From: Leucoraja erinacea
Lineage: Eukaryota
Direction: 5' to 3'
Length of the DNA stretch: 64,000 nucleotides
NCBI RefSeq assembly: GCF_028641065.1
Contig: NC_073395.1
Location: 14,508,001 to 14,572,000 of the forward strand
Every line of letters starts with the position of its first letter. The first letter of the stretch is position 1. The position numbers were made by a program, and so were the translations under genes. Positions 1-64,000 of this stretch are shown here, one piece after another. The notes below the pieces were generated by a model. That model was not told the DNA's origin. It did no database searches and worked only from the letters and a program-made list of their open reading frames with translations.

Positions 1-195
1 AACCAGAGGAGGTAGTTGAGGCAGGGACTATCCCAAGAAACACTTAGTTAGGCAGGTACATGGATAGGACAGGTTAGGAGGGATATGGGGCAAATGTGGA
101 CAGATAGGACTAATGTAGCTGGGACATGTTTGGCAGTGTGGGCAAGTTGGGTGGAAGAGCCTGATTCCACGCTGTGTGATTCTATGACTCTATCT
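1..195 (+). mobile_element. CR1 LINE 3' end fragment
   Basis: ccagaggaggtagttgaggcagggactatc...ggtacatggataggacagg...tctatgactctat tail; same family as 17940-18285 and 32568-32832. Confidence 0.8.
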
Positions 196-352
196 GGTGG
201 GGACATGGATACAGATATAGTCATCGAGTGATACAGTGTGGAAATAGGCCCTTCAGCCTAACTTGCCCACACTGGCAAACATGTCCCAGTTGCACTAGTC
301 CCACCTGCCTGCTTGGTCCATATCCCTCCAAACCTGTCCTATCCATGTACCT

Positions 353-489
353 CGATCAGTCTGAAGAAGGGTTTCGGCCCGAAACGTTGCCTATTTCCTT
401 CACTCCATAGATGCTGCTGCACCCGCTGAGTTTCTCCAGCAATTTTGTGTACCTTCGATCTTCCAGCATCTGCAGTTCCTTCTTGAACA
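353..489 (+). mobile_element. Short Penelope-derived insert with hammerhead core; 14-bp TSD ctatccatgtacct (339-352 / 490-503)
   Basis: TSD read directly; ctgaagaagggtttcggcccgaaacgtt at 361-388. Confidence 0.85.
361..388 (+). ncRNA. Minimal type-I hammerhead ribozyme core (Penelope-type)
   Basis: CUGAAGA + A + stem II GGGU-UUCG-GCCC + GAAA-CG-UU; stem I pairing weak. Confidence 0.65.
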
Positions 490-1699
490 CTATCCATGTA
501 CCTGTCTGTTTCTTAAACGTTGGGATTGTCCCAGCTTTAACTACCTTATTCCATACAGTCACCACCCTTTGTGTGAAAAGGTTACCCCTCAGATTCCTAT
601 TAAACCTTTTCCCCTTCAAATTGAACCAATTCAGATTCAGATTCAATTTTAATTGTCATTGTCAGTGTACAGTACAGAGACACCGAAATGCCCTCTGTCC
701 TCTGTCCTCTGTCAATGTCCTCTGGTCCTCGATTCCCCAACTCTGGGTAAGAGATTCTGTGCATCTACCCAATCTATTCCTCTCAGATTACAGTGTTCGC
801 ACTCCTGAGGGTCAGACCTATGGTATGGTTGGGCCCTAATGTGGGGTCGTGGTGTTGAGAACTCCATGAAGTCGGGACCACTGTGCAGTCGGTCCTTGGG
901 GTCGGGTGGCGAAGTTGTCCACTCCTGCAGATCTTTGTGCTTCTCCTGGTTTTGCCTTGGAAAGATCAGTAGATTGCTGGTTCCTGCTGAGATCACAGTC
1001 CATGGTTCCAATGACGGCAGTCAGGTCTTGTCGGTTCTCAAGTCGTGTTGGTCCACACAGCTGGCCGCTCCTGGAGTTCTGTTTGGGCCGGTCCAGTGGT
1101 CTGGTCTTGAGGCTGGGTGCTCCAGGTGGCAGGTGGGAAGGAGGGGGAGACTTTCACGTCGAGCCATGGAGTCAAATACTTCAGACGGCTGGTAGTCCGC
1201 AGATCTAATGGGCTGTGGTGGTCCTCGTTCTAGCCCTTGTTGGTAGGATCGGGAAGTCAATTGGAAGATCACCAAACATGAAAGGAAGAATTAAGAGAAC
1301 ATTGTTAGTAATTCTGACAGTGTCACAATTGAGATTTCATACAATTGTAATAGATGGAGGCAGTGGTTTCTGTCATAGATAAACACGTGCCGGTATGCAT
1401 ATGGTTCCTTGCTATCGGTGTCTATGGGAGTTCGTCATCCTATAAACTACTTAAGCTGTTTAACGGCCTGACCACCTTACTTAATAAAAAATATATATAT
1501 TTAAAAGTAATCTTCTTGTAACACCTGTATTAAACATTTGAAAAATTTGAAAAGATGAAGGACACCACGGCTACGCTTGGCCAGGCCGACTCTGCAACGC
1601 CGCCAGGCCGACAGACCTTCACGCTCAGATCAAGATCCCTGCACTTACAACTTGAAAATGCACCAAACTGACGACTGTTTACTGTCTCAGTGTACTACT

Positions 1700-2465
1700 G
1701 CTACACACTACTACTGTATCTGAGATGCTTATCTAATATGTTTCGAAGTGGTTATGTACAGTGATATTTGTACCGTGACTGCATACACAAATGAATTTCA
1801 CTGTACCTTGGTACTTGTGACAAATAAAGCACCATACCATAACAGACCATAGTTTGCTAACTGATCATATTGAATCAGAAAACATCCTCAGAATACATAG
1901 GAAATTTGGCATGTCCCCAATTTCTCTTACCTATTTCTATAGATATGTATGGACAACATACTATTATGGATGCATCACATCTTGGAATGGTAACTGTTCT
2001 GCCCAAGAGCATAACAAATTGCAGAGAGTTGTGTACACCGCCCAGTCTTTCAGGCAAACCATCCTTCCCCCATAGCTTCCATCTATGCCATGCTGTCTCA
2101 GGAAAGTACCTAGCATAATCAGGGACCACTCACACCCCAGCCATTCCCTCTCCCCCCCTCTCGACAAGCAGAAGATACAAATGCATGTACCACCAGATTT
2201 AATAGCAGCTTCATCCATTCCCTTGAATGGTCCTTTCATATGTTAAGGATGAATTCTTAATCTTTATCCCAATCTATCTCGTGGAGGCCCTTGCACATTT
2301 TTCATTACAGCATTTCAGTAACTGTAACACTATAATCTGCCCTCTATTTATTTTCTTTTTTGCATTCCATGATGTGCTCGTCTGTAGTAGGATCTGCCTG
2401 GATAGCATACAAAACTAAATTTTTCACTGCATCTCAGTACACATGACAATAACAAAGCAGTACTA
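1700..2465 (+). mobile_element. Decayed Rex1/Babar LINE 3' fragments
   Basis: Translation RKFGMSP..LTYFYR..GCITSWNGNCSAQEHNKLQRVV; tails tttcactgtaccttggtacttgtgacaaataaa and tttcactgcatctcagtacacatgacaataa. Confidence 0.75.
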
Positions 2466-2865
2466 ATATCAAAGTCACCTAGAGTAGGTTAAGGCAAATG
2501 GACAAGTGTCACTTTTGTTCATTAGGTTGTGTTCTTCCTGAGGTTAATGAACTAAGACTCATTTACATTTGTAAAGTTCATTTCACTTGACCCCAAAGTG
2601 CTTTACAACCAATTCATATATATTTGAACATTTGTCTCAGTTGTTTATTATTCATTCATAGGGCATTGCCATTTTCTGATGGACACTACTGGATCAATAA
2701 TTGTATTTATATGAATGGTGCTGAGCAGGTGTTATCCATTTGGGGGAAGGATACTCCTACATTAATTATGTCTGGGAGGTTCCAGCACTTAGACTCAATG
2801 GAAATAAGAACACAACTTAACTCAGAGTGATTTCAGTTTCCCCATGTGCCTGCTGCTGTTTTTTT

Positions 2866-3165
2866 TTAGTTTAGTTTAGAGATACAGCGTAGAAACAGGC
2901 CCTTTGGCCCACCAAGCCCATACTGGCCAGCGATCCCTGCACATTAACACTATCCTACACACACTAGGGACAATTTTACCTTTACACCGAGCCAATTAAA
3001 CTACAAACCTGTATGTCTTTGCAGTGTGGAAGGAAACCGAAGATCTCGGCGAAAACCCACTCAGGTCATGGGGAGGACATACAAACACCGTACAGACCAC
3101 ACCCGTAATCAGGATCGAACCTGGATCGCTGGTGCTGTGAGGCAGTAGCTCTACTGCTGCACCAT
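2866..3165 (-). mobile_element. tRNA-derived V-domain SINE (HE1-like)
   Basis: Reverse complement of the 4585-4942 type; (tttag)n tail at 2866-2878. Confidence 0.85.
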
Positions 3166-3254
3166 TCTTGAAAAGGGAAACAGAATTAATTTTTCAGATC
3201 CCAGATTGTCAGAACTGAGAAGGAAACAAAACCAGCTTGTTCTTTTGAAACTCC

Positions 3255-3775
3255 AGTTAGTCCAGCATTTTGTGTCTATCTGACGTGTGAACCAGCATCT
3301 GCAGTTCCTTCCTACACAAGCTCATTAAGTTGCAGGGTGGGTAAGAGAGGGAGGAATGGCTCTGCTGGAGTAAAACAAGACTATTTGGTCCATGTGTGGG
3401 GGAGCAGTTAGAGAGAGAAGACGTTTGAGTTGCGAAATGCAAAACATTGAGTCAGGCCGGACAATGTCCTCCACTTCTGGAAGGAAACTAAAGAGAAAAG
3501 AGAAAAGAAGAAAGATGGTCAAAAAAAATAAAATAAGTTGAGTCAATATTGCTGATTGACAACTGATACAATGGCAACATTGCCATTGTATCAGTGACAA
3601 TAAAGGAATTGACAATAAAGGAATTCAATTCAACATCTGAAATGGTGAAATTGGAAGGCTGTTATGTGCCCAGACAGAAGATGAAATGTTGTTCCTCAAG
3701 CTTGCATCAGGCCTCACTTTAACAGTGGAAGAACGAGGTCAATGTGGATGTGGGATGAAGAATTGAAGTGTAAAG
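3255..3775. mobile_element. Old Penelope remnants (terminal repeat 3255-3320 +; endonuclease C-terminal piece ~3640-3775 -)
   Basis: tccagcattttgtgtctatc...cagcatctgcagttccttcctacac; 3640-3775 resembles the reverse complement of 25110-25230. Confidence 0.5.
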
Positions 3776-4584
3776 ACGTAAAGAATTAAAGAATCTTAAA
3801 GTGTAATTCGGTTGCAGATTTCTTGTACTTAAATCCTCTTGTATTAAAATCTAACATTACATATCTTTCCTAATTGCTACCTCCGTGTTAACATCCAGTG
3901 GTTCATATGCATGGACACAGAGGACCCTCTGAGTACTAACACCTTTCAAGAACTCCCTTAGTCACTTTATGGATAATAGGAAGGAAATTAATGGTGGTTA
4001 TTTAGGTATGATACGTTCAACTTTTTGCAGGTAAGAGAACTAGGAAGTTTTCCAACATTTACATTTCTGGATAGATATAAGTACAATAGTCTTACCAAGT
4101 CAAATGGGCATGACCAGCCCTTCAGTATCTTAGCCAGTGCTACACAAGATCCACTGCCTTTGCCATGACAGTGGATAAATCAATTGCTTGGGCAGTGACA
4201 TCTACGATAACTCCAATGGAAGGCATTTTAAGCAAAAAGATCAATTGTGGCAATTTGTTACAGACTCGAAGATGTGACCTTTCCTAATATGCACTTCCAG
4301 CATAAGCTTGGAGCTGGCGGAGCAGACGATACGCTGTATTACTAGAAGTCACGAGGAAGGGCACATAATTACTTCTGCTGTAAAATAAGTTCTTCGTTAA
4401 TATGACCTTAAGAATTAGGCTGTCCCTTGACTATTCAGCAAGATAGCACTCAGTTAAAGACTAGTCTTCAGAGGATGACTTTGCAAGGTTAACTCTTTCC
4501 TTTGCTGGTATCTATGCCATTCCAGTTTGAAAGTTGTTACCTTCTTGCATACCTTCCAAATATAAAATATAATATAGACATAAA

Positions 4585-4942
4585 GGGGGCAGCACAGTGG
4601 CACAGCGGTAGAGTTGCTGTCTTACAGAGCCAGAGACGCAGGTTCAATCCTGACTACGGGTGCTGTCTGTGCGGAGTTTGTATGTTCTCCCTGTGACCGC
4701 GTGGATTTTCTCCGGGTGCTCCGGTTTCCTCCCACACTCCAAAGACGTGCAGGTTTTCAGGTTAATTGGCCTCTGTAAATTGTCCCTCGTGTGTAGGATG
4801 GAAGTAGTGTACGGGTGATCGCTGGTTGGCGGGGATTCGGTGGATCGGAGGGCCTATTTCCACGCTGTAACTATAAACTAAACTAAACTAAACTAAACTA
4901 AACTAAACTAAACTAAACTAAACTAAACTAAACTAAACTAAA
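4585..4942 (+). mobile_element. Full-length tRNA-derived V-domain SINE (HE1-like) with long (TAAAC)n tail
   Basis: A-box gtggcacagcgg, B-box ggttcaatcc, V-domain ggagtttgtatgttctccctgtgaccgcgtgg...ccggtttcctcccacactccaaagac, LINE-shared 3' end, about 14 TAAAC units. Confidence 0.92.
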
Positions 4943-5285
4943 CAGCTTAGTGAATCATTATCATCTGCTGACTGCATTGCACCAATCTGCATTCCAGGTA
5001 CATCACTACCTAGCTTCTCTTTCTGGGCTCAGGAGGCAGGTTAAACTAGAGGACAAAAATGAAGACATAAACTGGATGAAATTAAGATTATAATTAACAT
5101 GCAATTAACAATTTCATTAGCATGCTGTCGTGCTGCAAGGACAGACCGTTAATAGATGAGAAGCCAACTGGGACTCTTGCCAAAGGAAAGACCTTTAGTG
5201 CTGCTAACAGACATGGGTCCGGTTCGGATTTACGTATAAACTTGACAAGCTTAAGTTTAGGGCCTTGAGATCTAGGGGGGCCTTG

Positions 5286-5478
5286 CAGAGCCGGATTTAC
5301 CACTAGGCTTCATAGGCTGAAGCCTAGGGCCTCAAAATCTAGGCGGCCTCCGGCCAAGGCAGGACACCAGCCGTTCAACTCTGGGCGGGGCCCCCCTCTC
5401 TATCTCTCTCTCTGTCTGTCAATCTCCGTCTCACAAATGGAACAGCTTAGGGCCTCTCTTCATCTAAATCCGGCCCTG
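5286..5478. mobile_element. hAT-like non-autonomous element/MITE
   Basis: TIRs cagagccggattta ... taaatccggccctg; a related partial end lies just upstream (5210-5285); no clean 8-bp TSD seen. Confidence 0.6.
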
Positions 5479-6616
5479 GAGATCTACACAAAAATCATCG
5501 ATGAGTAGAGGATTAAAGGAGTCCTTTTAGCTGGGAATGTCCGTGCTAACTATACAGGTAATCATTCAGTTACAGTGTGTATGCAGACTGGCAAGGCTAG
5601 TATTTATCTTACATTATTGCTGATTATATTGTGCCGATTTTACATTGTTGTTGCACATGTAATAACAAAAGCACCTTTGAACCATTGAACAATTTATTCC
5701 CGTGAAGTTGGCAGTGAACTGCCAGTGAACAGAGGATCCATTGCAGTTTGCCTGGTGAAGGTGCACCCACTGTACCATTGGAGAGGGAACTCCAGAACTT
5801 AGACCCAGCGACGGTGAAGGCTGAGAAATACATTCCCTTTGATATTGTTGCTTCAGCAGTATGGTTCTTCACCTTTCAGTAAATGTGCTGATCCTGGCAC
5901 GGTTTACACTCATTAAACCCTGGTCTAATTGTTTTGGTTGTGTAAGAGACATTCAGGCCATGAGGGAACATATTGTGGTGGTGCACATTCCACTGTAACT
6001 GATGGTTCACAACATTTCACGAGAGACTGCAGTTTGCTGGAATCATGAGCGAAAAAACAAACTGCTGGAGGAACTCAGCTGGTCAGATCATTTTACTATT
6101 TCACTTTCAAAATCTCTTCAAAGTCAAGTCAAGAGTCAAGAGCGTTTAATGATCATATGTGCTGTCAGCGGAAAAATAAAATTCTTACTTGCAGCAACAA
6201 AACAGGCCTGTAACACAATGCACGCAGATAATATATAATAAACAAAAAATCAATAAATTATTTGTTGAAGTCCTCCGGTATCCATTTCATTGCACCCTGT
6301 TTCGAGGTCATAGATCAGTTCTGAGTCTATCCCAGTTAGCACAACTATGGTGATAGGATTTTCTCCCTGTGTGGACTGGGGGTCATGTCCACCTGTACTA
6401 CCCTGTGTCAGGGGTGGATTGGTGAGAGTGAGGTCAAATAGATGTATTCCTTTGTGTAGATGCACTCACTACTTGTAACAGATTCAGTCTGGCATTTACT
6501 TCCTTTGCTTAGTCGATATTAATCAGCTACCAAGCGTTTCTTGATAATGACTGAGTGCCCCACCCAGAGGAGATTCTGTCCTCGTTGAAGATCGGGATTC
6601 TAGTCTATGCCCCACA

Positions 6617-6808
6617 GGGTGGCACGGTGGCGCAGCAATGCAGTCACTGCCTTACAGCACTTACAACGCCAGGTTCGATCCCGAGTTTGATAAACTTGTA
6701 AATTGAGCCGAGAGTGTGTGCAGGATAGTGCTAGTGTACGGGGGTCTGGTCCGCGCAGACTCGGTGGGCTGAAAGGCCTGTTACCGCGCTGTATCTCTAA
6801 ACTGAACC
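6617..6808 (+). mobile_element. Internally deleted HE1-like SINE nested in an old LINE
   Basis: Head ggtggcacggtggcgcagc and tail gtatctctaaactgaac; V-domain missing. Confidence 0.75.
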
Positions 6809-7561
6809 GAAAGAAGAATTTGCCAATCCAGGGTCACCAAAGTCTTGGGTGAGCTGGATTACTGGAGTTTTACTGTAGGTACTGAGAGGACTCAAGCCAT
6901 TATCAGCTCTCTATTTTCAACCAGCCAAAGGAACTGCAAACACCAGACATGAAGATGATGGAAGGTAGGCTCTCTCTGGCTCAGGTGTCTCAGTGATTGA
7001 CGAGAAAACTGCCGAGTGATTGATGATGTTCTGTTAATAAATTCATGCGCCGAGATACTTGAAAATGGACCAAGTGCATCTTAACATAGAAATGTTTGGC
7101 TGCATTTGGAAACAATGTAAAGCTGGGAATTATATATTTATAACTTAGTTCACACAGTCCCATCACCATCATCCTAAGCTAATGCTTCTGGAGAGATTTT
7201 CTGCATTATGGATCAGATTTCCGACTAAATATGCAAAACAAAGAACTGTTGCTTTAACGAGCATGTGTTGCATTTATTTAGTGTTGCATTCCATAATGAG
7301 AGAAGCTGTTATTAAGATGCTGTAAATTGCAGATAACCATCTATCTAGATGATCCCCAATGGAAATCAATGTGCTCCTCTCTAACTTACTAAACTTGCAT
7401 AAGTAAAATCTAGATACGTTAGATGTGCTAATGGCAAGCGAAGGAAGTGTTCCTCCATCAAGAATCTGCTACTCTCTGCATATTTGACCCTGTGATTTTG
7501 CCCACTAGGTCATTCAGCGGCACATATGTAAGACAGATCCTATCTTCGACTAGGAATTGAT

Positions 7562-8035
7562 CATAAGGTCACGAGGGATTGGAGTAGAATGATGCCATTC
7601 GGCTCATCAGGTCTACTCCACCATTCAATCATGGTTGATCTATCTCTTCCTCCTAACACCATTCTCCAGCCTTCTCCCAATAACTTCTGACACCTGCACA
7701 AATCAAGGATCTATCTATCTCTGCCTGAAAATTATCCACTGATTTGACCTCCACAGACTTCTGTGGCAAAGCATTCCACAGTTTCACCACCCTCTGACTA
7801 AAGACATTTCTCCTCATCTCCTTCCTAAAAGAATGTCCTTTAATTTTGAAGTTGGTCCTAGACTCTCTCACTAGTGGAAACATCCTCTCCATATCCACAT
7901 CCACTCTATCCAAGCCTTTCACTATTCAATGAGGTCCTCCCTCATTCTTCTGAACTCCAGCGAGTACATGCCCAAGTGCCTACAAACACTCATCATAGGT
8001 TAACCTACTCATTCCTGGGATAATTCTTGTAAACA
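7562..8035 (-). mobile_element. CR1 LINE 3' fragment
   Basis: ORF 7653-7922 KGLDRVD..RMFPLVRESRT..FSQRVVKLWNALPQ. Confidence 0.85.
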
Positions 8036-8579
8036 ACAAGTCTGGATTCACCAACAATTAGAATGGGGAAATGTACAATCTGGCTGATATCAAGTGGCAC
8101 CAGATGTAGGAAGGGCTTCCAAGCACCTCATAGTGAGGAGGATGGAGGTTCTAAAGACGAATCACAATAAAGGGAAAATAAAGCCTTGATGGAGGCTCTC
8201 AGACCTGAAACATTAAAACTGTTTCTCTTGCCTCAGATGCTGCACGACTCGCTGAGTTTTTCCAGCACTTTTTGTTTTGGGCCACACACTGGTTGCCTCA
8301 CTAGTTATTTTCATGTAAAGCTGAAATTCTTCTCTCAACTACAAAGGATATGCTATTGTGCTGTAAATTGGATATAGATGACAGCACATTTCCCAAGGTC
8401 TATATTATTTGACCTTTCTGTAGATTTTTGCTTTACTGCAATTTACAATCCGTTAATGGAGGCTAGACAGCAGGATTTACAGCATACGCAGAAGATAAAC
8501 AGTCTGCTTAATAGGAACGTAGAACACTGTAGGAGGCCATTCAGCCTGTTGTGCCTGTGCCAGAATTAAGCAATGACTA

Positions 8580-8875
8580 TGCGGCACAGTGGCGTAGCAA
8601 TAGAGTTGCTGCCTTAGAGTGCCTGAGACCTGGGTTCGATCCTGACCATGGGTGCTGTCTGTACAGAGTTTGTCTGTTCTTCCTGTGACCGCATGGGTTT
8701 TCTCCAGGAGTTCTGATTTCCTTCCACACTCCAAAGACGTACAGGTTTGAAGGTTAATTGGCTTTTGCAAATTGTAAATTTCCCCAAGTGTGGAGGGTAG
8801 TGCTAGTGTATGGGTCAGTATGGTGGGGTGAAGGGCCTGTTTCCAGGCTGTATCTCAAAGGTCTAAGGTCTAAGG
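8580..8875 (+). mobile_element. HE1-like V-SINE with (AAGGTCT)n tail variant
   Basis: A and B boxes, V-domain, tail aaggtctaaggtctaagg. Confidence 0.85.
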
Positions 8876-10044
8876 CCAAAGCACGCATAAAGTAGTTGGC
8901 ATATTCAAATCATCACTGTTTGCAAGCAATGCAAGTATCAGCTCCTCTGCAGACTGGTTAGCAACCAAGCCCCACGCAGCAGATAGTAGTCTGTCCACTA
9001 TAACTGGGCCGATATCTCTGGGAGATTTTCAGGATACCTTAAGTAAAATGGAATGCACTGAACTTGATTCTGCCTCATTGCTGGTTCTGACGATGAAAAA
9101 AATGCCACACCAAGTATACAGAAAAGGAGAAGAATCCTGTGCAAGGAGATTTAGAAGGGGCAGACAGAGAATAGTTCATTTTATGCAAAGCTCAAATGTA
9201 AAGTGATTGCAGAGAACAGCCTGTTACAGCTAGTGCAGGAAGCGTGGAGATGAATTTATGGGAAAGTGGCATAAATAACTGGGAAAACGCTCCTGTACAT
9301 GTGGATTGGCATGAGCATTTGCAATTTGACGGAGAGCGTTTGCTCAAAAGCAATTTACCTACTTGAAGCACATGCCTCCGTTGCTTTATTGTTTCTTCAT
9401 CATCAGCAGAGCAATGCAATGGTTGAAGCCAACGTGGCTGGCAGAGGTCACGCCGATAAAGAAAAGCAATGTTTGGAAATTCAGTGAAGCAAAGTGGCAA
9501 AGTAGAATGGAAAGCAAACGTCACAAAATATTATGAATGAGTTGATCACGGAAATGCACTGAGGATGCCCGCACAAGCTTCCTTCATTGATTAAGGGGGT
9601 AGAGCGCCATTTAATTATAATAAAGCATGAGATGCTGACTCAGTGTGAGCAATTATCTTCACAGTACTGTGGGGGATCACAGTGTCACATCATGCATGAA
9701 GACTTTATTGTTAAAGGTGACGGCCCAGAAAGAGACGCACAATCAATTTTCCCTAACATCTAAGGATATATTAGTACGTTGCCAATTGGTTATGGGTGAT
9801 GTCACAAGTGGATGAACTGACTATGCTCATCTGTTTCACCATGATACAATCAAATGAATCAAAATGGTAACCTAAAAGCTATTTGTTAATTGTATGACCC
9901 ATAGTTTTGAAAATTATATTTGATGCTCTGCTGCGGTTTGCCGCTCCCTGACAATGCATCACCAACTTGATTAAATTATGAACTTATTACTAAAAGACTC
10001 TGAGAACATCTCATAGCCTTGCTCCACCTCATCGATGTTTCCAT

Positions 10045-10300
10045 TCAGTTTTGTAGTTTTAGAGATACAGCGAATAAACAGGCCCTTCGGCCCACCGAGT
10101 CCGTGCCAACCGACGATCGCCCCTTGCGCTAGCATGATCCTACACACAAGGAGCAATTTTACAATGATCCAATTACTGAAGCAAATCAATTTTCAAACCT
10201 CTACGTATTTGGAGGATGGGAAGAAACCGGAACTCCCGGAGAAAACCCTCGCGGTCACAGGGAGAACGTCCAAACTCTGTACAGACAGCAACAGTAGTCA
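10045..10300 (-). mobile_element. HE1-like V-SINE
   Basis: Reverse complement of SINE tail and V-domain. Confidence 0.8.
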
Positions 10301-10372
10301 GGAAAGACCCAGGTCAGCCTATCAGACCCACAGCGATCACCAGGCAATTTACACCAATCCTGTACTGTTCTT

Positions 10373-10487
10373 GGGTCTTGACCCAAAACGTCACCCATTC
10401 CTTCTATTCACAGATGCTGCCTGTTCCGCTGAGTTACGGCAGCATTTTGTGCCTATCTTTGGAGTAAACCAGCATCTGCAGTTCCTT
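10373..10487 (+). mobile_element. Penelope-derived short insert starting within hammerhead stem II
   Basis: gggtcttgacccaaaacgtcacc...; imperfect TSD cctgtactgttctt / cctatactgctctt. Confidence 0.7.
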
Positions 10488-10937
10488 CCTATACTGCTCT
10501 TATTTTATCCTCCGCAGTTTTCATCAGCTCTCCCCAGATTCTACCACTCACCTACAAGTGAGGGGCAATCTACAGTGGCCAACCAGTGTACCAAACCATA
10601 GGCCTTTGGATGCGTAAGGAAAGTGAAGCATATGAGGGACACTTGGCAGTGGGAGGCTTTCAACAGTGTGATAGCAAGAAGCAGGAGGAGCATGGTCATG
10701 TTAGGGTAGCATGGCAAGGCAGGCAAGGTACAGGGAACCCTGGTTGACGAGAGATGTTGAGGGTTAGCCAGGGGAACATCTGTCAGATGTGGGCTAGGGA
10801 TTAAGTGATGTCCTCTGTGAGTATAAGTATTGTTGGAGTACACGTAAGAAGCCAATCAGGAAGGAAAAAAGACCACATGAAATGGAGCTGGCAGGCAAAG
10901 TAAAGAAAATCTGAAAAAGTTTCTACAGGAACATTAA

Positions 10938-11142
10938 GAGTAGAAACATAGAAAATAGGTGCAGGAGTGGGCCATTCAGCCCTTCGAGCCAGCACCACCA
11001 TTCAATATGACATGGCTGATCATCCAAAAGTACCCTGTTCCCTCTTTCTCCCCATATCCCTTGATTCCATTAGCTCTAAAAGCTATATCCAACTCTATCT
11101 TAAACACATCCACTGAATTAGCCTCCACTGCCTTCTGTGGCT
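10938..11142 (-). mobile_element. CR1 3' end fragment
   Basis: tagaaacatagaaaataggtgcaggagt... same 3' UTR as the 34458 copy. Confidence 0.85.
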
Positions 11143-11329
11143 GTGGAGTGAAAGCATGGCTAAGGAAGGAATAGGTATTTTTAATGATCAGCCTGGCCGT
11201 CTCTGTGCAAAGCCATAACAGATGTGGGAGATATTAAGTATTTATATATAATTATATATGTGTGTGTGCGTGTGGTTCATGGATCTATATATATATTAAT
11301 CCATTAACTATATTAAGCCATTGATATAT

Positions 11330-12460
11330 ATTCTATCATATATATTGAGTATTTCTCATCCATTCTTACTGAGAAGATCACAGAAGCTAAGGCATCGAGG
11401 TTCAGTAGTTGTGATGCCTTAGATCATATACAGATGATCAAATAAGAGAGATCGGCAGAATTAAGTTGCTTTTAGGTGGATAAGTTGAACTCTGATTTGT
11501 GTGAGGTGTTGCACTTTGGGCAATGTCGAACCAGGGCAGGGCTTAGACAGTAAAAGGCAGTCCTGAAGGGTGTTGCTAAAAGTGAGATCTTGGAGTACAG
11601 GTGCGTGGTTCTCTAAAGTTGTCAAGTAAGGTGGACAGTGTGGTGTAGAAGGTGTTTGCCACGCTTGCCTTTGTTGGGAAGGGTATTACATGGAAAGGTT
11701 GGAACATCGTGATGCAACTGAGACCACAAGTGAGACCACACTTGGAAGTATTGTGTGCAAGACTGATCATCCATCGATAGGAAGGATGTGATTGCAAAGG
11801 GTGCAAAATAATTTTTCAAGGAAGTTATCAAGAGCGGGCCGACGTCAAGACTTATCACTGTGGGGCAGTGGTAGAGTTGCTGCCTTACAGCGCCAGGGAC
11901 CCGGGTTCGATCCTGACTATGGGAGCTGTCTGTTCGGAGTTGTATGTTCTCCCCGTGACCGCGTGGGTTTTCTCTAGAAGCTGCAGTTTCCTCCCACATT
12001 CTAAAGACGTACAGGTTTGTGTAGGTTAATTAAAATCTGGGCTTGCAGGCTTGAGTTATACGGAGTGGTTGGATAGGCTGGGACATTTTACTTTGCAGAC
12101 TGAAGGTTGACCTTATTGAGATGTACAAGATCATGTGGGTCATTGATAAACTGAACGCACATAGACTTTTGCCCAGGTTAGAGAATTCTAAAACTATAGG
12201 ACGTAGGCTTAAGGTGAGAGGGAGTGATTTAAGAGGAACCTCAGAGGTAACATTTTCACTCAGAGGGTAGGCCGTATCTGGAATGAGCTGCCAGAAGAAG
12301 CAGATTCAATTACCACTTTTAAAAATCATTTGGACAGATGTATGGATAGGAAAGGTTGAGAGAGTTGTGGGCCAAATGCAGACAAGTGGAACTAGTGCAG
12401 TATACCGATTTGGGTTTGGACAAGGTGCTCAAGGGCCTGTTTCTGTGTTATTCAGCTGCT
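11330..12460 (+). mobile_element. Old CR1 RT/3' fragment with nested partial SINE (~11855-12030)
   Basis: gaccacacttggaagtattgtgtgc (RPHLEYCV), cagagggtag, gggcctgtttctgtg tail; many frameshifts. Confidence 0.75.
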
Positions 12461-14060
12461 TGACCCAAAGACTCCAAACTGCACCACTATGACACAACCG
12501 TCTCCCCCAATAGATACACTTGTGACATTACACCAGGCAGACTTTTTATAATGCTTGCAATAGTGCCAGATCTCTTGAAAGCACACAATACATTCCCAGT
12601 GGGGTGCATTGCAAATGTGACAAACCCTGGTACCACAATTGAAATTTTGACAGGAGGGCCAAGATTCATTTAAAAACAAGATACTGCAGATTTTGTGAAT
12701 CTAAAAACAAATGAAAGTGCCAGAGATATGTATCAGGTGGCGTCACTGCAGAAGGGTTACATTTCCAAGTCAATGTTTTATTTCAACAGAATTCGGCTTT
12801 GTTAATATTTGAAGGATCGACCTCACCATCTTATATCGAATGCTGAATTCAGCTTTGGTGAAGAAAAATTATTCATAATCACAATGACTGAAAGGCATTT
12901 AATCTACCTGCTTTTCCTTCAGATTTATAAACATCAGATAGGTTCCATGGGTTATGTGGAAAGGTAATGCAAGTGATNNNNNNNNNNNNNNNNNNNNNNN
13001 NNNNNNNNNNNNNNNNNNNNNNNNNNNNNNNNNNNNNNNNNNNNNNNNNNNNNNNNNNNNNNNNNNNNNNNNNNNNNNNNNNNNNNNNNNNNNNNNNNNN
13101 NNNNNNNNNNNNNNNNNNNNNNNNNNNNNNNNNNNNNACACACACAACACATGTAATATGCCTATTATCCTTCGCTCCATACTGCACCGNNNNNNNNNNN
13201 NNNNNNNNNNNNNNNNNNNNNNNNNNNNNNNNNNNNNNNNNNNNNNNNNNNNNNNNNNNNNNNNNNNNNNNNNNNNNNNNNNNNNNNNNNNNNNNNNNNN
13301 NNNNNNNNNNNNNNNNNNNNNNNNNNNNNNNNNNNNNNNNNNNNACGATAAATATATATCCAGTATATAGTTTCTTGTATGGGAATATATTAACCTCCCT
13401 CAAAGCCACTATTAATTATTTCACTGATGCCTTTCCAAGACGATTCACAATTTTGTGTTGTGAATGTTAACACATTGCATTATGTATAATGAAGGACAAT
13501 TGCAACAAAACAGAACTCTAAGATTCCATTTATTAATAATATAGGATTAATTGTCTGGTGTTTTTCACTTGCAAAATTATACAATGCAAGTGGCTCATTA
13601 ATAATATGCAGCCCAGGTATTTAGAAATAACATTTGTTCTTGTTTTGTTAATTCTATAACTACACGCTAATTATGAAGTGGCTATACTTTGTATGCTCAG
13701 CTGCAAATGCAATCTGTCAGATTGCTCTGTTGGGAGTCTAAGAACGGTTGGTGCTTGCTTGAACGTCATACCTGCTGTGCTTCTCACTCCAAACATGTTT
13801 TCTTTTCCTCCTTCTCCAGTCTTCCTAACACCCGTAATCCCAGTTTCTGTCATACATCTCCCCATTCACTGGATGATGGCGGCAGATAATGATAGAGAGG
13901 ATGTCACTAACATTTAGTGGGAACACACTCTGGTGCAGTGCCGTGTGATTGCTGCATCATTGGAAATATATCTCCTTGTAAGGCATTACATTTCCATCTC
14001 TGTTGGAGGCAACCATGGGTTATTAAATGTTTTAATGTCGAGGCAGAAAAGCACGATTCT

Positions 14061-14905
14061 CAAGATACAAGATACAAGATACAAGATACATTTAATTGTC
14101 ATTTGGACCCCTTGAGGTCCAAACGAAATGCCGTTTCTGCAGCCATACATTCCAAACCCATAGACCCAAGACACAACATAATTTACATTAAACATCCATG
14201 TTCGCTGTGATGGAAGGCCAAATAACCTTCCCTCCCCACTGCCCTCCTCCCCCCCCCCCCCCATGTCAGAGTCAAAATCCAAAGACATTAGGGCTGGCGA
14301 TGGCGATTGGGCGGCCATTAAGCCACGCCGGGTGGTGCGAGGTCGCACACCGGGTCTTGGTGTAAGAGCCCCCGGCGTGCGCTCGCAGAGTCCCTCGGCC
14401 ATTCCAAGCCGCGCGGGGGCGGTGATGTCTTCTCCCCGCTCCAGGGGCTCTTCGACCCCCCCAACTCGGGCGGGAGAAGTCGCCGTTCCGAGAGCCCTGA
14501 AAAGCGGTCTCCCTCCAGGGAGCCGCGGCTCCCTATGCCATTAGTTTGCCGCCGTCCACAGACCTGCCGTTGGAGCCTCCGACCCTACGGTCGGGCCGCA
14601 GCAGCAGCAGCAGCAGCAGCATCTTTCGCTCCTCCACCGCATCCACCCGCTCCGGACCTCGGCCAGCCCCGCGACGGCGACGGTGACTCGTAGCACCAGA
14701 GTCCCCGGTCTCTTCCTGTTGGAGGCCGCTCCTCGTTGCCGGCCCCAATTCCAACAGAAACCCGACGAGAAAAGGTCGGGTCTCCCGTGCAGGGAGAGAT
14801 TTAAAAAGTTTCCCCCCCCCTCCCACCCCCACCCCCGCCCCCCCACACACACACCCCAACAAAAATAACAAAAACTACATAAAAACACAGACAGAAAATA
14901 ATAAG
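14061..14905 (-). mobile_element. GC/CpG-rich non-autonomous retroposon with Rex1-type stem-loop tail and (TATCTTG)n end
   Basis: (caagata)x4 at 14061-14088; hairpin tttggacc-ccttga-ggtccaaa; GC-rich body with (CAG)n and several short hairpins; no coding capacity. Confidence 0.6.
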
Positions 14906-15404
14906 ACCCATCTTACGTTCGATGATGGCAGGTTTTCACACTCGTGTTCCTGGTGATCATGTCAGCTGGTTGACTATCAACTGGACTCAGTGACTTAACT
15001 ACCGTTAATTTCACTAATAAGGTGATTAATTGGTAGATGTTTCACCTGGTTTCAGTGCTGGAATAATTACATTCGGAATTCAATACTGTATACGGAAGCT
15101 CTGTAGGAACGAAATCCTACAGACATTAGGGGTCAGCAGGAGCCAGATTGGGAAATAGATGAAAAAAAATAGGGAAAGTAAGACCAAGAAGTCTCGGGTA
15201 TATAGATGGAGGTATTCTTGTTTCTAATTAATATGTACTGATCTCACATGCACACTCTCTTCCCAAACTATCCCTTCAATCTCCTTCTCCCCTTCCACAT
15301 TTGATCTCCTATTCCATGTTCCTGTCCCACCCCTTCTCTATTCTCTTCCCACACCACATCAAATCTCCCCCCTATTACCACCTCTCCCTATTATTAGTTT
15401 GTAG

Positions 15405-16920
15405 GTTTATAAGTTCCAGGAGCAGAATTGGGCCATTCGATCCATCAAGTCTGCTCCACCATTCAATCAATGCCATATATATCTTTCTCCCTCAACCCCA
15501 TTCTCCTTCCTTCGCCCCATGACATTTGACAAGCTTACTAACCTAGAACTTGTCAATCTCTGTTTTAAAAATATCCAATGACAGCCTCCATAGCTGCCTG
15601 TGGCCCTAAATTCCACAGAATCACCATCTTCTAGCTAAAGAAATTCCTCCTCATCTCTTATCTAAAAGTGTGATCTTTTATTCTTAGGCTGTGCCCTCAG
15701 GTCCGAGACTCTTCCACTAGTGGAAAAATCCTCTCCACATCCACTCTATCCAGGCCTTTCATTATTCAATAATTTTCAATGAGATCCCTCCTTCATCCTT
15801 CTAAACTCCAGCAAGTACAGTACCGTCAAAAGCTCCCCGTACCGGCAAAAGCTCACCAAACATTAACCCAATCTTCCCTGGGATCAGTCTCATAAACCTC
15901 CTTTGGACCCTCTCCAATGCCAGGACATGCCTCCTCCGATATGGGACCCAAAACTGCTCACAATACTTCAAATGCAGTGCCATATAAAGACTCAGCATTA
16001 CACCACTACTTTAATACTCCAGTCCTCTTGAAATGAATGCTGGCATTAAGTTTACCTTTCTTACTGCTGATTCAACCTACAAATTAACCTTTTTGGAATC
16101 CTGCACCAACATTCCCAAGTCCTTTTGCACCGATGTGTGTCAGGGGTTATGGAGAGGAGGCAGGAGAATGGGATTCGGAGGGAGAGACAGATCAGCCATG
16201 ATTGAATGGTGGAGTAGACTTGATGGGCTGAATGGCCTAATTCTGCTCTTATCACCTATGACTTTATGACCTCTGATTTCTGAATCCTATCTCCATTTAG
16301 AAAATAGTCTACTCCTTTATTCTGACCACCATAATGTATGATTCCACACTTTGCTACGCTGTATTCCATCTGCCACTTCTTTGCACATTCACTCAACCTG
16401 TCCAGGTGCTTTGCAGACTCCCTGCTTCCTCTACACAACCTGCCCCTCCATATCATTCACAAACCTGGCCACAAACCCATCGATTCCATTATCCAAATCA
16501 TGAATACATAATGTGAAAAGTAGTGTACCTATTGTAACACCGACCCCGGCAGAACACCACTAGTCAACTGCAGCCAACCAGAAAAGCCCCCCTTTATTCA
16601 CACTCTTTGTCTTCTGCCATTCAGCCATTCTTCAATCCAAGCTTCTATCCATCTTCCCTCTAGCACCACAGGTTCCCTTCTTATTTAGCAGCCTCACATG
16701 CAGCACCTCATCAAAGGCCTTCTGAAAATCCACTGACTCTCCTTAGTTTAGACATCTATTTACAGTACTTCCTAGAAGAATCCCAACAAATTTGTCAGGC
16801 AAGATCCCCTTCATAAAACCATGCTGACTTTGGCCTATTTTATCACGTGCTTTTAAATACTAGGAAACCTCATCTTAATAATGGGCTATTACCAACCTCT
16901 GAAGTCAGGCTAACCTACTA
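15405..16920 (-). mobile_element. Old CR1 LINE (RT to 3' end) with a nested opposite-strand CR1 tail (16115-16270)
   Basis: Minus translation HLKYCEQFWVP..ALERVQRRFMRLIPG and LDRLSECAKKWQMEYSVAKC. Confidence 0.8.
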
Positions 16921-17939
16921 CCAGGCTATTAAGTATCATCATCATCATCATCATCTTCATCAACCAGCTTATAGATGCCCCTTGTTTGCCTCGCTCCCTC
17001 CCTGAACAGTGGAGTTACATTTGAATTTTCCAGTCCTATTCTCCCACTACAGTACATTCCTATTCCCAGTACCATCACCCTTTGTCCCATTCCCTTTCGC
17101 TGGTCCAGTGTGAAAATGTGAGGTTTTGGAAGTCAAATCCTAACTGGACATATACAGTAACTGGCAGGGACCTGGGAGCATTGATGTACTGGGGGATCCT
17201 GGAGTACATGGACATGGCTTGCATAAAGTGGCCACACAGGTGAGAAGGCTTTTGGTATGCATGCCTCCATAGAGTGAATCATCGGGTATAGGAGGTGAAA
17301 CTCCATGCTGCAGCTATACGAAACATTGGTTAGACTGCAACTTAATCAATGCAAGAGTGGTCACATTGACCAAGAATTGAACCAGAGTATTGCTGTAAAA
17401 TTCCAATGTAGTCCAAGGTAGAGGAGGCGTTCGTTCATTGCCTTTCTTGATTGAAGCAACATGATTCTTATTCCTGCTGATAAACCAAAAGAGTTCAGAA
17501 GTCAATTAGATCAGGCACGTTTCAAAGCAGTTGAGGAGCAGGCATATGCGGGGGAGGCACACTGTAAGAGGCTGCAGATGCTGGAACCTTGAGCAAGAAA
17601 CAAACTGCAATTTGCTTCCAGCTCCAGGCACGCAGCGGAACCTGGGATCAGAATGGGACCAGTAACCTGGCGAGCGCAACACTCTCACGCTTTACTTGGC
17701 TGCAATGAACCTCCATGTATGAGAAACAGCTTGCAGTATTGCCAGCTCATTAACCTTGTTACACTCCTGTTTAGTTCAGTCAATTCTTTTAATTAAGTAT
17801 TTGCATTTCAGCTTTCAATACAATTTTAATAAATAATATAAAAACTGGTGGAGTCGTCCATAGCGAAGAGGGTTGCCTACGGATACAGTGGGGTCTCGAT
17901 CAGCTGCAAAGTTGCGCGAAGCAGCAGCAGATGAACTAG

Positions 17940-18285
17940 TTAGATGCACAGAGTCTCCTGCCCAGAGTGGGTGAATCGAGGACCAGAGGACATAGGTTTA
18001 AGGTGAAGGGGAAAAGATTTAATAAGAATCTGAGGGGGTAATGTTTTCACACAATGAATGGTCGGTGTATGGAACAAGCTGCCAGAGGAGGTAGTTGAGG
18101 CTGGGACAATCACAACATTTAAGAAACAGTTAGACAGGTACATGGATTGGACAGGTATGGAGGGATATGAACCAAACCCGGGCAGGTGGGACAAATGTAG
18201 CTGGCAGATGTTGGCCAGTGTGGGCAAGTTGGGCCGAGACGCCTGTTTACAAAGTGTATCACTCAATGACTCTATGACACTATGA
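17940..18285 (+). mobile_element. CR1 3' fragment nested in an older CR1 (17850-18900)
   Basis: VGVWNKLPEEVVEAGTITTFKKQLDRYM; tail tgactctatgacactatgac. Confidence 0.85.
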
Positions 18286-18618
18286 CATTTCATACAGGAA
18301 AGTGTGAGGTAATGTACATTTGGAAGTCAAATCCTAACTGGACATATATAGTAACTGGCAGGGACCTAAGGAGCATTGATGTACTGGGAGATCCTGGAGT
18401 ACAAGGATATGGCTTGCATAAAGCAGCCACACAGGTGAGAAAGGCATTTGGTGCGTATGCATCGATAGACTGAATCATTGAGAATAAGAGGCAAAAGACC
18501 ATGTCGCAGCTGTACAAAACATCAGTTAGACTGCACAGATTCCCGTGTGCAGTCCTGGTTGCCACACTGTAGGGAAGGATGTGGGCGAGGTTGTGACTGA
18601 AAGCTTCACCAGAATGTT

Positions 18619-18840
18619 GATGAAAACACAAAATGATGCAGGAACTCAGCAGGTCAGGCAGCATCTGTGGAGGTTATGGACAGGTGATGTTTCAGGTTGA
18701 AATACTTATTCGAGTCCTGAAGTCTGAAGATGGGTCCTGATCTGAAACACCAGCAGTCTATTCCCTCCCTAGATGCCGTCGGTGTTCCTCCACCCACTGT
18801 GTGTTCTGGTCAAGATTCCAGCATCTGCTGTTCCTTGGAC
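18619..18840. mobile_element. Fold-back Penelope-derived insert with degenerate hammerhead; TSD cttcacc(a/t)gaatgtt (18604-18618 / 18841-18855)
   Basis: Inverted arms around ctgaagatgggtcctgatctgaaac at ~18724. Confidence 0.7.
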
Positions 18841-18919
18841 CTTCACCTGAATGTTACCTGGAATGGACGATTCTGGTAGAGGTTGGAAGGGCAGGGTTTA
18901 TTTAGTCTTACTGTAATTA

Positions 18920-19300
18920 CCGTAAGGGTAATCTTGGAGTGGTGAACACTGCCCAGTCCCTCACAGTTACTGACCTCCCCACTGTTGGAATTATCTACAG
19001 GAGGTGCTGCAGCATAAATTCAGCCAGCATCATCAAAAACCCACACCACCCTGGCAACAATCTCATTTCATTCCTGCCATTGGGGAAGAAGGTATAGGAG
19101 CTGAAAACTATATCGTTCAGGTTTAGGAACAGCTTCTTCCCAATAACCACCAGGCTATAGAACACGACAAACTCCAACTAAGCTTCAAACTACAAACTGC
19201 TTTGATTTCACTGGAGACTTCAAGATTATTTTATTTTGCACTATATTTTTGAATTTATTGTATTTGTTCTTTATTATGGTATCTATTCCATGTTTACATA
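18920..19300 (+). mobile_element. Rex1/Babar 3' fragment
   Basis: cagcatcatcaaaaacccacaccaccctggc...aggaacagcttcttccc. Confidence 0.7.
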
Positions 19301-19309
19301 TCTGTCGTT

Positions 19310-19700
19310 CCCTCTCCCCTCCCCCTCCCCCTCACCCTCCCTCTCCCCTTCCCTCACCTTCGCCCCTCTCCCTCTCCCCCTCCCCCTCCCCCTCCCACCC
19401 CCTCCCTCTCCCCTTCCCTCACCTTCTCCCGCTCCCCTCTCCCGCCCCCTCCCACTCCCCCTCCCTCTCCCTCTCCCCCTCCCTTCCCCTTCCCTCACCT
19501 CCCTCTCCCTCTCCCCCTCCCCTCCCTCTCCCCCTCCCCCCCCCTGTTTCTCCTCCCCTCTAGCCCCGTCTATCTCTCTCCCCCTCCCTCTCCCCCCTCC
19601 CTCTCCCTCCCCCTCCCTCCCCCTCTCCCCCCTCCCTCCCCTTCCCCCCCCCCCTCCCCCTCCTCCCCCCTCCCCCCCTCCCTCCCCCCCCCCCCCCCCC
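19310..19700. repeat. C/T-rich low-complexity tract adjoining an N-run
   Basis: (CCCTCT/CCCCCT)n; the Pro/Gly-rich ORFs here are artefacts. Confidence 0.95.
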
Positions 19701-19847
19701 NNNNNNNNNNNNNNNNNNNNNNNNNNNNNNNNNNNNNNNNNNNNNNNNNNNNNNNNNNNNNNNNNNNNNNNNNNNNNNNNNNNNNNNNNNNNNNNNNNNN
19801 NNNNNNNNNNNNNNNNNNNNNNNNNNNNNNNNNNNNNNNNNNNNNNN

Positions 19848-19959
19848 TATTCAGCATTTGCAATTACAGTGTACCAAACGTACATTTACGTTCAATGGTT
19901 ACAATACATCAAACAGTCATTATAAAACAATGGTGGTGCAAACAATATGAACAATGCTC

Positions 19960-19990
<31 letters not shown>

Positions 19991-20166
19991 ACCGCAGTGA
20001 CCAGCGTTCACGGAAGTCCTCCGGAGTCCTCGTGGACACTGCGTGTTCCCTCTCCAGGGACACGCGAGCATGGACATCGGCCCGGAAGAGGGGCTGGCAG
20101 CCGACTATGGTGTGACCATCGACCGCCCGCTGCCTGGTCCCATGAATGGCCATCGTAGCCAGGCCC

Positions 20167-20167
<1 letters not shown>
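19848..20167 (-). mobile_element. Tx1-clade LINE 3' end inserted in a (TC)n/(GA)n microsatellite
   Basis: Minus translation [44 protein letters not shown] resembles Tx1 ORF2 C-terminus; poly-G then AT-rich 3' UTR ending at gaata next to the N-run. Confidence 0.6.
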
Positions 20168-20244
<77 letters not shown>

Positions 20245-20252
20245 TCTCTCTC
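20168..20252. repeat. (TC)n microsatellite
   Basis: Direct. Confidence 0.97.
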
Positions 20253-20259
20253 CCTTGAA

Positions 20260-20500
20260 GTCTCTCTGTATGAAGTTTGCATGATCTCCATGTGGCTAAG
20301 TGGGTTTCCTCCTGGTCCTCCTGGTTTCCTTCCCAAAGACGTGCGGGTTTGTGGGTTAATTGTCCTCTTTATATTGCCCCTGGTGTGCAGGGAGTGGATG
20401 CAAAAATGAACTTGTTTGACTGGGTGATCAATGGTCAGTGTGGACTCGGTGGGCCAAAGGGCCTGTTTTCATGATGCGTCTTTCAACCAATCAATCAATC
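20260..20500 (+). mobile_element. V-SINE body and tail with (CAAT)n end
   Basis: V-domain, ggtgggccaaagggcctgtttt, caatcaatcaatc. Confidence 0.75.
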
Positions 20501-21321
20501 TATCCAGTCAGGTTCATAAAGAACAACGACCTTTCTAGTGGAGGAAGAGTAAAGGCAAAGGATAGTAAAGAGCTAAAATGCTACTAGTCATAAATAGCAC
20601 ATCAAAAAGCAATAGAAAGTGAACAGACTGGGAGTCATGCCATAAGAAATAAATCCTTTTGATAACCAGATTTCTAAAACTTGACTGTAATGTACTCCAC
20701 TTATTGTTTATTCGGTGGATGGTTCTCCTATTTTACATTGTTGACACCTGATTCATGCCAAGATAGGTTTAAATCATCGAACGTCTTACAGCCCATTCTC
20801 GTTCTGTTTCTCAAAACAATGAATCACATTATATTTCTATCTGATCATGTTTTGAATTATTGTGCAAAGTGCTTATCAAAAAACATTTTGCAGCAAGCCA
20901 GAGTCATATAACAAGTTTAATGCAGTGAAGCTTTCCCTCGATGCACTTAAGACTCTAATCTGAAATGTATCCTCCTCCTCCTGGTCAGTCCATCCACCCA
21001 CTGAGGTAACTGTTTTCATGCAGCTCACCTATCAAACCTTCAATCTTTTTAAAGACCAGCTAGATCATTCTTTTACACTGAAGAAAAGCATATACGATCA
21101 ACACTGGCTCTGCTCATAATTCAACCACCAGCCTCATCCTGCTTTTGCTGCACCCTCTCCAATATATCCTTCCTGAAATACAATGCCCAGTACTGAATAT
21201 ATAGTCTCCACAAATGGGCTAACCAATTTTCTTTTCATGGATTACATAGGTTCTTTTGAATGCTGGTAAATGTAAGGATCAGGATTGAAAACCATGAGGA
21301 GATCTGAGTTATCATTTTTGG

Positions 21322-21433
21322 GTACACTAGTCCGAAATGCGTGCACTAGTCTTCATTGAAACAGGTGCACTAGTCTTCATTGAAACAGGTGCACTAGTCC
21401 TAAGGTTTCCCATTGAAACAGGTGCACTAGTCC
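21322..21433. repeat. 24-bp minisatellite gtgcactagtcttcattgaaacag (about 4-5 units)
   Basis: Direct; gives the TSAPVSMK repeats in the ORF track. Confidence 0.9.
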
Positions 21434-21436
21434 TTA

Positions 21437-21906
21437 AGGGCCTGCCCCACAAGCAAGCGACTGCATGCGCCAAGCGCGACCATCCCGGAGGTGGGGGCAG
21501 CGCGGGGGTTGCGCGGAGGTCGAGTGATCCCCGTACAGGGCTGGTCCCACTAGCATGCGGCAAGCACGACCAACACGGAGGTGGGGGCAGCGTGGAGGTT
21601 GAGTGAGTGATGTGAAGTTCGAGCGAAGTCCGCGGGAAGTTCGCGCGTGACGTACGGCGTCAAGACGCTGTGTATGCCCGTCGAGGCGGTGCATATGGCC
21701 TCAATGCGGCTGCAGGCCGGCAGGCGTTGCCGCGCGGAATTTTTGAACACTGTCAGTTTTCTGGAGCCTCACGTGATATCGGGACCAGCTCCGCACAACT
21801 CCATACGGCTCCGGTGATCAACGTGGGACCGGCCCCACGAGGCCAGACGGCTCAAGCGACCACGTTAGGTCGTGCTCGCCACATGCAGTCGCATGCTCGT
21901 GGGACA
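21437..21906. mobile_element. Harbinger/PIF-type MITE, same family as 52510-52870 in opposite orientation, with an internal duplication of the left end
   Basis: TTA|agggcctgccccac ... cagtcgcatgctcgtgggaca; right tip eroded. Confidence 0.8.
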
Positions 21907-23224
21907 TCAGTCTGGCTTCTCATGGAATTGACTGCATCAACCCTAGGGTTCCTCCAGGAATCCAGTGCCACCTGCCTTGGGGCCACAAAAGCTTTCCACT
22001 GTATCTCGGAACGAGTGACAATAATAAATGCAGATACTGGCATAACTTCTGAACATAGACACAAAATGCTGGAGTAACTCAACGGGTCAGGCAGCAGCTC
22101 TGAAGCAAAATATGGAAAAAACGAGGAGATCTGAGTTGCCTAGGTGCCACGATTGGTATCCCTTTGGGGGCTAGAGCATGATAATTATGTACCCGGCACC
22201 CGAGGGATTAGTCATTAGAGACATGATAAACTGCCCCAGATTTTACATCCTCCATCAGGACAAATTATTGACTGGTTCCGTCAGTTTCTGTCTCTGCTTT
22301 CCCTTGTGTGGAACTCCTGAGCGGTAAAAGGAAACAAACGTGGGACTAATTACATTTTCATGGAAATAAGGGTAAAGCTGCTTATGCTGCCCATGCTCAC
22401 CCTTGCGGTTCTGATATATTGGCAGTGAACCGTCTTGATCTGTTCTGCTCCATGGGGTAAAGTCATTTACACATGTCACAGCATTAGTAGGACACAGAAG
22501 AAAATATTTGGCCTGTCAAGTTTGCACAAGCTGGTGGTAGAGCAATCCAGTCAATTCCATTCCTTCTATTTCCCCTACACCAAGGCAGGCGAATGGGGTT
22601 GGGAGGGAGAGATAGATCAGTCATAATTGAATGGTAGAGTAGACTTGATGGGCCGAGTGGCCTCATTCTGCTCCTATCACTTACAAACCTATGAACATAG
22701 GTCAAATACGGGCACATGAAACTAATGTACAGTATGCTTGGCAAGGACAAGTTGGGCCAAAATGATTCTTTCTCGATGCTGTGTCTCTGTTATTCTTCCA
22801 TGTTTTCCAGGATTGGGTACAGGGACCGTGTTTCTTTTTTAATATGCATGTATGATTTATGCAAGAGTGTGCATGGTTAAAATTTCATTTTTTACAAGTG
22901 TTGGTAACAGATATAATAATAGGCTACAAGAGGGTACATGGGTAGGTTGTTGAGTAGGCAGACAAGTGGCAGATGAGATTGAATGTAACTGGGAAATGTG
23001 AAGTAATGCACTTTGGCAGAGCAAAATATATGCAAATGCTAATGCAAAGATGGGGAGGGAGGGGAGGACCAGTGTATGTATGTGTCCATATTATGTGTGT
23101 GGCCAGGCAGGGTTTATTGAGAAAGTTGTTGGTAAAGAATAGGGGAAACTAGACTTCATTATAGAGACAGAATGCAAAATCAGGGAAGTTATGTTGAACA
23201 ATTATAGACCTGCATTTCATCCTG

Positions 23225-23660
23225 ACATGCGGTGTTGTCTGTGTGGAGTGTGTACGATCTCCCGTTGACCACACGGGTCTCCTCCGGATGTTCCGGTTTC
23301 CTTCCACAGCCTAAAGATGCGTAGGCGGTACAGTGGGCGCAACTGGTAGAGCTGATGTATTCCAAGGCCAGAGACCCGGGTTTGATCCTGACCTTGGATG
23401 CTGTCAATGTGGAGTGTGCACGTTCTCCCTGTGATTGTGTGGGTTGCCACTGAGTGCTCCGAGTGTCCTCCTACATCCCAAACACGTGCAGGCTTGCAGA
23501 TTAATTGGCCCTGGGAGCATAGGGAGCGGATGCAAAAGCAGGATGACAGAACTGATGTGAACCATCGATCAATGGTCTGCATGAGTAGAATGTGCTGATG
23601 GTCCTATTTCTATGCTGTATCTTTCAATCAGCCAATCAATCAATCAATCAATCAATCAGT
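23225..23660 (+). mobile_element. Two tandem V-SINE pieces with (CAAT)n tail
   Basis: Two V-domains (23235-23320, 23400-23500); head at 23325. Confidence 0.75.
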
Positions 23661-24354
23661 CAAAATCGTCTCTGACCTGCTCCAACGAGAATATATCTTC
23701 CCTTAAGTAAGTGAATCAGAATTGTTCCTCTGCATAAAGTCATATTAATGACGTACAGTTGCAGTAAGATTTCTCTACTTTTGAAATTAGAGGCAACATC
23801 TCATGAGGTTGCTGGACCTCGATGTTAGCTTTTTGTATTTCATTCATGATCAGCCCCTAAATCCCTTTATGCTGCAGCTTTCTTCCTTTAAATAATAACC
23901 ACTTTTTATCTTTTTTTCTAGCATAAGCAACCCTACATTTCCACAATTTATGCACATTTTTGCTGTGCACTAACTGGCCACCAGGCATTCTTCATTGACT
24001 GCACTTCAAACAGACTGTTGGTTGTATAGCCTGTACAAAATGCATTGAGTTCGCTATTTCAGTACAGCATGCTTGCTTTCGACGCCAGCCTGGGGTCTTT
24101 AAGCGTATTATTTTAAGTGTGTTATCACTCGTAGCATGAGAATACTAAATGGCCGATGCAGTTCTGAGTTTTATCAAAACTGAACAGAAAATTCATGTGA
24201 ACAGTTGCTGAGAAATAAAAGCCTAATGTATTTCTGGCACGAACGGAAAGAAATAAGTGATTGTGATCTAAAAGCCAAAGGCCGTGCTTGCAAGATAGCC
24301 AAGATTGGGAGTTATATATTTCAGGATGACCAAAGGGATATCCAACATATGACA

Positions 24355-24950
24355 CGAGACACTGCAGATGCTGGAATCCTGCATTTAAAAACAGGAGGAG
24401 GTCAACAGATCAGGCAGAGTCTATAGATGGAAGAGTCAGATGATGTTTCGAGGCCAGATCCTTCTTCAGACTGACGATAGACACAAAATGCTGGAGTAAC
24501 TCAGTGGGCCCGGCAGCATCTCTGGAGAGAAGGAATAGGTGGCGTTTTGGGTCGAGATCCTTCAAACACTGGCAGTTAGAAATGAAAAGGTCGAAAGAGG
24601 GTAGAATGCCATCCGGGGAGGTCCAGGAGGAGGGGGACCAGTGGAGGCAAGAGAAGGGGTCACCTCTGGCTGATGAGGACTCGTTCCCATAGAAAAAGGC
24701 TCGCAGACGGAGGGGACTGAAGCAAAGCTCAACGTGGTGGTGTACCTGGAACTCGTTGATATGGGGGCAGAGTCTTCTTCAGACGGATGAAGTAGAGAGC
24801 ATAAAGCTGCAATAGTGAGGTGTCGATGGGGCAATACCTGGCAAGTGAAAGATGGATGCGGTGGAGGGAGGAGGGGATATAGCTATGATAGCCAGGTGAG
24901 GAAGAGGCATAATAGCTGGATACAGGTGAGGGGTGGGTTTGGTTGTGGAA
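24355..24950 (-). mobile_element. Inverted Penelope segments, including an ORF N-terminal remnant after a degenerate hammerhead
   Basis: Minus translation of ~24685-24762 INEFQVHHHVELCFSPLRLRAFFYG (PLE N-terminal-type motif), preceded by gtctgaagaag; terminal-repeat copies at 24355-24565. Confidence 0.6.
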
Positions 24951-25584
24951 AGCAACAGAGGTTCACATGCACCCCTTCCAGCCTCGTCTAAACCATTCAA
25001 TGCTCTCGATGTGGCCTTATTCACATCGGTGAGACCAAGTGTAGGCATGGCGACCGTTTGCCGAACATGTGCTTTGTTCGTCAACGCCTCCTGGAGCTCT
25101 TGTTATTAGCCATTTTAACTCCCCTTCCCATTCCCATTCTGGCCTCTCTGTCCATGGTCTCTTCCATGGCCAGAGTGAGGCCACACGCAAACTGGAGGAA
25201 GAGCACCTCACATTCCGCTTGGGTAGCCCACAACCTTTGGGTGGCACAGTGGCGCAGTGGTAGAATTGCTGCCTTACAGTGCTTGCAGTGCCAGGGTCCC
25301 AGGTTCGATCCTGACCACGGGTGCTGTATGTATGAAGTGACTTGCGTGGGTTTTCTCCGAGATCTTCAGTTTCCTCCCACACTCCAAAGACATACAGATT
25401 TGTAGGTTAATTGGCTTGGGGTATGTGTAAATTGTCCCTAGTGTGTGTAGGATAGTGTTAATGTGCGGGGATCATTGGCTGGCACGGACTTGTTGGGCCG
25501 AAGAGCCTGTTTCCGTGCTGTAGCTCTAAACTAATCTAAACTAAACCCAATGGCATGAACACTGAATTCTTGAATCTCAAGTAA
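24950..25584 (+). pseudogene. Penelope-like element GIY-YIG endonuclease C-terminus, decayed and split by a SINE
   Basis: QRFTCTPSSLV*TIQCSRCGLIHIGETKCR.GDR / SHFNSPSHSHSGLSVHGL..QSEATRKLEEEHLTFRLGSPQP [SINE] NGMNTEF. Confidence 0.85.
25238..25545 (+). mobile_element. Full-length HE1-like V-SINE inserted in the Penelope ORF
   Basis: Head ggtggcacagtggcgcagtgg, B-box ggttcgatcc, tail ctaaactaatctaaactaaac. Confidence 0.9.
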
Positions 25585-26060
25585 TACTTCTGTACCCCAT
25601 CTCTCTTCCCCGTTTGTCCCCCACCTCACTCCAGTGTGTCCATGTTTCTCCCATCACTTCTTACTGTCCTACTATCCTTGTTCAATTCCCTGTGTCTCTA
25701 CACTCATTTCCCATCCCCAAATGGCCACCTTGTATCCTCCCTCTTTCCCCTCACCCCTCTCACTCCCTCCAGCTTTACATTTCTTTCCTCCTATTGTCTT
25801 CTTATTCGACAACCTTTTCCTCCTGTTCACCTCTAGCCTTTGTCACTTACTCCATTCATCCGCCTATCAACCCCCTCCCTCACCTGTATCCACCTATCAC
25901 TGCAGGCTTTGCCCCAGGCCCACCTCTCATTTCCAGCTTTCTCACCCCCAACTCCATCGGTCTAAAGAAGGGTCTCGACCCGATACATTGAGTGTCCATC
26001 CTCTCCACAGATGCCGTCTGACCTGCAGTATGTTTCTTGTGTCTCCAGCATTTTTATTTT
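25585..26060 (+). mobile_element. Penelope 3' pyrimidine-rich UTR/pLTR ending in a degenerate hammerhead (~25961)
   Basis: cggtctaaagaagggtctcgacccgatac followed by cagatgccgtctgacctg. Confidence 0.75.
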
Positions 26061-26806
26061 ACTATTTAGTCAAAACTTTAACTGAAGAGGTCATGAAGTG
26101 GGTGGAATTTACAAGTTTCCTTTGTGGTCAATGAAAGTAGTTTGAAAAAGGACAATACATTTTCAACGGAGTTAGTGGAGACAAACACTCACTTTTAAGT
26201 GAGACCTCCTTGCGTCACTGAAATTACACTGAGTACTCTTTACAATGCATTACCTTTGGAGGGTGGTGATTAGCAAATGCACGATTCAGACCTCAGCTCA
26301 CCCCTAATTTCACCAGAAGAGAGTTAACAAAGGACAAATGTGTCATTTGCCTGTTTCTCTAGATCACGTCTCTTTCATGCCCTGCCCCCATTGTCACTGA
26401 GAACAGTATCGTGGGGGAGATAAATAACACTCCTGATTTAAAGCCTGGACTTTGGAAATGGCTTAGATTCAAGACATTCCTAAGTTGTGGGCAGGTGCAT
26501 ATTGATTCAGGTTGACTGGGCAAATAAAGCAAAACAAGTTTCCTCGACTTCTGATAAACCTCAACAATTAATCAACAATATGTCTTCCAAAGCAATATCC
26601 AGAAGATCAGTGTTTCAGAACATCGTAATCACTTGTCCTCTCGCCAAGCAAAGCAAATAATAGAGATTTACAACACTGAAATGAGACCTTCCATCTATGC
26701 GGTCTATCTCAATCATCAAGCACCCATCTATACAAACGCTACACAAATCCCCTGCTTAATCTCCCTTCAATTCCCTTGGAAACTGCCACCCACCTATTCA
26801 GTAGGA

Positions 26807-27260
26807 TCATAGAAACATAGAAACATAGAAAATAGGTGCAGGAGTAGGCCATTCGGCCCTTCGAGCCTGCACCGCCATTCGATATGATCATGGCTGATCA
26901 TCCAACTCAGTATCCCATCCCTGCCTTCTCTCCATACCCCCTGATCTCTTTAGCCACAAGGGCCACATCTAACTCCCTCTTAAATATAGCCAATGAACTG
27001 GCCTTAACTACCTTCTGTTTTCAGAGAATTCCAGAGATTCACCACTCTCTGTGTAAAAAATGATTTTCTCATCTCGGTCCTAAAAGACTTCCCTCTTATC
27101 CTTAAATTGTGACCCCTAGTTCTGGACTTCCCCAACATCGGGAATAATCTTCCTGCATCTAGACTGTCCAACCCCTTAAGAATTTTGTAAGTTTCTATAA
27201 GATCCCCCCTCAATCTTCTAAATTCTAGCGTGTACAAGCCGAGTCTATCCAGTCTATCAT
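26807..27260 (-). mobile_element. Young CR1 3' fragment
   Basis: (catagaaa)n tail; DRLDRLGLYTLEFRRLRGDLIETYKILKG; near-identical to the 34458 copy. Confidence 0.92.
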
Positions 27261-27529
27261 CTGATGGTGGGGAACTCACCCACCAACCTGCACGTGCTTG
27301 GGACGTGGGTGGAAATTAAAGGACCCGAGGGATACTCACATGGTCACAGGGAGAACGTGCAAACGCCACATGAGTAGCAAAGGTCAGGTTCAAACCTGGA
27401 TCATTGGAGCTGAGGCAGCAATTCTACAAAATACATCACTGTGCTTCATCCTATCCTCTTGTCTCGTCTGCACACTCGCCTTATCTTAAGAAACTTACTG
27501 GTGAAGAGTTGAAAAATAGATAGTTGTAT

Positions 27530-28490
27530 GGCAGTATATAAAATCACGAGGGGTAGAAATTAGGTGAGTGATCACTGTATTTTCCCCAGGATAATCGGAG
27601 TCTGAAACTGGATGGCATAGATTTAGTTGAGAGGGGTAAAGATTTAGAGGGGAGTCGCGTGACAGGTTTTTCCATGCAGAGGGTAGAGCGTATATGGAAC
27701 CAGTTACCAGAGCAAGTAGCAGAGGCAGGTATAATTACAACGTTTCAAAGACATTTGGACTGGTACCTGGATGGGAATGGTTGAGAGGGATATGGGCCTA
27801 ACACAGGCAGGTGGCACTAGCTCAAGCTTGGTCAGCATGGACGAGATGAGCCAAACAGTATGTTTCCATCCAATATAACTCAATGACTTTTGGAATATTT
27901 TAATCTCATGGGCCACATCTCTTTAATGCTATAGAGCAATTTTGGTGCCTTAGATCCTAATGCTTAAGGTCATAAGATCATAAGGAATAGGAGTAGAATT
28001 AGGCCATTCAGCCCATGAAGTCTACTCCACCATTCAATCATGGCTGAACTATCTCTCCCTCTTAACCCCATTCTCCTGCCTTCTCCCCATAACCTCTGGC
28101 CCGTGTACTAATCAAGAATCTCTGCCTTAAAAATATCTATTGACTTGGCCTCCATATCCTTCTGTGGTAAAGAATTCCACAGATTGACCGCCCTCTGACT
28201 AAAGAAATATCTCCTCATCACCTTCCTAAAAGAACGTCCTTTAATTCTGAGGCCATGCCCTCTAGTTCTAGACTCTCCCACTAATGGAAACATCCTATCC
28301 CAATTGATCATCCCAATGTTTAAGAAACAGTTAGACATTTACATGGATAGGCCAAGTTTGGACGGATATGGACCAAGCGCAGGCAGGTGGGACTAGTGTA
28401 GCTGGGACATTGTTGGCCGGTGTGGGCAAGTAGGGTCGAAGACGAAGTGTTTCCACACTGTATCGCTCAATGACTCTATGACTCTATCCT
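27530..28490. mobile_element. Cluster of CR1 3' fragments on both strands
   Basis: 27530-27890 (+), 27970-28300 (-), 28308-28487 (+). Confidence 0.75.
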
Positions 28491-29248
28491 CTCCACTTCC
28501 TGGAAGTGAGCTGATAGCAGAGTGCGGCTTGGGCTTTATCTAACGTATTCTAACGTAAGTCTAAGTCATGTCCAATCTCATTATTTCCATCACTCCCACG
28601 CTCAAATATTTCTCACTAACTGCAAGTGAACGTATACATAATTACCTGCAAACATTAATCATAAGACCTTTTTTATTTGACACATCAGTAACAAGTTATT
28701 CATTCACTGGTACAGAAGTTAATTAGAAGTAAACAACCGACATGGCTTCCAGTTCTGAATTGATGATCGTGCTGGAATAATTACATTGGCCCAGCCAAAG
28801 GTTGACCGCAGCAAGAATGAGTTTCACCTCATCACCCTGAAGTTTCGAGCTCAAGAAAGGTAGCTCAAAATGACAGAGATCAGGCTGGGAGTCTCATTAC
28901 TCAAAAACTACACTGGAGATAACATAAATTATATCTAGTCTTTAATTTGGGCGATGGTAGAAGAGGTGATCTGTACATATACCCTCGCGGGGAAATAACT
29001 CACTGAATTGTGAATGTGGGAAAAGCAGCACACTGCCTCTCGGTGGCAATTCCCTGCAAGATAAAGAACAGAGGAGAGAATGGGACGGAGGTAAAGGAAG
29101 AGGTATATTTATTAGTTGTGTCTTTCTATTCCTTGGCCGATTAAGTCTTTCTGAAATGTAATGTGGTAAATCATGCGAGGAATAGATTGAGTAACCGCAT
29201 ATTGGGTCTCTTGCCCAGAGTCGGGGGAATCGAGAACCAGAGAACATA

Positions 29249-30015
29249 CAGTGCATTCAGAAAGTATTCAGACCCCTTCACTTTTTCCACAATTTGTTAA
29301 GTTACAGCCTTATTTTAAAATAAATTAAATTAAAAATTTTTATCATCAATCTACACACAATACCCCAGAATGAAGAAGCGAAAACAGGCATTTAGAAATT
29401 TTTGCAAAGTAATTAAAAATAAATAACTGAAATATCACATTTACGTAAGTATTCAGACCCTTTGCTATGACACTCAAAATTCAGCTTAGGTGCATCCTGT
29501 TTCCATTGATTATCCTTGAGATGTTTCTACAACTTGATTGGAGTCCACCAGTGGTAAATTAAATTGATTGGACATGATTTGGAAAGGCACACACCTGCCT
29601 ATATAAGGTCCCACATTTGATAGTGCATGTCAGAGCAAAAGCCATGTAGATGAAGGAATTGGCTGTAGACCTCCAAGACAGGATTGTGTCGTGACACAGA
29701 TCAGGGGAAGGGTTTTTAAATAATTTCTGCAGCATTGCCGGTACCGAAGAGTACAGTGGCCTCCGTCATTCTTAAATTGAAGAACTTTGGAACCACCAGG
29801 ACTCTTCATAGAGCTGGCCACCCGGCGAAACTGAGCAATCAGGGAGAAGGGCCTTGGTCGGGGAGGTGACTAAGAACCTGATGGACACTCTGACAGAGCT
29901 CCAGATTTCCTCTGTGGTGTGGCGTTGGGAGAAACTTCCAGAAGGACAACTATATCTGCAGCACTCTACCAATCAGGCCTTTATGGTAGAGTGGCCAGAA
30001 GGAAGCCAGTCCTCA
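29249..30015 (+). mobile_element. Tc1/mariner IR/DR-type transposon, left half
   Basis: TA|cagtgcattcagaaagtattcagacccc; inner direct repeat aagtattcagaccc at 29262 and 29447; tatataa before the ORF; inserted at a TA in a CR1 tail. Confidence 0.92.
29644..30015 (+). pseudogene. Tc1 transposase N-terminal (paired-like HTH) pseudogene
   Basis: M*MKELAVDLQDRIVS*HRSGEG..VASVILKLKNFGTTRTLHRAGHPAKLSN..VGEVTKNLMDTLTELQ..RRTTISAALYQSGLYGRVARRKP; stops and frameshifts. Confidence 0.88.
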
Positions 30016-30372
30016 CACACTCCAACGACCTACTGGTTTCTCGGTTAATTGGCTTCAGTAAAAATTTTAAATTGTCCCTAGTGTGTAGAATAGTGTTAGT
30101 GTACGGGGTGATAAGGTTGGTGCTGACTCGGTGCATTGAAGGGCCTGTTTCACGCTGCATCTTAAAAGGAAACATCCCAGTGGCACGTACATATCCATGC
30201 CTTGAGTTGATCCGCAATTCAAGCTAACAGTCCTTCCTCGCTCCCTGCCATGCGCCTGCCTGTTCTGTCCACTGAACTTTCCTTCACAACCATCCATGCC
30301 GACTTCCTGCCGGTAATTTGTCTAGAGAGGTTAGACACAGTTAAAATGGCTCAAAAAGCCAGATATTGCCTT

Positions 30373-30668
30373 CGTTTAGAGATACAGCGCGGAAACAAAC
30401 CCTTCAGCCCACCAGGTCTCACCGACCAGCGATTTCCCCCACACATTAACACACACTAGAGACAATTTTACATTTCCGCCAAGCCAATCAACCTACAAAC
30501 CTGTAAGTCTTTGGAGTGTGGGAAGAAACTTAAGATCTCGGAGAAAACTCACGCAGGTCACTGCGAGAACGTACAAACTACGTACAGATAAGTAACAGTG
30601 GTCAGGATCGAACCTGGGTCTTTGACGCTGTAAGGCAATAGTTCTACCACTATGCCACCGTGCCTCCC
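30373..30668 (-). mobile_element. HE1-like V-SINE
   Basis: Reverse complement head, V-domain and tail. Confidence 0.85.
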
Positions 30669-31014
30669 TTCTGCTCTGATATTTCCTTTGGAGCTCTCAA
30701 TTGAACATGGTTAATCCCTGTGATTATTGCAATGATTTCAACAGGTTGCAGAATGTTATCTTTCCGCATGTGTATTTTTTGGAACAATGGCAAGCTTAAA
30801 CCTTACCTTTATCAATCGAAAGTATAAAATACTATTAAATAGCCTGGTGATAGAACCCATAAATCACACCTCCCTCCCAACTGTTTAATCCCGTGTGGAA
30901 ATAGTTGATAAGAACATTACTTCCATTGTTATTCATGGCTGGAACCTGCTGGATGGACATAACCTGCATTACCCTGAAGAGAGTTTTCCTCGAGAGAAAT
31001 TCCTGCTATGATAA

Positions 31015-32832
31015 AAATTCATAAGCCATAGGAGCAGCATGAGGCCATTCGGCCCATTGAGTCTACTCTGCCATTTTATCATGGTTGATCTTTCTTTCCC
31101 TCTCAACCCTATTCTCCTGCCTTCTCCCCATAATCTTTGGCACCCTTACTAATCAAGAACATGTCAATCTCCGCTTTAAAAATATCCACTGACGTCCTTC
31201 ACAGTGATCCATGGCAATGAATTCCACAGATTCACCACCCTCTGACTAAAGAAATTCCCCCTCATCTCCTTTCTAAAGTTACGTCCTTTAGGTATATTCA
31301 GGGGCCTGTCTTTCCTTCATTTTCAGTTATGAGGTTACAGCCATTACTGCTGCAGACATATCATTGGGAGATGCACAGTTCTAGAGAGGTTAGATATGGA
31401 ATTGGCGCTTCTCCGACTGGATGGCTGGGGTCAAGGCTTTGGGCAAGAACACTGTCTCTTGCCCAGAGTATGGGGAATCGAGAACCAGAGGTTTAAGATG
31501 AGTTCACACAAGTTCACACGTTATAGGAGTAGAATTAGGCCATTCGGCCCATTGAGTCTACGCCATTCAATCATGGCTGATCTCTGCCTCCTAATCCCAT
31601 CTTCCCATAACCCCTGACACCCGTTCTAATCAAGAATTTGTCAATATCTGTCTCAGAAATATCCACTGACTTGGCCTCCACAGCTATCTGTGGCCATGAG
31701 TTCCATGGATGAACTATCCTTTGACTAAAGAAGTTCCTCCTCACCTTCTTTCCAAAAAGCGCCCTTTAATTCTGAGGCTGAGGCTAGACTCTCCCACCAG
31801 TGGAAACATCCTTTCCACATCCTCTCTATCTATGCCTTTCATTATTCTGTAAGTTTCAATGAGGTCCCCCCTCAACCTTTAAAACTCCAGCGAGTAGAGG
31901 CCCAGTGCTGTCAAACACTCATCATATGCTAACCCACTCATTCCTGGAAGGGAGGGAGGAAATGAGGGGGAAAAGATTTAATAGGAAGTCGAGGGGTAAC
32001 CTTTTTGCACAAAGGGTGGATGTTGTATGGAACAAGGGGCCGGAGAAGGCAGTTGAGGCAGAGATTATCGCAATGTTTTGGAAACATTTAGACAGGTACA
32101 TGGACAGGATGGCTTTAGAGGGATATGGGCCAAATGCAGGCAGGTGGGATAGTGTAGATGGGACATGTTGGTCGGTGTGGACAGGTTGGGTTGAAGGGGC
32201 TGTTTCTGCGTTGTATAATTACATGACCCTATGACTCTAATAAAGGGTTGGCCATTCAGGGTAGGGATGAGAAGCATGTTTCACACCTGGACTACAGTGA
32301 AGTTTTGGAGAAGCCATCACTGGACATGTTCAGGACAGAGATGGGTAGATGTGTGGAGATCTGGGGCTTCATGGAACATGGTGTTAGTACAGTAAAGAGT
32401 CAATGAAGCAATCGACTATGATTTTTGAATAGAGTTGCAATCACGAGGGGCTGAATAAATACCTCCTTGGGTGTAAAACTGCTTCCACTAGACCAACTAC
32501 CTCCTTTTGGAAGCTTGTTCCATACACATTCCACCCTCTGTGTGAAAAGGTTACCCCTCGGATTCCTATGAAGGGGGAAAGATTTAATAGGAACCCAAGG
32601 AAAAACTTTTTCACACACAAGGTGGTGGGTGTATGGAACAAGCTGCCAGAGGAGATAGTTGAGGCTGGGACTATCCCATCGTTTAAGAAACAGTTAGACA
32701 GGTACATGGATAGAACAGGTTTGGAGGGCTATGGACCAAACGCAGGCAGGTGGGACTACAGTAGCTGGGACATTGTTGGCCAGTGTGGGCGAGTTGGGCC
32801 GAAGGGGCTGTTTCTACACTCTATGACTCTAT
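31015..32832. mobile_element. Cluster of CR1 3' fragments (31015-31290 -, 31500-31945 -, 31960-32240 +, 32490-32567 -, 32568-32832 +)
   Basis: Translations RGNLFAQRVDVVWNK and FFTHKVVGVWNKLPEEIVEAG; typical tails. Confidence 0.8.
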
Positions 32833-33004
32833 AACAAATAAGGATCAGACAGTGGAGAGACACAGACAATAATTTGAAGAGTCATTTCAAAGAAAATAAA
32901 TCAAAGTCCAAAACTGTAAAGCCAATGCAAAGTTATGATTAATTCCTGCCACTATTCCACTGACGGCAATAGATTGAATTCACTGAAGTATAGTGGCGGG
33001 CTTT

Positions 33005-33617
33005 CAGCTTCAGTTTACTTTATTGTCACGTGTACTGAGGTATAGTGAAAAGCTTTTGTTGCATGCTACCCAGTCAGTGAATAGACCATAATTGATTGCA
33101 ATCGAGCCATTTACAGTGTATAGATACATGATAAGGATAAGAGCAGGCTGACTGGTTCGGTAGTTCAAGCAAAGGTGGTTGCAGAAAGTAGTGGACTTTG
33201 CCCAATCCATCGCGGGTATCAAAGCAATGCCTCAAGAATGCAGCTAGTATCATCAAAGACACACACCAGCCTGGCCATGCTCTCTCTCATCTCGCTGCTA
33301 CCATCGGGAAGAAGGCACAGGAGCCTAAAGACAGTTAGCCCCACGTTCAAGAACAGCTTCTTCCCACCAAGCATGAGGCTCTGGAACAACTCTGCATAGC
33401 CCAAACCATAACCTTATCTCAGCACCAAACTATTATGGCCCTGCACATAAGGCTGAACTACATAATTTGGCTTGCACTATCATGGTCTGGTTTACCTAGA
33501 ATTGCCCAGAAAAAGTGATCCCTTATTGCATTTTTATTTGCTGCACATTTACTGTGCCTATATAGCTGCAGCAAGCAAGAAATTCAATGTTCTGATCCTG
33601 GCATATATGACACTTAA
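33005..33617. mobile_element. Rex1/Babar fragments in head-to-head orientation
   Basis: Tail reverse complement tttattgtcacgtgtactgaggtatagtgaaaag at 33020; + fragment LLPSGRRHRSLKT..FKNSFFP. Confidence 0.7.
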
Positions 33618-33818
33618 ACACAAGATAGACACCAAAAGCTGGAGTATCTCAGCGGGACAGGCAGCATCTCTGGAGAGAAGGAATGTGTGACGTTTTGGGT
33701 CTCGACCCAAAACGTCACCCATTCCTTCTCTCCAGAGATGCTGCCTGTCCCGTCGAGTTACTCCAGCTTTTTGTGTATATCTTCGGTTTAAACCAGCACC
33801 TGCAGTTCCTTCCTACAC
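33618..33818. mobile_element. Near-perfect fold-back Penelope-derived insert; TSD atgacacttaa (33607-33617 / 33819-33829)
   Basis: ~80-bp inverted arms centred on gggt-ctcg-accc (hammerhead stem II). Confidence 0.85.
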
Positions 33819-34457
33819 ATGACACTTAACTCTCTTGACATTTATGACTCTTGACTACATCCTGAATTAGGCTCCACAAAGCTGACAGATAATGAGGCGA
33901 TGGATTCCTTCCGTGCAGTAAGAATATTATAGTTCTCAGTTTCCAAGCCAGTTGAAGGAAAAAAAGGTGACAGTGAACTCAAACATTATGGAGGGGAGCA
34001 TAAAAAGTGAAGAGATTGTGAACGATTAATATTATTCTTTTAAACTACCTGATGGATGAAAGGCAGGCTACAAGATTTTCAATAAAATGAGTTTCAAAAT
34101 CACAGATATATTCTTCATGATGAACAGTTTAGTGTTGGAATGTTTGCTGTGTGGTGTAATAATATCACCAATAATTTAAAAAATGCAATTAAATATGCAA
34201 TTATAACCAAGATTAACTGAGACGTTAATCATAATTATTTTATTCTAATAGCTTGACAACTCCAATTATACAGTGGAGCAATGGTTAACCGACTGGATGA
34301 ACAGCCAGAGTTTGCGTCCATTGAAACAGGGACCTGGGTTTGAATCCCACCGTGGCAATTGGGTTTAAATTCAAGTAATTAACAAAATCTGTAATTTCAG
34401 AAAAGGTTAGTCTCACAGAGGCGTGGTCGTAAAGTTACGGCTTTACAGCGCCAGAGA

Positions 34458-36310
34458 CATAGAAACATAGAAACATAGAAATTAGGTGCAGGAGTAGGCC
34501 ATTCGGCCCTTCGAGCCTGCACCGCCATTCAATATGATCATGGCTGATCATCCAACTCAGTATCCCGTACCTGCCTTCTCTCCATACCCCCTGATCCCCT
34601 TAGCCACAAGGGCCACATCTAACTCCCTCTTAAATATAGCCAATGAACTGGCCTCAACTACCCTCTGTGGCAGAGAGTTCCAGAGATTCACCACTCTCTG
34701 CGTGAAAAAAGTTCTTCTCATCTCGGTTTTAAAGGATTTCCCCTTTTTCCTTAAGCTGTGACCCCTTGTCCTGGACTTCCCTAACATCGGGAACAATCTT
34801 CCTGCATCTAGCCTGTCCAACCCCTTAAGAATTTTGTAAGTTTCTATAAGATCCCCTCTCAATCTTCTAAATTCTAGAGAGTATAAACCAAGTCTATCCA
34901 GTCTTTCTTCATAAGACAGTCCTGACATCCCAGGAATCAGTCTGGTGAACCGTCTCTGCACTCCCTCTATGGCAATAATGTCCTTCCTCAGATTTGGAGA
35001 CCAAAACTGTACGCAATACTCCAGGTGTGGTCTCACCAAGACCCTGTACAACTGCAGTAGAATCTCTCTGCTCCTATACTCAAATCCTTTTGCAATGAAA
35101 GCTAACATACCATTCGCTTTCTTTACTGCCTGCTGCACCTGCATGCCTACCTTCAATGACTGGTGTACCATGACACCCAGGTCTCGCTGCATCTCCCCCT
35201 TTCCCAATCGGCCACCATTTAGATAATAGTCTGCTTTCCTATTTTTGCCACCAAAATGGATAACCTCACATTTATCCACATTATACTGCATCTGCCAAAC
35301 ATTTGCCCACTCACCCAGCCTATCCAAGTCACCCTGCAGTCTCCTAGCATCCTCCTCACAGCTAACACTGCCCCCCAGCTTAGTGTCATCTGCAAACTTG
35401 GAGATATTGCCTTCCATTCCCTCATCCAGATCATTAATATATATTGTAAATAGCTGGGGTCCCAGTACTGAGCCTTGGGGTACCCCACTAGTCACTGCCT
35501 GCCATTGTGAAAAGGACCCGTTTACTCCTACTCTTTGCTTCCTGTTTGCCAGCCAGTTCTCTATCCACATCAATACTGAACCCCCAATGCCTTGTGCTTT
35601 AAGTTTGTATACTAATTTCTTATGTGGGACCTTGTCGAAAGCCTTCTGGAAGTCCAGATACACCACATCCACTGGTTCTCCCCTATCCACGCTACTAGTT
35701 ACATCCTCGTAAAATTCTATAAGATTCGTCAGACATGATTTACCTTTCGTAAATCCATGCTGACTTTGTCCAATGATTTCACCACTTTCCAAATGTGCTG
35801 CTATCCCATCTTTAATAACTGACTCTAGCAGTTTCCCCACTACCGATGTTAGACTAACTGGTCTGTAATTCCCCATTTTCTCTCTCCCTCCCTTCTTAAA
35901 AAGTGGGGTTACGTTTGCTACCCGCCAATCTTCAGGAACTACTCCACAATCTAAAGAGTTTTGAAAGATTATTACTAATGCATCCACTATTTCTGGAGCT
36001 ACTTCCTTAAGTACTCTGGGATGCAGCCTATCTGGCCCTGGGGATTTATCGGCCTTTAATCCATTCAATTTACCCAACACCACTTCCCGGCTAACCTGGA
36101 TTTCACTCAATTCCTCCAACTCCTTTGACCCGCGGTCCCCTGCTATTTCCGGCAAATTATTTATGTCTTCCTTAGTGAAGACGGAACCAAAGTAGTTATT
36201 CAATTTGTCCGCCATATCCTTGTTCCCCATGATCAACTCCCCTGTTTCTGACTGCAAGGGACCTACATTTGTTTTAACTAATCTCTTTCTTTTCACATAT
36301 CTATAAAAAC
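34458..36310 (-). mobile_element. Young 5'-truncated CR1 (HER1-like) LINE
   Basis: (catagaaa)x3 tail, 3' UTR, 1.74-kb uninterrupted ORF2. Confidence 0.96.
34557..36296 (-). CDS. CR1 ORF2 reverse transcriptase domain (5'-truncated; endonuclease missing; no genuine start)
   Basis: KSPGPD, NYRPVSLTS, QHGF, YLDFQKAFDKV, SGVPQGSVLGP, FADDTKL, RDLGV, RPHLEYC; 579 codons with no stop. Confidence 0.95.
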   Translation of the reverse strand: MKRKRLVKTNVGPLQSETGELIMGNKDMADKLNNYFGSVFTKEDINNLPEIAGDRGSKELEELSEIQVSREVVLGKLNGLKADKSPGPDRLHPRVLKEVAPEIVDALVIIFQNSLDCGVVPEDWRVANVTPLFKKGGREKMGNYRPVSLTSVVGKLLESVIKDGIAAHLESGEIIGQSQHGFTKGKSCLTNLIEFYEDVTSSVDRGEPVDVVYLDFQKAFDKVPHKKLVYKLKAQGIGGSVLMWIENWLANRKQRVGVNGSFSQWQAVTSGVPQGSVLGPQLFTIYINDLDEGMEGNISKFADDTKLGGSVSCEEDARRLQGDLDRLGEWANVWQMQYNVDKCEVIHFGGKNRKADYYLNGGRLGKGEMQRDLGVMVHQSLKVGMQVQQAVKKANGMLAFIAKGFEYRSREILLQLYRVLVRPHLEYCVQFWSPNLRKDIIAIEGVQRRFTRLIPGMSGLSYEERLDRLGLYSLEFRRLRGDLIETYKILKGLDRLDAGRLFPMLGKSRTRGHSLRKKGKSFKTEMRRTFFTQRVVNLWNSLPQRVVEASSLAIFKRELDVALVAKGIRGYGEKAGTGY

Positions 36311-38294
36311 GACCCGAGGTCGTTTCTGACTACGGGCGCTGTCTGCATAGAGTTTGTACGTTCTCCCCGTGACCGCATGGGTTTTCTCCGGGCGCTCCGA
36401 TTTCTTCACACACTCCAAAGACGTACAGGTTTTGTAAGGCCATTGGCTTGGCACAAATGTAAATGTAAAATTGTCCCTAGTGTATGTAGGGTGGTGTTGG
36501 TGTGCGGGGATTGCGGGTCGGGGCGGACTTAGTGGGCCGAAGGGCCTGTTTCCGCACTGTATCTCTAAACTAAACTAAACAATGACAGTAGACAAGAAAT
36601 GTCACGTTGTTGCAAATACCCTCTTGGATCAGTTCTATCCATCGGGGAAGAATATCTGCCATCATTGTCAAGTCGAGTTTACACATGAACCCTGTTGATG
36701 GCAAGCTGGGAAGAGTAAAGCAATGAGATTAAGTGTAAATTAGAGACAGTGAGTGATTTATGGTCAGCGTAGACGTGATGGATCATAGTGGCCTATTTTC
36801 ATACTCTGTGTCTCCGTGACTCCATGGCTCATAATGACCTCGATTTTGAGGCAAATAGGGATGGACTATAAATGCTGATCATGCCCACATTTGTGAACTA
36901 AAAAAATTATACATGATGTATAAATAAATTACACATCCTGACCCGAGCTCATAATCAAAGCAGAACTAAGAGCGTTGTACTATTGTTGGGGAGACACAGA
37001 GACCGCATATGCTGCAATGTAGAACAATCATGTGCTCTGAACCAGGACAAAAAAAAGATATTCTGATACAGGGTCTTGACCCGAAATATCGCTAATTCAT
37101 TCCCCCAAAGAAGCTACTCAATCCGCTGAATTCCTCCAGCAGTCTTTTTTTTTTGCTGCAATATTGTTTGAGTTGTTTGAAGGATGTAACATTAATCTGA
37201 GGCATCATTTGCTCGTTTGGCTGCTGTAAAATAAATTGACAGTAAAGATAGGGGAAAATCAATTGTACGGGACCAAAATTCCTCCTTCAATCTATACCAC
37301 CAATAAACTGATTACTGCTGATTATGAGAACTTGCAGAACTAAAACATAGCCCTAAATGTTGATACTTATATATCATATTGACACGTTCTGTACATGTGG
37401 TAAGTTTTTTGTGGGGTGGACAATGTTAAATTGCTTTAATTCGTATACACTTATTGTTTCATATATATGTGTGTGTATTTCCTAAATTATGATTATTTTT
37501 ACAAATGTGCCGTCGAATCAATTACCAATTAAATGATATAGGAGTGGTTTGGTGATCAAAAGAATCTTGGTGGCAGCATTATCAAAATAAACCTAATCAT
37601 AGTCAGTTGTCGCATTCTAGTCCGAACTTTATTCTTTGTTCAACAGACTGGCATTCAGTATTGTTGACACACGTAACTGGGGTGACACCAAAGAATTAAC
37701 CTAAACTGAACCATCGACCTAACATAAGCAGAATATAGCAACGCTCACTGTAATATCGTCACAGAACTTTGCAAACAGGGCAGAATTAAAATGTAAAATA
37801 CTTGAGAATTCCAAATTCTAAAAAGGAGGTGAGGAGGAACTTCTTTAGTCAGAGGGTAGTTAATCTGTGGAACTCATTGCTACAGAGTAGATATAACAGT
37901 GGATATTTTTAATGTAGAGATAGACAATTTGATTAGAACGGGCGTCAAGGGTTATGGGGAGAAGGCAGGAAAATGGGATTAGGTGGCAGAGATCAGCCAT
38001 GATTGAGTGGCGGAGTGGACTCGATGGGCCGAATGGCCCAATTCTACTATAACTTGTGAACTTGTGAAAAACGCGATGGGATATATTCACAGAATCCCTC
38101 ACCATGTGTAAAAGAACTGGCATAAAATCTCCCGCACTCTGTATGACAGAGACATTGTGGGCTTCAGTCATTGAGTTCCTCCTGCCATGGATTGTGATCA
38201 CACGATCCTACTGGATATATGGAATGGATGACCATAAGTCCTTGATAATGCCATTCTCCTTCAGTTTAATCTTTGGACTTTCGACTTCACTCCC

Positions 38295-38548
38295 TTTGGC
38301 CCACCAAGTCCACGCCGACCAGCGATCACCAGCAACTAAACATTAACACTATCCTACACATTGGGGAAAAGTTACCATTTTACCTAAGCCAATTAACCTA
38401 AAATCTCTTTGGATTGTGGGGGGAAGAAGAGACACTAAAGCAGGTCATAGGAGAATATACACACTCCATACAGACAACACCCATAGTCAGGATTACATCT
38501 GGGTCTTTGGCGCTGTAAGGCAGCAACTCTACCACTGTGACACCATCA
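38295..38548 (-). mobile_element. HE1-like V-SINE
   Basis: Reverse complement head ggcgctgtaaggcagcaactctaccactgtg. Confidence 0.8.
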
Positions 38549-39524
38549 CCCATTATTTTTAAACTGTAGCCACAAGATCCAAAATATATACCGAATCCTA
38601 GTACCCTGTCCTACATCCGTTCAATCACCAAGGCATAGAAGGCTACTGACCAAGTGCTGGTAAATAAGATTAGTGTAGATGTATTGGAGAGAGTTAGATG
38701 TAGCTCTTCAGGCTAACGGAATCAAGGGATATGAGGAGAAAGCAGGAACAGGCTACTGATTTTGAATGATCAGCCATGATCATATTGAATGGCGGTGCTG
38801 GATTGGAGCCAAATGGCCTACTCCTGCACGTATTTTCTATATTTCTAGATGGGGACGATGAATGGGGTGTGCCGAAAGGCCTGCTTCTATGTTGTGCCTT
38901 TCCATGACGCTAAGTGATGGGGAATTGTGCCATGTGTTGTCAAAGGTGATAGACAACCTCAGGCTGAGTATCTCAGTCACAATCTCATGGTGGCCATGAC
39001 ACAAGCAGCTCAAACCTTACTCAATAATGAGCCATTCCCCCCAACCCCTCTGCCTTACAATCTTGTAGGCTGGTATTTTTTGCCATGTCAACGTCTTGAG
39101 AAAATAACATCAAATAAATTTAAAAGCAATCATGATACTATCATGGATTTAAATAGCCTTATTCACGGTATCTCATAAAATGTTTTATGCATCATTAACC
39201 GGAAGGAGAGGCAGCTCAGGATGGTTGTTTTTTTATATCCGTTGGCTCCGAAGATTAATATAGTTGAAGCTCATTAAACTCGCTGGCTGTGCTGCCCTGT
39301 GGCTGCAGCTGATGGGGGGGGGGAAACAGAGGGGTGGTGTACCGTACGAGGAGTCCCGAGAGACACTGAGGTTACCCACTTCTTGTTCCAGCTCCTAAAC
39401 CCCTGAACATCCAGGTAGCACACTCACTGAGTGGTTCACTCCCCACCTCCCCATCTCCCCCAAGCCCCACCACCTTGCTCCATGTCATTCATTCTCACAG
39501 AACCACGTGAAAATGGGAGCAGGA

Positions 39525-39768
39525 GTTGCCTCTTCATCATAAGATTTGCCGTTCAAATCGCACCGAAGGATTTGAGCACAAAGCCTTCAAGTGGTGCCCG
39601 CATTTGTGATGGAAATCCGGGATTACATCTGTACGCACAACTGGATGTAAAAATAAATCAATGCCGCTGGTCTGAAGATGAGCAGTATTACTCTTTCTCG
39701 TATCGTGCCCACTAATACCATGGTTACTCTTTGTAAGGGTTGTGCATAAATTTAGTTTACATTTTACA
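39525..39768 (+). repeat. Unclassified ~245-bp dispersed repeat, copy 1 (inverted partner at 50966-51210)
   Basis: Shared blocks ggattacatctgtac, ctggtctgaagatgagc, ggttactctttgta, tttacattttac. Confidence 0.85.
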
Positions 39769-39779
39769 ATTAATATGTT

Positions 39780-40082
39780 GGCATGGTGGCCCAGTGATAG
39801 AATGGCTGCCTTACAGCGCCAGAGACCTGGGTTTGATCCAGACTCCAGGTGCTGTCTGTATGGAGTTTGTGCGTTCTCCCTGCAATAGCGTGGGTTTTTT
39901 CCGGGATCTCCAGTTTCCTCCCACATGTTCATGTTTGTAGGCTAATTGGCTTGGTATAATTTTAAATTGTCCCTCGTGTGTGTAGGATAATGTGCAGGGA
40001 ACGGCGGTCAGTGTGGAGTCGGTGGGCCGCAGGTGCTTTTTCCCGGCTGTATCTCTACACTAAACGAAAGTAAACTAAACTA
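39780..40082 (+). mobile_element. HE1-like V-SINE
   Basis: Head, V-domain, taaactaaac tail. Confidence 0.85.
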
Positions 40083-40524
40083 GAGGAGTAGGGCACTTGG
40101 TCCGGCCCTGCCATTCAATATGATCTGCCCCCCATCACAACTCCTCATAGCCTCAATTCCCCGAATTTTCAAATATATATTTATCTTCCAATTTAATTAT
40201 CCTCAATAATCCAGCTTCCATGACCCTCTTGCTTACAGAATTATAGGGAGTCGGCAAGAAGAAATTCTGATGCACCTGAATTTTAAATGGCCGTTCCTCA
40301 TCTTGAGTTACTTTATTCAGGAACTACTGGGGTAGTTGCCAGCAATACAAACAAGAACTAGTCTTCAAATACTTCAATTGTAATTACAGGATGGGACATT
40401 GCACCATTGAATCATACGGTGAATCAATAGATAATATGATTGTACAGACATAAGGAACTGCAGATGCTGGAATCTGAAGCAGAACACAAAGTGCTGGAGT
40501 AATTCAGCAGGTTAGGCATCATCT

Positions 40525-40590
40525 GGCCCCATAGTAGAAGCATCCTCGTCCCAGGGCTGGGAACTGAAAGCATCCCGAGCTAATTCTGCC
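40525..40590 (+). ncRNA. HDV-like (CPEB3-like) self-cleaving ribozyme, probably decayed
   Basis: P1 GGCCCC / J1/2 AU / P2 AGUAGAA / P3 GCA / L3 UCCUCGU / P3' CCC / P1' AGGGCU / P1.1 GG / P4 region / J4/2 CUAA (C at 40580) / P2' UUCUGCC. Confidence 0.75.
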
Positions 40591-40718
40591 ACCGCCATCA
40601 TCTATTGCAACAGGCGATGGCTTCCACTGATTGTCGTCGGAAGCTTGCGTCTTTTTCAAGGCGGATGATGAAAGCGATGTCAACATTTGAAACATGGAAC
40701 ATGGACACAAAAGAAGAA
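40525..40718 (+). mobile_element. Ribozyme-headed short retroposon, copy 1; (GAA)n tail; TSD ggca(t/g)catct (40515-40524 / 40719-40728); inserted into a Penelope terminal repeat
   Basis: Colinear end-to-end with 44667-44860; both copies start GGCCCCATAG and end ggacac(a/g)aaagaagaag. Confidence 0.88.
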
Positions 40719-41321
40719 GGCAGCATCTGGGAAGGAATGGAAGGGCAATATTTTGGGTCGCACACTTCCTTAGACTGAAAGACACAAGGCCTAAAGAGAT
40801 AATGTGATTATGTTAGTCGGACAACATTGAAACATTACAGGATGGGATTAGGTAGGGGTCAGGACTAGTCGTTGTGCCACTTTAAGTGACAGGGTAAAAA
40901 TTGTTTTTTCTTGTCAATCAATATTTGCTTTTTTAAAATTCCATGAGCTATTCCTCTGTACAGTGGTAAAGGAAAAATGACACAAATTGCTGAAGTATTT
41001 CAACAGGTCAGACAGCATCTTTGGAGAAGATGGATAGGTAATGATTCAGATTGGCACCATTCTTTAGGCTGATGAGGGCGGGAGAGGGGGGGTGGTAAAG
41101 AAAACTGGGAGAGGAGGGGTAGGGCAAAGCCTGGCAAGGGATAGGCATATGGTGGGGGGGGGGATAGTGGAGGGGATGTGAAAGATAGCCAGACTTTGTC
41201 CTGCCTCTCCTCTCATCCAGCTTTTCCCACCCCTCCACCCCCAATCAATCTTACGAAGGGTCCCGACCTGTAACGTCACCTATACACGTACTCCAGACCT
41301 GCTGCCTGACCCGTTGAGTTA

Positions 41322-43496
41322 AGCCCCTGTCCCACTTAGGAAACCTGAACGGAAACCTCTGGTGACCTTGCCCACGACCCAAGGTTTCCATGAGGTTGCC
41401 GGAGGTTTTGGTCACTCTCCCTAATGGTCGAAAGTGGTTCATCGAGGTCGCTGCTTTTTTTTCAACATGTTTAAAACCGACCTCGACTTAAAATTGGTTG
41501 CCGTTTGGTCGAAGTAGTAGAGTGAGGTTGCTATTTACTTACAGGCAGTCGAAGGCCATCTCCTTCGCTGACTGGCCATTTTGATTGGCTCATTGGAGTT
41601 TCATGACCTAGAAGACTCGCGGGTAGGTAAAATGCCCGCTAAACTTTATNNNNNNNNNNNNNNNNNNNNNNNNNNNNNNNNNNNNNNNNNNNNNNNNNNN
41701 NNNNNNNNNNNNNNNNNNNNNNNNNNNNNNNNNNNNNNNNNNNNNNNNNNNNNNNNNNNNNNNNNNNNNNNNNNNNNNNNNNNNNNNNNNNNNNNNNNNN
41801 NNNNNNNNNNNNNNNNNNNNNNNNNNNNNNNNNNNNNNNNNNNNNNNNNNNNNNNNNNNNNNNNNNNNNNNNNNNNNNNNNNNNNNNNNNNNNNNNNNNN
41901 NNNNNNNNNNNNNNNNNNNNNNNNNNNNNNNNNNNNNNNNNNNNNNNNNNNNNNNNNNNNNNCCTTCTCTCTTCTCTCCCCCTTCTCCCCTCCCCCTTCT
42001 CTCCCCCTCTCTCCCCCTTCTCTCCTTCTCTCCCCCTTCTCTCCCCCTTTCTCTCCCCCTTCTCTCCCTTCTCTCCCCCTTCTCTCCCCCTTCTCTCCCC
42101 TTCTTCCCCCTCTCCNNNNNNNNNNNNNNNNNNNNNNNNNNNNNNNNNNNNNNNNNNNNNNNNNNNNNNNNNNNNNNNNNNNNNNNNNNNNNNNNNNNNN
42201 NNNNNNNNNNNNNNNNNNNNNNNNNNNNNNNNNNNNNNNNNNNNNNNNNNNNNNNNNNNNNNNNNNNNNNNNNNNNNNNNNNNNNNNNNNNNNNNNNNNN
42301 NNNCTCTCTCCCCCTTCTCTCCCNNNNNNNNNNNNNNNNNNNNNNNNNNNNNNNNNNNNNNNNNNNNNNNNNNNNNNNNNNNNNNNNNNNNNNNNNNNNN
42401 NNNNNNNNNNNNNNNNNNNNNNNNNNNNNNNNNNNNNNNNNNNNNNNNNNNNNNNNNNNNNNNNNNNNNNNNNNNNNNNNNNNNNNNNNNNNNNNNNNNN
42501 NCCTTCTCTCCCCCTTCTCCCTCCTTCTCTCCCTTCCCCCCTCTCTCTCTCCCCCCTCCCCCCTTCTCTCCTCTCTCCCCTTATCTCCCNNNNNNNNNNN
42601 NNNNNNNNNNNNNNNNNNNNNNNNNNNNNNNNNNNNNNNNNNNNNNNNNNNNNNNNNNNNNNNNNNNNNNNNNNNNNNNNNNNNNNNNNNNNNNNNNNNN
42701 NNNNNNNNNNNNNNNNNNNNNNNNNNNNNNNNNNNNNNNNNTCCCCCTCTCCCTTCTCTTCTCTCCCCCTTCTCTCCCCTCTCTTCTCTCCCCCTCTCTC
42801 CCCCTCTCCCCTCCTTCTTCTCTCCCCCTTCTCTTCTTCTCTCCCCTTCTTCTCTCCCCCTCTCTCCCTTCTCTCTCCCCTTCTCTCCCCCTTCTCTCTC
42901 CCCTTCTCTCCCCCCTCTCTCCTCCCCCTCTCTCCCCTTCTCNNNNNNNNNNNNNNNNNNNNNNNNNNNNNNNNNNNNNNNNNNNNNNNNNNNNNNNNNN
43001 NNNNNNNNNNNNNNNNNNNNNNNNNNNNNNNNNNNNNNNNNNNNNNNNNNNNNNNNNNNNNNNNNNNNNNNNNNNNNNNNNNNNNNNNNNNNNNNNNNNN
43101 NNNNNNNNNNNNNNNNNNNNNNNNNNNNNNNNNNNCCTTCTCTCCCTTCTCTCCCCTTCTCTCTCCCCCTTCTCTCCCCCCCTTCTCCCCCCCCCCCCTT
43201 CTCTCCCCGCGCTCTCTAAAGGACTTACTGTACTATGTGGCAGCCGTTTACCTCCTCTTCATCGCATAGACAGTGCTCCTCCGCTCTCCACGGCCCACAC
43301 CTTCGCGATGTGTTTGTATGTGTGTGTGTGCGTGTGCAGTCTGTAGATGCAGCTCGCGCTTCGGTCAATCCAGCTCGAGGCTTTGCAGGCGAGTGACCAA
43401 AACCTCCTGTGACCTTGTGGCGACCTTGCAGCGACCATGGTTGCGGGCAAGGTCGCCAGAGGTTGCTGTTTAGGTCGCCCAAGTGGGACAAGGGCT
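41322..43496. mobile_element. ~2.2-kb non-autonomous Harbinger/PIF element with CT-rich, N-masked interior; TSD TTA
   Basis: TTA|agcccctgtcccactt ... aagtgggacaagggct|TTA; removing it restores the host repeat ccgttgagttactcca. Confidence 0.88.
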
Positions 43497-44666
43497 TTAC
43501 TCCACCACTTTGTGTCTTTTTTTGTAAACCAGCATCTGCAGTTCCTCGTTTCTACAATTTTGAGGTGGCTGGATTCCCAGCAAATGTGTTTGAATATTCA
43601 GGGATGTCTTGACAGTGGAAATGTGCTCTCATTGTAAATATGTAATTTTACAGAAGCCACTTGTCCAAACTAAGGTATAAATAGTGAACTGTCTAAATAT
43701 AATGATTAAAACTTTACTTAATCATCTGCTTTATGCTTACCTTTGTGCTTAATGAGGATAAAATCTCAAAGTACTGAGCTCAGCCAGATTCATCTACAAG
43801 ATTGAACCAAGAAGGTCTCCAAGGAGATTCTTCCACCCGATCACCTGCAAAATGAAAATCGAAACAAAAAGAGAGTGGAAATCTAAAATAAAAAAAGAAC
43901 ATGCTGAAAACGCACGGTAGGTCAGGCGTCATCTGTGGGAAAAGAAAGGGAGTTAATATTTCAGGTTGATGGCTCGATTGTAATCATGCATTGTCTTTCT
44001 GTTGACTAGATAGCAGGCAACAAAGGCTTTTCACTGTTCCTCGGTACACGTGGCAATAAACTGAACTAAACTGATGAACATTTGCCGCAACTGTCTTTAT
44101 TGTATTACTCCCCTCCTGAATTTCTGCTTGGGTTGACCTTAAGTGCATGGTTCCTGGTCTGTGTGCGGCTCATTCAAAGTTAAAACAGAGGACAAGAGTG
44201 GAGAAAGTTAATAGGGGGCATGATTGAGGGATGTAAAATTCTGAAGGGTGTGAACAAGATAAACCAGGAAGCAGCTTTCAAGCAGCTGCTCTATAAGTTG
44301 CAGCTTTCCAAAACATTGGGTAGGTTGCAATTGGAGTGTTGCTTGCAGTTCTGCTCACCCCATGACAGGAAAGATGTGGAGGCATTGAAGCTGCAGAAGA
44401 GCTTTACCAGAATACTGCCAGGTTTAGAGGGTATTGGCCATAAGGAGAATTGGGCAAATTTGCAAGGTTTTCTCTGGAGCAGCAAAGGCTGAGGGGAGAC
44501 CTGAAACAAGTGTAACCATATAACATATAACCATATAACAATTACAGCACGGAAACAGGCCATCTCGGCCCTACAAGTCCGTGCCGAACAATTATTAATT
44601 ATAAAAAATGTATAAAATGATGAGAGACTTAGATCGGGTAGACAGTCGAAACCTTTCTCCTAGGGT

Positions 44667-44860
44667 CTTCTTCTTCTTTTCGTGTCCATCTTGTAACAAA
44701 TGTTGACCTCGCTGTCATCGTCCGTCCTGAAAAGACGCAAGCTTCTGGCGACAATCAGTGGAAGCCATCACTTGTCGCCATATATGATGGTGATAGCAGA
44801 ATTAGCTCAGGATACTTCCAGTTTCCAGCCCTGTGACATGGACGCTTCTGCTATGGGGCC
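44667..44860 (-). mobile_element. Ribozyme-headed short retroposon, copy 2; (GAA)n tail; TSD ttctcct(a/g)gggt (44655-44666 / 44861-44872)
   Basis: TSD and (ctt)n tail read directly; inserted in CR1. Confidence 0.9.
44795..44860 (-). ncRNA. HDV-like (CPEB3-like) self-cleaving ribozyme
   Basis: Minus strand GGCCCC AU AGCAGAA GCG UCCAUGU CAC AGGGCU GG AAACUGGAAGUAUCCUGAG CUAA UUCUGCU: perfect 7-bp P2, G.U at the first P1 pair, CC/GG P1.1, putative catalytic C at 44805. Confidence 0.8.
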
Positions 44861-45289
44861 TTCTCCTGGGGTGAAAATATCAAACACTAGGGAGCATAAG
44901 GACAGAGGGAGAAAGTTTAAAGGAGATGTGCAGGGCAAGTTTTTTTACACAGAATGAGGTTGGTGCCTGGAATGCACTGCCAGGGGTGGCGGTGGGAGTA
45001 GGTGCAACAATGGATTTTAAGAGGCTTTTAGATAGATACATGAAGATGTAAGAAGGGATGGAGGGACATCGAGAATGTGCTGATTGAAGGGATTAGGTTA
45101 AGTAGGCATCATGTATGGCACAGAAAGCATGGGCCGAACAGACTATTCCTCTGCCGTTCTGTTCTATGTTCTATGTTTCTAATGTTTAACGAGTGTTCGT
45201 CCCAGAGAGAGGTTCCAAGAGAAAGAGGCACAAACCAAAGGAAGTGATGTAGGATGCATAAAATACATTAGAGTATACAAAATAGCAAG

Positions 45290-46985
45290 GGCTGCAGGAA
45301 CCCTGGGCATTTTTCATGATGATACAACAGAAGAAGATTAAATCAGGAAGGGAGAAAATGAATCTTGGAAGAACAGTTGCACTCAGTATGAAAACTAACA
45401 GCAAAATGTTTTATGGATGCATAAATAGGAAGAGTGTACGAAGGAACAAAGGAAAAGGATGTCTAAGGTAAATGTGGGGCCTCTGGAGAATGAGACTAAT
45501 GAATTATTAACAACAAACTAAAAAAGGGCAGGCATGTTGAATAATCTTTTGCCTCCGTCTTCACCGTGGAAGGCATTGCTAATATCCCTAAGATATTGTA
45601 ACTCTGCGGGACATGCAGCATCTCTGGAGAGAAGGAATGGGCGATGTTTCGGGTCTCGACATGAAACGTCACCCATTCCTTCTCTCCAGAGATGCTGCCT
45701 GTCCCACTGAGTTACTCCAGCTTTTAGCGTCCCTCTTCGATTTAAACCAGCAGCTGAAGTTCCTTGATACATATCCCTAAGATATTAGGCGGGCTGACAT
45801 CAAAAAACATTGTGGACCGTACAAAAATCTAATTTACATGGGATAAAATACTGAAGGAACTCACGGGGCTAAAAGCTCACAACCTTTGACCTGATAGACT
45901 GCAAGTTAGGGTCTTTTTAAGGGCGATGGCTGTGCCGATAGTGGAGTTCTTTTTTTTTAATGTTTTCATAACTTGTTAAACTCTGAGAGAGAACCAGAAG
46001 TTAAAAAAACGGCTAGATAGCTTAACAGTTATTATTGCAAGATGCTAATGTAAAAAAATCAAAGAGAAATTGCAAATCATTTGGGAAAGCTGAATATGAT
46101 TAAACCTAGTAAATTTGACTTCATGAAAGGTAAATCACAATTGACAAATTGGCTCGAATTCTCAGTGGATGTAACAAGGTGTGTTGCTAGAATGGAACGT
46201 ATAATAACAGGAGTCATCAGACCCTTCAAGCCTGTGCTGCCAGTTAATATTACCATGGCTGATCCATGCTGGTCTCAACTCTTTCCCCGTACCCCACTAA
46301 TCTTCGATCTACCAATTATATATTTAGCTCTACTGTAAATACTTCTTGTGCGACAAAGAGTATTTAAATTTCCAAAAGGCATTTGTCAAGGTGCTATAAA
46401 AGAGACTGGTGCATAAGTTAGAAGCCCGTGGTTTTGGAGAACGTGTGTTAGTATGGATTTAAAACTGCCTCTCTCTTAGAAAACAGAGTGTCGAAACAGA
46501 GTGGAAATAAATGGGTTATTTTCAAATTGGATGTAAACGAGTACAGGAGTGCCGCAAGGATCAGTTCTTGGAACACGGTCATTCAATATTTATTTAATGA
46601 CCTAGAGGAAGGAACAGAGAAAGCAAAAGGCATGTTATTATCTTAATAGGGAGAGACCTCAAGTGAGTGAAGTTCAGAGGGATCAAGGTACTCTGGTGCA
46701 TGAATCACAAAAAGTCAGCATGTTGATCCATCAAGTAGCTAAGGCAAAAAGGTATTTGAGCCTTCATTCCAAAGGAGTTGGAAGGTTTGTTACAGTTTTA
46801 CAGAGTGTTGGTGAGGATTCACCTTAAATGCTGCACAAAGTCTTGGTTCCATCACCAAACAGAGGACATAAATGGCTTTGGAGGCAGTCCAATGGAAATT
46901 CACCAAGCTAATTCCTGGGATGAGAGAGTCCTACGAAGAGAGGCTAAATAGTTTGGCTCTGTATTCCTTGGAGTTTAGAAGATCT
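45290..46985 (+). mobile_element. Old CR1 ORF2 remnant
   Basis: FMKGKSQLTNWLEFSVDVT, aaatttccaaaaggcatttg (DFQKAFD), ggagtgccgcaaggatcagt (GVPQGS). Confidence 0.8.
45598..45770. mobile_element. Fold-back Penelope-derived insert; 16-bp TSD atatccctaagatatt (45582-45597 / 45771-45786)
   Basis: Inverted arms centred on gggtctcgac. Confidence 0.88.
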
Positions 46986-47039
46986 AAATGCAAGAAACGG
47001 CATCACACTCGAGTATGCTTTTTCCCAGGGTCACTATTG

Positions 47040-64000: not shown

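What the first reader, a model, noticed from the sequence alone, without database searches (positions are those of the whole stretch)
40525..44860. Ribozyme-headed SINE: ~195-bp retroposon beginning exactly with an HDV-type ribozyme
Seen: two independent insertions (40525-40718 +, 44667-44860 -) in different host repeats, each with its own TSD, the same 5' nucleotide, a ~120-nt body and a (GAA)n tail. No tRNA A/B boxes are evident. The first 66 nt parse as the HDV nested double pseudoknot: P1 GGCCCC/AGGGCU with a G.U first pair, P2 AGCAGAA/UUCUGCU, P3 GCG/C(G)C, L3 UCC(U/A)(C/U)GU, P1.1 CC/GG, a P4 region and J4/2 CUAA holding the catalytic-C equivalent. Most pairing defects (GCA, CAC, C.A in P1) are explicable as CpG decay. 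Established: HDV-like ribozymes cleave just 5' of G1 and define the 5' ends of R2, RTE and some other LINEs. The element starting precisely at G1 is what that predicts. Inference: a promoterless SINE that excises its 5' end from host read-through transcripts and uses an RTE-like RT (the GAA tail). I know of no description of this in cartilaginous fish. Caveat: P1 has 6 bp rather than the usual 7.
Basis: partly seen in the sequence, partly recalled or inferred. Interest (0 to 1): 0.92.

Follow-up and report, generated by a model that had tools for sequence, protein, structure and literature searches.

The report
Ribozyme-headed short retroposon, CPEB3 type
Two old copies of a 194-base jumping element begin exactly at the predicted cut site of a self-cleaving RNA fold that closely resembles the mammalian CPEB3 ribozyme, so the element probably trims its own 5' end out of host transcripts, though cutting itself has not been shown.

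Summary
Two 194-base copies lie at 40525-40718 (+) and 44667-44860 (-). They are 83% alike, and each has its own 10-12-base target duplication and an (AAG)n tail. The assembly gaps lie between the copies, not in them.

The first 66 bases of both copies match only Rfam's CPEB3 ribozyme model, at 27.5 and 18.3 bits, below the cut-off of 35. Three of three contig pieces that run past the 5' end stop within one base of G1.

The same ribozyme core heads an endonuclease plus reverse-transcriptase LINE in metagenome contigs of an unknown eukaryote. There it scores 63 and 56 bits, above the cut-off, and its P1 letters covary with those of the window copies.

The element has no Pol III-type head, so it is better called an ORF-less non-autonomous LINE derivative than a SINE. 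Cleavage, the partner LINE and the suggested RTE link are untested.

This scan noted the same family earlier on other DNA of this genome. I found no paper describing it.

The parts
40525..40718 (+). Copy A of the retroposon (194 bases), about 10% diverged from the family majority
   Evidence: In one search, 20 listed positions have a majority letter that differs from copy A.
40525..40590 (+). Copy A head: CPEB3/HDV-type fold (P1 40525-30 with 40553-58; P2 40533-39 with 40584-90; P3 40540-42 with 40550-52). Four pairs are broken in this copy.
   Evidence: RF00622, 18.3 bits, E 0.34; pair counts; majority letters restore 40542, 40551, 40553 and 40590.
40580..40580 (+). C in J4/2 (CUAA) that aligns with the catalytic C of the CPEB3 model
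   Evidence: cmscan alignments of copy B and of the LINE relatives. Copy A is in register with copy B without gaps.
40515..40524 (+). Copy A, left target-site duplication (ggcatcatct)
   Evidence: The host-repeat continuation is seen.
40719..40728 (+). Copy A, right target-site duplication (ggcagcatct). A contig from organism A and one from organism B bridge this junction.
   Evidence: table 8, records 8 and 16.
40709..40718 (+). Copy A, A-rich/(AAG)n tail
44667..44860 (-). Copy B of the retroposon (194 bases)
44795..44860 (-). Copy B head: the same fold, with two pairs broken (P1 C.A and P3 C.A)
   Evidence: RF00622, 27.5 bits, E 3.4e-4 in 5.5 kb; E 0.004 in the whole window.
44805..44805 (-). 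C in J4/2 of copy B, the catalytic-C equivalent
   Evidence: alignment.
44861..44872 (-). Copy B, upstream target-site duplication (accccaggagaa)
44655..44666 (-). Copy B, downstream target-site duplication (accctaggagaa)
44667..44680 (-). Copy B, A-rich/(AAG)4 tail

Best explanation
These are two old, decayed copies of an ORF-less, non-autonomous non-LTR retroposon, about 194 bases long. Its first 66 bases encode a CPEB3-type HDV-like self-cleaving ribozyme.

Most likely mechanism:
- A source copy has no promoter of its own and is transcribed as part of a longer host transcript (inferred).
- The nested double pseudoknot folds and cuts just 5' of G1, which gives the RNA its exact 5' end (inferred from the fold and from where copies begin).
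- A partner LINE's reverse transcriptase recognises the 3' end and its (AAG)n tail and copies the RNA into a nicked target. This leaves 10-12-base target duplications (the duplications are observed; the partner is unknown).

The ribozyme core shares ancestry with one that heads an endonuclease plus reverse-transcriptase LINE in another eukaryote, and with the mammalian CPEB3 ribozyme.
For: - Rfam: among 24 matches with E up to 10 in 5.5 kb, only CPEB3_ribozyme falls on the copies, and it falls on both, starting at the element's first base.
- Family-majority letters from raw RNA reads (run X24, first mate on + / on -) repair all four pairs broken in copy A: 40542 A>G 28/35 and 28/34; 40551 C>G 27/38 and 29/36; 40553 A>G 33/38 and 32/36; 40590 C>T 58/69 and 37/52. 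40535 T>C (27/31, 29/30) turns a U.G pair into C-G. Among the rows shown, no majority change breaks a pair (43 rows were not shown).
- 5' ends: copy B's duplication ends exactly at G1. All 3 of the 16 listed contig pieces that continue into unlike DNA past the 5' end stop at 40524, 40525 or 40526.
- LINE relative: 6 of 34 metagenome loci found with an 18-base core motif (two genomic places) hold a complete ribozyme. It scores 63.2 and 55.6 bits against a cut-off of 35. About 300 bases downstream lie Exo_endo_phos_2 (E 1.6e-5) and RVT_1 (E 4e-34) pieces.
- Covariation: P1 columns 19/48 and 20/47 are C-G in the window copies and G-C in the LINE. P1 is one pair shorter on both strands and keeps the terminal G.U.
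- No Pol III-type head: ARAGORN finds 0 genes, and Rfam gives no tRNA, 5S or 7SL match on the copies.
Against: - Cleavage was not measured.
- Both window copies score below Rfam's cut-off (27.5 and 18.3 against 35) and have broken pairs.
- P4 is weak: -4.7 and -3.4 kcal/mol, z -0.7 and -0.6. It also uses the G's that P1.1 would need.
- P1 has 6 pairs, not the 7 of CPEB3.
- Read laying reported no place where many RNA molecules begin or end (table 6). That test was blind at 40525, because the adjoining host repeat has about 5,000 reads of depth against about 65 on the head.
- In DNA contigs the summed word depth of the head (1.4-5.7 thousand) is far below that of the body (about 90-110 thousand). 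This may mean many 5'-truncated copies, or a commoner family that shares the body. Raw RNA reads show only a two-fold drop, about the same as at the 3' edge.
- The partner LINE is not in the window. The body shows no likeness to the metagenome LINE outside the ribozyme.
Confidence: 0.72

Rival explanations
1. The head is only a carried-over 5' end. The element arose by internal deletion of a ribozyme-headed LINE and keeps that LINE's first bases, but its RNA 5' end is set by a promoter in or just before the head, as in the dual promoter/ribozyme Pr77 of L1Tc. Cleavage would play no part in this family.
For: - Bipartite non-autonomous LINEs normally keep the exact 5' end of their parent (PMC5786205, section 23, read whole).
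- L1Tc's first 77 bases act as both promoter and ribozyme (PMC3383444, abstract in the listing).
- No RNA 5'-end pile-up was reported (table 6).
Against: - The family majority keeps all 16 P1, P2 and P3 pairs, the G.U at the cut site and the J4/2 C.
- P1 changed by compensating changes relative to the LINE relative. That points to selection on the fold within retroposon lineages.
- The RNA 5'-end test was blind here.
Confidence: 0.14
2. It is an ordinary Pol III SINE whose head derives from an unrecognised small RNA, and the ribozyme likeness is fortuitous.
For: The element is short, has target duplications and a microsatellite tail, and is abundant, as true SINEs are.
Against: - No tRNA, 5S, 7SL or snRNA match lies on the copies.
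- The head matches CPEB3's primary sequence through J1/2, P2, P3, L3 and J4/2-P2'.
- The same core passes Rfam's cut-off at the head of a LINE.
Confidence: 0.04
3. It is a chance resemblance: two related pieces of a larger repeat that merely happen to fit the fold.
For: Only two copies are in the window, and both fall below Rfam's cut-off.
Against: - The whole-window E-value for copy B is 0.004.
- Each copy has its own target duplication.
- Thousands of family reads and contigs occur in two organisms.
- The majority letters improve the fit.
Confidence: 0.02

Closest known systems
Mammalian CPEB3 ribozyme (Rfam RF00622)
   Same: It has the same nested double-pseudoknot plan and nearly the same letters in J1/2, P2 (AGCAGAA/UUCUGCU), P3 (GCG/CGC), L3 and J4/2. 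In the LINE relative, 36 of the 38 positions from G1 to J1/4 and 10 of the 11 in J4/2-P2' equal the Rfam consensus (my count from the alignment).
   Different: - CPEB3 is a single-copy intronic sequence, reported as 'not found outside of mammals' (PMC8233481, passage read). This one is the head of a multi-copy retroposon in a non-mammal.
- P1 has 6 pairs with other letters, and P4 is unrelated and weak.
- The window copies score below the family cut-off.
NARTc/RIME and SIDER of trypanosomatids (non-autonomous partners of L1Tc/ingi)
   Same: They are ORF-less non-autonomous retroposons whose first bases are an HDV-like ribozyme shared with the autonomous LINE (PMC3383444, PMC3185411 and PMC4035085: abstracts in the listing; passages of PMC4035085).
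   Different: They occur in protists. The ribozyme sequence differs and doubles as the Pr77 promoter. No link to CPEB3 has been described.
R2 SIDEs of Drosophila (short internally deleted R2 elements)
   Same: They keep the 5' ribozyme and the 3' end of the parent LINE and are mobilised in trans (PMC3414825, abstract in the listing).
   Different: They insert site-specifically in 28S rDNA and are co-transcribed with rRNA. The element here is dispersed, with variable target duplications.
Bipartite ORF-less non-autonomous LINEs of the RTE and Vingi clades (Bov-A, WALLSI3, Vingi-1_EE derivatives)
   Same: They have the same architecture, a LINE 5' end plus a LINE 3' end with no Pol III head, and are thought to be Pol II transcripts (PMC5786205, section 23, read whole).
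   Different: [quoted passage not shown] The parent LINE of the present element was not identified here.

Membership tests
HDV-like self-cleaving ribozymes | Nested double pseudoknot: P1 and P2 cross, with P3 inside P1 | tested here: met
   of 18 pairs, 88.9% of 72 cells pair, against 33-47% when the register is slid. The family majority completes all 16 P1, P2 and P3 pairs.
HDV-like self-cleaving ribozymes | G.U wobble closing P1 at the cleavage site, with the cut 5' of G1 | tested here: met
   Columns 17/50 are G.U in both window copies. G1 is the first base of the element.
HDV-like self-cleaving ribozymes | Catalytic C in J4/2 | tested here: met
   The C at 40580 and 44805 aligns with the C of the model's CGAA. 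That this C is the catalytic residue is recalled knowledge.
HDV-like self-cleaving ribozymes | P1.1 (two L3 C's pairing with the G's after P1') and a P4 stem | tested here: inconclusive
   CC in L3 and GG after P1' are present. The register differs between the window copies and the LINE, and 75% of cells pair. P4 is weak, with z -0.7 and -0.6, and competes for the same G's. That P4 is dispensable in minimal HDV-like ribozymes is recalled knowledge.
HDV-like self-cleaving ribozymes | Self-cleavage activity | not testable with these tools
The RNA-read 5'-end test was blind at this locus.
Rfam RF00622 CPEB3_ribozyme | Score at or above the gathering cut-off of 35 bits | tested here: not met
   The window copies score 27.5 and 18.3 bits. 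The metagenome LINE relatives score 63.2 and 55.6 bits, so they meet it.
SINE in the strict sense | Head derived from tRNA, 7SL, 5S or snRNA, with an internal Pol III promoter | tested here: not met
   ARAGORN finds 0 genes in 40000-45500. No such Rfam match lies on the copies at E up to 10.
SINE in the strict sense | Short, non-coding, flanked by target duplications, with a LINE-type tail | tested here: met
   The element is 194 bases long, has 10- and 12-base duplications and an (AAG)n tail.
Bipartite non-autonomous LINE | 5' end and 3' end shared with an autonomous LINE of the same genome | not testable with these tools
   No partner is in the window: the only RT ORF, 34557-36296 (-), has a different tail, (ATTTCTATG)n. 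The genome itself cannot be searched. A LINE with the same ribozyme core exists in another organism. Notes of this scan name a Vingi-like partner, unchecked.

The most novel reading that the evidence does not exclude
The 'mammal-only' CPEB3 ribozyme is the domesticated head of this retroposon lineage. A LINE, or its short non-autonomous derivative, carrying this very ribozyme would have landed in a CPEB3 intron of an early mammal, and only its head was kept. The elements found here and the metagenome LINE would then be the missing outgroups for that ribozyme.
Probability: 0.5. Interest if true: 0.9.

Novelty: new variant of a known kind. Interest (0 to 1): 0.8.

Why it matters
Ribozyme-trimmed retrotransposons are known from insects (R2, RTE) and trypanosomes (L1Tc/NARTc). 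I found no account of a short, abundant, ribozyme-headed retroposon in a vertebrate.

The ribozyme is also not just any HDV-like fold. It shares P2, P3, L3 and J4/2 letters with the mammalian CPEB3 ribozyme, whose origin is unknown and which a 2021 study said has no outgroup. A LINE whose ribozyme passes Rfam's CPEB3 cut-off, together with this retroposon family, gives that question concrete sequences to compare. It also offers many natural variants of the fold for activity tests.

Tried and rejected
Searches for more copies or other ribozyme heads:
- A third copy in the window: none by blastn, by Rfam on the whole window or by my own model with filters off.
- The same 18-base motif in genome contigs (15 loci) and viral contigs (3 loci): all chance hits without ribozyme context. 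L007 and its viral twins L050 and L052 have TTCTGCT nearby but no P1 or P3 context.

Partner LINE:
- tblastn with the metagenome LINE pieces hits only the RT ORF at 34557-36296 (-), at 27% identity. Its tail, (ATTTCTATG)n, differs from the element's, so I rejected it as partner.
- The element's body shows no likeness to the metagenome LINE outside the ribozyme.

Organism and clade of the metagenome LINE were not resolved:
- 1,394 RT relatives have E up to 1e-10, but almost all are unnamed. The best named one is from Elysia marginata at 58% identity.
- The Atlas gives only generic RVT_1 clusters.
- Neighbouring ORFs have no Pfam match, or are another RT piece.

RNA evidence for cutting: read laying reported no begin/end pile-up, but the flank's depth swamps the test.

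P1 length: a passage search of PMC4035085 did not settle whether 6-pair P1 stems are active.

Literature returned no paper on an HDV/CPEB3-type ribozyme-headed retroposon in cartilaginous fish, nor on a CPEB3-type ribozyme in a LINE. One search was badly framed and says nothing. PMC3002237 (the Vingi paper) and PMC3308841 (the Ruminski 2011 paper cited for HDV-like ribozymes in non-LTR retrotransposons) are not held. I asked for no supplements. Supplementary figure S1 of PMC5786205 and the sequence list of PMC8233481 might bear on the claims about Vingi 5' ends and about non-mammalian CPEB3 sequences.
Full report
**1. What is in the window.** Copy A lies at 40525-40718 on the + strand and copy B at 44667-44860 on the - strand. 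They align at 83% identity over 195-196 columns, and likeness stops at both ends of the 194 bases.

- Copy A is flanked by ggcatcatct (40515-40524) and ggcagcatct (40719-40728).
- Copy B is flanked by accccaggagaa (44861-44872) and accctaggagaa (44655-44666).
- Both end in ...GGACAC(A/G)AAAAG(AAG)n.
- In copy B the base after the upstream duplication is the element's G1, while the base after the downstream duplication is A, so its 5' end is exact.
- In copy A the first two bases (GG) could also belong to the duplication.
- Copy A interrupts a very abundant host repeat. That repeat has 11 further hits in the window and resumes after the insertion.
- Copy B's insertion site was not shown to be a repeat.

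**2. Assembly gaps.** The thirteen N runs of the window include five between 41650 and 43135. All five lie between the copies, 931 bases or more from either. Each copy with its duplications is in unbroken sequence. Read-derived contigs bridge the 3' junction of copy A in organism A (record 8, 0 differences) and in organism B (record 16, 1 difference). A 107-base contig covers 40500-40606 without a difference, but it has only 25 letters left of the 5' junction. Only the spacing and relative orientation of the two copies rest on the scaffold.

**3. The head is a CPEB3-type fold.** cmscan of 40000-45500 at E up to 10 gave 24 matches. The only ones on the copies are CPEB3_ribozyme (RF00622), on both:
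- copy B: 44869-44795 (-), 27.5 bits, E 3.4e-4;
- copy A: 40513-40590 (+), 18.3 bits, E 0.34.

The family cut-off is 35 bits, so neither copy passes. In the whole window, copy B's match has E 0.004. No other ribozyme family and no tRNA, 5S or 7SL family matched the copies, and ARAGORN found nothing.

The alignment shows likeness in letters, not only in pairing. J1/2, P2, P3 and L3 (AUAGCAGAAGCGUCCAUGUCAC against the model's AcaGCAGAAGCGUUCACGUCGC) and J4/2-P2' (CUAAUUCUGCU against CGAAUUCUGCU) are nearly the same.

**4. The family consensus test.** I found runs that hold this locus. I then laid DNA contigs of organism A (X1) and organism B (X3), and raw RNA reads of organism A (X24, oligo-dT; X22, single-cell), on 40400-40850 at 80% likeness. 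Between 3,833 and 21,306 records were laid per run, most of them on the host repeat.

On the head, the majority letter differs from copy A at the positions below. Counts are from X24, first mate on + / first mate on -.

| Position | Change | Count | Effect |
|---|---|---|---|
| 40535 | T>C | 27/31, 29/30 | P2: U.G becomes C-G |
| 40542 | A>G | 28/35, 28/34 | P3 becomes GCG |
| 40546 | T>A | 35/36, 35/35 | L3 becomes UCCACGU |
| 40551 | C>G | 27/38, 29/36 | P3' becomes CGC |
| 40553 | A>G | 33/38, 32/36 | P1' becomes GGGGCU |
| 40561 | G>A | 53/57, 42/44 | unpaired or P4 region |
| 40567 | A>G | 58/58, 46/46 | unpaired or P4 region |
| 40571 | C>T | 57/60, 49/50 | unpaired or P4 region |
| 40590 | C>T | 58/69, 37/52 | P2' becomes UUCUGCU |

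- The DNA contigs agree in direction at most of these positions.
- At 40535 and 40542 the change is below half of the summed contig depth in X1 (516 of 1,350; 608 of 1,455).
- All four pairs broken in copy A, and both pairs broken in copy B, are therefore repaired in the family majority.
- No listed majority change breaks a pair. 43 rows were not shown.
- A minority letter, 40552 C>T (17/38, 22/36), would make a G.U pair in P3.

**5. 5' ends.** Of the 16 contig pieces listed (42,352 were not shown), three continue into unlike DNA past the 5' end. They stop at 40524 (X1 record 2), 40525 (X1 record 3) and 40526 (X3 record 9). The other pieces that lie within the element end at contig ends and say nothing.

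**6. Results against, from the same call.**
- Table 6 lists no place where many molecules begin or end. The rule needs a fifth of the neighbouring depth. The host repeat beside 40525 has about 2,770 + 2,350 reads against 33 + 32 on the head, so the test could not have seen a pile-up.
- In contigs the summed word depth is 1.4-5.7 thousand on 40528-40559 but about 90-110 thousand on 40576-40607. This could mean many 5'-truncated copies, or a commoner family with the same body.
- Raw RNA reads show 65 on the head, about 130 mid-body and 73 at the 3' edge. That is the shape expected from edge effects.
- The CpG-rich head may simply collapse less well into high-depth contigs. I leave this open.
- RNA reads fall on both orientations about equally, as expected for passive transcription or an unstranded library.

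**7. A LINE with the same ribozyme.**
- An 18-base core motif from copy B, with one Y, was scanned in three collections. The metagenome contigs gave 34 loci.
- Six of these (L006, L010 and L030 are one place; L011, L016 and L021 are a second) hold a complete ribozyme. It scores 55.6 and 63.2 bits, above Rfam's cut-off of 35.
- From G1 on, the two places are 92% alike. The 100 bases upstream do not align, apart from a TCATCYGA motif 7-14 bases before G1. The LINE's own 5' boundary is therefore at or very near G1, but two places cannot fix it.
- About 300 bases downstream come ORF pieces with Exo_endo_phos_2 (E 1.6e-5, below its cut-off) and RVT_1 (E 4e-34). This is an APE-type LINE with a degenerate ORF.
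- The 15 genome loci and 3 viral loci are chance hits.

**8. Covariation.** I aligned the two window copies with the two LINE versions (A2) and counted P1, P2, P3 and P1.1.
- 88.9% of 72 cells pair, against 33-47% in six slid registers.
- P1 columns 19/48 and 20/47 are C-G in the window copies and G-C in the LINE.
- P1 in the window element is one pair shorter on both strands, yet still ends in G.U.
- With four sequences from two lineages this amounts to one comparison, not many events. 10 of 500 shuffles reach the observed score.
- P2, P3, L3 and J4/2 are the same letters in both lineages and nearly the same in the Rfam CPEB3 consensus. In the LINE, 36 of 38 positions from G1 to J1/4 and 10 of 11 in J4/2-P2' match it (my count from the alignment).
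- A review states that only six nucleotides are invariant among HDV-like ribozymes (PMC8256844, passage). Such identity in helices therefore points to common descent rather than convergence.
- P4 is unrelated in sequence. It is a good stem in one LINE version (-8.2 kcal/mol, z -2.9) and weak in the window copies (z -0.7 and -0.6).

**9. What it is and how it works.** The element has no Pol III-type head, so by the usual definition it is not a SINE. It fits the 'bipartite ORF-absent non-autonomous LINE' of PMC5786205 (section 23, read whole).
- That paper reports such elements from RTE, Ingi, Vingi and R2.
- The steps of the mechanism, with what is inferred and what is observed, are set out under Best explanation.
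- The two copies in this window are about 10% from the family majority and carry broken pairs, so they are relics.
- Other first-reader notes of this scan name a Vingi-like LINE with the same ribozyme and 3' end. I could not check them.
- The only RT ORF in the window has a different tail, (ATTTCTATG)n, so it is not the partner.

**10. Known or new.**
- Ribozyme-headed non-autonomous retroposons are known: NARTc and SIDER in trypanosomatids and R2 SIDEs in flies (abstracts in the listing).
- Six literature searches returned nothing on such an element in cartilaginous fish or any vertebrate, nor on a CPEB3-type ribozyme in a LINE.
- PMC5753468 lists Vingi traces in the human genome (passage).
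- The two primary papers on Vingi and on the LINE ribozymes cited by PMC5786205 are not held, so I cannot exclude that they show something similar.

**11. Earlier findings of this scan.** The scan noted the same thing earlier on other DNA of this genome. It noted a 190-base family with the same head (s1-877965), several minimal-ribozyme families, and the CPEB3 likeness at 44795-44860 in this window (s1-908646). I repeated the key steps independently here: the Rfam match, the family majority, and the LINE in metagenomes.

I did not verify that the genome is a cartilaginous fish. The runs are coded.

Noticed in passing
window 40432-40527 and 40719-40760: The host repeat carrying copy A is extremely abundant. 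Summed contig word depth reaches 2.8 million against about 14 for unique flank, and it accounts for thousands of RNA reads. It has 11 further hits in this window.
   Followed up: partly
window 41078-41245: A long, near-perfect hairpin matches several plant and animal miRNA-precursor models on both strands, far below their cut-offs (for example MIR1437, 40.6 bits against 168). It looks like a palindromic repeat rather than a miRNA gene.
   Followed up: no
window 34557-36296 (-), tail near 34460-34500: A 579-aa ORF has an RVT_1 domain (E 4e-33). Downstream on the same strand lies an (ATTTCTATG)n-type tail, as in CR1-type LINEs (recalled). It is not the partner of the ribozyme element.
   Followed up: partly
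window 40532-40533: About half of the oligo-dT RNA reads on the head carry T>C and A>C together (13/30 and 18/29). The A>C is absent from the DNA contigs of the same species (0 of 1,143 depth). This may be one highly expressed diverged copy or subfamily.
   Followed up: no
window 40641: 15 of 105 oligo-dT RNA reads lack 5 bases here, and no DNA contig shows the deletion. This is probably a subfamily.
   Followed up: no
window 41581-43269 (+): The 562-aa 'ORF' listed here runs through N gaps and is an artefact of the unread letters.
   Followed up: no
L030 5554-6027 (+) and L011 1381-2347: The metagenome contig that carries the ribozyme-headed LINE also holds a second, unrelated RT fragment. 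Place II has about 965 extra bases inside the LINE relative to place I. The host is a repeat-rich eukaryote of unknown identity.
   Followed up: partly
window 40670-40850 against run X3: Organism B has the same insertion at the same site: a 485-base contig with 1 difference across the 3' junction. It also has the family at about half the summed depth. The insertion therefore predates the split of the two sampled organisms, or they are very close.
   Followed up: no
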